A stretch of 64,000 bases of DNA, taken from the NCBI GenBank assembly GCA_951406725.2, contig OX597832.1:2914001-2978000 (forward strand), read 5' to 3'. Shown piece by piece: positions 1 through 64,000 of this stretch. The DNA comes from Octopus vulgaris. Taxonomy: Eukaryota. A program made the position numbers and the translations under genes. Position 1 is the first letter of the stretch, and each line of letters starts with the position of its first letter. The notes below the pieces were generated by a model. That model had not been told where the DNA came from and did no database searches. It saw nothing but the letters and a program-made list of their open reading frames with translations.

Positions 1-1405
1 CTGTCACAGAGGTCACGACATCCGAAGTGAATTGTCGCGTTGTTACGGAAACATTCGAGTGTTTGTTTTGGTTTTGTCGAGTTATATCGAAAGATTGCTG
101 AGATGTTAGCTGATTTTTTTTGTAGTTATCTCCCTTACTTTTTTTTTTTTTTTTTGTCATTTTACCGTTCTAAACAGTCCTAGCGAGAGTGTCTACCTAT
201 GAAATTACATACTCGTAATTAATTTAGATCATTTGAATGACTTCAGTGGAATATCAACTAGATAAATGAGAGGAGGCAAGTTAGGTTGCTCTGTGGGGAG
301 AACATTTTCAGCAACTTAATATATCACATTTTTTTTTTCTTTTACAACAAATGATTCTTGCTAATACATATCACCATAAGTCTCCTTAAATCTAATTGTT
401 TATATTCAGAGAAAATGTCACAAGTCATATCGATTAGAGAGTACATGCTTATTTCAACAAGTTTAATGTTTTCATTATTTCAACAGAAACTGAACATATT
501 AAAGCATCTGACTTGTACTGGAATATATGATGGTAGTGCACACATGTACAGATGTTGTACTAGGAAACAAGTATTGCTTTCCAAACTCAGAGAATAAAGT
601 ATTTACTAGAGCAAAGATTATCTGTGATAAACCAGATAATGTTTCTCAATTAATAGTTTCATTAAAATGCTTCTGGTCTGGTTTAATCTTGACACTTAGA
701 TAAACAGAAACTAAGATGAGGTGAAAGCTAGGTTGAAATCCTCAGTTAGAAATGGACCATGAATTATCTAACTGTAAAAAGTAAACAAACATTGGAAATA
801 TCTCCATCATTCTTGTAGTTTAATACTGACTTTGTTGTAAATGACTTGAAAGTATTGTTTATGCACCCAGCCATTGTTTGAGTACCTATGCAACAAATTT
901 GGAATTCTGTATATGATGTAAACTGCTGTCAGATAGGTCCTTGCAAAGATTGTCCCTCTAATTTCCTTTGATTAGGTTGGTCTTGTGGTTTTTCTCTGTT
1001 TGGTAAAAGACTGGTGGTGTGCATACTACATAAAGAGATATTTCTTCAAAATACTTGTCACTTACCTAAAACATTACTCACTTAGATCAGTGACAAATCA
1101 CATGAACTGAATATGTACTGATGAACTCACATAGAGTTTGAAATACAAAATGCTAAGTAACCAACTAAACAGGAGTCTTTAATGAGATACTTCTTATTTG
1201 TCTGTCTTATGTTAAAATTATTATTTTTTTTTTGTTGATAATCTTTTCTGCACACAGAAAAACCATTTAAGCGGATGTCACAACTGAATGATAGTATCAA
1301 TGACACAAAACATTATGTACAGAATACCAGACACATTCAAGCAAATAACTTTTACATTCATGAGTGATAAACCATAACCATTTTCTTTCTTTCTCTTTTT
1401 TTTAG

Positions 1406-1490
1406 GATATTGATGTTTGAAGAAAAAAACAAACCAAAGGAACAACCAAAAGGACCGCCACCCAAGCGAGATCTAAGCAATCTTCCATGA
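1406..1490 (+). CDS. AIF1: Terminal coding exon of allograft inflammatory factor 1 (AIF1/Iba1/AIF1L family) gene; upstream exons not identified in the window
   Basis: Polypyrimidine tract + AG at 1404-1405, phase-2 start, then ILMFEEKNKPKEQPKGPPPKRDLSNLP-TGA. This resembles the AIF1 C-terminus (ILMYEEK...KPTGPPAKKAISELP) and AIF1L (...GPPPERDIASLP). Confidence 0.88.
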
Positions 1491-1618
1491 TATGAAAGAC
1501 TGTCAGCAGCTCTGGTTTGGGAAGCACCATTTAAAAAAGTGTTATAGTCTCGTTATGGATTAGACATCCAGCTCATTTGCTGATAAATTCTATTTTTTTA
1601 AAAAAACAAGGAACAATC

Positions 1619-1628
1619 AATAAATAAA
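1619..1628 (+). terminator. Candidate polyadenylation signals (overlapping AATAAA x2) of the AIF1-like gene
   Basis: AATAAATAAA about 130 nt after the stop codon; another AATAAA at 1870-1875. AT-rich context lowers specificity. Confidence 0.4.
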
Positions 1629-2429
1629 CAAACGAAAAAAAGTATTTACAATTTTAAACCATCTAAAATTACATACTTTCAATTTATCCATATCAGAGCT
1701 GCTTCAAGTGACAAGGCACATATATATTTTTTGTTGATATCTTGTTTTCCTCTTTTTTGTTTTCCCCCACCAAAATACAATTTAAATTATAATTGATATT
1801 ACACATTCTTCTCCAGTAAACATCTGGATTCTGGCTAGTAATTTCAAACCCATTTTATTTGACTAATTTAATAAATTTTCCCTAACAGAAGAAAGACAAC
1901 ATTATTTTTTTTTTTGTTTCTTTAAGTAAATTAAACAATCAATGTAACCAAATATAAGTCGGGTCACTTGCAGAAAATCATATTGTTGGATGAGTTAATG
2001 ATAAATTCATAATTATCTGTGCTTATGAACCTATGTGAATTTGTGTGTGTGTGTGAGTGTATACATGTATCCTTAAAAGACATGATTGTGTGGTTAAGAA
2101 TTTTGATTCACAACAATATGGTTTCAGGTTCATTCTCACTGTATGGCACTTCTGGCAAGAGTCTCATGATCAACATTACCTTGTGATTGAAATTTGATTC
2201 AAGAAAACTATGCAGAAATTCATTGTTTTTATATCGTCATAGACATTTCAATGTCCTCTTTTCCATGTTTGCATGGTCAGAGAGAATGATCAGACATGTT
2301 TTTGCAGAATATTGGAAATGAATGACACTGTCTATGTGACTTTGGCAATCATTTACAACTGTCATATGGTGGGTGTCAAGACAGAGATACAAACATACAT
2401 ACATTCACTAACTCACATATATATATATG

Positions 2430-2585
2430 GGCTTCTTTCAGTTTCCCATATACCAAATCCACTCACAAGGCCTTGGTTGGTTCAGGGTTATAGTAGAAGA
2501 CGTTCCCAAGGTGCCATATGCCAGGACTGAACCCAAAACCATGTGGTTGGGAAGTAAACTTCTTAATCACACAGTTACACCTGCT
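2430..2585 (-). mobile_element. Octopus-type tRNA-derived SINE; related copies at about 2080-2225, 3490-3610, 16670-16830, 19130-19270, 37235-37495, 38535-38630, 39875-40025, 63300-63435
   Basis: Recurrent motif GCTGTGTGGTAAGAAG...CCACATGGTT...GGGTTCAGTCC...GGCACCTTGGG...GTGAGTGGATTTGGTA...GAAACTGAAAGAAGCCC followed by (TA)/(TG) microsatellite; A/B-box-like head. Confidence 0.75.
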
Positions 2586-3279
2586 ATATAAAGCATAAAT
2601 TAAGCTGTTACCATAGAAGATAGCTTAATTTGAATATATGTGCTTTTGATGGCTCAACATATACTTTATGCTCAGTGTGAAGAAGGACTGAAATAGATTT
2701 CAATATTAGAAAGCCTAACTGTGAGAAGAAAGGTAAAAATGTAAAAAGTAGGAAATACAAAGTAGTGACACTGATTACAAATAGCTAAAATATGACTGAG
2801 AGAAAATAGCTCAGGGTGGGTTGACCAAAAAGGGAGAGAGGTGAGGGTTGATGACTGGAAGGACATCTGGATAGAGAAATATCCGCCTCAACAAATTTTG
2901 TCTGACTCATACAAGAATGGAAAAGTGGACATTAAATGAAGATGATGTGTGTATTTAGAATTCTGAACTTCCATGAATTATTTTTTCCCTCACCTTCACA
3001 GTGGATATTCTTATTCAGTATCACTAGTTTCACTTACACTTTTATATATATATAAACATTTTAAAGCCTCATCAACTGAAGTGAATATGCTTTCCTAATG
3101 AGATCTAATGACTTTGAAATTTGTCCATACCTTTCATCAATTAATTAGTTTTTATATTCCATCCATACTGACAATGAATATCAACAATAAGGTTGAGCAA
3201 AAATGCCTCATGAAAGCGTTCTGCAAAATACATATTCAGTAGATAATCTCAGTCAAATAAAGCTTTTCAAGTCATCATA

Positions 3280-3282
<3 letters not shown>

Positions 3283-3327
<45 letters not shown>
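3283..3327. repeat. (TA)n microsatellite; others at about 11240-11310 (TA/TG), 48782-48820 (GA), 42570-42620 (TA/CA)
   Basis: Directly visible dinucleotide runs. Confidence 0.95.
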
Positions 3328-3329
<2 letters not shown>

Positions 3330-3799
3330 TCAGCTGTAAATTGGTAATGTTGTGACAGACTATTGGCCTGTCTACCAAGCCAGGAGAGCAGCAGCATCCA
3401 GAAAGTAGAACAATGTGAGGAAGTGCATTGTGATGAGTGGTGTATATCACATCTGATAGTCTGGTCAATACAGTAAGATATGAGTGCTGGTATGGCTTGT
3501 ATAGTTAAGTTCAGTTCCACTATGCAGCACCTTGGGGATGTATCTTCTATAACACTGAGCCAACCAATACCTTGTGAATGGATTTAGTAGGCAGAAACTG
3601 AAAGAAGATAATTCATCAAGCTAATACGCCTGTTTGTTGCTCCATCATCCTGTCTTTGTCTTTTGTTTTCTGTAAATTTGAACTACACCCACACATACAC
3701 AGAATATTCTAATGTTATGAGAACTTCCTGCAAAGGTCTCTTGAAAACAGTTACAGGTTAGTATCAAGAAGGACACCCAACAAAGACACAAATAACATA

Positions 3800-4250
3800 T
3801 AGCTGAAACTGTAGTAGAACTGAAAATGAAATTTCAGTATGGAAGCAAAACCTGAAACCGAAGAGCCTTAAAATTAACTTAGCAAAGACCAAAGTTCTAA
3901 TCAGCAGGAAAACACACGGAATGTTAATCCCTTCAGGTAAACAGCCCTATTCTATATGTAGAAGAGGTGTTTGTAGAAATTCCAATTGGTGTACTCGTTA
4001 CAAACTATGGACACATAAGAGATGCAGTGGGATTACAGGAAGGTTAATAGTGTTTGTGACAAATGAATAGGTGCAATAAACAATAAGAATACATGGGAAA
4101 CAGATGTTCTGGAATGTCTAGAGGTAGTAAATCATTTTTGTTACCTAGGTGATCTAATTAACAGTGGAGGAGGATCTCTGGAAGTAAAGTTACTAAAATA
4201 ACAATTGGCTGGAGAAAGTTTAAAGAACTATTACCTTTATTATTAAAAGA
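3800..4250 (+). mobile_element. Decayed RTE LINE fragment (RT/Cys-rich region)
   Basis: Similar to the young RTE at 22346-24979 (LAKTKVLISRK..SG..PYSICRRGV.RNS..CT..KLWTHKRCSG; FCYLGDLINSGGG), with stops and frameshifts. Confidence 0.75.
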
Positions 4251-4604
4251 ATCAAATAGACTGATGTACCCTTTTTTATTATTAAAGAGATCAAAGGAGT
4301 GATGTCATCGCTTTTTATTATTATCATTATTATTATTATTAATGTGATCTAAGGCAGCAAGCTGGCAGAATGGACAAAATACTTAGTGGCATTTCATCTG
4401 TCTTTACATTCTGAGTTCAAATTCTGCCAAGGCCAATTTTGTCGTTGATAAAACAAGTAGCAGCTGAATACTGGGATCAATGCAACTGACTTCACCCTCC
4501 CCTCAAAAACTGTTGGCCCTGTATCAAAATTTGAAACCATTATTAATGCAAACAGTTGGAGTCACATCATTATTTTCAAATTTCAGTGATTGTTTTAATT
4601 AAAA

Positions 4605-4976
4605 ACTAGCACTATGACCTGGCGTTGCCGGGCCATAGTGCTAGTGCATGCACATACAGCTGTGTGCGTGCTCACATACATGTGAGTACTGTCCAAATCT
4701 CCGACCAATCACATACAGCTAGCTAGCATTCAATTGGCGTATCACGTTTCAGGAATTTTGATTGGGTTTTGGATAGAAAATTCACAAAAAAGTAACTTCT
4801 ATTGATTTTTTAATGGCTTTGCGGGGTAACTGGGGAAATGTAAAGATATGCACGACCACCCTTGGACGGTTTTGAATGACCATAGAAAGTGCGAGCCCTC
4901 TACCTGAAAAATTGTAGATTTGTATAAAGGACAAACACACAGACAGACATTTTGCCGTTTATATATGTATAGAGAT
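4605..4976 (+). mobile_element. Helentron-associated/DINE-1-like non-autonomous element; a similar older element may span about 15388-16290
   Basis: Starts ACTAG with a 5' hairpin CTAGCACTATG...CATAGTGCTAG (4606-4645), ends with CAGACAGACA microsatellite and TTTATATATGTATAGAGAT; GC/CpG-richer than the flanks. Confidence 0.5.
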
Positions 4977-5784
4977 TTGTAGTTTCCTGTTCATTAGTTC
5001 CAGAAAAGAATAGCATTCATCACCTTAACAGCCGTTTCTTCTTTTTTTCACTAGCAAAGCTGGCGTTTAGATATCAAATCTTGTTCACTTCACAAGTATA
5101 TAACTCCAAGTTTGATTTCACCACACACTTCTTTAGACAGTTATTTTCTACCACAGTCTCAGATTGACTGATATTCTAAGAATGAAATTTGTAGATGGAA
5201 ACTGCAAAAGCCCATTGAGTCTGCTCACATGTATGTGTGGGTATGTGTGGGTGCATGCATATCTTTTATATATATAAGTATATGAATTAAGGATATAAAC
5301 ATCAGCAAGAAAAATGAATAACAGGTTTTATGAATGAAGTCCTTTGAGATATTTGTTCTGCATTGTGTTATAGAGATTTCCTTGCCTCTCTTATTGTCAG
5401 AAACACAGTGAACTAAGGATTGATCCTGTAGAAGCTGAAACCAACAATGCTATTGTTAGAAAATTGCACTAAAAATAACAAATTAAGGTGTTAATCATGT
5501 GGATTTATTTTTAAAATAGGTACTATTAACAAGGTGATGTTAAACCTATTCTTACTGACAATATTCACAAAATACAAAATACATAAAGTCATCCCATTCA
5601 ATGAATTTAAAAAGAAATTAAATATATTTATTAAATAACTTCCATGTAAAACCAAACAAACAACAAATATGGAATGTCTCCCATTTATGAAACAATAACT
5701 TGCTATCCACTATGGGATATTTATTAAAAGTAATGCTAATTTATTCAAACCTGAAGTAAATCTTGTTAAGCTATGTGGTATAAG

Positions 5785-5942
5785 TTAACGTATTGACGAG
5801 AACATTCCATGTGTCAGACGTTCTTTGCTTTTCTTATTTGTGTTGAAACATTTCCACAGCCTGATACTTTCATCAGCTGAAAGACTTGCAATTGTACTTT
5901 CATCTGGGGAAAGAGCAAGATTTAGAATTCTTGCAATGTGAC
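5785..5942 (-). CDS. CDC20: CDC20/Fizzy-family APC/C co-activator, last exon (last WD40 repeat + IR tail)
   Basis: AG acceptor at 5943-5944; (G)HIARILNLALSPDESTIASLSADESIRLWKCF...GMFSSIR-TAA, ending in the canonical IR tail. Confidence 0.93.
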
Positions 5943-7502
5943 CTAAAGACAAAGATTTTTGTCAATAACTCAGTAGTTAAGAAATTAAAAATGGCATTTG
6001 TACATTATTGAATCGATTAAGCATAACATCACACATTTAAAAGATGAGGAAAGCAATGTGATAATCTTGTCTTTTTCAAGATATCAGCAAGAAAAAATAT
6101 ACATAAAGTGAACTAAAACTAAATCCCATATTAAGGATTTAAATGGGCGGGTACTGGTCATCTTACTGTATAGCACTCGTTACCTCTACTTCCATGTAAT
6201 GTAATATTCGTAAAAATAAAATAAAAAAAAATCAATATTTTAAAGGGAGAGCACTCCTACAGTCTTTAAGTGCTGTAATTTTTTCCCAGTTTTACTGTCA
6301 CCTGGACTATCTCCTCATAGAATTATAGTGTAAATGGCTTCGTATGCCACAAACACTTGTCCTTTTTAACCTACACTCTCAAGTAGAATCAACCAAACAA
6401 AGGACACCAAGGTTGGGCATTTGAATTACAAACACAGTTCATCAATAGACTTCCACAAATTACTCATGGACCCAATTTCACTTACATAGCTTGGGTTGAA
6501 GACACCCAAGATCAAACACAGGACATCATGAGTGAAAACAGACTTTTTAACCCTTTATTACATAAAAATTATATATTCTTTGCTTAAAGCTAATAATTCA
6601 TGCCACTGCTAATCTAATTTTCTCACTCTTGGTAAATCTCTTTATTGCCTTCGAGAATGCACAAAGCAAAATATTCAGAGTATCATCAACATATTGTGAA
6701 TACATACATACATTCCATCTTGATGCCAATGACCAGGGGAGCATCCTGGGTTACCTGTAGTTGTCTAGTGCAGACAGGTCGACCTCGTACCAGCAAAGAT
6801 AGACAACCATGGCATGCAGAAGATTTATCCACTAGCAGACTGTAGGACACAGCCAGTGGATTTTCACAGAAGAAATGACAGCAAATTTAAGACCAAAATA
6901 AACATAAGTACAGATAGACTGTCACCTTGGAATAGTGAAAGACAGTCATTCCACTTCAATTACTAGGGCTTAATGAGTAATTCAATGGCAGTAAGTACTT
7001 TTGCCAGTGAGTTCAGTTGCCATGAGTGTGAACTGGTATCAAATACCTTTCTATATTCAAGCCATACTATCACAAGGTTCCTGCAGTGTTTTATTATTTG
7101 AGACAGTACAGCTTTATCTACCAAAGTTGTTTGGCATAATTCCCTGCTCCTTTCTTTCCACCTACCTCCTTGTTGGTGACTGAGAGAGAGGGGGGAGAGA
7201 GAGAGGGTGTGGATGTGAATGTCTGCTTATCTATCTGTAATGTGCAGTCTCATAAAACACTAACAGATAGTTGTCTGATTATGGACGGCAGGATAAAAAC
7301 ACTAAAAAGCGGTTATTAGATGTTCCAAGGGAACCAACTGAATTCTGCATGCCGTGTGTGGAAGAAACAAAGGTTCAGCTGAGTGGTAACAACACTGACA
7401 GTATAGTTATAACAAAACAAGCAATGACTAAAGAGAAATCATATATATTAAAGAGTGGATTGATAAGGAATATACTGAATACAGAATGATTATCTCATAC
7501 TA

Positions 7503-8610
7503 CAAAGAGGTGAGGGTTGAAAAGTTCATAGACTGACTATGAAGGAGTGATACTACAGCTGTGAAATCTTGCATGCACTAATTTCAACTTTTCTTATTAA
7601 CTGCATTGTTTCTTTTCTGGTAAACTGACATCTGACTATTCAAAGAACACTTTAAAAGTAACTAGTAGTGACTTCTCTTGGAAATGACAAAATTTGACAT
7701 CAGTGGTTATTTAAGTACCCTAACATGAATTTAGGAGAGGAAGGAAGAGTCTTGAAGATGACCCAACATATGGATGTCCTGCAACTGCCACTATCAAGGA
7801 AAAAACATTGATCATGCTCACCACATAGTGGTGGATGGCATGCAATTGACTATAAATCAAATAACCAATGCTATTAGCATATCCTGTGACACATTTGAGA
7901 CTATCGTGCGCAATGAACTTGGCATGATGAAGGTTTCTGCTCAGTAGGTGCCAAGTCTTCTGACACCTGGTCAAAAGCTGATCACATCATGGGAAAATCT
8001 GACAATGAGGCAAATCCAGCTGGTTTTCTCAAACATTTTCTAACCTAGGATGAGTGTTGGCTTCATCACTTTGAGCCAAAGACAAAGGGACAATTCATGC
8101 TGTGGAAACACCCCTCCTCACCTGTTCCAAACAAGGCCAAGGTCGTTTCATCTGCCTCAGTAATTTGGGATGCAAAAAGCATTGTGTTTACTGACTATCT
8201 ATCTTCAAAAGAGCCACACCATTAATGGAGAGTACTATGCTAACTTGCTGAGGTAGTTACAAAAGGTTATTAAGACCAAATGCCTAGGAAAGCTGACAAA
8301 AGGGGTCTTGTTTCATCAGGATGATGCTCCAGTATACAAGTACTTGTTTCCAATGGCTGCTGTGCAGGACTGTGGCTTTGAACTGGCTGATCAGCCTCCC
8401 TATTCTCCTGGTTTGGCCCCATCTGACTATCATCTGTTCCTTAACATGAAAAAACAGTTGACTGGAAACCAGTATATCAGTGATGATCGTGTCATATCTG
8501 CTGTTGATGACTTTTTGGACCAACAGGATCCAAGCACTGCAACACCGTTGGAAGAAGGGTGCGGACTGCAAGGGGGACTCAGCCTATGAACTTTTCAGCT
8601 GACCTTCATA
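7503..8610 (+). mobile_element. Mariner transposon, decayed; same family at about 31776-33040 (-) and 36545-37230 (+, partial)
   Basis: Transposase remnants FHQDDAP, PPYSPGLAPSDYHLF; inverted termini ...TGAAAAGTTCATAG / CTATGAACTTTTCA. Confidence 0.88.
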
Positions 8611-8996
8611 CTTTAGCAAAATATAGCTTAATGGACTGAAAGTAAACATAACCAACAGTGAGAATTTCAAAAACTCTACAATAATGCAGCAAAGTTTATA
8701 CAGCAAATATTGAAAATGTTAGAGTAGCATTTTAAGAAGATTGTCAAAGAATCAACACAGTGTGTACTCATGACTACCAGACAGTACCAGCTCTTAAAAG
8801 TTTTCTATGCAGATGGTCTGATATAAAAGTGATAGCAAAAATATTAAAATGGTATCAAGGGATTATTTTTTTTTTATATAGAAGACCAATTGATTGTGTA
8901 AACAGCACTGGTATGGAAGACAGATTGTAAAAACGAAATACTGCCATTAATATTCATCTAGATCTGAAATTGGAAAATCTTTTAAGTTTTAATTAC

Positions 8997-9114
8997 CTTT
9001 CAATTCTCCAACACTTTCCAAAGAAGGATATTTCCAGAAAGAGAGAGAATAATTTGAATATCCATGTCCAGAAACAATTTCATGGTGTTCGTTTGACCAT
9101 ATTAATGAAGTGAT
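8997..9114 (-). CDS. CDC20: CDC20-like internal exon (118 nt)
   Basis: AG/GT flanked; ITSLIWSNEHHEIVSGHGYSNYSLSFWKYPSLESVGELK(G); phases fit neighbouring exons. Confidence 0.93.
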
Positions 9115-9292
9115 CTGAAAGAGAGAAAAAAAAAGTTTCAGATAAAATAATTCTCCTCCTCCCCACCACCACCATCATTCTTTTACATCAGTTTTGTTCC
9201 CAGGTGGTATGTGTTGGATGGATCATCACAATTTGAGTCAGTTCTTATTTGGAGTTGCTGCTCTTTCAGACACATCTTGTGCCTATATAGGT

Positions 9293-9880
9293 TTTAATTA
9301 CATTTGACAAAGAGAGAGGAAGCCCTATCAAAACAACCTTATTAGGATCTTTTTGCAATTGAAAATACCTTAATTATTTCTGTTTGAACAATGTAAAAAA
9401 AGCAACCACGAATAACACACAAATACACACTACCACATACAAAATTAACTCAAGAAACATTATTAACAGAAAATATATAAAATTTCCATAGAAAGATCTT
9501 AAATCCTTCACACTATTCTGCCATCTTAATATAAAATAATCCTAAATTATTCACATACTTTCTGCCAACTTTATATTATAAATTTATAAAAATCAATTGC
9601 CCACAATTAATTATAATCAATCCTTTTGTACTAAATTAAATAAAAAAACAACAATATAAAAGATAAAAACCAACCTAGTTTTCACTGGTTTGAGCTCAGA
9701 TCAGGTAAAATTTTAAAAATCAAACAGATTTACCTAATAAAGCGCTATACCTTAAGGTTATTTTAAACCAGCATCAAAATTGCAATCTCTTTTTTCAATA
9801 TGAACTCTCAAAAAAAATTGCGCTATTATCCCTAGGGTAACTTATCTTATAAGCAAAAAATTTGGTTTATTATTCTATAA
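9293..9880 (-). pseudogene. NUMT: rrnL 3' end - trnL1 (partial) - trnL2 - nad1 5' end
   Basis: 9685-9706 resembles the 16Sbr primer site (CTGGTTTGAGCTCAGATCAGGT); the reverse complement contains TAAGTTACCCTAGGGATAA. tRNA-Leu with TAA anticodon at 9461-9531 and a TAG-anticodon remnant at 9532-9574. nad1 from ATG at 9460: MFLEL...VAFFTLFKQK*LSYFQLQKDPNKVVLMGLP. Confidence 0.9.
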
Positions 9881-10096
9881 AACTTTGACCCCATGTTATC
9901 ACTATCGGTGGATAACAATACAAATTCATGTAATGTTATCTTATTATGTAAAGAATTTGGCTTGAATTAAACTATAGTATGGAAAAGCATGTAGTAATAT
10001 TTAAATATCCATATGTTTTTGTTTATTATATACGTATATATATCATCAATGTATCATATATCCAAAAAGAAGCACACTCTAAAGTATAGAGCAGTA

Positions 10097-10866
10097 AAGT
10101 AATAAAGTTAATGTATGGTCATAGAGTGACCAATGGTTTTGCATCCACAAAGGCTGTAGATTTGCAGATGGCTCATCAGACTCTAATCTGAAGACAAATT
10201 TAACTCTTCACTTCTGGGAGGCAGAAATCTGTTAATGTCATTGAGTCATCAAAGAATAAATAGTCCAATATTACTGAGGACGGGTTATCTCCCCTAGATC
10301 AGCTATTTGTGGGCCAGGGGAGTGGGGGACCAAAGGATTTATCCCTCGGGCTGGTATTGGATTGTAAGGAATCTTCCTGACTTAGTCAGCAAACTGAGAA
10401 TCCCATGCTTGCAGCAGGTAGCACTTGAAATTGATGCATGGTGTGAAGATTTCTTGGTGAGCATTCAGTGACCCAGGTTTCAGGGATCTTTGAGAATCCT
10501 AGCTTACTCAACTTTAAGCATACACTCCTGTTGGTGTAGGGTCCTGGCCATTCTAAGATCTTGCACTTGATATTGTATGGGGTCCTTTCATCTTTGAGGC
10601 ACCACACATAGCTGGCCAGGTATGTGACGAATCATCTTTCTGAAGGAGGACCTGTGGCTGTACAGACATCACTTGAACACTGTCCTGGCTGACCTGATAT
10701 ATTTCCAGGTTTGGGTGTCGGTTGTATTCACATTACTGGTGCATTTTCGGTTGGCTCCAGGCCTGGGGATGCTGTTATTGCCACCAGTACAGCTGTCAGT
10801 ACTGTTATCATCCCTGGCTATAAGTTTGTGGTCACTCTATGACCAAACACTAACTTTATTACTTTA
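10097..10866 (-). mobile_element. 5'-truncated Penelope-like element (GIY-YIG remnant + pseudo-LTR, with an inverted partial pLTR at the other end)
   Basis: Minus-strand remnants KYI..A.TVFK..YSHRSSFR...LASYVWCLKD..TPYNIK.KIL; 10097-10132 is an inverted repeat of 10829-10866; pLTR shared with 40445-40725. Confidence 0.75.
10121..10185 (-). ncRNA. Type I hammerhead ribozyme motif (family 2) with GAAA mutated to AAAA
   Basis: Minus strand: UAGAGU-CUGAUGA-stem II-AAAA-CCAUUGG-UC-ACUCUA. Confidence 0.7.
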
Positions 10867-10872
10867 ATAATA

Positions 10873-11160
10873 TATATATATTATATTAAATTAGAGATAA
10901 AACCACTATTAGGCAAATCAAATAGTGAAAATCATAAGCCAATACATAGAAAAAAATTAATTAAAAAATATAAAAAATATAAAATATAAAATTCCAAATT
11001 AAAATATTTAAATTAAAGTTAAAATTTTAAAAATTATTTAAATAATTTAAACTTATAAATTTTAAATATATATATATATTTTTTCTATGTATTGGCTTAT
11101 GGTTTTCACTGTTTGATTTGCCTAATAGTGGTTTTATCTCCAATTTAATATAATATATAT
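10873..11160. repeat. Fold-back inverted repeat (about 85-bp arms, AT-rich spacer)
   Basis: 10873-10956 (..GAGATAAAACCACTATTAGGCAAATCAAA..ATAAGCCAATACATAGAAAA) is the near-perfect reverse complement of 11078-11160. Confidence 0.85.
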
Positions 11161-11236
11161 TTATACTATAAAATTGGATTTAATCCTAAATCTAATTTTT
11201 CCCTGTAAGTTTGGATTTACTCCCTAATATTATTAT

Positions 11237-11289
<53 letters not shown>

Positions 11290-11442
11290 GTGTGTGTGTG
11301 TGTGTGTGTGTTTGCATGTACATTATTAGCAATGACTCTGCTCCACAATACTTAATGTTTTGTATATTATGCCCATTTAACTTTAAGTAATGTGGAGCTG
11401 AGTCAATATGTTATTAAATATACAGATCTCCAACTAAATGTA

Positions 11443-11725
11443 GTTCTATATTTAAGAGATGAAGAATTATGTACATAATTTACATTTGACGAATATTTGT
11501 CCTCATCTTGTTTGTTGTTAACACAACGTTTCGGCTGATATATCTTCCAGTCTTCATCAAATGTCTTGCAGAAAATACCTTAGGAATGAGAATCCATCGA
11601 AAAATACCTCAGGAATGAGAATCCAGGTTTGAAATTTCCCCAAGACACCTGATGAAGGCTGGATATCAGCCGAAACATGTTAACAAACAAGATGAGGACA
11701 AATATCTGTCAAATGTAAATAATGT
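11443..11725. mobile_element. Inverted pair of PLE pseudo-LTRs (family 1), each with a minimal hammerhead motif
   Basis: Minus copy 11520-11566 (UUGAUGA...GAAACGUUGUGUU) and plus copy 11644-11682 (GACAC-CUGAUGA-AGGCUG..CAGCC-GAAAC); same family as 27885-28595, 47872-48216, 59821-60208. Confidence 0.8.
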
Positions 11726-12439
11726 CCAACTAAATGTGTTGAGTATTATTTTCTTTTGTTTATTACACACACATAATATTTATAAGGTTGAAATGGAGCA
11801 TTTGTCAATTTTGGCAACGATTGTTTCAGTTGTTTTATCAACTCTACTATTTATTCATTAAGTAACGTGTTAGTGGCTAAATATTTCACAGACAGTTGTA
11901 CCCTTCACATAATTCTCAAGTGGAATCCACTCTATGACAGTGTGTGACAATGCTGACTCTTTGAATCACTGGTACAGTCCATCCAACAGGCTTCCTCATA
12001 TTTTCTATCCCTGCCCATTTCACTCATAGGCTTGGATCCACTCAAGACTATGTTAAAAAACATTTATTGAAAATACTATGCAGTAGGACTGAAACAGGAT
12101 CTCACCTTAACCCCTCAGTGACATTTGTGTCCATTGTTAAGGAACTATTCAGGAGTTCAAACATTACTTGCATTAAGTTGTATTTCTCTATTTATTTTAA
12201 CAAAATGAATAATCCAGCAACACAGGATAGTAGTAGGTAACAGAAAAAGGTTTGGTTAAAAAAATAAAGAAATTGTATAAAATGCATGTTCCATTTTCCA
12301 ATGTTTGCCAAGGCAACATCGAAACACAAACATTTCTTTTTCTTTCAAATGACAGCTGAATATTAACATCTCCATTAAATGCTACAGAAATTTCTAGAAT
12401 TACAGAAAACAAAGAAAGAAGTAACAGTAATGCAATAAC

Positions 12440-12565
12440 CTGTGAATGTGTTAGTTTAGAGTTGACACATTTTCCTGATGGTATACTCCATATATGGATT
12501 GTTTTGTCTTTAGATCCTCCACCACTGGCAAGTATAGAATCTTGCCAAGGACACCAGCTCAAAGC
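12440..12565 (-). CDS. CDC20: CDC20-like internal exon (126 nt)
   Basis: AG/GT flanked; ALSWCPWQDSILASGGGSKDKTIHIWSIPSGKCVNSKLTHSQ. Confidence 0.93.
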
Positions 12566-13244
12566 CTATAATAAATAAATAAAAAGGAAAGTAAAAATGG
12601 ATATTCCAAATATTACTACATACAGTTGAGTATTAGGATGAGCTTGGCCTTCAATAATAGTAATGAATCTAGTTAAATGTGTTAGAGTAGATTATCAAAG
12701 GCTGGGATTTGGTTGACAAGTACATATTTTCTATTTGAATTTGAACTTGCATTAACACAACATTGTTTTATGATGGCTGCCCATCAGCTTCACATACAGC
12801 TTTAGAACTGTTAACCAATTTTTTATCATTTCTTACCATTTTTCATTGAGATGCTGCCCTCTTGGAATACAATTCAAAATTAGGATGAACTTGTAACTGT
12901 GTTCACAGTTAGAGCTCAAGATTAGGTTTCAAAATTAAGACACAGAAATTGAGATAATTTTCTATAAACAGACATTATAAATATCATAATTAAGATTATA
13001 ATAATAAAATAGCCTTTATTTGCTGCAACAAATAACAGACCCACACACATGCTCTGCCAAAAATATGATTGCTTGGACTTTGCTAGTCTGTTTAGGCTCC
13101 AAATAACATTAATGAGAAAGCCAATCCCTATGTCAAATAACAGAAATGTTAATCACTAATAATATTACTGGTATCACTGATATTTACTAAATCAAACTAA
13201 GTAGGTTTAAGACAATGACACAGTTGCATTGAAATCTTTATTAA

Positions 13245-13403
<159 letters not shown>

Positions 13404-13909
13404 TAAATCAATGACAGATCTCATTCCTTAACGAGGACTATTTTATCTCTTCGGCAGTTTTAATTATATTTCATTAATGCTTGGATGTTAAATATGGAAA
13501 TGTTTGCTTATCCTGGCCATTATAATCTCAAATTGCACCGAGAAGAAAAACTAAGAGGATACACGAGAGCAAAGCCTCTACATGGCCTTTGAGCTCCTCG
13601 AAATGACAGCTAATTCTCCCTAAAACACAGCCTACAGTATGTCTGGTGGCATGTTGTGATGATAAAGGCTGGAATGCTTTTAATCACAGGTCTGTTTCAT
13701 CAGAGCTGACCTGGGGCTAAACAACTCATAGAAATTTCAAATATAAAGATACAGACTTGAAACTAGCTTCTTGATTCATTTTCGATTGATGTCCAATGAG
13801 TTTTTACTTTCAGTAATTTTGTAGACGGGAAGAAGCACTATAAATGATTTCACCAGATTTATAAGAAATATCTATTTAGAATTGCTGTTTATATATATAT
13901 ATATATATA

Positions 13910-14162
13910 ACCGGTGACACGTAAAAGCACCGTCCGTTCATGGCCGTTTGCCAGCTCTGTCTGGCACCTGTGCAGGTGGCACGTAAAAAGCACCCACTAC
14001 ACTCACGGAGTGGTTGGCGTTAGGAAGGGCATCCAGCTGTAGAAACACTGCCAGATCTGACTGGGCCTGACGAAGCCTTCCAGCTTCACAGACCCCAGTT
14101 GAACCGTCCAACCCATGCTAGCATGGAAAGCGGACGCTAAATGATGATGATGATGATGATAT
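13910..14162 (+). mobile_element. RTE 3'-end fragment or RTE-tailed SINE; related copies at about 14990-15180, 18310-18660, 46940-47205, 48450-48630
   Basis: Nearly identical to the RTE 3' UTR at 21817-22000 (GGAGTGGTTGGCGTTAGGAAGGGCATCCAGC...CCATGCTAGCATGGAAAGCGGACGCTAAA) with an (ATG)n tail. Confidence 0.85.
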
Positions 14163-16970
14163 CATAGTAATAGTTCTGCTGGTTTTTCTTTGAAATATAA
14201 ATAGTATTCTTTTAAAAATTAAACGCTTTAAAATATTGTTGCCCAGTATTTTAATAGTAAGTGCTGTATTTACTGAACTTTATTATGATGTTAAAATCAA
14301 GTAGCATTGAAATAGTAAACTCTATACCTGAAACAGCTGCTTGATATCATGAAAAGGACCAGCTATTTCTAACAACTGTCATACAAAGGAGTTTAGAGCA
14401 GGGGACTACTTAAAGATAATTACAGGTAGAATGATGACTGAAGAATATCTTAATGTGATATCTATTAAACATGCTGACAAAACAATAATTTCTCTTTAGT
14501 CTAAATTTATCACTGTTTTTAATGTAATTCATTTGAGTGAGAATTATACAATGAAATTTACACTTGCTGAAAGTATAGCTAAAAGAAAATCAAGTTAAAT
14601 ACATATGGTAAATGACTGAATAAACTATAAAAACAAACTGTTTCTCTTTATTGTTGAACCTCTGAATGTGTAACATGGAAGATAATACTTAATGGTGACA
14701 AAATATCTTGAAGCATCAACCATGTATCTGCATATGTTTCTGACTAGTCTAGAATGCCTTGGTTCAGATGGGTTTGTTTTAATTATAGGTAAATGTTTTC
14801 CCTTCAGCTGACAAATTTTGGTACGAGTTAGTGATAACAGTGCATAAAAATTTAATTATCTTTCCAGGAGTTTTATTTTATAGGTTGTGGTGTGGCAATT
14901 TTAGACTGTTTTAAAACATTCATACCAAACAAATCAACAGCAATCCATACATGTTCACTATTATTGTTGACAACAATATATATATATATATCATCGCCAT
15001 CTATCTTTAATGTCTGCCTTCCACGCTGGCATGAGTTGGACAATTTGACAGGAGCTGGCCAGGCAGAAGACAGCACCAGTCTTCTGTGTCTATTTTGGCA
15101 GGGCTTTTACAGCTGGATGCCCTTCCGAATACCAATCACCCAGCAGAGTGGACTGAGTGCTTTTTATGTTGCACAAGCATAAAATATATATTTATTCTAC
15201 AGAAAATGATGAAATTTTTGAATGATGCAGGAAGGTATTTGAACATTATTATATTCTTTCTTAACCATAAATTGTTTTTGGGTGCTTCAAAAATAAAGAG
15301 ATGTCTTGAGAATTGTCCATTGTTAAAAAACACTTTTATTTGCATCAATAAATCAAAGAAAGTGTTTCTTTAATTGAATTAATCCTTTACTAGCTGGACC
15401 TGTAAAAACTTCATGGAAAACAAAAATTGTAAGCATCTGTAAATAGTGACTTCATTTAATAACAATCAAATAATTATGTATTAACAATACCCTGGGAAAT
15501 TCTACGAAATACAAAAAATGTAAGCATCTTTAAAAGTAATATACAATATTGGCTGAGGACCTAGTATATAGAAAATGGTAATTAATTAAATTGTAGGAAA
15601 GTAAAAGTAACATCCAATATTTGCTGTGGTTATGTATCTGTCTACTCTGAAAATATTGATAAACATTTAAAAACACAAAACAAACGCCACTTGCCTTTCA
15701 GTCATCACTCACTCTCTTTCTCTCTCACTCTGCCACTCACTTCAAATATACCCCCTCTTCTTAACATTTTCTATTTCTACCTCACCTTTCAACTGTAGAA
15801 AAGTAATAGTAACATCCACAGCTATTTGCTGAGAGAGAGACAGAGGTAGAGTGTGTGTGTGTGTGTTAGAGAGAGGCAGACAGATAGGCAACATTTCTGT
15901 TTGCAATTTCCATATTTTCAACGGCTTTATTATCTTTCGTCCAAATTGAAAAGTTTTCTAGCATTTTCTCTGTGAGAATGGTTCCATTCTCCTTCACTAT
16001 TATTCTCTATCCACTCTCTTCCTTCACTCAATCTACTTCTCTAAATCTCTCTCTCTCTCATCCCCCTCTCCTCTAACTGTCCTCCTACATTTAACAAGTT
16101 ATATTTCTCTTACCTCTTAACACTATCAATCCCCCCCTCTCTCCCTTGCTCCCTCCTCTTTGCCTCTCACTTAAACTATACTTCTTCTGCTTAAGTTTTA
16201 TTTCCCTCTTTTCACCTCTTCTTTTCAACTAAGTGTGACACATACCACAGGTACTTATGTACATAGGTATTAGCATATTAATATTATTGATTCCAGATCA
16301 AATTGTTATAAACTAAATGTTACTGGAATATTTCAGGGATCACTTCTCATTATGAAAAAAAAAAAAAATGAGTAAAAATTGGTTAATTCTCTAAGAATCA
16401 AGTTAGAAATACTATTAATGATGGATTCCATAGTGTTGAAAACTTAACCTCTTTCATAAATCAATTGGATTTATGGCAAAACTTTCTAAAATAGTTCAAA
16501 CCCAGCTTATGCAGTATGAATTTTCAACACAAAAATATTTCCTGAATGGATGTAAACCGTTTTCAATCAAAAGAAAGTTTATAAATGTATGCCATGACCT
16601 GATTCTGGTTTAAGTTCTTCAGCCTTATTTTTTAAAAAGAGCAGGTGCATTTTCAGCATCACTATGTAGGCCTGACTGTGTGGTAAGAAGTTTGCTTCCC
16701 AAACATATGGTTCTGGGTTCAATTTCACTTTGTGACACCTTGGACAAATCTTCTATTATAATCCCAAGCTTTATGAGTGGGTTTCATAGACAGAAACTGA
16801 AAGAAGCCCATTGTGTGTGTGTCTGTGTGTGTGACTTTGTGTTTGTTTCTTACTACTGTTTGACAACTGGTTTGGGTTTGTTTACATTCCCATAACTTAG
16901 CAATTTAGGAAAAAAGACCAACAGAATAAGTAGTACTAGGCTTTAAAAAATAACTACTGTTTGACTAAAT

Positions 16971-17830
16971 CAGGGATTGCCAAAGGGGGTCTGAAAGATC
17001 CCCTAGAGGTTGGTGAGCAATTACAGGGGGTTGATAATAGCCATGGGGTTGAAGGGGGGGGGGGGTATGAGTGTGCGAAAGACCAGCTCACCCAGATGAA
17101 CTGCTTGAAATACTTAGTCAGTACCATGAAACATGGGAAAACATGATGAATTTTCACTGCTGTAAGAAGTCTGCTGTTGCTAATGTTCGAGGTTTGATGT
17201 TGTAATCTGTATCGTAATCAAAGATTGAGAGGTGTGGTTGAGGGGATGCAGACTGTCAAGTGTTTACTTATAGAAATTGCCCGAACTTGGAGGAATGAAG
17301 TGATTTGAGACTGAAACTGACCAACATTCAGTCTGATATCAATGCCTTGATTCAGAATCACCATGCTCCTATCTCATATTGATGTTGTCAATTTCAATAA
17401 AAGATATTCCAGCAATATGATTTTCTAACCGTGAAAACAATTTCATAAAAATTGAAAGTTTAATACTGTATACTCATACATGTAGTTTTAAATGTAAAAA
17501 GCGAGTCATCTTCAATAGAATTTTTTAATTTGTCGTACATGTATATTTTAGCTAACATCTTAATTGGCAGCATCATTATCTGGTATGCATTTAAGATATG
17601 GTACGGTAGGGTAAGGTATTAAGGTATTTTAAATGAGGAGGGTGGTCAATGCAAAAGGAGAAGTGGCTAAAGGGGGTCAATGTAGAATGAGAAGTGACAA
17701 AAGGGAGTCGATTCAGAAGGAGAAGTGGCTAAAGGGGGTCAATGTAGAATGAGAAGTGACAAAAGGGAGTCGATTTGGAAGGAGAAGTGGCTAAAGGGGG
17801 TCGATGGTTGAAAAAGTTTGGCAACCCCTG
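16971..17830. mobile_element. Non-autonomous hAT element inserted in a SINE, with a subterminal array of about 30-bp repeats (17640-17805)
   Basis: TIRs CAGGGATTGCCAA / TTGGCAACCCCTG; 8-bp TSD GACTAAAT/GACTAAAC; the SINE resumes after it. Confidence 0.85.
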
Positions 17831-18812
17831 GACTAAACACTTCAAAGCAGTGCCCCAGTATGGCAGCAGTCTAATGATTGAAACAAGTAAAAGATAACAA
17901 TCAAAACAGACAATGGCTTAAAAGTTAATGTGTTGTAGTATTAAGATTGTTCAAAGCATACTACATCAATTGATGGTACAACAATCTTTCAATGTATATG
18001 ACTAATGAAAACAGGTGAACTCTTGTAGTAGAATGAGTAGTTTTGCTGTACACATCTATTTTTAAATGCATTTTCTGTAAACCAAAAATAGTTGTTTTCT
18101 ATTCTCTTCAGTCAAAACCGTAGTTTAATATAAAAAGCTTTGGTTAGTCAAATAGTAGGACGTGTATATTTTATATGAACATGTACATCATTCTCAAAGT
18201 AGTTTAAATAATTACACATTTTATACAATCATCAACAACTATCTCATCATATTACTTACTAATAAGCTATTCTTTCTCATTGGATTTAGATTACTCAAAT
18301 ACATTTCTGTCATCATCATCATTTAACATCCACTTTCCATGCTGTAATGGGTTGGACAGTTTGACAGGAGTTGGCCAGCTGAAGGGCTGCTTGTGCTCCA
18401 TGTCTGTTTTGGCATGGTTTCTATGGCTGGATGCTCTTCCTAATGCCAACCACTTTACAGAGTGTATTGGGTGCTTTTATGCAGCACTGGCATGGGTACT
18501 TTTATGTGGCACCAGCAACCATGAGCCCACAAGATTAAGACTGCTCAGCTGAAGAGGGATGTAGGAGATTTGCCTGTATGCAAGGACAATCATGATTTTA
18601 CTTAGCTTGATGTGTCTTCTCAAGCACAGCAAACTGCCAGTCTCAGTCCCTTGTCATCCTTTCTGAAAAACATGTTCTCCTTAAGGAGTTTTAGTGTGAT
18701 TGCTTATCTAATTATTTTTTGCATTGTAATTATACAAAAATACTGTCAACATATGTTTCCTCTAAGTTCTATTTAAAAACTACTCAAGGGACAGTAATTA
18801 AATATATCTTAC

Positions 18813-19038
18813 CTTGACAGCAGCTCTATGACGTGTTAACGTTAATAATGGCTGAATGGAGACACTACGATTAAAATCCCAAATATTCACAATGTTATCA
18901 TTGCCTCCACTGGCCAAATAGCGACCATTACCTGACCATTTCAAGCCACAAACAATACTTGTATGAGCAGAGAAGGTACTGATCACGTGATCAGAAAGTC
19001 GGATATCATGATGATATATTGTGCCATCATTAGTACCA
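18813..19038 (-). CDS. CDC20: CDC20-like internal exon (226 nt)
   Basis: AG/GT flanked; GTNDGTIYHHDIR...HTSIVCGLKWSGNGRYLASGGNDNIVNIWD...HRAAVK. Confidence 0.94.
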
Positions 19039-20341
19039 CTAGAAAAATAAATTAAAGTACATTTATCATATGCTGGACTGTATGTGTATGTAAACATATA
19101 TACATGTGTGTGTGTTTAGGTGCAAGCATAACTGTGTGGTGAAGAAGTGTGCTTCTTAAGCACGTAATTTCCAATTTGATCCCACTGCATGATAGAAGAT
19201 GAATGAGTTGTGAGAAAATTTGGTAGATGGAAACTGCAGAAAGCACATTGTGTGAGTGTGTGTGTGTGTGTACATGTACAAATATGCATGAATACTGATA
19301 TTTCAATTAAGTGGTGATGATGTTGGCATTTCATGTTGACATTATGACATCATCTATTTTGAAACCTCTGGAAATAAAAATCCTTGTTAGCAACAGAAAA
19401 AGTATTGGCTGTAAAATGCCATTTCAAATAACTTCCCATCCAAACCACATGCAAGCATAAAAAACATGCACCAAATGAATGAACAAATGTACACACGCAC
19501 ACACAGATGTCTCAAAAGTAAATAGCCATCATTTTTGAAAGATTTCATCATCATCCTTTAATGTATTTTTTCAATGCTGGTATGGGTTGGATAGTTTGAT
19601 CAGAGCTGGCAAGCTGCACATAGTTCCAGTCTAATTTGGCTTGGTTTCTATGACTGGATGCCCTTCCTAATGTCAAATACTTTACAGTATGCGGCAGGAG
19701 CTCTTAATGTGCCACTAACATGAGTGCATTTATGTGGCACTGGCACAAGTGCATTTTTACATGGCACCATCACAGGACTTTTGGAAGCCAATCCTCTTCA
19801 CCAGGGGATGCAGCCTTAACACTTCTGAGTGGAGCATAGGTCTTCTTGAGGCATCAGATATCTCAGTCCTTTGTCATCTTGTCTGAAAGGTTCAGCATTC
19901 TGAGGCCATCATTCAGTACTTTGTGCCATGCCACCCTGGATCTCCCTCTTCCACGAGTTCTGTCCATTTTGAGTGAATGGCACTTGTTTATGGAGTTGTC
20001 AGCATCCATCTGCATCACATGACCAAACCAGTGCAGGTTTCTCTCTTACACACTACATCTAATTCCTCTTATGCCTAACTTATCTCTCAATACATTCACA
20101 CTCTGTCATACATGTACATTACTCATCCAGTGGAGTATACTAGCCTTTGCATGTCCTCTGCATGCAGGGACCACATCTCATTTCCATGTAGAATTGCTGT
20201 TCATATGCATGCATCATACAACCTTCCTTTCACTCAGAGAGAGAAACCTTTGGTTGGCAACAGAGAAAAAAGCTCTCTGATTTTCTTCTCCCTATTCTTA
20301 TTCTAGTTATTACACTCTCTGTACATCCTCCCCTTCCACTA

Positions 20342-21625
20342 TTTTGTTGTCTGAAAAGTTCTGAACATTTTAAAGCTAAATCTTTTAACATTTCTTAACA
20401 AATCTTTGAACACACCTGTAATGTAACAGAGTTAAAAGTATGGCATTATTTGAAGTGGTAGTGCATCTCTTCTTTGCTCCTGACTAAAAATAGATTTTTC
20501 TTTCATTCTGGTTACTCTTTATTGACAATTGAAATGGATAACCAAAAGTTTCATATTCACCTAACAATGCTTTTCTTTTGTAAAACGGGAGAAAATGCTG
20601 CAAAGACATGCCAAAACATTTGTGAAGTTCATGGTGATGATGCTGTAGGTGAATCAACTGTTCAAAGGTGGTTTGCAAAATTTAAAGCTGGAGAGTTCAG
20701 CTTGAAAGATGATAGTCACAGTAGAAGACCTTCAAAATTGGATGAAGATGTTTTGAAGGCAAAAATAAAAAAAAACTCAAATATCATGACTGGAGAACTT
20801 ACAGAGGAGTTTGATTTTTCTAAAAGTACAGCTAGGATACATTTCTCGTTATAATGCATGGGTCTCTTACAAACTCTCAGAAAAGAATTGCTTGGACCGG
20901 TATTCGGTTTCTGATATACTGTTGAAATGGAATGAAAGCATGCCTTTTTTGAAACAAGTTGTGACTGGAGATGAAAAATGGATTGTTTATGAAAGCCTAG
21001 TGCTAAAAAGATCCTGGAGTTTGCATAAGGATCCCCCAAAACAGAAACCAAAGATGAATATCCATGTCAGAAAAGCTATGCTTTGTGTTTGGTGGGATCA
21101 CAAAGGTATTATTTATTATGAGCTTCTCTCACAAAACCAGATCATTAATTCTGATGTGTACTGTCGTTGACTGGCTAATTTGAACCCCAAAAAAAAAAAA
21201 AATCAGAGAATTGAGGCTGCAGATTGCCAACAGGAAAGGGGTAGTGTTCCAACAAGACAATGCCCAACCACATGTATTTTGGCTATCCGAACAAAGTTAC
21301 ATGAACTTGGCTGGGACCTCTTACTCCATCCATTATATTTTCCTGATATTGCACCATCCAACTACCACTTGTTTTTGTCTCTACAGAACCCATTTCAAGG
21401 AAAAACATTTAATGATTGAGATGGAGTCAAAATGCATCTAGATAACTTTTTTTCTTCAAACCAGTCAAATTTTATGCTGATGGAATATTTAAATTACCTG
21501 AAAGATATGCAAAGGTCATTAATAATAATGAAAATTATTTCATTGAATAAAATTTATTGAAAGGTTAATTATTTATATTCCTATTTGTATATTAAAAAGT
21601 GCTCAGAACTTTCCAGATAACCTAA
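20342..21625 (+). mobile_element. Full-length but frameshifted mariner transposon
   Basis: HTH (GESTVQRWFAKFKAG), VTGDEKWIVY, QQDNA, HPLYFPDIAPSNYHLF; inverted termini ..TCTGAAAAGTTCTGA / TCAGAACTTTCCAGA. Confidence 0.9.
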
Positions 21626-21816
21626 TAATTTGGTCCACTAGGTAGCAGAAATTATCCAATACCTCTAAAGAGCCTCTAGGGCATTTGAGAAAATTGATTT
21701 TCTGAATATATGTAGTTTTTATGGATCCTGTGCATCTTCCATATACAAATATTACTTTCTCTGATAACCTTCCTATTATTCCAATGCACTTGCGTGTCCA
21801 TAGCTTACACTGTGTA

Positions 21817-24800
21817 TATCATCATCATCATCGTTTAGCGTCCGCTTTCCATGCTAGCATGGGTTGGACGATTCAACTGAGGTCTGGGAAGACAGAAGGC
21901 TGCACCAGGCCCAGTTTGATCTGGCAATGTTTCTATGGCTGGATGCCCTTCCTAATGCCAACCACTCCATGAGTGTAGTGGGTGCTTTTTACGTGCCACT
22001 GGCACAGGTACCAGACGAGTCTGGCAAACAGCCACGATCGGATGGTGCTTTTTATGTGCCACCGGCACAGGGGCCAGGCGAGGCTGGCAATGGCCACGAA
22101 CGGATGATGCTTTTTATGTGCCACCGGCACGAGGCCAGTCGGGGCGGCGCTGGCAACGGCCACGTTCGGATGGTTCTCTTACATGCCACAGGCACTGGTA
22201 ACTCAGCTGCAATTTCCATTGATCGATTTCGATTCTGATTCTCACTTGCCTCAACAGGTCTTCACAAGTAGAGTTTTGTGTCCCAAGAAGGGAAGGTATG
22301 CATAAGTGGGCTGGCTACATCCCATGTAGGCCACGGGTTATGGTCTCACTTGTCCTGCCGGGTCTTCTCACGCACAGCATACTTCCAAGGGTCTCGGTCT
22401 CTAGTCATTTCCTCAGTGAGACCTAAAGTTCGAAGGTCGTGCTTCACCACCTCGTCCCAGGTTTTCCTGGGTCTGCCTCTTCCACAGGTTCCCTCAACTG
22501 GTAGGGTGTAGCACTTTTTCACACAACTATCTTCATCCATTCTTGCCACATGTCCATACCAGCGCAAACGTTTCTCTTGCACACCACATCTGATGCTTCT
22601 TAGGTCTAGCTTTTCTCTCAAGGTACTTACACTCTGTCGAGTATGAATACTGACATTACACATCCATCGGAGCATACTGGCTTCATTTCTTGCAAGCTTA
22701 CGCATATCCTCAGCAGTCACGGCCCATGTTTCACTGCCATGTAGCATGGCTGTTCGTACACACGCGTCATACAGTCTGCCTTTTACTCTGAGTGAGAGGC
22801 CTTTTGTCACCAGCAGAGGTAAGAGCTCTCTGAATTTTGCCCAAGCTATTCTTTGTCTAGCAGTTACACTTTCAGCACACCCACCCCCGCTGCTGACTTG
22901 GTCACCTAGGTAACGGAAGCTATCAACTATTTCTAGTTTTTCTCCCTGGAAAGTGACAGAAGTTGGTCTCAGAGCATTTTCAGTGTTTATTGTTCCTGAG
23001 CATCTGCCACATACAAAAACCATCTTCCTAGTTAGCCTTCCTTTGACATTGCTGCACCTCTTATGTGTCCATAGCTTACACTTGGTGCATCTTATAGAGT
23101 TTCTACCTACACCTTTTCTACAGATTGAGCAGGGCCATCTACCTGAAGGCGTTTGTGATTTGTCTACCTTTCTACTTATTAGGACTTTGGTTTTAGCTAG
23201 ATTGACTCTAAGGCCCTTCGATTCTAATCCTTGCTTCCACACCTGAAACTTTTCCTCCAGTTCTGATAGTGACTCAGCAATTAGAGCAAGGTCATCAGCA
23301 TAGAGGAGCTCCCAAGGGCATCCTGTCTTGAATTCCTCCGTTATTGCCTGGAGGACTATGATAAATAGGAGGGGGATGAGGACTGAGCCTTGGTGGACCC
23401 CTACCTCTACCCGGAATTCTTCACTGTACTCGTTGCCAACCCTCACCTTACTAGCAGCGTCCCTGTACATGGCTCGCACAGCTCTCACTAACCATTCATC
23501 TATCCCTAGTTTCCTCATTGACCACCAGATAAGGGATCGGGGGACCCTGTCGAAGGCTTTCTCCATGTCAACAAAAGCCAGGTACAGGGGCTTATCTTTG
23601 GCTAGGTATTTCTCCTGCAGCTGCCTTACCAGGAATATAGCATCAGTGGTACTTTTCCCTGGCACAAACCCAAACTGCATCTCATCTAAACTAACTCTCT
23701 CTCTAATTAGTTGGGCTATGACCCTCTCCGTAACCTTCATTACCTGATCCAACAGCTTGATACCTCTGTAACTATTTGTATCTAGGGCGTCACCTTTACC
23801 TTTGTAGCAGTTGACTATTATGCTGCTACACCAGTCATTGGGTATGACTCCTTCGTGTATCACCTGATTAACTATACGGGTGACTAAGCTATAGCCGACA
23901 CTACCAGATATTTTGAGCATCTCTGCAGTGATTCCTGATGGGCCTGGGGCTTTCCCTGTCTTCATGCTTCTAATTGCCTTAACTACCAAGGAACTGTCAA
24001 CTTGGATAGCTGGTCCCTCTGTTGGGTCAACATTCGGCAGACTCTCTTTATCCCATTCATTTTCTTTATTCAGCAACCTTTCATAGTGGCGTCTCCAAAC
24101 CTCTCTCTTTGCATCCTCATTTAGCGCAAGTGAACCATCTTCCATGCGAACACACTTCTCTCCTACCACATCACAATTCTCTCTCACACACTGTCTTGCA
24201 ACGCGAAAAACCTCCAGTCTTTGGTCCTCACGGCGCAGAACATTGGCAAATTTTTTCTTATCTGCTTCCCCTCTGGCTAGATAGACCTGTCTCCTAGCTT
24301 CCCTTTTGACAGTCTGATACAATTCCCTGCTACCACCATTCTTCCAAGTCTGTCTCTTTTCTCTAATAGCCCTGTCTACAACACTGTTCCACCACCACGT
24401 TACCTTGGGACGAGAGGGGACTTTGCACCATCCACAGATCTGGTCAATGGCTCTCAGCAGGTTGTCCCTTAGAAACGTCCAGTTGCCTTCTACCCCATGT
24501 GATACTCTATCCCCTTCTACTTCGTCAAAGGCTTCAAGTAGCATGTCCCTAAATCTCTGTCCATTCGCAGGATCTTTAAGCTTCCAGATCCTTCTTCTCC
24601 ATGTTGGTCGACTTCTGGTTGTCCTCCTAGTCCTGATCCTAAAGTCACTAACTACCAGTCTATGTTGTGGGGTACATTCTTCGCCTGGGAAGGTTTTGGC
24701 ATTTATAAGCAGCCATCTCTCCCTTTGCCTGGCAAGGATGTAGTCAATTTGGCTGGTATGTTGGCCCGATTGGTAGGTGACTAGGTGGCTGGTAGGTTTC

Positions 24801-25790
24801 CTGAAGTTAGTGTTGCAAATCATAAGATTATTTGCATCGCAGAACTCCAGCAGCCTGGTTCCCTCCTCGTGGGAACCATAGCCATAGCCTCCATGTACGC
24901 CATGGAAGCCCCCAGCATGTTGTCCAACGTGACCATTGAAGTCACCAGCCACAAAGAGAAGGTCTCTGTCGTTCGTCAATGAGGTAGTCTGCAGTAGAGT
25001 GTCGTAGAATCAGTCTTTCTGTCCATCAGGTAGCCCCGACTGAGGAGCATACGCCAATATAATGGTTGCTAAACTATGATGAAGCACTAATCTGATCTTA
25101 AGTATTCTGTCACATACTCTGATTACCTCAATTACTTTATCTACCCATTTCTCAGCGATACCCATGCCACCAACCCCGTCAGTGTTCCCTGCCCAGAAAA
25201 TCTTGTACCTGTGTTCCTTGCCTGTGAGGAACCTAGCAGATCCTCCTCTCCACCTTACTTCTTGCATGCAACATATATCCACACATCTCCGTTCAAGCAT
25301 CTCGACTATCTCGCCAGACCTACCTTTCAGTGTGCCAACGTTGAGGGTGCCAACCCTGAGGGTGTGGGAGGTATGGGCCCTAGAGACCCTGGGACGGTGG
25401 ACAGTAGCTTCATGTACCTGAAAAGAAAGCTCGCATTTGGCAGAATTCATGTGCAAGTAATACAGTAGCCTTAAGTTCAACCTGCATAACACTAGCCTTT
25501 CATATTTTGCACTGTATGAACATTACCTTACATAGGTCGAGACTAGGGGTAGGGATGGTGAAAGAGCATTTGCAGTCTTCATGGGAAGCAACCCCGGGAT
25601 GGCAAAGAATAGGAACTTCCGGCATGTGTGGAGGGGGTGGGAAGGCGGGTGCACCATAAACTAGGAAGAGGTTCTGTTAATCATGGGAGCAAGAAAGTAG
25701 GTTTGAAAAATCTGAGAAAGTGAGATTTTTAGGGGAAAGATAAGTGGCTATGAACCGGGAGCAACAGGGAGACAAGACTAAACAAAAAAC
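21817..25790 (-). mobile_element. Near-intact RTE-clade LINE (AP endonuclease + RT + Cys/His finger) with a single in-frame TGA at 25010-25012
   Basis: ORFs 25010-25492 (GTLNVGTL, MQEVRW) and 22346-24979 (GDFNGHVG, QIDYIL, QFGF, LLYADD) are in the same frame; 3' UTR with internal repeats and an (ATG)n tail. The 5' boundary is approximate. Confidence 0.95.
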
Positions 25791-25796
25791 ATATTT

Positions 25797-25990
25797 GAGC
25801 TAGACAGAGTAATGAGAGAATATTGAAAGAATAATTTACATGAATGGCATGTTACTGAGCTAGACAGAGTAATGAGAGAATACTGAGAGAATACTGAAAG
25901 AAAAATATAGTGAGAGAGTACTGAAAGAATAATATAATGAGAGAGTACTGAAAGAACAATATAATGAGAGAGTAATCGAAGAATAATGAA
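25797..25990. repeat. Short tandem repeats (27-bp unit GAGAGAGTACTGAAAGAAYAATATAAT and a duplicated 26-mer)
   Basis: Visible repeats adjacent to the RTE 5' end. Confidence 0.8.
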
Positions 25991-26104
25991 AGAATAAAGA
26001 TGATACATGCAAAGATAGAAGGTAGAGGCAAGCGAGGTTGAAAGAAGAATTTCTTAACTTTAACTGTTCATGATCTGTGCGTATTTCTTCGTGAGGGATT
26101 TGGA

Positions 26105-26620
26105 AGATGAAATTCCTGCCTATACATTTCCCACAAATTGAGCAGGGCCACTTACCTGAAGGAGATAGGAGCATGTCTGTTTTCTTGCTTACTAAGATCT
26201 TAGTCATTGCTTAGTTAACCTTAAGACCCTTAGATTCCAGGTTTTACTTCCACACCTGGAATTCCTTTTCTGGCTCTAATATAGAGTCTATGAGGGCAAG
26301 ATTGTCAGCATATAGTAGTTCGCAGGAGCTGCCAGTGTTGAATTCTTCTGGTAAGTCCTGGAGGACAATGATGGAAAGTAAGGGACTGAGGACAGCCTTG
26401 ATGAACACCTGCCTGTACACCAAATTCTTCACTGTACTTGTTAACTCTCACTATACTTACAGCACCCCTGTATATGGCCTGTACAGCTTTCACAAGCCAC
26501 TCGTCTACTCCTTGCTTCCTCAGAGCCCACCATATCACATAGTGGGGGTACTTTATTGAAGGCTTTCTCTACATCAACAGATGTCAAGTACAATGGTTTA
26601 TTCTTGGCTAAGTATTTAGA
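26105..26620 (-). mobile_element. Older RTE copy (RT part); continues at about 21630-21816 and 19545-20340
   Basis: IWWALRKQGVDEWLVKAVQAIY, ELLYADNLAL, SGKWPCSICGK; collinear with the other pieces once the nested insertions are removed. Confidence 0.8.
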
Positions 26621-26802
26621 AATAAAATAAGGTCAATTGATTTATTTAAATATTTAATCTAATATTTAGTAGACATGTCTTGTGCAGTTTTTAATGAGTT
26701 AACCCATGTGGACATTGTACTGAAATACAATCAAGGTTAAAACTTATTGCTTTAGTTCATTGTAATTAACAAGGAGGAGTTAAACCAAAGAAACTAACTC
26801 AC

Positions 26803-26897
26803 CAGCTAAGAACATTAGCATTCCAAGAGAGTGTATGTGCTGAAGTTCCTGCTCCATACATTGTACGGAGTAGTTTCTTGGTTTTTGTATCCCATAT
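26803..26897 (-). CDS. CDC20: CDC20-like internal exon (95 nt)
   Basis: AAG acceptor, GTGAGT donor; IWDTKTKKLLRTMYGAGTSAHTLSWNANVLS(C); not in the ORF track. Confidence 0.9.
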
Positions 26898-27884
26898 CTT
26901 GCAAAAGAGAAAAAAAAAAGAAAAACATGATGTATTTTTACATGTGTAAAATATCCTTAAATGAGATGTATAGAGAATGAATAAATTTCCTTACAACTTT
27001 ATATACATGTTTCAATGTTTGCATAAGTGGGATGACTTCTGTCAGAGAATTCCACTTTTTCCTTCTAATTTCTCAACCATAAAGTATATGTAGAACCTGC
27101 TTTTTAAATTTTCTTTTATACTAGCAAATTGGTATCATTTGAGTAAGGTACCTTGCTCAGTGGAGCAAAGTGAAGATTGTCAGATAGAAATTCATGCTAT
27201 GTTATCATTGGTACAGCACCTTAATATTAAAGCCATTGAACCTCATAAAAGCTATATAGTAATTAAAATGTAGCAGAGTAAGACTAATTCAGGCAAGCTG
27301 AAGAGTATTATATTTTTTGTCTCTTTTGTTAACCCTACAAATTTGACTGGAAAGGGGGCTAATATGGCAGCTGGTTTCACTTTCATTTCCAACTGCATGT
27401 AAATCACGAGTTTATCATGCATGCAGACCCCAATTTCAACCAACCAGAACTCATTGTCCAGGTGATAAGTTCAAGAACGTTCTTTTGGTAACAGCCATGT
27501 AAACAGCTGTTTTGAGCATACAAGGCCAGAGAAAATTGGGATACCATTTGTTATGGTCTTTGGTGAATTCTTCTCTCAAGTATTTCCCAGTTTCATACTC
27601 AAACCAGCACAATTTCCCTAATAGCTGTTTTCACAGCTCTATACCAACTCAGAGATGGATGAAGAAATCAATGCTGCCAAATGATTTTGCAGTGATGTTA
27701 AAGATCCATTTAAGCATTATCTGTGAAGACCTTCATCACCTGTAAAATACAATGTTCATATAAGATTGATTCTGTTTGTATTTTCATGGAGCCTTGTATA
27801 AACATGCAGCAATAAATGTTGAATATAAACTGACATCAGGTTTTTGTCATAACCAATGCTACACACTCTAAAAGTCAAATAAAT

Positions 27885-28595
27885 GTATTTACATTATTTA
27901 CATTTGACAGATATTTGTCCTCACCTTGTTTGTTGTTAACACAACATTTCAGCTGATATACCCTCCTTCGAGTAAAACCACCAATAGAAGAGAATATGAC
28001 TAAAAACTGGGTGTACTCCATCCCATACAGCTGTGGTAGGTTATACAAAGGCAAAACATGCCACCCTCTCAAAATGAAGGTAAAGGAACATCGCAAAGCT
28101 GTGACACTAGGAGATATTGATAAATCGGGTATAGCTGATCATGTATGGTAAAATGGAGACCACCTGTGGGATGAATTTAAAATAATAGACAGAGAACACC
28201 ACTGGAAAATACAAAAACTAAAAGAAGCAGCACATATGATAGGGCACAACAACCTCCTAAGCAGACTGAGTGCAGATATGAATAGCATATGGGAAGGATA
28301 GGAAAATATTAGATTTATAAGCCCTAAAATTCACTCCATAACTGCTCACGGGCACATGGCGTAGTAGTTAAGAGCGCAGGCTACTAACTTCAAGAGTCAG
28401 AATAATAACATCAAAAAATACCTTAGGAATGAGAACTCAGGTTTGAAATTTCCCCAAGACACTTAATGAAGGCCGGAGGGTATATCAGCTGAAACATTGT
28501 GTTAACAACAAACAAAATGAGGACAAATTTCCATCAGATGTAAATAATTTAAATAATGTACATAATTTCTCATCTCTTAAATATAGAACTGTAAA
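27885..28595 (+). mobile_element. 5'-truncated Penelope-like element: inverted partial pLTR + GIY-YIG endonuclease remnant + 3' pLTR with tRNA-like cassette and hammerhead motif
   Basis: About 27993-28250 translates VYSIPYSCGRLYKGKTCHPLKMKVKEHRKAV..GDIDKSGIADHVW*NGDHLWDEFKIIDREHHWKIQKLKEAAH (Penelope GIY-YIG); tRNA-like 28350-28395; mutated hammerhead 28458-28503. Confidence 0.85.
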
Positions 28596-28768
28596 TGTAA
28601 TTAGTTAGAATCAGTTTAATGCTGTATATTTACAATTAAAAGTGCTTTAGAAAAGATTATAGATAACTGAGTTGGATTAAATAAATTGTAACATATACAT
28701 TAGTTCTCAGAACAACTGGAACAATAATTTCTAATAGAGTTAGACAAATAATGTACTTTGAGCAATGA

Positions 28769-29270
28769 CACAACCAATAGAGATAAATAAACAAATAAAA
28801 AAAGGAGTCTCATTTGCATGAATATAACTTAATTATCTTATAACATAATTTATATCCTGCATAATATCAATAAGTGAATCAAATAAATACTCAATATATT
28901 AAGTATAATGTATGGCAAGAAAAATATCACTCAATACCTGAGTAATTAAATGAACTTCTAACAAAGAACAACATTTCATTAAACAAATAAATCAAGTACA
29001 AATTTAATCCTTAAGAAAATAATAATGTAATTAATAACTCATCATTGTATACTAAATACAACATAAATCAAGAATAAAATAAGAGACTATAATACTTATA
29101 AAAATTTTAATCATAATAATTATAAAACCTAACCTTAAAGGCTAAATTGAAATAATTAATATTCTAATTAACATAAATCCAAGAGAAAAAAAAAGCTGTT
29201 ATTAACACCTTATCATAAAATAATTTATTTCAATCTTTAACTTCGTTATATTTTAACTATTTACATAAAA
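28769..29270 (-). pseudogene. Old NUMT: nad6 5' part (possibly preceded by a trnP remnant) joined to the cob 5' part
   Basis: Minus-strand remnants QVLSDIFLAMHYT..IEYLFDSLIDIMQDMNY and YIHANE..FFICLFISIG (cytochrome b LAMHY / YIHANG motifs); I*PLSLGFM and LYLVYNDELL (nad6 QPLSLG / LVYxGGLL). Confidence 0.75.
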
Positions 29271-29272
29271 TA

Positions 29273-29679
29273 CAAGGTGGTATCAAAAGGTTCCCAGACT
29301 AATTATGTTTAATAAAATATTTTTACCTAAGTTTTAACATCTTCTCCTTCGAAATAGTCGCCTTGCACAGCAATACACCAGTCCCAGCGTTCCTGTCACT
29401 TTTGGAATATGGCCTGAAAGTTGTTTTCCATAAGTGAGTCAATGACTTTCTACAATTCACTCTGGATCTTGACAACAGTGTTAAAATGGCAACCTTCAAG
29501 CTGCATCTACATCTTGGAGAAGAGATGGAAGAACACAGGTACTATATCTGGCAAACAGGGCAGGTGAAGTAAACACAACATCACTTGGCACACTGCCTCA
29601 TGAAGGTCACTGCTAGCTCTCACTGCACATCTGTTGGTGTACTACTAAACTAGTCTGGGAACGTTTTGATACCACCTTG
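29273..29679. mobile_element. Internally deleted mariner (MITE-like)
   Basis: TIRs CAAGGTGGTATCAAAAGGTTCCCAGACTA / TAGTCTGGGAACGTTTTGATACCACCTTG flanked by TA. Confidence 0.88.
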
Positions 29680-29739
29680 TATATATTTATGTAAATGTGG
29701 TTTTGAATTTGTAATTAACAAGGAAGATTTATATGAATA

Positions 29740-31669
29740 CAGTCAACTCTCACTACTATGCCAGTTTTGCGCGGTACCGGCCAAATAATAGACAAAAAAT
29801 TTTTACTAAAATCTTGCTAAAATCTCAACTCTCGCTACTATGCCACTTGTAAACTGAAGTGCATGCAACTTTTCGAAATTTTGTACTCCTACATTTTGTA
29901 ATCTTGTGGAAAAGTTCAGAAAGTAGCACACAATGTCAGCTCAGAAACGCAAGCGGACTGAGTTTACGCTGAAGGAAAAGAAGGAGATTATCGATGCTGC
30001 GAAAAACGAGCCGAACCAGTCTAAGCTGGCTAGAGAAATGAGCAAGAAATGGGGCATCGAAGTCAAGAGAACCACGGTGAAGGGCATTCTCAACAAAAAG
30101 GATGCAATCGAGGCAGCCATCAACATTGGAATTCCATCGAAGTGCATGAAGCTGACGCAATCTCACAACCCGAAGCTCAATGATGGCGTGCTAATGTGGC
30201 TGAAACAAGCAAGAGGACAGAATCTGCCAGTCAGTGGTGATCTTTTGAAGGAGAAAGCAATTAAACTGGCTGAGCTTATGCACATTCTGAACTTTATGGC
30301 AAGCGACGGTTGGCTAGACAATTTCAAAAATCATCACGGCATCACGTTCAAGACAGTGCAGGGCGAAGCTGGAGCGGTGAATTCTCAATCTCTTATTAAG
30401 TGGCAACAAGAGGTTCTCTGGCCATTGCTCAGGCAGTTTTCCGCGAAAGAGCGTGTTCAACTTGGATGAAACAGGAGTCTTTTGGCAACTACTTCCGAAC
30501 AAGACCATGGCTTTCAGGGGAGTGCGGTGCACAGGGGGAAAGAAAAGCAAGCAAAGAATCACTCTTTTGGTCGGAGCAAACTTAAGCGGCAGCGAGAAGC
30601 TACCTCTTCTGGTGATCAGAAATTCCAAGCAACCTCGTGCGTTTAAGAACAAATAGATTCCTGTGAAGTACAAGGCTAATTCGAAGGCGTGGATGACAGC
30701 AGAAACTTTTGAAGAAATGTTACAAACGTGGGACGGACAACTCAGGCAGCAAAACCGCAAAGTGTTGCTCTGTTTCGATAACTTCTTTGGTCACCCTTCT
30801 GACGTCCACTTGGACAACATCCAAATGCTCTTCTTTCCGCCCAACACGACAGCAAATTCCCAACCAATGGATTAAGGAATCATACAAAATCTTAAGCACC
30901 ATTACAAAAAGCTCTTGCTGTCCCGCCGTCTCGAAGCCATGGATGAAGGAAACGAGTTTAAATTTACATTGCTCGACTCCCTGCACGTTGCTTGGCGTGC
31001 ATGGGAGCAGGTCAGTGAATTGACGATTAAGAACTGTTTCGCGAAAGCCAAGTTTATTGAAGAGGAAATACAAATAGAGCCAGAGGATGCTGAGCTGCTC
31101 GAGATCTGGAAAGCTTTACCTCCCGAGGAAAAGACACATGAGAACGAAACAATTGAGCTGTTTGATTTTCTCAGTGCTGACGATTGCCTCGTAACTGGAG
31201 GATCTTTCACTCTAGAAGAAATAGCAAAGGAGGTAATGCATAACGAAGAGCCAGTGGAAAGTGAAGACGACGAGGTAATTGTGGAAGAGGAATACGTTTC
31301 GTTTGCAGATGCCCAGAGAGCATGGAGCACTATCTGAAAGTTTATGCAGCAGCAGAGCAGCGGAAAACCCAGCGTCATGCAGGCGTGTGATAGGCTAGAC
31401 AATGAAATGAATGAAATCCGCCGAAAGAAGATGCGTCAGCCGACAATTTTTGAGAGCTTCGGGATTAACTAAAAGCAATCTGAACTTAATAAACTTGGAT
31501 GTCTTCTTTTTACCATTGCATTGAACTTATTGGCCTTACTTCCTACCCTATGAATTTTTATTCGTATGTTCAGTAAATTTTTGGTTATGTAGTGTTTAGA
31601 TAACAGACCCTCGGTACTATGCCACTTTGGCTCAGTCCTGCAGGGTGGCATAGTAGCGAGAGTTGACTG
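29740..31669 (+). mobile_element. Full-length Tigger/pogo transposon (CENP-B HTH + DDE transposase, 29933-31471, disrupted by a frameshift and stops)
   Basis: 24-bp TIR CAGTCAACTCTCRCTACTATGCCA, TA TSD; motifs ASDGWLDNFK, FNLDETG, NSKAWMT, FDN, PPNTT..QPMD. Confidence 0.93.
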
Positions 31670-33664
31670 TATGACTAATCACTAGACTTGACACATATCT
31701 ATTGCAAGTGTATACAATGGTTTTCTATGTTACACTTCTAACTGTAACCATTCTTCTCCATTAAGCTTTTACAATGGCTAGCTGAAAAGTTTGTAGGTTG
31801 ACCAAGATACTCTCATAGAATGTGACCAAATGACATTATTTTTCAACATAGTCCCCATTGTGGCCCATACACTTCTTCTATCACTGTGCAGTGCTTGGAT
31901 TCCATTGATGAAAAAGCTATCATACTGTTGGTCAAAACACTCAACAGAAGATATGACATGATCATCACTACAATACTGCCTCCCAGCCAAGTGTTTTTTC
32001 ATGTTGAGGAACAAATAATGGTCAGATGGAGCCAACTCAGGAGAAGAGGGATGGTGATCAACGAATTCAAATCCACAGTCACACACAACTGCCTTTACAA
32101 GCAAAGGCTTGTGTACTGAAGCATTGTCCTGATGAAACAAAACCCATTTCATCAGTTTCCTTGGGCATTTGGTCTTGATAGCCTTTTGTAACTGCTTCAG
32201 CAAGTTGGCATAGTACTCTCCATTGAAGGTGTAGCTCATTTGAAGGTAGTCAATAAACACAATGCCTTTTGCATTGCAAAATAACTGAGGTCATCACCTT
32301 CCCCTGCAGATGAAATCACCTTGGCCTTCTTTGGAGTAGGTGAATAGGGGTGTTTCCACTACATGGATTATCTCTTTGTTTCTGGTTCAAAATGATAAAC
32401 CCAACACTCATCCTGAGTTAGGAAATGTTCAAAGAAACTGTAACTGCCTCAAACAGTGTAGATTTTCCTATGATGTGATCAGCCTGGTGCACTTTTGATC
32501 AAATGTCAGAAGATGTGGCACCCACCGAGCAGAAACCATCATCATGTCAAGTTCATTGTGCAAAATATTCTCAAATTTCTCACAGGATATGCCAATAGCA
32601 TTGGATATTTGATTCATAGTCAATCACCTATCATCCATCAGCATGTGGTGAACACAAAGAATGTTCTCCTTGGTAGTGGCAATTGCACAACATCTAGACC
32701 TCAGGTAATGTTCAAGACTCTCCCTTCCCCTCCTAAATTCAGCTGTCCAATTTTGCATTGTTGATAAAGTTGGCACATCATCTCATAATGTAGTTACCAT
32801 GCCAGCATGAATGTTGTTGGGGTCTAAACAGTTTTTCTCCAGGTACTTGATAATATCATGATGTCAAATTTTGTTTACTTTCAAGAGAAATCACTACTAG
32901 TTACTTCTATAGTGTTCTTTCAACAGTCAATTTATCTGTATGCAGTTATTAATAAGAAGAGTTGAAATTAATGCAGGCAAGATTTAACAGCTCTGGCATC
33001 ACTCATTCATAGTCAGTTTAGGACCTTTTCAACTTACCTCATCTTGTTAGGAGGAGTTGTGATATGCTTATTTCAGTTTTCTCATTTTGGAAAGATCAAT
33101 TTCTCAACATATTTTAACTATAGGAATGTTTGAAGAAGCAATCAAAATATATGTTAATTATACAGTACACAATGTACTGTCTATAGCAGTGAATGTTAGT
33201 TATATTATAGTTTTATTTAGAGTTAAATGGCTTAAAGTACAGCAAGTTAAGTGCTTTGACTAGAGACACAAAGTAAGATATGAACTGTTGACTCTATGGA
33301 TGGTAGGGCAACATTATACACATGATTAATTTCATCTTCATAATATAGTATCAAAGTTAATGCTTAGATTATGAGGTAAGAATGTAAGACATCTTTTCCA
33401 ACAGCTTTATAGCAAAAGATAAAATTCTTAATTAACATTATTTTATACAAATTGAATCATAGGAAAAATAGAAAGAATTTGAATTCTATATTTTAATCTT
33501 AAAACTGCTTCCTGTAATTATCTGTGTTTGTATGCTAAAACATCTAAAGAATCCCTATTTTTTACATTAGAGAATCCACAAATATAAAAAAAGCAGGTTA
33601 CATGTCAGGTAATATTTAAAATATACCTGATATGGGAAACAATGTACAATGTAAGCATGCATAC

Positions 33665-33867
33665 CTGAAGTTCTCCTGAATTATTTCCAACCCCAATGAA
33701 GCTACCATCAGCACTGAAGCTTACACAAGAAACATAATTATCTTCAGTTCTATCATCATTGTTTTGCAGTGCATCAATACAATCTTGTTCCACACCAAAA
33801 AGATAACATGATTGACCCAAGGCAACACACAAAACATTTCTTGCAGACCAATCAAGCAAATTGCAAT
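33665..33867 (-). CDS. CDC20: CDC20-like internal exon (203 nt)
   Basis: CAG acceptor, GTATG donor; (Y)CNLLDWSARNVLCVALGQSCYLF...NYVSCVSFSADGSFIGVGNNSGELQ. Confidence 0.92.
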
Positions 33868-34148
33868 CTGTAGGTAAAATTTTAAAAGAAATTTAAGCAA
33901 AGGAAATTTTGACAAGAAGATTTTATTTTTCTTAGAAATATTAAATTTCTAAATATGAGAGATATGAGTGGTGGTGAAACGATAGAGTGGTTGTATACTG
34001 TCAACTCAACGTGACAGTCCCGTAAAGGGAATCACACCACCGCTATTTAGCCCTAGGAAGCATCAACGCTTCCTGTCGGCTTTGACACATTTCCTGTCTC
34101 CTTATATTTGCGAAGGGGAGACAAGCACCCCCACCAGCCAGGTCTGCA

Positions 34149-34194
34149 CCTAGAGACATGCATGTTTCTGAGTCTTGCACGTCATCAGTCTAGG
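34149..34194 (-). ncRNA. Type I hammerhead ribozyme motif (family 3) with a stem II mismatch
   Basis: Minus strand CCUAGA-CUGAUGA-CGUGCAAGACUCA-GAAA-CAUGCAUG-UC-UCUAGG. Confidence 0.75.
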
Positions 34195-34576
34195 GTAGCA
34201 AGGCTTGCTAGATGAAGATGTTTGCCAAGCCCTCACAAATTTCAGTGAAATCTATTCACTGATCACCAAAATTAGAAATATTAAATTTCTAAATATCTCA
34301 GAGAGATATGAGCGGTGGTGGAACGATAGAGCGGTTGTATACCGTCAAGCATTGATGCTTCCTAGGGCTAAATAATGGTGGTGTGATTCCCTTTACGGGA
34401 CTGTCACGTTAAGTTGACAGTATACAACCGCTCTATCGTTTCACCACCACTCATGTCTCTCTGAGATATTTATAAATTTAATATTTCTAATTTTGGTGAT
34501 CAGTGAATAGATTTCACTGAAAATATATATATTTGTGAGGGCTTGGCAAACATCTTCATCTAGCAAGCCTTGCTAC

Positions 34577-34622
34577 CCTAGACTGATGACGAGCAAGACT
34601 CAGAAACATGCATGTCTCTAGG
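34577..34622 (+). ncRNA. Type I hammerhead ribozyme motif (family 3)
   Basis: CCUAGA(34577-82)-CUGAUGA(34583-89)-C GAG CAAGA CUC A-GAAA(34603-06)-palindromic CAUGCAUG-UC(34615-16)-UCUAGG. Confidence 0.82.
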
Positions 34623-35549
34623 TGCAGACCTGGCTGGTGGGGGTGCTTGTCTCCCCTTCGCAAATATAATGACACAGGAAATGTGTCAAGGCCGACAGGA
34701 AGCACTGATGCTTCCTAGGGCTAAATAGCGGTGGTGTGATTCCCTTTACGGGACTGTCACGTTAAGTTGACAGTATACAACCGCTCCTTTTATTTTTCTA
34801 ATTTGAGATTAACCTATAAGATTATGTACAATCAGTTAGTTCTGTAAATATATTGCTTTGGAGCAATATTGGTGAAGGAAAACAAATAGCTCTAGAAGAT
34901 AATTACATGAAAAAAAAAAATACATAGTTGTAAAATAATTTTGCCTCGCTATGAAGCTATAAGGAATGACTGAACAATTTATTGCAACTGTTTAGGCAAT
35001 GTATTGCTACACTTTGCAACCCTTGAACCCCTTCTTAGCATCCTACTGATCTCCTGTGAAGCTTGCAAACTATAAAAAACTGGCTGCATACCATCTCCAT
35101 TACTCTACCACAATCCCCTCAAGTAGGTCTATGTATAAGAGACTGTATTGATCCCTCTTCTTCAATATACTTGTGTCCATCTTTCCACCAGCATTCATCA
35201 TCTCAATCACTTTAAAACTCATCCAGCTGTTCATATTTCTCATCTCACCACATATGATGCTCACTTGCTCACTCACTCCCACTTATTGTTCCACTGATAT
35301 TTATCCCTTCTTTTCTTCTATTTCTTCCATACTCCTTTCTGCACAGAAAAAAAAGCAAAAAAACAGCCATTCTGATGGGCTTACAGAGTTTCACGCCAAA
35401 TTTCACTCTCAAGGTTGAAGTGAGGCCACAATAGATGACACTTTGCCAAAGTGGCACCTTCTATGACAGAACTTGTAAGCCATACTTGTTAATGCTTATT
35501 GACTGATTTTAACAAAAATCTGTTTTAAAGAAGTTAAAAGAATACTCAC

Positions 35550-35675
35550 AAAAATTATCAATAAGGTCAGGAGCATCAAGGATGCGATCACAATCTTGAT
35601 TAATTTCACGAGTGGCTGTTTTACATGGAGAATTTGCTTTGTTTTTGTACAGATTTTGAAGACTTTTACGACATC
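35550..35675 (-). CDS. CDC20: CDC20-like internal exon (126 nt)
   Basis: CAG acceptor, GTGAGT donor; (G)CRKSLQNLYKNKANSPCKTATREINQDCDRILDAPDLIDNF, containing the RILDAP motif. Confidence 0.92.
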
Positions 35676-38600
35676 CTGGAAAATAGGACATGTTCATTAA
35701 AGCAAGAGATTGTAAAGAAGGCCAACAAAATTATCTGTTATATGTGTAACAGTCTATATGAAATTCATTAGATATATTAAAAGGCTGGATATAATTCATT
35801 TTAAAGTTTCAATTTACAAAATAAAAACCACAAGAGTAGGATTAAGCAAAGTGCTAGTTAAATAACTAAGCCATAGTTGATCCCTATGCATATGATTAAA
35901 AATTCTAGATAAAAAAATTCAAGGAAGTTGGTGAAGATTTATACTGGTACAATGATCTTAGTTAGTTCAGATTACTCCATAAAGAGCATAGGGCCAGTTT
36001 CCTGGTTTCTCTGGCACATATATATTCTTCCCTAGATGGGATGACAGTTCATCACAGGATGCTAGCTGAGGAGATTGGAGCAATGTAAAATGAAGGGTTT
36101 TCCTCAACAACACAATGCATTGTCCAGTCCAGGAATCAAAACCATAATCTTATGATCATGAATCCAACACCTTAACCACTAAACTATGTGCCTCCACAAT
36201 CATCTTTCTGATTCTACATTTAACCCATCAATGACCATACCAGTGCAGTATTCTCTCTTGCACACTATGTCTGATGCTTCTTATGCCCAATTTTTTCTGT
36301 CTGGGAGAAAGAGAGTCTTTCTGATGTGAACTCAACAGAATAACCCAGCTATCCTAACTCACAGTATTATGATAGATAAGGGAATTAAGGATATAAAGAC
36401 AGGGAAAATCCCAGGTCCATCAAGAATTATCACTGAGATACTTAAAATATGTTAGAGAAGGATAACTAAATGGATAACTAGGCTATAGCCTAGTTATCCA
36501 TTTAGTTAATCAGGTTGTACAGGAAGGTATCATACCCAATGACAGGTGTTCGGGAGCAGGCTGAAAAGTTCATAGGCTGTCTATAAAGGATGTTAGAGCT
36601 GTGAAATCTTACATGCATTAATTTCAACCTGTATTGTTTCTTTCCAGGTAAACTCACATCTTGAAAATGGACTAAATTTGGCATCATGGTGTTATCAAGT
36701 ACCTGGAGAAAAATGGTTTAGCCCCCAACAACGTTCATGCTGCCATGGTTGCAACAATGGGGGATGATGCTCTCGTTTTATCAACAGTACAAATGTGGGA
36801 AACTGAATTAAACAGAGGAAGGGAGAGTCATGAAGATGACTCAACATCTGGATGTCCTGCAACTGCCACCACTGAGGAAAACATTGATCATGTTCACCAC
36901 ATGTACATGTGGCTTTGAACTGGTTGATCACGGATACAAACAACAAAAAATAATAATAGGTGTTTTTCTACTGATAATGAATCAAATTGAGCTGGCATGT
37001 ATGAAGTGAAAGCCTAAAGGCAGGAACATGGGAGATGGACACAAGAGGTGTTGGCGGTTGGCAGTCAGGCCAAGAAAGATCATGGCTGGCTGGACACCAG
37101 TCACGTGGAAAGAGGAGAGATGAGAAGGGGGCAGTGGGATTGAAGGATTAGAAACATTGATCATGTTCACCACATGCTGATGGATGACAGGCAATTGACT
37201 ATAAATCAAATAGCCAATGCTATTAGCATATCTCATGAGTGGATTTGGTAGATGGAAACTAAAAGAATCCTGTCGTATATGTGTGTGTGTATATGTTTGA
37301 ATGTCAGTGTTTGTCCCCCCAACATTGCTTGACAACCAATGCTGGTGTGTTTATGTCCCTGTAACTTAGTAGTTTGGCAAAAGAGACTGATAGGATAAGT
37401 ACTAGGTTTACAAAGAAAAGTCCTGGAGTCGATTTGCTCAACTAAAGGTGGTATTCCAGCATGGCCACAGTCAAATGACTGAAACAAGTAAAAGAATAAA
37501 AGAAAGAATTAGAGAAATCAGATGTAGTGTGTAAGAGAGAAGATTGCACTGGTTTGGTCGTGTGATGTGTATGGATGAGAACAACTACATAGAGAAGTGC
37601 CAGATGCTTAAAAAGGATAGAACTTGTGAAAAAGGGAGGCCCAGGAAGAGCTGGGACAAAGTAGTGAAAGCTGATTTCAAGATGATGAGCTTCACAAAGG
37701 AGATCTCAAAGGAATGAAGTGATTGATGATTCACTGTACTCACAGCCAAGAATGGTGTCCTAAAAGCATTTTGTTCATGTTTATAACCCATTCTGCCCTG
37801 TCAAGCATTCCCCACATTTCATTTCTCTAACACCTAATCATCGCTCCTCTATCTATGGTACTACTTGGCAGCTGTAACCACTTGAAAGCAGAATCAGTAC
37901 AAATCACTCACCTGCTCCTTTACACTATCAGTTACCTTTCTCCCTCATGCTGGAACCACTTCTCTCCCTTATTCTCATTATCCTACCTTCCCCTTCTACT
38001 ATTTTCATTAATCACCTCCTTTCAATCCCTTCAGTTATCTCTCTTCACTCCCATATTCCATTTAACATTTTACACACCAGCTTTCATTCTCAATACCCTC
38101 TCATATTTGTCATCAAGCCCCACTCATTATAGCCACCCTTATGTATCCTTAAATCTCCCTCCCATTACTCCTACACCTTGCACATTATCTCTTGACCTGA
38201 TCTCTCCCACTCCTTGAGCCACTTCTATCTCTCTCACCTTATCCCCTCTCCAGCAAGAGAAACCATGCCTATACTCATATTTGGAGCTAGTGTAGCATTG
38301 CAGCTCATTGGGTCCTGTCAAACCATCCAACATGGAAAATGGACATTAAATGATGATGATGTCCTTCCTGTTGCCAACACTCACCTGTTTTTAAGTAAGG
38401 AAATGTTTCCTCATGGTTGGACATAGTATCATAAGAGACTGGAAGGAACAACAAATGAGGAACAACACTGAAGTGACGTGCCATTAGTTTATAACTAATG
38501 TGTGATATCAAGACAAAGACTCACACATATGAAAGGCTTCTTGCAGTTTCTGTCTTTCATATCCACTCAATACATTTTGATTAATTCAGGGTTATAGTAC

Positions 38601-40054
38601 AAGACACTAGCCCAAGGTGTCATGCAATGGGTTATCAATTAGGGTTATAAAAAAAAATCCTGACACTAAATTCTACAAAACAACAAAACTTCTGGGAGAG
38701 ATAGAGTTATACTCTTTAGATTCCAGCTGCATCTAAAAGGGGCTGTGTTTGGACAATTACTTTTCCCTAGTTGGTGAATGAGGAATTTGATGTTTCCAAT
38801 ACACATTTCCTCTGATAAGGACATCTACTAAATGTTTCCTTTTTTTGAGTTTCAGAAGGTTCCTGAGTTAAGCAAGTTTCTCAGGATTCTTGCTCTCTCA
38901 GCCAAGCAAAGCTTACAACACTTGCTTCCACTGAGGTACAATCCCAGTTATTCTAGGAGTTTCCTTTTAATTATGTACAGTGTGCCCATCTCTTTTATTT
39001 GCCATACGCAGCTGACCAAGAACATGATGTTGCACCTCTCTGGTATCCTAAGAGAGGACCTGTGATGATTGAGATGATGCTTGAATAAACCCTCTGTGGT
39101 TCCAACATATTTCTGTGCCTGTGCCCTTGTGCTGGTTTTGTAGTTGTTGTTGTTGTCATAATTACTGCTGTTGTTACTGCCAAATGTGTTGCTGTTATTG
39201 CTGGATGTGATGCTAGTGCTGTAGTTGTTGTCATTACTGCTTGATGCATTGCTACCATTATTGCTGGACGCCACCTCAGCTTCAAAGACCACAGCTTTGG
39301 AGTTGCATCAATCTTCCCCACTCCTACTGGGCACTCATTGCTAATCATGCTTGAGCATCCTAATTCTGTGCAGGGTTTAAGTGTATTCACTAATATTTTT
39401 TTAATGCTGAGTAGACAACCAAAAGAGACCATTTAGTTGCATCTATAAAATAAACGTCTGTATTTATGTGACTATATGAAGTGTTTGTTCACTAATCTAA
39501 GGAGTATCTTTCTCATGCAGGTCTTGATGTTAAATGAAAAGGATGGGGCAAGCCAAATGACTTTACAGTAGTACTTCCTTGTATGGGTGTTAGGACTTGG
39601 CATATAGGAGATGCAGTCTTTAAACTCATTGGCTGCCAAAGCCTCATTGTAATATGGCACCGAAAATCTCTTTACTCAAGGACAGATTTGAAATCCTCTA
39701 ACAGACACCCTTCATTAGGTTGTTGAACACAATAGGTGGGTTACACGAAGCTGTATTAATATATGACAGCGTTTCATTTGGGTTGTGGTAGGGCTTGTAA
39801 GAACAGGTACCCAGGTCTAGCATAACAACTAAAAAGTTAACAATGCAAAGATTGGCCTGAATTGTAATCTTAAGTTTCTTTCAGTTTCCATCTACCAAAT
39901 CCACTCATAAAGCTTTGGTCAGCCTGAGGTTATAGTAGAAGACACTTACCCAAGGTATCACGCAGTGGGACTGAAGCCAGAACCATGTGGTTGGGAAACA
40001 AGCTTCTTACCACACAGCCACGCCTATATATATATACACACGCACGTATGCATA

Positions 40055-40439
40055 CAGTGATACCTTGCAATAGGAGTTTAATTCATTCCATGATCGAACT
40101 TGTCTTATGATTTACTCATTTTACAAATCAATTTTCCCCATTGAAATTAACTAAAATATAGTTAATCTGTTCCAGCCCCAACAAACCACTCAAAAATAAT
40201 TTTTTATGGGTTTTAAAACAGAAAAGGTGTAATTACAAGTAAAATGACAATTATAAATGAGAGAATGCAAAAGAAACATGTGAACTAGTTTTATTAACTG
40301 AATTACCTTAAAGATGGGACAATTTGTGTGCTTGTAATGGAGATTTCCACTTGTACTTCAAGACAAAAATTTGCATGAGTCATGGCTCATACAGCAAATT
40401 ACTCATACAATGGTGCACTTGTACTGCAAGGTTCTACTG
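40055..40439. mobile_element. Tigger-type MITE
   Basis: Termini CAGTGATACCTTG / CAAGGTTCTACTG flanked by TA; internal TTTTCCCCATTGAAATTAA motif. Confidence 0.65.
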
Positions 40440-40633
40440 TAATTGGGATTTCCTGTTTGCTGATTAAGCTCGTAAGATTCCTTAGGATCCATTAGCAGGC
40501 CAAGAAATGGATTCCTATTTCCCAAATACCTGGTCTAAGGGAGATAACCCATCTCATCAAAGCCGGACTTTTTGACCAATTCACTCTAACAGCTTTCCAC
40601 CTCCAAGAAGTGAAGAGTTAAATTTGTCTTTGT

Positions 40634-40699
40634 ATAGAGTCTGATGAACTGTCCACAAAGCTGCAGCTTTCATGGATGCGAAACCACTGGTCACTCTAT
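40634..40699 (+). ncRNA. Type I hammerhead ribozyme (family 2), intact core, within a solo PLE pLTR (about 40445-40725)
   Basis: AUAGAGU(40634-40)-CUGAUGA(40641-47)-stem II (UGUCCA..AAAGC UGCA GCUUU..UGGAUG)-GAAA(40680-83)-CCACUGG-UC(40691-92)-ACUCUAU; 7-bp perfect stem I. Confidence 0.88.
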
Positions 40700-40725
40700 G
40701 ACCAGACTTTAACTTTGTTGCTTTA

Positions 40726-40756
<31 letters not shown>

Positions 40757-42279
40757 GCTTCTTTCAGTTTCCATGTCCCAAATTCCCTCATAAGGCTTTG
40801 ATCTGCTATATTAAACGTAATAATTGCGTGGTTCATTATGAGTTTGATGATTCACTAGAATTAATTCACATTTAGCTTTCTGGTTTCAGTAAAATAAGTA
40901 CCAGTACCAGTGACATATTTACATCAATTCGATTAACTAAACCCTTCCCCTGCAAACATAATCAATAAGAACAACATAACTCTCTAAACTACAAGAATAA
41001 ACCAAAAATTAATTGATTGGAAAGTGAATTAGGGCCTTCCTAAACCTATCTAGAGTATGCCTGTTAGCACCTTAGAGATGGCTAAAATGTCATCTCTGAA
41101 CAGACCAAAAAGGACTGACGGGAACCTCTTTGTTAATGTGTCCAGTATATTAAATTCTATGAAGTCACAGGTAATTGTGCTGTTGAATGCTCTCATCACT
41201 ACATCGAAGGAGCCTGCTGGATCAATTTGCTTAACCCAAGTCGAACCTTTATTGAACAGCATTTTCCTAGCATGCATAATTACAACTATATCCCTAACAC
41301 TAATGTCAGTAAAATTCTGAGTGAACATAAGAACCTTAACCAGGAACCTATTAGATATACACAGATAAAAATCTACTATATCAAATAGGGTGAGTCTTGT
41401 CCTGCCTCTACCCTAGTTTGCCTTAAACTATGGAATAACTTCATTGGTATTATGCATAAGGAGAGATTGGATGCCCCACTTATGTCGTTGTTGATTTAGC
41501 TGGGTTAATCAAGTGGCATTTGGGGTTAGAGGCAAAGTTTGGTTTGTGGTACTTGATGGGAAAAAAAGGTATTTCACTTAGCTAATGCTTTGACCCTATT
41601 GGCTATCCCTAGATTGCCTGCTATCTGTTTGGCTTCGTTGTTTATACTATTGTATGTGTGTGGAGAAGTTCATGTATATTTCTGTGTGATGCTATTCTCT
41701 AAAAGCCTATCCTATATAAGCTTTTTGTTTTGTCAGAGAAGAGTAAAGCTCAATCTGAATTTTTTAGCAGATGTAAATTGGAAGAGAGCTTGTGCTGAAA
41801 AGAGCTGGAGGACTTAGAGAATTTGTTTGGGGATGATGCCCAGCAGGTCTGCTTTGAAGGCTTCAAGGTCTTTGATCCTGGATGGGATCCTCCTTTATTT
41901 GATATTGTAAGCCTTTGAGGGTGGTGTGGCTTGGTCATAGAAGTATGCCTTCCATCTCTTCAACAGTATCCTCGTGTAGAGCTTGTTTGATGGTGCAGGT
42001 TTATTTTTAACTCAGTAACCAAGTTTGTATAAATCCATGTCAGTAAAAAGAGTAACTTTTGTAACTATGTATATGTGCACAGCCAGTGGTGCAGCTATAG
42101 AACAAAAACCATGTGGTGGCCTATTGCAAAACATTCTGTGACCAGGTGGCATGAAGAATCAGCCTGTAGTTCATAAATTTGAAAAGAAGAAAACTCTAAA
42201 ACTTTAGAGCAGTAATACTCAGAAGTTTGTAATGGCCTATATATATATATATATATATATAAAATGATAAACGTTGCCC

Positions 42280-42568
42280 TTTTCAAGCCTAGTCAGGCTC
42301 ATGGGCCCGGTTTCTGTGGCGTATGTGTTCCCCCCAGCTGGATGGGATGCCAGTCCATCGCAGCGTTAATCAAGAAACAGGAAGAGAGAGTGAGAGAAAG
42401 TTGTGGCGAAAGAGTACAACAGGGGTCACCACCACCCACTGCCGGAGCCTCGTGGAGCTTTTAGGCATTTTCGCTCAATAAACACACACAACGCCCGGTC
42501 TGGGAATCGAAACCACGATCCTCCGACTGCGACTCCACTGCCCTAACCATTGGGCCATTGCGCCTCCA
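42280..42568 (-). mobile_element. tRNA-derived SINE (second family)
   Basis: Head GGAGGCGCAATGGCCCAATGGTTAGGGCAGTGGAGTCGCAGTCGGAGGATCGTGGTTTCGATTCC with A and B boxes, followed by a non-tRNA body. Confidence 0.75.
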
Positions 42569-42579
42569 CATATATATAT

Positions 42580-42616
<37 letters not shown>

Positions 42617-42826
42617 CATGTATACAACAATTTTGAAGGAAGTGGGCAAGATGATACCATCATTTCAGTACTTGACTGTACTTTATTTTATCAACCTTAA
42701 AGGAATGAAAGGCAAAGTTGACCTCAGCAGAATTTTAACTAAGCATTTTGTCTGACATGTTACAAACAAATGCAAGAACTCCAAGCATTATATGTGGCGC
42801 ACTAAATAAGTGGTCATAAAACTTAC

Positions 42827-43008
42827 CAAAATTTAGCTTTTTACAAGTGAATGATAAAACTTTATCACTGGTTGGATTTTTCCCATCTAGTAAAACTGTA
42901 TTTAGTTGATCATTATACTTTGTCTTGAATTCACCTTGGAGGTTTTCATTCTTGACGATCATATAATGGGCAAGGTCAGTATCTGTAGCGGAACGCTGTG
43001 GTATAAAT
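42827..43008 (-). CDS. CDC20: CDC20-like exon with the second half of the C-box and a KILR/MIM-like segment
   Basis: CAG acceptor, GTAAGT donor; (R)FIPQRSATDTDLAHYMIV...DKVLSFTCKKLNF. Confidence 0.9.
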
Positions 43009-44031
43009 CTGCCAAATAAAGTGTAGTTAAAGACTAACATATTATATAAGTTTCGTTCAAAAACACCAAATACTATATCATAACAGGGAAGCATGCACTA
43101 GGTACCATTTGGTAGGCATGCTGATGTAACATAACTGTATTGAAAAATTTATGCTAATATCCTAATGATAATTAACAAATCCTAGTAAAATATATTGGAA
43201 CGAATTATACATTTTATCATGGTTATTGGTTTAATGTTCAATAAACTAGCAAGGAGTGGACAGATCTGCATTAATGCAAATCTTTCTATACAATTTCTTT
43301 ATTTGACTGCTAAAAGAAAAAATTTTTTAGAAATATTAAAAATTGGTACTAATACAAAATAGAGATTAGAAATCCTATGATTAAATGGAATTTATGTGGG
43401 TGGGAGGGAGGGAGGGATGGATGGATGGATGGATGGATAGATAAATATAAATATATGAACAAAAATAATTCACTTCTCTGACAAACCTTGTGTCCTTTCT
43501 AAGGCTCTCAGTCTTTCATAATCCTCATCACCTCTCATAAATCAAGAACTAAATTACTCTATTAGTCTCATTTAACTGTCTTTATTCCATTCACTCTAAA
43601 ACGTTAAATAATTAAAAAAAGTGTCCTGTCGTAAAATTTTTGCCATTCACATTACATAATCTAATACAGAAAACAGAAGAAAGTTGTAACATTGACTTTT
43701 GAATGCCTAAATTAAATAACTGAAATGACACACACAGTATTCAAAGTGTATTATACATAAATATTTATAATATTGAAGACAACATTAGTTGTGTGATTTG
43801 AAGAGTATCTGCTGTAAAATGCATAGTTGTTAGCACAATTACACCAAAGTGGGTTAATTTTTAACCAAATTACTAGACTTAAGTAGCTATAATGACATAT
43901 TAGTGACCTGTTGAAAAAATAACTTTCCATCTCCTTAGCCACCTCCAGCCTTGCTTCTCTATTAGCTTGTGTTGATCACTCACTCTTGGGCCATTTAAGA
44001 ATGGCATATGCATTTGAAAATAAAAGCTTAC

Positions 44032-44197
44032 CTGTCACCATCAAGAGGTGTGCTTGGTGACTTTGTACAGCTGTGCTTCAGCCGAGGGGTTGAATTACAA
44101 GAGATCTGTTGGGGAGATCGGCCTTGAAGAGAATTGGGAGAGGGTGACAGGAAAACAAACTCATGAGGACTTTTTGGTGAACGATTCCAAGAACAAG
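44032..44197 (-). CDS. CDC20: CDC20-like N-terminal exon rich in SP/TP sites, ending in the first half of the C-box (DGDR)
   Basis: TAG acceptor, GTAAGC donor; CSWNRSPKSPHEFVFLSPSPNSLQGRSPQQISCNSTPRLKHSCTKSPSTPLDGD(R); splices in frame to give DRFIPQR. Confidence 0.88.
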
Positions 44198-45977
44198 CTA
44201 AAATAAAAGAGGATTTAAGAACTGACTGTAAATTTTCATATTCTAAAATAATTGTTTAATGGACTTTAAAAAAATCAAATGAAGATAATTCAAAATAAAA
44301 TAAAAGAATGACCACAGTCACATGGCTGAAATGAGTAAAAGAATAATGCACTATTCCAAGAAGAATCAGCTGTAACCAAAATAATATCTTGCAAGATAGA
44401 GGCAAAGAATTTAGTAAATGCTCTCAAAAATAGTGTTGATAATTTTCTGAAGAATGAGAGACGGAAAAGTTGGAACAGGTCATAGAAAGAATAGAAACAA
44501 TTCTCCAAAAACCAAAAGGATGCAAAGTAAAATTCTGTTTTAGGAATATTGTTTTATTAATTGCTCTCTGACATAAATAGAAGACTGACTAGAATCGTAT
44601 TTGGAACAAAAGTTTTCAACTCAAAATGATAGATAATAAATGCTCCAGAAAACAAATACTTCTTATAAAACTGATTTGACCAATATCATTATTCTGGCCT
44701 CAAAAATAAGATGGTATTCAGTACAAAGTTTCAATATTACATTTTGAAAATTATGAACCCATATATACTATCATCATCATGTTAAAATGTAATGTGATAA
44801 CTTTTCCTTACAAATTAGCGAGGAAATAATGCCCACTGGGAATTTAGAGATAGATCCTAGATTCTGCTTACAGTCTCATAGAAACCATTAAAAGAATATA
44901 AGGCTGGCTTTATTCTGTCTTAGCTGTCAAAAATCAGTGAACTGAACTGATAGATGAACAAATGAGATAAATACCTAATAACAAATACATTCTTTATACT
45001 AATTAATAGTAAACAAACTTAACAGATATATATAGAGAGAGGGAGAGAGAGAGAAGCTTCATTTAGAGGGATGTGTAGATGCTTGAATGTTCTCAAAACA
45101 TGAGAGAAAGTATATGTGAGCTGAGAAGTAGACATATTCAATAACAGTTAGCTGTATGTTATAAGATGGTTACCATTCCTGATAATGAGACACTTGCAAG
45201 AAAAATACTGGATAAAAAGAAGTGAATTTATCTTACATATACTGATTTCAAGTTCCAATACTTTAGTTTGAATCAGGTTTGCAAAAGCAGGCTAAGAAGG
45301 ATGAACAGCTTGTGTTATTACCTAGGTCTACAAACAATACACATTCAACAATAAATTATGAGCTAGGTTTTCACTAAATGTCCTTATCCCCATTTTTATC
45401 TTTTCTTGAACAAAGTGTTTTAGGAGTGGATGTAATAAAGTACAAAAAGAGAAAAGATCAACTGTTTTAAGTGGAATAGTTTGCATATGCTAAGTTTAAA
45501 AATATAAAGACTATTGCAAAATTTTATCTCCAAAGCAGATGCACATTTAAGAGGTTTTTACACTAGGCAATGGTTGTCATGTTGAAATATATACAGTTTG
45601 AAGTAACATAAAAGGAAACGGAAGAATAAGACAGGAGATGTAGTGAAACCTTGCAGTCAACATAACCAGAGTTGAAAATATTGTTGCATTAAACAGCAGT
45701 AACTTCATTTTTGTTAAAGAGCATTGGTGTGTATTGGAAAGAGTTTCCTGTCAGTCAGGCTATTCATGCACTTAATTAATGGTGACAAGATTTTGGATTG
45801 TGAGTGTAGCTGGAAGACATCAGTTTCGATCATATGATGCTAGAGACAAGTGTGATAAGGCAGTTTGTTAAATCTTTGTGACAAGGAGTATGGCTACAGA
45901 TTTCTATATTTCAAGACAGTTGAGAGGAAGGGGATATAACTTATGTAGGTAACTTAATGCTAAGAGCAGAATCATTA

Positions 45978-46533
45978 ACCCCTATCTTGCCCAGGATATC
46001 AATCGTCTGGAAGCCGTTCAGTGACGTGCAACCAAAAGAATACCCTCCATCAGGCATTTGCCATATTCTGAATGCCTTACCTCCCTGGGCATGGATACAT
46101 TGAAACTCCGACGTCTGGCAGCTGACTTGGCAGACACCCATAAAATTATCAACCATCTTACAAACAATAACTCTGAGCACCTTTTCAAACTCCACCCGTC
46201 TAACACCCGTGGACATATTTACAAAGTCAGAAAACAGCACAGCTCCCATGACTTTCAGAAACATTTTTTCATGCTGAGAGTTGCTGAAGCATGGAACAAA
46301 CTGCCGGCATCGGTTGTTAGTTGTCGGAGCACTGCATCCTTCAAAACTTCCATGCTTTCTGAGATTCGCCAACACTACACCTGATTTTCTCTCCATACAC
46401 ACACAAGCATGTATCTGACTCATACACTGTTCACTTCCCAGACATTTGTACATTACTGCATACACTTTATACGCACTTTCTGACAAGTTGTGGTGCACCT
46501 GAGCACTGTATACAATAATTTCATTATTATATT
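45978..46533 (+). mobile_element. 5'-truncated CR1 LINE 3' end, inverted relative to the copy at 50503-53400
   Basis: Nearly identical to the reverse complement of about 50525-51045 (PYSECLTSLGMDTLKLRRLAADL...RVAEAWNKLP); ATT tail. Confidence 0.9.
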
Positions 46534-47504
46534 AACAGAGGGTAAGACAGTGCAAAATAAGTAGATTAAAGCAAAGAATTGTGAGATTTTATTTCCATGT
46601 ATCAGAAATACAAAGTGAATCAATGCAAGAAAGCAAAGGACAATCATTAACTAAAAAGAGAAGGAAACGAGTATGATCTGCTGGATGAGAGATGTAGTTT
46701 TTATCAACAGTTAATCATTATTTGTTGTTAGATTGTTGTATTTTTCATGCCACATTCCTGACTATACAGTAACATCTAGTAATTTCCTCAAAACTCTATT
46801 TTGTTGAACCATTTTGCTGAACTCTTCTGGATTGTAGAGTTCATAATCTAGAGCAAAAAGAAAGTTCACTTTCTGTCAGAAAATGAAAAAGATACTATCA
46901 GTGAATTACCAACCAATCAATGTTGGAGAATTCTACATATCATCATCGTTTAACGTCCGTTTTCCATACTAGCATGGATTGGACGATTTGACTGAGGGCT
47001 GGTGAACCAGGCTCTAATCTGATCTGGCAGAGTTTCTACAGCTAGATGCCCTTCCTAACACCAACCACTCAGAGTGTAGTGGGTGCTTTTACGTACCACC
47101 GGTATGAGGGCCAGTCAGGCGGTACTGGTAATGGCCATGCTCAAGTGGTATTTTTTATGTGCCACCAGCACAGGAGCCAGTCCAGTGACACTGGCAACAA
47201 CCTGGCATAATAAATGGTTTATGTTTGTAAAAGATATAGAAATGAAATGAAAATAGAAGACATTATATTAGCTGAAAACAACTAGTAGATCAGTAAATAG
47301 AAAATCTGAAGAGGGTCATCAAGTTCAGTTAATTAGTCATTCAAAGATAAAAACAAAAAAAGAACAGAGAGATGCACCCACAAGGCTTGTCCTATCTATC
47401 TATAAAGGAGAGGAATAATGAGGAATAAATATTTCATGAAAGATACAATACTTTTCAATAATAAAAGGAAAAAAAAAACTTTGATGTACAAAATGAGTAC
47501 AAAC

Positions 47505-47610
47505 CACTTGGCAGTTGTAGTACATTTCTTTTCATAGGCAAATTCTGTGTACCTTCCTGTTTGGTAGTATGACTGAGCAGTTCTGTTAGATGTAGAGTTT
47601 TTCTATTTTG
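47505..47610 (-). CDS. Candidate further upstream exon of the CDC20-like gene
   Basis: Strong pyrimidine tract + TAG; single open frame QNRKTLHLTELLSHTTKQEGTQNLPMKRNVLQLPS; GTTTGT donor in phase 1, compatible with the exon at 44197. No recognisable homology. Confidence 0.45.
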
Positions 47611-47871
47611 CTATATAGAGAGAGGAAATCAGTCAATGAAAGACTCAGGGAGTCTTTTAAAAAAAAAAATTTTTATTACTTTTTGTTTGTTTCTCTTAAT
47701 ACAATGTCTGCAGAAAATTCAAATTACTTCAAGTAACAATATTGCAGCTGAAAGTCGTTTATGTTTATTAATAGAAACTCACTCAGCAGATATTTAAGCC
47801 ATTTGAGCACAGCCAGTAGATGTTAAATTTTTACTTGCAAGTAGAATATTACCGATCTTGATTCTTTTCTG

Positions 47872-48216
47872 TACATTTGATGGCTATTTGTCCTCATCTT
47901 GTTTATTGTTAACACGTTTCGGCTGATATACCCTCCAGCCTTCATCAGGTGTCTTGGGGAAATTTTGAACCTTGGTTCTCATTCCTAAGGTATTTTTTGA
48001 TGTTATTATTATTATTATCATTATTCAGGTTACTGCCTGGAATCGAACTCAGAATCTTGGGGTTAGTAGCCCGTGCTGTTAACCCCTTTGCTATATGCCC
48101 GTGATGAAGGCTGGAGGGTATATCAGTCGAAACATGTTAACAACAAACAAGATGAGGACAAATATCCGTCAAATGTAAATAATGTACATAATTCCTCATC
48201 TTTTAAATATAGAACT
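47872..48216 (-). mobile_element. PLE pLTR family 1: full minus copy (tRNA-like head 48028-48100, hammerhead 47911-47953) + inverted partial copy
   Basis: Minus strand GGGCATATAGCAAAGGGGTTAAC..GGGCTACTAACCCCAAGATTCTGAGTTCGATTCCAGGCAGTAACC-(AAT)n-...GACAC-CTGATGA-AGGCTGGAGGGTATATCAGCC-GAAAC. Confidence 0.82.
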
Positions 48217-48776
48217 TGGTTCTTTTGTTGCTAAGTTTCATCACTAGGCTGGAATGAACACTTAAATTCAATCTAATTTTTATAGTAATTTCATTCAAAG
48301 ATAAAAACAAATTAGAATGACTTTTACAAAGCAAAAACTAAGTCCCTGATCTAACATGATTTTTTGAGTCACTAACTTGTTATAAACTTGATTGTTTCAT
48401 TGTCAAGATTTCTGCCATTTTTTAAACATCCATGATACAATGTTTTATTTACCATCATTATTTAACGTCCACATTCCATGCTGGCATGGGTTGGACAATC
48501 TGGCAGGAACTGATGTGTCCGAAGATTGCATTGGGCTCCAATATGTGCTTTGGCATAGATTTTATAGTTGGATGCCATTCCTAATACCAAACACTTTACA
48601 GCATGGACTTGGTGCATTTTTCATGGCACCTGATTGAGATAGCCATGTAGTTTCCAACAGGACTATGATCCCTGAAGTAGGTGGAGGGGGCAGTTTCATG
48701 GTAAGGAACAAAGGGATCACTATGAGATGAGGGAAGAGCAGATTCTTGCGGAGAAATCTGCATGGCTACTCACCTA

Positions 48777-48821
<45 letters not shown>

Positions 48822-49144
48822 GAAAGAGATGATAAATTTTATTTAGCTATGATGTATAAATATGGAAGAATGTAGTCTAAAAACCAGTAGATACAATTAG
48901 ACAGTAAACATCCTACGAATAAATGCCCAATGCAGAGAATATATAAATTAATATCTGAAAAAAAAAAAAAAAATTAAAACAATATCGTCCTTACAATATT
49001 CTAACATGCAAACAACTACATAATTTCTACAAGAAATAAACATCTCAGTAGCTAAAACCATTATTATTACAAGTTCTAACCATGCCAACAATATTTCTTT
49101 TTACATTTTACAATTTCAGGTAGAAGTGTAAATAAACCTAAATA

Positions 49145-49871
49145 CGAGGGGGTACCCCAAAGTAACCGGAAACGTTCTCTGTGAGACAAGCCCATTGTAG
49201 TTCCGGCTTCTGCCGCTAGAAGCCACTAGATGCAACCCTCAGGCATCAGTCTGCCAACTGGCATCATCCAGTAAAGTTGTGCTACCACATGGTGCATCTT
49301 CGTTTTGCAGTGCATCTCCCCTGCTTATTGATTTTTGCAATGGTTGAAATGAAGAAACAGTAGCCGAAAGAGTTGTCATGCTTCAAACAGCTTACAAGGC
49401 TGCTGCCATGGTGACCAACAGCTACAACCCAGAAACAAATTAGCAATCAAGTCAATAGAAGCATTAAATGTCACCACGTTCCAAAACAGCATGTCAAGTG
49501 AAGTCCTATGTGAAGAAGATGATGATTTGTTTCATTGATTCAAACTGTTAACCAGAAATTTTATTTGGCAGTTCTGAAGCATTTGCAAGAAGCGATGAGA
49601 TGAAAACGCTCCGACCCGTGGCAAGGTGAAGAGTAGTGGTTTCAGCATGACAATATGCCTGCATACACAGCCTTGAGTGTGAGACAGTTTTTGACTAAAA
49701 ATGGCATGATCCCACTTAATCACCCTCTCTATTCATCCAATCTATCTCCCTGACATTTTTTGGTCCCACTGTTTCAAAATGGAGCATACTTTGAAGGCAA
49801 TAAAAGTGTAAACATGTAAAACTGAGTAAAATAATATTGCAAAATTTTGGTTTCTTTTGGGTACCCCCTCG
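49145..49871 (+). mobile_element. Internally deleted mariner
   Basis: TIRs CGAGGGGGTACCC.AAAG.AACC / GGTTTCTTTTGGGTACCCCCTCG with TA flanks; transposase remnants (FQHDN, HPLYS). Confidence 0.85.
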
Positions 49872-50502
49872 TACATCGATCTTTTAAGGATGATAATAAA
49901 CCGGTTTAGATGGCATGACTGAAGGTTTTCTTAATTTGGGGGGAGGAAGTGTAGCTCTTTCAGCTCATCCTAAATTAGGGAAAATGATAATTTAGTCAAG
50001 TCAATATAGCTGCTTCTGTAGATTAGCTGTTGGAGGAGAAATGTAGATAGAAAGTCCTAGAGGGATGTGAAAGAAAAGTGTTTGAGAAGGTAGATTGATT
50101 ATGGAATAACAAGGAGTACTCAAAAGGTAAGAGAATATCACAGATCATTATTGGGCCAAAGATGTTGGAGATTCTTTTCTATTAGGCAAATGGAGAATAT
50201 AATAATCTCTAAATATAGAGTGAGCAACTGCTGAGCCAAAGTATTTTCTGGTTCTGAGAAGGAGTGATGCAGTCATAATCATGTGATGTATGTGGGGTTC
50301 TCTTGCAAAGTTAGGAATTCTAAAGCCTAATGTTTACAGTATGGTTTTAAGTGAATGTTGTTGAGCAGTAAAGATGTATAGTTGAAGATATGTTTTCTTG
50401 AGAAACAAGTAGTGTATGCTTTAATACTGTTTAAAAGAGAGGGACTCAGAAACCTAGCTTGTGGGAAGGTGGTAAGATTATATTTGAAGGTCTGCATGTT
50501 AT

Positions 50503-53400
50503 ATAATAATAATAATAATAATGAAAATATTGTATACAGTGCTCAGGTGCACCACAACTTATCAGAAAGTGCGTATAAAGTATATGCAGTAATGTACAAA
50601 TGTCTGGGAAGTGAACAATGTATGAGTCAGATACATGCTTGTGTGTGTATGGAGAGAAAATCAGGTGTAGTGTTGGCGAATCTCAGAAAGCATGGAAGTT
50701 TTGAAGGATGCAGTGCTCCGACAACTAACAACTGATGCCGGCAGTTTGTTCCATGCTTCAGCAACTCTTAGCGTGAAAAAATGTTTCCGAAAGTCATGGG
50801 AGCTATGCTGTTTTCTGACTTTGTAATGGAGTTTGAAAAGGTGCTCAGAGTTATTGTTTGGAAGATGGTTGATAATTTTATGGGTGTCTGCCAAGTCAGC
50901 TGCCAGACATCGGAGTTTCAATGTATCCATGCCCAGGGAAGTAAGGCATTCAGAATATGGCAAATGCCTGATGGAGGGTATTCTTTTGGTTGCATGTCGC
51001 TGAACGGCTTCCAGGCGATTGATATCCTGGGCAAGATAGGGGTTCCAGACTGGTGATGCAAATTCCAGGTGAGGTCTTACCATAGCTATATAAAGCCGCA
51101 GATAGATAGTCGGAGAGCGGCTCACAAAGGATTTGGTGAGTGATGCCAAGACACTCTCAGCCTTCTTGACAATTTTAGCGATGTGTTTTGTCCAACGCAA
51201 ATCACAGTCGACAATAACACCCAGGTCACGTTCACACGAAGACTTTTTGAGATTAGTGTTGTGGAGGGAGTAGGTGGACGCTGGGTTTCTCCTCCCAAAA
51301 TGCATGGTGGTACATTTGTCCACAGCCAGCTTGAGTTGCCAGTCCATGATCCACTGCTGCATTGTGTCCAGGTTTGCTTGCAATGGAGATCTACAGTGTA
51401 CAGGATCTGACCTCTTTATTTCGCGGTACAGCTTGATGTCATCTGCATATTTCAGCACTATGGCATTCTTTAAGTTGGCATCTATGTCATTAACATATGC
51501 AACAAATAAAAGGGGGCCAAGAACAGATCCCTTTGGTACACCAGATGTCATCTCATAGGGCGAAGAGTGCTGTCCTAGAACTGTGACAACCTCTTTTCGG
51601 CCGAAAATAAAGGACTTCAACCAGTTATAGAGTTCGCCTCTTACGCCCAACGCAGAGAGCTTCACCATAAGTCATTTGTGTGGCACAGAGTTAAAACCTT
51701 AGCAAAGTCCAGGTAAACCACATCCACCCAGGATCCGCGATCAGTGATTTGGGTAACGTCCTCAAGAAACTCGATGAGTTGATTACAGCAGCTGGAGTTA
51801 GGAATAAATCCAAATTGTGACGGCTGGATGAGGCTGTGAGACTTCCAGAAGTTCCAGAAGGTTTCTCTGATACAGGATTCCATCAGTTTGGCAATGCAGC
51901 TAGTAAGACTAACAGGGCAATAGTTGACAGGCGATGTGCGGTCACCTTTTTTGAACAGAGGGATAACACTGGCAGTTTTCCACTGCTCTGGAGTAACACC
52001 ATTGTCAAGACAGAATTGGAAGAATAGAGAAAGTTGGCTTAGAAGAAAGTACCCACAGCGTTTGAGAAGTAGGTATGTAACACCATTGAGACCAGGAGAG
52101 GCATAGTTGCGTTTATTCTTAAGGTGGCATAGCATTGCTGGTGTAAATTGCATAGTAGATATAGAGTCCGATGTCAGTGGTGATGAAGATGGAACATTTT
52201 GGTCTTCGACAGTAAAGAAGCTGGCATAGCATCCAGCAATGATTTCTGCACATTCTTTGGGATTGCCAGTAATCTGTCCTGTGTGGGAATTGCGAAGGGG
52301 ACCAACTGGAGAGTGAGGTCTCTGCTTTGAGTGTACATACTTCCAGAACACTTTGCTGTCAGGGTTGGTTGCGATGCATTGTTCAAATTAAGCACTGCCT
52401 TTTTTGTCACCTGCTTGAGGTGGTTGGCTGACCTATTGCACTTTTTCCTGTTGATCTCTGATTTGTGTAATTTGTATTCCTGTTCAGCATTACGGCGTTC
52501 TTTCCTGGCAAATCGGACTGCTGCAGTCTCCCATATTGCACTATTGGGTGGTTTTTTGTGCTTGCGTGGTACTGATGCTGCACATGCCACCCATATTGAA
52601 TTCAGAATGTTCTGGAGTATAGTGTCCACATCTCCAGAGGCATAAAATTCGAGCCAGTTTGGGTGTTGTAGCTCAGTACAATAAGAGTTCCAGTCTGTTT
52701 TATTCCAGTCAAAGCGGGCAGTCTGAAGATGGTTGTGGTTTTTGTTACAACCAATCAGAGACAAGTCGGCCATGATCATGGAATGATCAGTGTCACCTAA
52801 AGGTTCTTCAGTAGTGACACTAATGATTGTTTCAGGAGAAGAAAGTAGCAGATCCAAAGTGTTGTTACCCCTTGTGGGGGGAGGTAATGACTTGGGACCA
52901 ATTTGAATTCAGCACCAGTTCAAGGAAATCGTCTGCACTTTGCGGCCAACGGAAGGCCTCCCAGTCAATCTCAGGGAAATTGAAGTCGCCCGCAATATAA
53001 ACATATGCGGTTGTTTTCATGGCAGCAGCTCTGAGGATATCAAAAGGCTGTGCGTCTTGACGGTAATTTGGGGGGCGGTAAACAACTCCAAGCAGAAGTG
53101 TTGACATGGTCATGTGTATATTGCAGAAAAATACTTCCTGCTGAGATTGGTTCAAATCATCACAGGGGATTGCCGATAGATTTGATCGAACATAAATCAT
53201 CACACCCCCTCCACGGCGATTAATGCAGTCTTTGCGGAACAGGTTGTAGCCGGCTATGCTGAAAACTCCATCACAGAGTGCAGAAAGTGCCCATGTTTCC
53301 GTGACTGTTATGAAATCTGGGTTGATACTTTTGATGTAAGAATCAAAAAGATGCACCTTGTTGCATAAACTACGGGCATTCAAGGACAGCAGTTTGTATC
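50503..53400 (-). mobile_element. CR1-clade LINE ORF2 (APE + RT), frameshifted, with an (ATT)n tail
   Basis: NARSL, VTETW, GDFNFP.IDW, LGDTDH, SQFGF, YLDFAK, SGVPKGSVLGPLLF, KYADD. Confidence 0.93.
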
Positions 53401-53849
53401 TGGATTTCAGATGATGATATACAGGGGATGGCTGATCGTTCTTGGTTAGTATAAGTTAAGACAGGGGAGAATAACCTTAAATGCATAGGAGAATGTGTGA
53501 TTAAAGTAAATGTAGAAAATGAAGAATATGAAATATAAACAAGCACAAAGGAATATGAAAGTTGTTGGTGTAGAGGCTGGAGAAAGCCTGTAATATATTT
53601 GCTGACACAAATGGTTAAAATTACATGTAATATGTAGAACTCATAAATAGGCAATTTTGATACAAGATACTTCTGACCAGCGATGTTGAGGGTAAGAATT
53701 TTTATTTTCTCAATATTTTTTTAAGGCAAAGTGCAACTGAAGTCTAAAAGAGTAGTCTGTAGTGGGTCTGGCTCTGTATTCTCTACAGAGCCAGATCCAT
53801 TACAAAGATAGTTCAGGGTAGTCCACTAGACAAAGATAGTTCAGGGTTA

Positions 53850-54600
53850 CAAAGGAGGTGTTTGTATATAATTGTGTTTGTCACTTTTAAGATGTTGAAT
53901 GTTTAAAAAGTTGCTGGAGGGACAAACAAGGAGATTTCAGACTACCTCAATGTCAGCAGAAGAATGGTGGAAAAGTTCAGAAAGGATCTGAAAGATTCAG
54001 GATTCGACTATGAGGTGACAACAGAGAGGTAAACCCATGATCTGATACCATCAGAATGCTGGAATTTATAGCTGAAATCCAGATCAACAATGATCCTAAA
54101 AAGTTGATGCATACCATTGCAATGGAGAAAGGTGCGAATGAAAAGCTTATCAGGCTGGTAGCACATGAGAACATTTGCTACTTTTCATACAAGGTGAGGA
54201 AAGGACAATTTCTGTCCAAGGAAATGCAGGAAAAGTGACTCAAGCACACAAACAAGTGGAAACACCACTGGAGCCAGACATGTTGTGGTTCTCTGATGAG
54301 AAGAATTTCTATCAAGACCAGAAGATCAACCACCAGAACAGGTGGCTCATTGTCTCACCCAAGGACATGCCTGGAATCATGCAAACAAAATTTCCAGTGA
54401 CAGTCATGTTCTTCGGTGTTGTCAGCAGTGAAGGTGATGCCAGGCCACTTCACTTCTTCCTTGATGGCTACAACAGTGTCCTAAGCAAGGTGGTGATGCC
54501 CTATATTGACTAGGTAGCTGTAGGGAGGCCGTACATGTGGCAGCAAGACTCTGCACCTTGCTATACCAGCTGATAATGAGGACAATTCTTCAATAAGCTG
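53850..54600 (+). mobile_element. Tc1-like transposase fragment
   Basis: LWFSDEKNFYQDQKINHQNRW..QTKFPVTVMFFGVVSSEG; WQQDSAP. Confidence 0.75.
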
Positions 54601-54699
54601 TAAGCAGTTTCTCAAGTTTCACACAGTAGTGCAGGCAGCTACGAGTGAACTATTCTGGGGCTTGAGGGTGTAATAGAGATGTAGGACATGAATGATATC

Positions 54700-56400
54700 A
54701 ATTCATTCATTTAACTGTCAAAGACAGGCTAATGGTGAAGTTAATTTTTTGTTAAGAGCTCTTACTAATTTGCTGAATTGAAGTAGCGGAAGACGAGACA
54801 ATGGTCAAATGATGCTATCATGGCATCTTAAAGGTTGGATATGGTGGTAGAAAAATGAGATGTGTCAGCAAGTTCATAAGAAGGTGAAGAGACTATTTGA
54901 ATCAAAGAGCCCTTTCTCAATGACAGAACTTTCAGCAGAATCAGCATAAAAGAGAGAGAGAGAGAGAAGTAGGTGTATGCACTAAAATCATCAAGGACAC
55001 TGCGTGAATGGAAGCAGATGATGAGGGTGGCAAGACACTGTGTGAAGGGAGACAGATGACAAAGGCAGCAAGACACTGCGCGAATGGAGACATGGCGAGA
55101 GCAGTGAGACAATGTGTGAATGGAGACAGATGACAAGGGCAGCAATGATTGTCGACTTGAAGTTGAGTGAATCTGGCCCTAAAATGGGAGCTGCACTCCA
55201 TCGAAATCTGAACCAATTTGGCCACTGTGTTTGGCTTGGGAGGATCAGTGATCACTGAAGAAAAGAGGGTTTGAGCCAAAGGGGCTGCAGAGATGTTAGT
55301 AAAGTGCCACCTTGAGGTTCTAGGAGAGTTAGCTGCCGAATTTGGTTTGAAGCTGAGCATGGCTTTTGTGCTTTCAGAAAGGAACAAAGTAGACATTGAC
55401 AAGGGTGAAAAAGGCTTGGTTAGCAGAGCCAGAAGATCCAAAGCAGGGAATAGCTGCAGTGTGCTGGTTAAGTGACTTGGAACTAAGGGGACTGCATGCC
55501 ATGCATCATATGGGTGCGGATAGAACCTTGTATCTTGCCAGAAAGATTGATGCTGACATTACTAGACAGGGCATCCAAAAGGTGGTCGGGAACTGTGATT
55601 GGTGTCAATCCATCAACTCTGCTCTGGGTGTGCATGAGCAGGGAAACATCTCAGTAGAGCACAACTGGAGACAATTAGTAGTGGATGTCACACATTACTG
55701 GCAGGGAACGTATCTCTCAATGGTTGACTGTCGCTTGGGTTGGATGGCCATTTGGAGGGAAATGAAGACAGGCACTGCAGATGAGATTGCACATATCCTT
55801 AACGAGATATTCCTGGAATGAGGCGCTGTGGATGAATTGCTGATTGACAATGGCACAAGATTTCATTCAGAGATGCTGAAGGAGAAGCTTGATAAGTGGA
55901 ATGTGCATCACTTCTTCAGAGTGGCATACAGGCCAAGCAGAAATGGGATCATGGAAAGATGTTGACAGAATGGTGAAGGGGTGCATCTCACCGCTGGAAG
56001 AAGTTTTCTGCTACAATATGTTGTCCTGATTAGGACAGGCTGAAGAGTCTGTGCCACACGGAGTGATATTCAGATATGAATGGCAGCATCTGAGTAAACC
56101 ATCAGAATGCCCTGCAGAAGAGAGAGAGAGAGAGCCCGTCTTTGTGGAGGTGGGAGACGAAGTCTGGGTCAAGTGCCCGAAGACACGTTGCACATCTCAG
56201 TGGAACAGTGATGGCTATTAATTCCAAAAATAATACTTCTGTGAATGGAATGCCACATCATGCCTTGGACGTTTGCAGAATTGTCGCTTCATCAGATGAC
56301 AAAGTTGGAGGAGAGAAAGAGAACGAGGCAATCTCCTTTATGGAAATCACAGTGTGCGAGGCATCCACATGGGTGGATGACAGATTTTGACATGGAGTGA
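54700..56400 (+). mobile_element. Decayed Gypsy-like pol/integrase fragment
   Basis: HHCC zinc finger (HHMG..CDWC), VVDVTHY, IDNG.RF.S, AYRPSRNGIMER. Confidence 0.75.
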
Positions 56401-57311
56401 GGTGAGGAGGTGATCTTTGAAATCAAGGGGGCATGTGGGTATGAAATGAGCTGGAAGGAAAGGGCTGTGACACCAATGGTCAAGGGACCTGACTGGCAGG
56501 AAGGGGGAGAGAGAAAGTGAGGGAAGCAAGACCAGGGTTGTCTTTTTGGCCTGGTGCACTCACTGTGAATGGACGTCAGAAGAGTAGGCTAGCAGGATTG
56601 TTAGTAGCAGCTGCTAACATTAGGTGCGACAGGTAGGGCATGAGCCGATGAGAAGGTAGGTGAACCATATCTTATTTCTCCACATTAGCACCCTCAAACC
56701 ACAAGTATACTGTAGGTTAGACTCCAAAATAGAAAATTTTGTGTGCATAGATGTTCAAAACGCTTTCCAACTACAACCATTCCATCTTCCAAAAGTATTT
56801 TATCTATGACCATGACATTCCATACATAACCCATCTTTTTTAAGGTGAAATCTCTATCATGTAACACTTGAGCATAAAAAAAGGATTTATTGGAAAATGT
56901 AGCCTAAAGTATACTGTGACTGAAAAATAAGATGATTTGCAGAATCAGTTGAGATGGATGATAAACAGCTCATCGATGGCTACTGAAGAATTCTATGGAT
57001 TAGCTCAGGAGACAGATAAATTCACATCCGGGGAGAACATTAATTTGTTGATGATGATTAGATCCAGCAGACTTCTAAGATCAAGGCATTACAGTAATGA
57101 TTTGATTTCTATTTGTAGCAAATCAAGGATTCCTCATTTATAAGGAGGAGTCTATCACTAGTTGTTAAAATCATTAAGCGCAAGGTCAGCATTAATTCAG
57201 CAGACCAATGATTAAAGACATTCTACCCATGGCCACTCATTCTTTCAGGTCTTATTAAAACTGTGTTTTTCCAATATTTCTTTTGATTTTAACATTGTGC
57301 TTTAAGACACA

Positions 57312-58400
57312 CAGTAGCATACCAAGAGGGAAGGAGGGAGGTGGGGTCCACCCTGGGCAGCACAATTTATTTGTATAAATAATAAATTTGTATAAATATC
57401 ATTAATAAAAATGCAGTATAAATATTATAGAGTTTAATAATGCATAGTAGCTATTAAAATTTCCTTAAAATTTATCATCAGTAAACTTGTATTGTGTGTT
57501 AACATTGTGTAATATACAGTATAATACTATTAATACAGTAATATTGTGCATTACTGGATAAGACAGTGTGTTGATGATATTCAGAAAGTTGATTATTTTT
57601 TTAGGTTGGTCTATACTTTATTTGATTTTATTCATAAATTTACAACATCACTGATATAATTTGAGATAAAGCAAATTAAGGACAGCAGTGCTGCATTTTG
57701 AAAAAAAAAGGAAAACAAAACAAGAAAGGCAAAATGAAGGTGCCATAATTTTATTTCTCATCAGACCTGACTGTCCAGATGAAACTGGTATTACTGTAGA
57801 AAGTCATGGAGATGGTGTTATTAATGAAGTACAGCTTGAAGAGAAGATAGATGAAGTTGATGATGCTGATCCACCACAAAACTACTGAAGAACAAAACTC
57901 TAATATTAATTTGAAAGACATTGGGATGTGGCCTGCTAAGTTTAATCATGGTGATAGTATTCAGGAAATCCTTGTACAACAATAATCGAAGGCTGTGTAA
58001 AATATTGACTGTGAATTCAAAGAAGTTGTACGTCCAGGACAAATAACAAAACTTAAAGAGGAGATTAGAAGACTGTCAAGAAACTGTTTTTTTTTCAAAC
58101 TTTTACAAAATGGGGAAAAAAAATCTTGAGAACTTGGATGATATACTCTCCATCGAAAGAGGCCGTGTTTTGTTTTTGTCGTAAGCTATTTTCAAGCAAA
58201 AACTCAAAGTTTTGCTCAGTTGATGGTTTCAAATCCTGGTGGAAGTTGAATCCTAAGCTACAAGAATATGAATCTAGCCTTGTGCATGAAAAGTGGAAAG
58301 AGCTAGAAATTCGCCTTTCTAAAGGCCATGTTGTAACAGACAAAGAACAACAAACTCTTGTTGAAAATGAAATTTTGATGAAATCATTCAAGATTTCGCA
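57312..58400 (+). mobile_element. hAT transposon 5' fragment (TTF-type zinc finger)
   Basis: RTWMIYSPSKEAVFCFCRKLF...DGFKSWWKLNPKLQEYESS..H; CAGTAGCATACC terminus. Confidence 0.7.
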
Positions 58401-59820
58401 AAGAGGAAGGCATGTAAAATCAATTTGTAAATCGTTTATTTTTGTAGCTCACTCATCTTCTGTTCTTCCACATATTTTTCCTATTATTTTTTGTGTATAA
58501 ACATAATAAAAGTAAATTTGATGGAAATAAATGGTTGCTACAGTTTGTCTTCTTATTTTGCATACATATGTAGTGGGAGGTGAAGCAAAAGGTGTTGTTG
58601 ATGTAGCAGATGAAGATAGGCGTGTTGACAACATCAAAGAAAACAACGAAGAAAGCATCAGATTGTAGTTTAAATAATTTATTTGATCGACACTTGCATT
58701 TACGTGTTGGATACACAAGGAATGCTGCTACATGACGTTACCAACTTGCTTCGAGTTGGTGAAGTAAAAAATGAACGGGAGAAATAGTGTCGATGTGATG
58801 AGGTAGAACTGGGTGAGTTTTGTGTCTGAGCTCGTCATTTGGTCATGTCAGTTTATGTTCTGCAACTGTTACCGTGTAGTGTTGTTCATGCTGAATATGT
58901 AGCTTTCTGTTGGCTGCTTGACTGTTTGTCTCCTACTGGTTGTCTGCTCATCTGTCATGTGTCTGTATTTATAATCATCATCTTAGCTAGAAGAACAGAC
59001 ATACCATAGGAATAATTTCTACCTATGTAGGTCACCTGTTGTCCACTTGAACCTTAAATGACACAGCTCAGGTTGGAGGTCAAGTGGAAATCCATCTATC
59101 ACTTTTTGACAGGACAGAAATTTCTTTCGCGCCTGTTCGACCAGTGGTGGATCAGGCAGGTTTTGAATCTCAGCTTGGAAAAAGGAAGTGTTAATTTTTA
59201 CACAACCTCCCTTCCAGTGAGAAAACCAAAGAGATCGAATGATACAGATGCGTGTGATATTGAAAACATGTGATTTGTTGTGTAATGCAGAAAATGGATA
59301 CAGTGCTATTTACAAACAAATGAATACATGTCAAAAACATGTGAAGTGAAAGAAATGAAAAAAAATGTAAAGCAAAAAAATCAATGTTCAGAGTTGGTGT
59401 GTGCAATATATGTTAGGCAATGTGTATATGCCTAGGCAGAAGCATAAATGTAATATGCTGGTGCATTGAAAGAGATATGCAACTCCATTGATTATGCGAC
59501 CCACTAGGTCTAATGGAGGTAAGTTGTTTTGCAGTGGTGAGGAGAGTAAACATGATAGCACACATGAAAATATGAGGGGTGCAAGTGTGTGTAAGCATAC
59601 AGGTGTGATGTAGAGCAAAACATGTGTTCATGGAAGAAAATGTGATTTTACAGAAATATGAAAAAGTTAATGCAAAAAGTTTGTTGGTGAAATGTTCAGT
59701 CAGTTCAATTAGTAGAACAATGTTAAAAAAAATGTTTTTCATTGATACAGAAAAACGTTTGTTTGTTTTTTGTTTATACAAAATGTTCTTTTCTATATTT
59801 AAGAGATGAGGAATGATGTA

Positions 59821-60208
59821 CATTATTTACATTCAACAGATTCATCCTCATCTTGTTTGGTGTTAACACAAAGTTTCGGCTGATATACACTCCAGCCTTC
59901 ATCAGGTGTCATGGGGAAATTTCGAACCTGGGTTCTCATTCCTAAGGTATTTTTTGATGTTATTATTATTATGGTGTAGTGGTTAAGAGCGTGGGCTACT
60001 AACCCCAAGATTCCGAGTTCGATTCCAAGCAGTGACCTGAACAATAACAATAGTAATAATAATAATATCGAAAAATACCTTAGGAATGAGAACTCAGGCT
60101 CAAAATTTCCCCAAGACACCCAATGAATGCTGGAGGGTATATTAGCCAAAACGTTGTGTTAACAACAAACAAGATGAGGACAAATACCTATTGAATGTAA
60201 ATAATGTA
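59821..60208. mobile_element. PLE pLTR family 1 inverted pair: minus hammerhead 59865-59910; plus copy with tRNA-like cassette 59971-60037 and mutated hammerhead 60115-60160
   Basis: A box TGGTGTAGTGG (59972-82), B box GAGTTCGATTCC (60015-26); minus GACAC-CUGAUGA-AGGCUGGAGUGUAUAUCAGCC-GAAA-CUUU-GUGUU. Confidence 0.82.
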
Positions 60209-63200
60209 AATGTTTTTTGTTGTGTTTTGGTTTGATGTGAGTGATGCAGAAACACTTGGGTTATGTATGTCAAAATTGTTCATAACCAAAAAAAAATTTG
60301 TTTTTATTTGTTGAAGTGGACATTTCACTTGAAATGATGGGTAACTGAAAAGTTTGTAGTTACTCGAAAGATTTGAACAAATCTTGCAGGCCATTGAATT
60401 GTTCTTCCCTATTTGGTGTGCCAGGTTGTGCAGAATCTGAGGTGTTTGTGATGGGTGAAGCTGAAATTGTTGAGTCCATTTGAGGAACAGCAGGAAATGA
60501 AAGCAAGTCCTCTTGCTTTCAACGAATGCCTTTTTTAAGTGATTGACAGAGGCAGTATTTCATTTTTCTCCAATATTGAGAACAAAATACTTTGCTTTAC
60601 ATTGTAGGGCCTGGAATATGGTGGCTGAAGTTGAGAAGATATTCCATCATTTCTAATGAAAACATGTGTCTAAGTATTGACGTCCTTTGGGATAAGCGAA
60701 GTGATGTTCTGTTGTCTGGGACCTGCAGGGGACAAATGCGATATAGATGTCTGTAAGAGGTGAACCTATCTTGCTGGGTCTGGAAAGACTTGTGGAGAAA
60801 CAGAATCGATCATCTGTCCATGTAAGGCGAGTGCCGTGCCATAAACCAGTTCAGCCAGAGTATGTCCAACTCTCTCGTTAACCATGGATCGCATACCAAG
60901 GAGGACGAGTGGAAGATATTTCAACTAGTTGGAGCAGTCTGGATACACTTTTATAGCTGCCTTAAGTTGGTGGTGAAAACGTTCGACCATACCATTTGCT
61001 GCAGGGTGATAAGCTGTCGTGCAGGTGCGTTTACACCCAAGACAAGTCAGCTCAGTGAAAAGGTGAGAATCGAACTGACGTCCTCTTTTGGTAGTAATCG
61101 TCAACACAGGTGAGTGCAATTGTTGGAAGGAGGCAAGGGTCGAACAATGTTGATATGCATGTGTTGAAAACGTGCATCAGGAGTTGCAAAGGAACTGAAG
61201 GGAGATTTAATGTCGGTGGACCTTTGCTTTTTGGTACGCGACACAAATCCTAGTCCATTCATGACTGTCCCTGTTGATGTTGGACCACATGAAACAGTCA
61301 ATATCAGCCTTTGTGAGGCGTGGATACCTAGATGTTTAGGGAATGCAAAGCAGAGAAAACGTCATGTCTTTGTTTTTGTAGCACATATGGACAATCATGA
61401 CTATTGGAGGTCTCACACTAAATATAGCCTGTAGTAGAGGGTATCAGGGATTGCTGAAATTTCATAAATGACGAATTCTGGAGCTGTAGTAGTAGTTCTT
61501 AGTCATTTTGTTCGTCAGCTGCAATCTGCTGGAGATCAATAGTAGCGATGGTGTGGATAGCGTTAAGCTCCATGCATGACAGGGCATCAGCTGCAGAGTT
61601 GTTCGCACCCTTGATGTGGCAAATGTCTGTTGTATACTGTGTTATGAAGTCTAGATGTCAGACTTCCCTGGGTGAGTGATGATCAGGCTTGGCATTGAAT
61701 GCATAACCCGGTGGCTTACGGTTGGTATAGTTAGAGAAAACGCAACCTTTTAGCATGTGTCGAAAATGCTTGACAGCGAGATACACTGCCAATAATTCTC
61801 AACCGAAGGTACTGTACTTAGTCTTGGTAGGTTTTAAGCACTTGGAGAAGAAGGGTACAGGTTGCCAAATACTGTCAGTGAGTTGTTGGAGTACACCTCT
61901 AACTCCTGAATTGGATGCATCAACTAGTACACACAGTGGGGTGTCTGGTTTGGGATACACTAGCATGGTAGCATTGGATAACACTTTTTACAAGTCAGCA
62001 AAAGAAGCAAGTCTTTCTTCACTCAAGGCAATGTTTGTATTTTTGCTTGTTTGGTGTCGCAGCAAATCTGTGAGTGGTTGGGCTGTCTCTGCACAGTGAG
62101 GGTAGAAATTCAAGAGGCCAAGAAATTCCCACAATTTGTGAAGATGATGTGTCCAAGAAAATGAAGGGGCGCAACTCTGAATGAACATTTGCTGGCATTG
62201 ATAACAATATCATATTCGCACAGGCATTAGAATAGCAGGTGCAGGTGTTGTTCATGCTCTTCATCTGAGCTACTGGCCACGAGTAAGTCATCTATGTATG
62301 CATAGACAAAAGGCAAACCTCTGGTAACTGTGTCTCTAAAACGGAACGTCTGTGCTGCGTTGCATAAACTGAAAGGCAAATATTCTGCTGCAGGGATTTA
62401 ATTGTAAGCTTGCACAAGGTCGATCTTTGAAAAGATGCAAGCTCCATGCAGCGAGCTAGAAAAGTCCTGTAGATGAGGGATGCAATTACAGGAGGCACTC
62501 GGGCTTCAGGACTGCCTTCTAAATCGACGCGATCGGCTGCTGCTTTGACAGTGGATACCAAGCAATAAGGATTGTATCTGTGATGCCTGCTGCATCATCA
62601 ATGAGCGCAAGTCCGAAATTTCAGAACCACTGGTGAATGCCCTGTTGACCGTGGATGAGTTCGCTGCTGGTTTGTGTCCCAATAGAGCCATACTGTGACG
62701 ACTAATTTTGCGGTTCTGACTTAGTGATGTGTGATGTTAAGGTTGTCATTCTTCATCAGGGTTACCAAATGTAGTGAGATATGAAGCAAAAGGTGTTGTT
62801 GATGTAGCAGATGAAGATAGGCATGTTGACGACATCAAAGAAAACAATGAGGAAAGCATTAGATTGAGGTTTAAATAATTTATTTGATTGACACTTGCAT
62901 TTACGTGTTGGATACACAAGGAAAGCTGCTACATGATGTTACCAACTTGCTTTCAGTTGACGAAGTAAAAAATGATCAGGAGAAATACTGTGTTGATGTG
63001 ATGAGGTAAACCTGGGCATGTTTTGTGTGTGTGCATTGGTCATTTGGTTGTGTCTGTTTATGTTCTGTTGCTGTGTTACTCTTTTACTCGTTTCAGTCAT
63101 TTGACTGCGGCGATGCTGGAGCACCGCCTTTAGTTGAACAAACCGACTCCAGAACTTATTCTTTGTCAATCTAGTACTTATTCCATTGGATTCTTTTGAT

Positions 63201-63617
63201 GAACTGCTAAGTTACGGGGACATAAACACATCAGCATAGGTTGTCAAGTGATGGTGGGGGTACAGACAGACACATATATACATGTGTGTGTGTGTGTATA
63301 TATTCCGTTTACTAAATCCACTCAAAAGACTTTGGTCAGCCCAAGGCTACAGTAGTAACACTTGCCCAAGGCACCATGTAGTGGGACTGAACCATGTGGT
63401 TTGGTAAGCAAGCTACTTACTACACAGCCACTCCTGTCGTTTATGTTGAATATGTCACTTTTTGTTGGCTGCTTGACCCGTGCAAGTTAACTGCTGTCTG
63501 TCTGCTCATCTGTCATGTGTCTGTATTTAAAATCATCATCCTAGCTAGAAGAACAGACATACCATAAGAATAATTACTACCTATGTAGGTCACCTGTTGT
63601 CCACTTGATCCTTAAAT

Positions 63618-63897
63618 CAGTGCTTCTCAAACTATCTGATGTGGCATACCGGCAATCTTTTTACCCCAATATGTCAGGGACTGGTAATATTTCTTAGTAA
63701 TATTAATTTATACCGGAAACAATATATATAATGAATATAATAAAAGTTGACAATTTTTTATATCTTATATTTATTTTGTAAACAAATAATACATAAGCAT
63801 TTTATATTTCTTTCTTTTCTGGAAACTCGCAGTGTACCGGCAGCTGATGGCTCAAGGACCGGTACCGGTCCGTGGACCACCACTTTGAGTAGCACTG
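63618..63897. mobile_element. hAT MITE inserted in one Gypsy terminal repeat
   Basis: TIRs CAGTGCTTCTCAAA / TTTGAGTAGCACTG; 8-bp TSD CCTTAAAT at 63610-17 and 63898-905; empty site CCTTAAAT present once in the other repeat at about 59052-59059. Confidence 0.9.
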
Positions 63898-64000
63898 CCT
63901 TAAATGACACAGCTCAAGTCAGAAGTCGAATGGAAATCCATCCATCACTTTTTGACAGGACAAAGAAATCTCTTTTGTGCCTGTTTGGCCAGTGGTGGAT

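Follow-up and report, generated by a model that had tools for sequence, protein, structure and literature searches.

A Penelope-like retrotransposon of Octopus vulgaris carries a tRNA-derived cassette in its pseudo-LTR and may start its RNA there

Several described systems share part of their organization with the octopus repeat analyzed here. The Penelope/Poseidon element PAc of Anolis carolinensis, according to its published description, consists of one ORF for a reverse transcriptase (RT) with a C-terminal GIY-YIG endonuclease, has pseudo-LTRs (pLTRs) in partial tandems and inverted 5′ copies, carries a minimal hammerhead ribozyme over the ORF start and shows two 3′ ends (the 'tail') within the ORF start, features that we also find in the octopus element (PMC11167929). 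In vitro, RT was found to start internally at two sites that account for the tail, and ribozyme mutants were without effect on insertion (PMC11167929). A small-RNA-derived Pol III promoter in a terminal repeat, as proposed here for octopus, is reported for the TRIMp3 elements Cassandra, Helenus and Ajax, which are non-autonomous LTR elements of <1.3 kb; insertion of a SINE into the repeat was proposed as their origin, and the autonomous partners of such Pol III-driven TRIMs were argued to need Pol II (PMC10886601). The order of a Pol III promoter and then a type I hammerhead recurs in the SINE-like SM-alpha/Sj-alpha repeats of Schistosoma, non-coding tandem repeats that are freed by cleavage (PMC6765202). 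Lastly, animal non-LTR retrozymes are likewise short hammerhead sequences related to the pLTRs of Penelope-like elements (PLEs); they form head-to-tail arrays by definition, and no tRNA promoter is mentioned in the available text of that report (bioRxiv 10.64898/2026.07.22.740005).

The window, a stretch of 64,000 nucleotides of Octopus vulgaris DNA, contains four loci of a single repeat family, each an inverted pair, as the initial annotation had stated; the pairs face outward. A tRNA-like cassette, which had been assigned to all four loci, is present at three of them and missing from both arms at 11 kb. The locus placed at 59821-60208 is a real inverted pair, and its extent was refined to 59791-60211. 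The features of the four loci are listed below, with coordinates of the window.

59971..60211, plus strand: pLTR arm of the 60 kb locus, with the cassette from about +7, (AAT)n, ATG, hammerhead and a short tail
59972..59982, plus strand: A box (TGGTGTAGTGG) of the tRNA-Arg-derived cassette in the 60 kb plus arm
60017..60026, plus strand: B box (GTTCGATTCC) in the 60 kb plus arm
60086..60088, plus strand: first in-frame ATG of the element ORF (presumed start) in the 60 kb plus arm
60115..60160, plus strand: minimal type I hammerhead of the 60 kb plus arm, core mutated (CCAATGA, CAAAA), predicted cut after 60155
59791..59971, minus strand: inverted arm of the 60 kb locus without cassette, with (AAT)n, ATG, hammerhead (59910-59865, core intact, CUGAUGA/GAAA) and a long tail
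27968..28343, plus strand: 5′-truncated ORF end of the 28 kb locus, encoding the GIY-YIG endonuclease and interrupted by one in-frame stop, then a short 3′ UTR
28344..28592, plus strand: 3′ pLTR of the 28 kb locus, with the cassette (+1 at 28350, A box 28357-28367, B box deleted), a mutated hammerhead (28458-28503) and a long tail
27886..27966, minus strand: inverted, 5′-truncated arm of the 28 kb locus, with the 3′ half of the hammerhead and a short tail
47872..48102, minus strand: pLTR arm of the 48 kb locus, beginning at cassette position -3, with a degenerate A box (48093-48083), the B box at 48048-48039, and a hammerhead with intact core and deleted cleavage triplet
48102..48216, plus strand: inverted arm of the 48 kb locus, with the hammerhead from the core onward and a long tail
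11443..11574, minus strand: truncated arm of the 11 kb locus without cassette, with hammerhead and long tail
11570..11726, plus strand: truncated arm of the 11 kb locus without cassette, with ATG region, hammerhead and short tail

No arm in the window has cassette and hammerhead both intact, in agreement with the earlier observation that no copy is free of mutations. The window also harbors long inverted repeats of 95–97% identity (45977-46530 / 50515-51044 and 33957-34786), of which the pair 45977-46530 / 50515-51044 encloses the 48 kb locus, and an open frame of 180 aa at 29926-30470 on the plus strand which, by eye, is like the N-terminus of a pogo/Tigger transposase.

Judged from its sequence, the repeat is the pLTR of a Penelope/Poseidon-type element encoding RT and GIY-YIG. 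By walking outward from the GIY-YIG fragment of the window through genome copies, we obtained a Penelope-type ORF of ~850 codons with an RT followed by a GIY-YIG domain at the C terminus. The order of the unit is ORF stop, 50-nt UTR, 73-nt cassette, (AAT)n, a stretch of about 25 nt, ATG, hammerhead and the remaining ORF. Hence the cassette also lies directly upstream of the ORF start, which the initial annotation had overlooked, along with the overlap of hammerhead and ORF. The spacer of (AAT)n is expanded and broken by other repeats in several copies, among them L213:5700 and L338:3650. The hammerhead occupies part of the first 24 codons, with its predicted cut 70 nt past the ATG (hand count), and one natural copy (L179) has no stop codon in this frame for at least 100 codons from the ATG on, the ribozyme included. 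Hallmarks of EN+ Penelope-like elements were found: partial tandems of pLTRs, inverted 5′-truncated copies and a tail that matches the ORF start, an optional trait of 30–40 bp in this group.

With regard to the protein, the RT domain matched Pfam RVT_1, and RT and GIY-YIG motifs are present in natural copies; no Pfam match was obtained for the GIY-YIG pieces of the window or for two longer open stretches. The 918 homologues include a Poseidon-like protein of Anolis (P0102, 31% identity over 291 aa), and the closest database relatives are unnamed proteins (P0001-P0011), 53–72% identical; the placement as Penelope/Poseidon is one by pairwise identity. The GIY-YIG fragment at 28 kb is 56% identical over 48 aa to the Penelope-type protein P0005. 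As a separate observation, residues 17–36 of P0005, a relative that is 59–62% identical, retain the pattern TPD..G.....PKRCV, which is the translation of the hammerhead, and the overlap of ribozyme and ORF would thus be common to more than one family. Based on 13 loci in 1 Mb of fixed-interval stretches, there are roughly 36,000 loci genome-wide, within a wide margin, and the RT segments of 41 copies have a mean identity of 90.1%. The element is present in other species as well, under six organism labels. A second PLE family was sought as a same-genome control, and all of the 30 best loci for a distant PLE query belonged to the present family.

The resemblance of the cassette to tRNA-Arg(ACG), noted previously, was confirmed by its colinear alignment with the genome's own tRNA-Arg(ACG) genes, in which 48 of 74 columns agree and the score is 64 (mean 14 and maximum 39 in 2000 shuffles). 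tRNA-Thr(AGT) was considered as a source as well; the pattern search returned only Arg(ACG) genes and copies of the family. Both the A box (TGGCGTAGTGG) and the B box (GTTCGATTCC) of the cassette match the consensus at tRNA spacing. The cloverleaf itself is decayed, with 2/7 pairs in the acceptor stem and 3/5 in the T stem; neither ARAGORN nor Rfam scored the cassette as a tRNA, and a functional tRNA gene was rejected on account of this undetected cloverleaf. Elsewhere in the genome, at G000:C2:211,893,000-211,907,000 (L378-L393), tRNA-Arg(ACG) genes are repeated in tandem at intervals close to 207 bp. In the 3′ pLTR of one copy (L337), the A-box region reads exactly as tRNA-Arg(ACG) over 15 nt, unlike the family, which suggests a template switch or conversion with a real tRNA.

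That the cassette is part of the element, and not a stray SINE, had been deduced from the 28 kb locus. It is indeed integral to it, because it follows the ORF in 11/11 RT-anchored copies that reach the ORF end (from the 30 loci found with the RT query, one being the query's own locus) and because it stands at both ends of complete copies; the latter arrangement, both pLTRs carrying the cassette, was seen in L395 and L398, i.e., in 2 of 10 extended copies. When the ORF start served as the query, the cassette was upstream in 5/30 loci. In 69 of 76 cassettes the pLTR body comes next, while the remaining 7 stop in (AAT)n or in a partial body, and a free SINE with the cassette as its head was not seen among these 76. 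The absence of a T4 run between cassette and ribozyme, described initially for a clean copy, extends to 48 of 52 ORF-linked copies. The short copies are 250–290-nt pieces, pLTR plus tail, of the autonomous element. A separate tRNA-derived SINE was rejected as the identity of the repeat, since the sequence is the pLTR of coding copies and both hammerhead variants occur in solo and in ORF-linked copies; a non-LTR retrozyme was also rejected, the mapped copies being single or inverted and not a head-to-tail array. An unrelated, very young SINE of ~380 bp, with a different tRNA-like head, occurs in many contigs of G000 (L062-L090, around 1380-1760), with 39 copies at 98–100% identity among those listed and 1,322 candidates. 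In other organisms, none of the 23 PLE loci (among 108) that bear the same bulged minimal hammerhead had an A/B pair in the 450 nt preceding it, in a search whose positive controls recovered 3/4 cassettes and 2/4 hammerheads and in which many contigs were short.

The hammerhead is of the minimal type I defined for PLEs (PMC4209133), with a CUGANGA/GAAA core, G10.1-C11.1, a short stem I, an additional nucleotide before stem II and an ACGU palindrome (15.2-16.2). Stem I, of 5 bp, and stem II, of 6 bp, appeared in the minimum-energy fold of all three natural copies folded; Rfam did not score the hammerhead of the repeat, and cofolding did not give an active dimer. Two variants, differing at the free core position 7, make up most of the 144 pattern matches (72 CUGAUGA, 40 CUGAAGA). 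The cleavage triplet is GUU, which is a weak one for hammerheads, and about 20 of these matches are without three bases there, in frame.

Self-cleavage had been proposed as the source of the 3′ end, and the copies do not bear this out: of the 108 arms whose anchor lay solely upstream of the cut site, 106 extend past it. Measured from an anchor 4 nt after the cut, 53 of 110 aligned arms end at 40–59 nt and 48 at 70–89 nt, i.e., in clusters about 45–65 and 75–95 nt beyond the cut, inside the ORF start and about 30 nt apart, and the tail sequence runs on into the ORF. These 3′ ends correspond to the known Penelope tail. A pile of 5′ ends at the hammerhead cut was not found (2/153 arms begin within 1 nt), and a slight excess of arm starts 0–6 nt from the cut is possibly artefactual. 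Because arms pass the cut and few begin there, neither end of the inserted copies is set by the hammerhead, whose role is probably optional or regulatory.

We also monitored how copy number changes along the unit. Genome-wide counts of exact 16-mers were 1,022 for GIY, 1,291 for the UTR, 6,712 for the cassette and 10,389 for the body (6, 1, 2 and 1 for reversed 16-mers as controls). The step from GIY to UTR was 1.3-fold over 153 nt and that from cassette to body 1.5-fold; across the 63 nt with the 5′ edge of the cassette it amounted to 5.2-fold, or about 7.7-fold after a match-rate correction with exact-match rates of 0.58 and 0.39. The 5′ ends of 77 cassette arms, relative to tRNA +1, lay at -8..-1 in 43 cases, at +1..+13 in 26 and at -19 in 1, and 7 arms ran on; these arms come from loci not selected on ORF sequence, apart from one ORF-selected run-on row, some pairs are the two arms of one locus, and three rows were mis-anchored. 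The ends cluster 11–14 nt ahead of the A box, spread over about 20 nt. In tRNA-type promoters, transcription typically starts 10–20 nt before the A box. The junctions of 73 arms fell into 28 palindrome fold-backs, 20 with other inverted element sequence, 17 with foreign flank (10 of them at -4..-8, by eye), 7 run-on and 1 jump. In two copies, L020 and L103, ORF sequence switches abruptly to -6, the pattern expected of an RT that reaches the end of its template. The 12-nt palindrome, TGCCC-AC-GGGCA, spans -7..+5, and in reads and contigs of other runs the same fold-back at L362:689 corresponds, by hand arithmetic, to position -7. G(-6) comes after a T; the A box lies 13 nt downstream of it and a TATAAG, overlapping the ORF stop, 28 nt upstream. 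RNA reads, which were unstranded, were equal on both strands, tracked genomic copy number and gave no read-start pile at the cassette, so that they are silent on expression. In line with the initial placement of the element's 5′ end at the cassette, the 5′ ends of the copies point to one defined start a short way upstream of it. Since the counts drop 5- to 8-fold and the 5′ ends pile up there, an RNA start near the cassette is likely, and we consider a discrete start near -6 very probable.

The reading that we favor, and regard as probable, is that the element RNA is started by Pol III at the captured tRNA-derived cassette. Starting near -6, this RNA would serve the element RT, which would begin cDNA internally at the two tail sites, as it does in vitro for the anole Poseidon. 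At the tail nearest the RNA 5′ end, the RT would run off at the start site after 250–290 nt and leave short pLTR copies; the palindrome at the RNA 5′ end would often let the cDNA fold back, giving inverted pairs, and an RT start at the tail of the downstream repeat would give ORF-bearing copies. Copies across the junction of ORF end and cassette imply that longer tandem or circular templates existed too. A start by Pol III is favored by the match of both boxes to the consensus despite decayed acceptor and T stems and by the presence of the 5′ boundary also without fold-back; on the other side stands the TATAAG at -28, whose spacing equally fits Pol II. Moreover, with copies ~90% identical the source is old, and the intact boxes may only reflect a recent capture of a SINE head.

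A further set of analyses concerned TTTT on the sense strand. The 116 copy segments (109 kb) that cover the 2.69-kb unit have no TTTT site in common (no site occurs in more than 3 of 30–47 copies), while they share 14 TTT and 31 AAAA sites. Four natural open stretches that tile 820 codons contain no T4 run vs 4.48 expected (synonymous permutation, P = 0.0028), with TTT at expectation in the ORF (18 vs 16.5). TTTT ranks 2nd of 256 four-mers by depletion, so the result is an a-priori one that would fail a 256-fold correction. PLE ORF segments of other organisms (n = 72) had no depletion of T4 (490 vs 437), 0/17 long ones being without T4, and the family copy L336 had 3 vs 2.8 expected. Twelve TE-like ORFs, picked by eye and tallied by hand, gave 11 vs 17, by which the expectation for the element would fall to about 3 (P about 0.05). 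In an 863-codon LINE ORF on the minus strand of L219, with endonuclease and RT by eye, we counted 1 TTTT vs 4.3 expected (P = 0.045). Among tails, 8/96 contain TTTT, including 2/27 of those continuing into the ORF. The lack of TTTT is a hint, suggestive only, of Pol III read-through of the whole ORF. That Pol III transcribes the entire ORF-bearing element end to end, on a 2.7-kb sense strand purged of TTTT, and that the uncapped RNA is translated, we put forward tentatively, as a possibility that we doubt more than we trust; jointly with it, and just as tentatively, the same Pol III RNA might yield, via internal RT start, the tens of thousands of SINE-like short copies.

The same RNA start could instead belong to Pol II, directed by the TATA-like box at the ORF stop or by an internal promoter, with the cassette as a captured SINE head of no promoter role, which we hold to be unlikely. 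Known PLE promoters are in the pLTR, and their transcripts are polyadenylated (PMC8557442). D. virilis Penelope is a precedent for an internal Pol II promoter, a capped RNA would make translation easy to explain, the TATAAG at -28 would be its box, and the unrelated LINE ORF is TTTT-poor as well. Against this, the start has the spacing typical of tRNA-type promoters, A and B boxes are both perfect, 69 of the 76 cassettes run into the pLTR body and none was seen to head a free SINE, and TTTT is absent from an ORF in which TTT is at expectation. It is less probable again that no RNA ends at the cassette and that RT, copying a tandem or circular RNA of greater length, is halted by the palindrome or by what is left of the tRNA structure and folds back there. 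The 28 fold-backs mean that stalling can explain part of the 5′ step, the commonest loose end in reads is at -7 with fold-back sequence, and copies such as L395, which cross the junction, required longer templates; however, about 10 direct flank junctions and the two template jumps lie at -4..-8 without fold-back, the hairpin has just 4–5 bp, and the cloverleaf is decayed.

The initial model of a mobile, SINE-like unit of ~200 nt from the Pol III start to the hammerhead cut is now highly improbable: such an RNA might be produced as a by-product of cleavage, and the Schistosoma repeats do join the two parts (PMC6765202), but nearly all arms pass the cut, hardly any begin at it, and solo and ORF-linked copies have both variants in common. 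Excision of the tRNA-like cassette from a longer transcript by RNase P would suit its colinearity with a whole tRNA and is scarcely credible, given that 5′ ends peak at -7..-3, with 1/77 at +1, and that so little of the acceptor stem is retained.

As to the meaning of a Pol III start at the cassette, Pol II is the enzyme expected for autonomous retrotransposons, and a coding PLE with a tRNA promoter, if true, would run counter to this and let long Pol III transcription and cap-independent translation be tested in a natural case; only a very small number of PLE families have had their promoters studied. Whichever polymerase is involved, the copies lend genomic support to internal RT initiation in PLEs. 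The fixed RNA 5′ end together with internal RT start would account for the roughly tenfold excess of short pLTR copies over coding ones, the palindrome at the 5′ end gives a specific way in which the inverted pairs common among PLE insertions could form, and a SINE-like repeat can be no more than a terminal repeat that belongs to an autonomous element of its own.

Our literature search found no PLE with a tRNA-derived promoter, while Repbase, Dfam or the supplements of PLE papers may already hold such a consensus; a term search of the PMC13282606 supplement returned family totals only, with hammerheads unmentioned in the part searched. Compared with the systems introduced at the outset, the PLE hammerhead, the tail and the inversions are of a known kind, and what appears to be new is a putative tRNA-type promoter that is integral to the element and is accompanied by a start signature to match. 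The octopus element differs from PAc in the tRNA-derived A/B-box cassette at the 5′ end of its pLTR and in the sharp boundary there, neither of which is mentioned for PAc in the available text (PMC11167929). In contrast to the non-autonomous TRIMp3 elements, it has the cassette in the coding PLE itself (PMC10886601). Unlike the SM-alpha/Sj-alpha repeats, its copies are dispersed, inverted and attached to an ORF, with ends not set by cleavage, and its short copies are dispersed singles and inverted pairs where non-LTR retrozymes form arrays.
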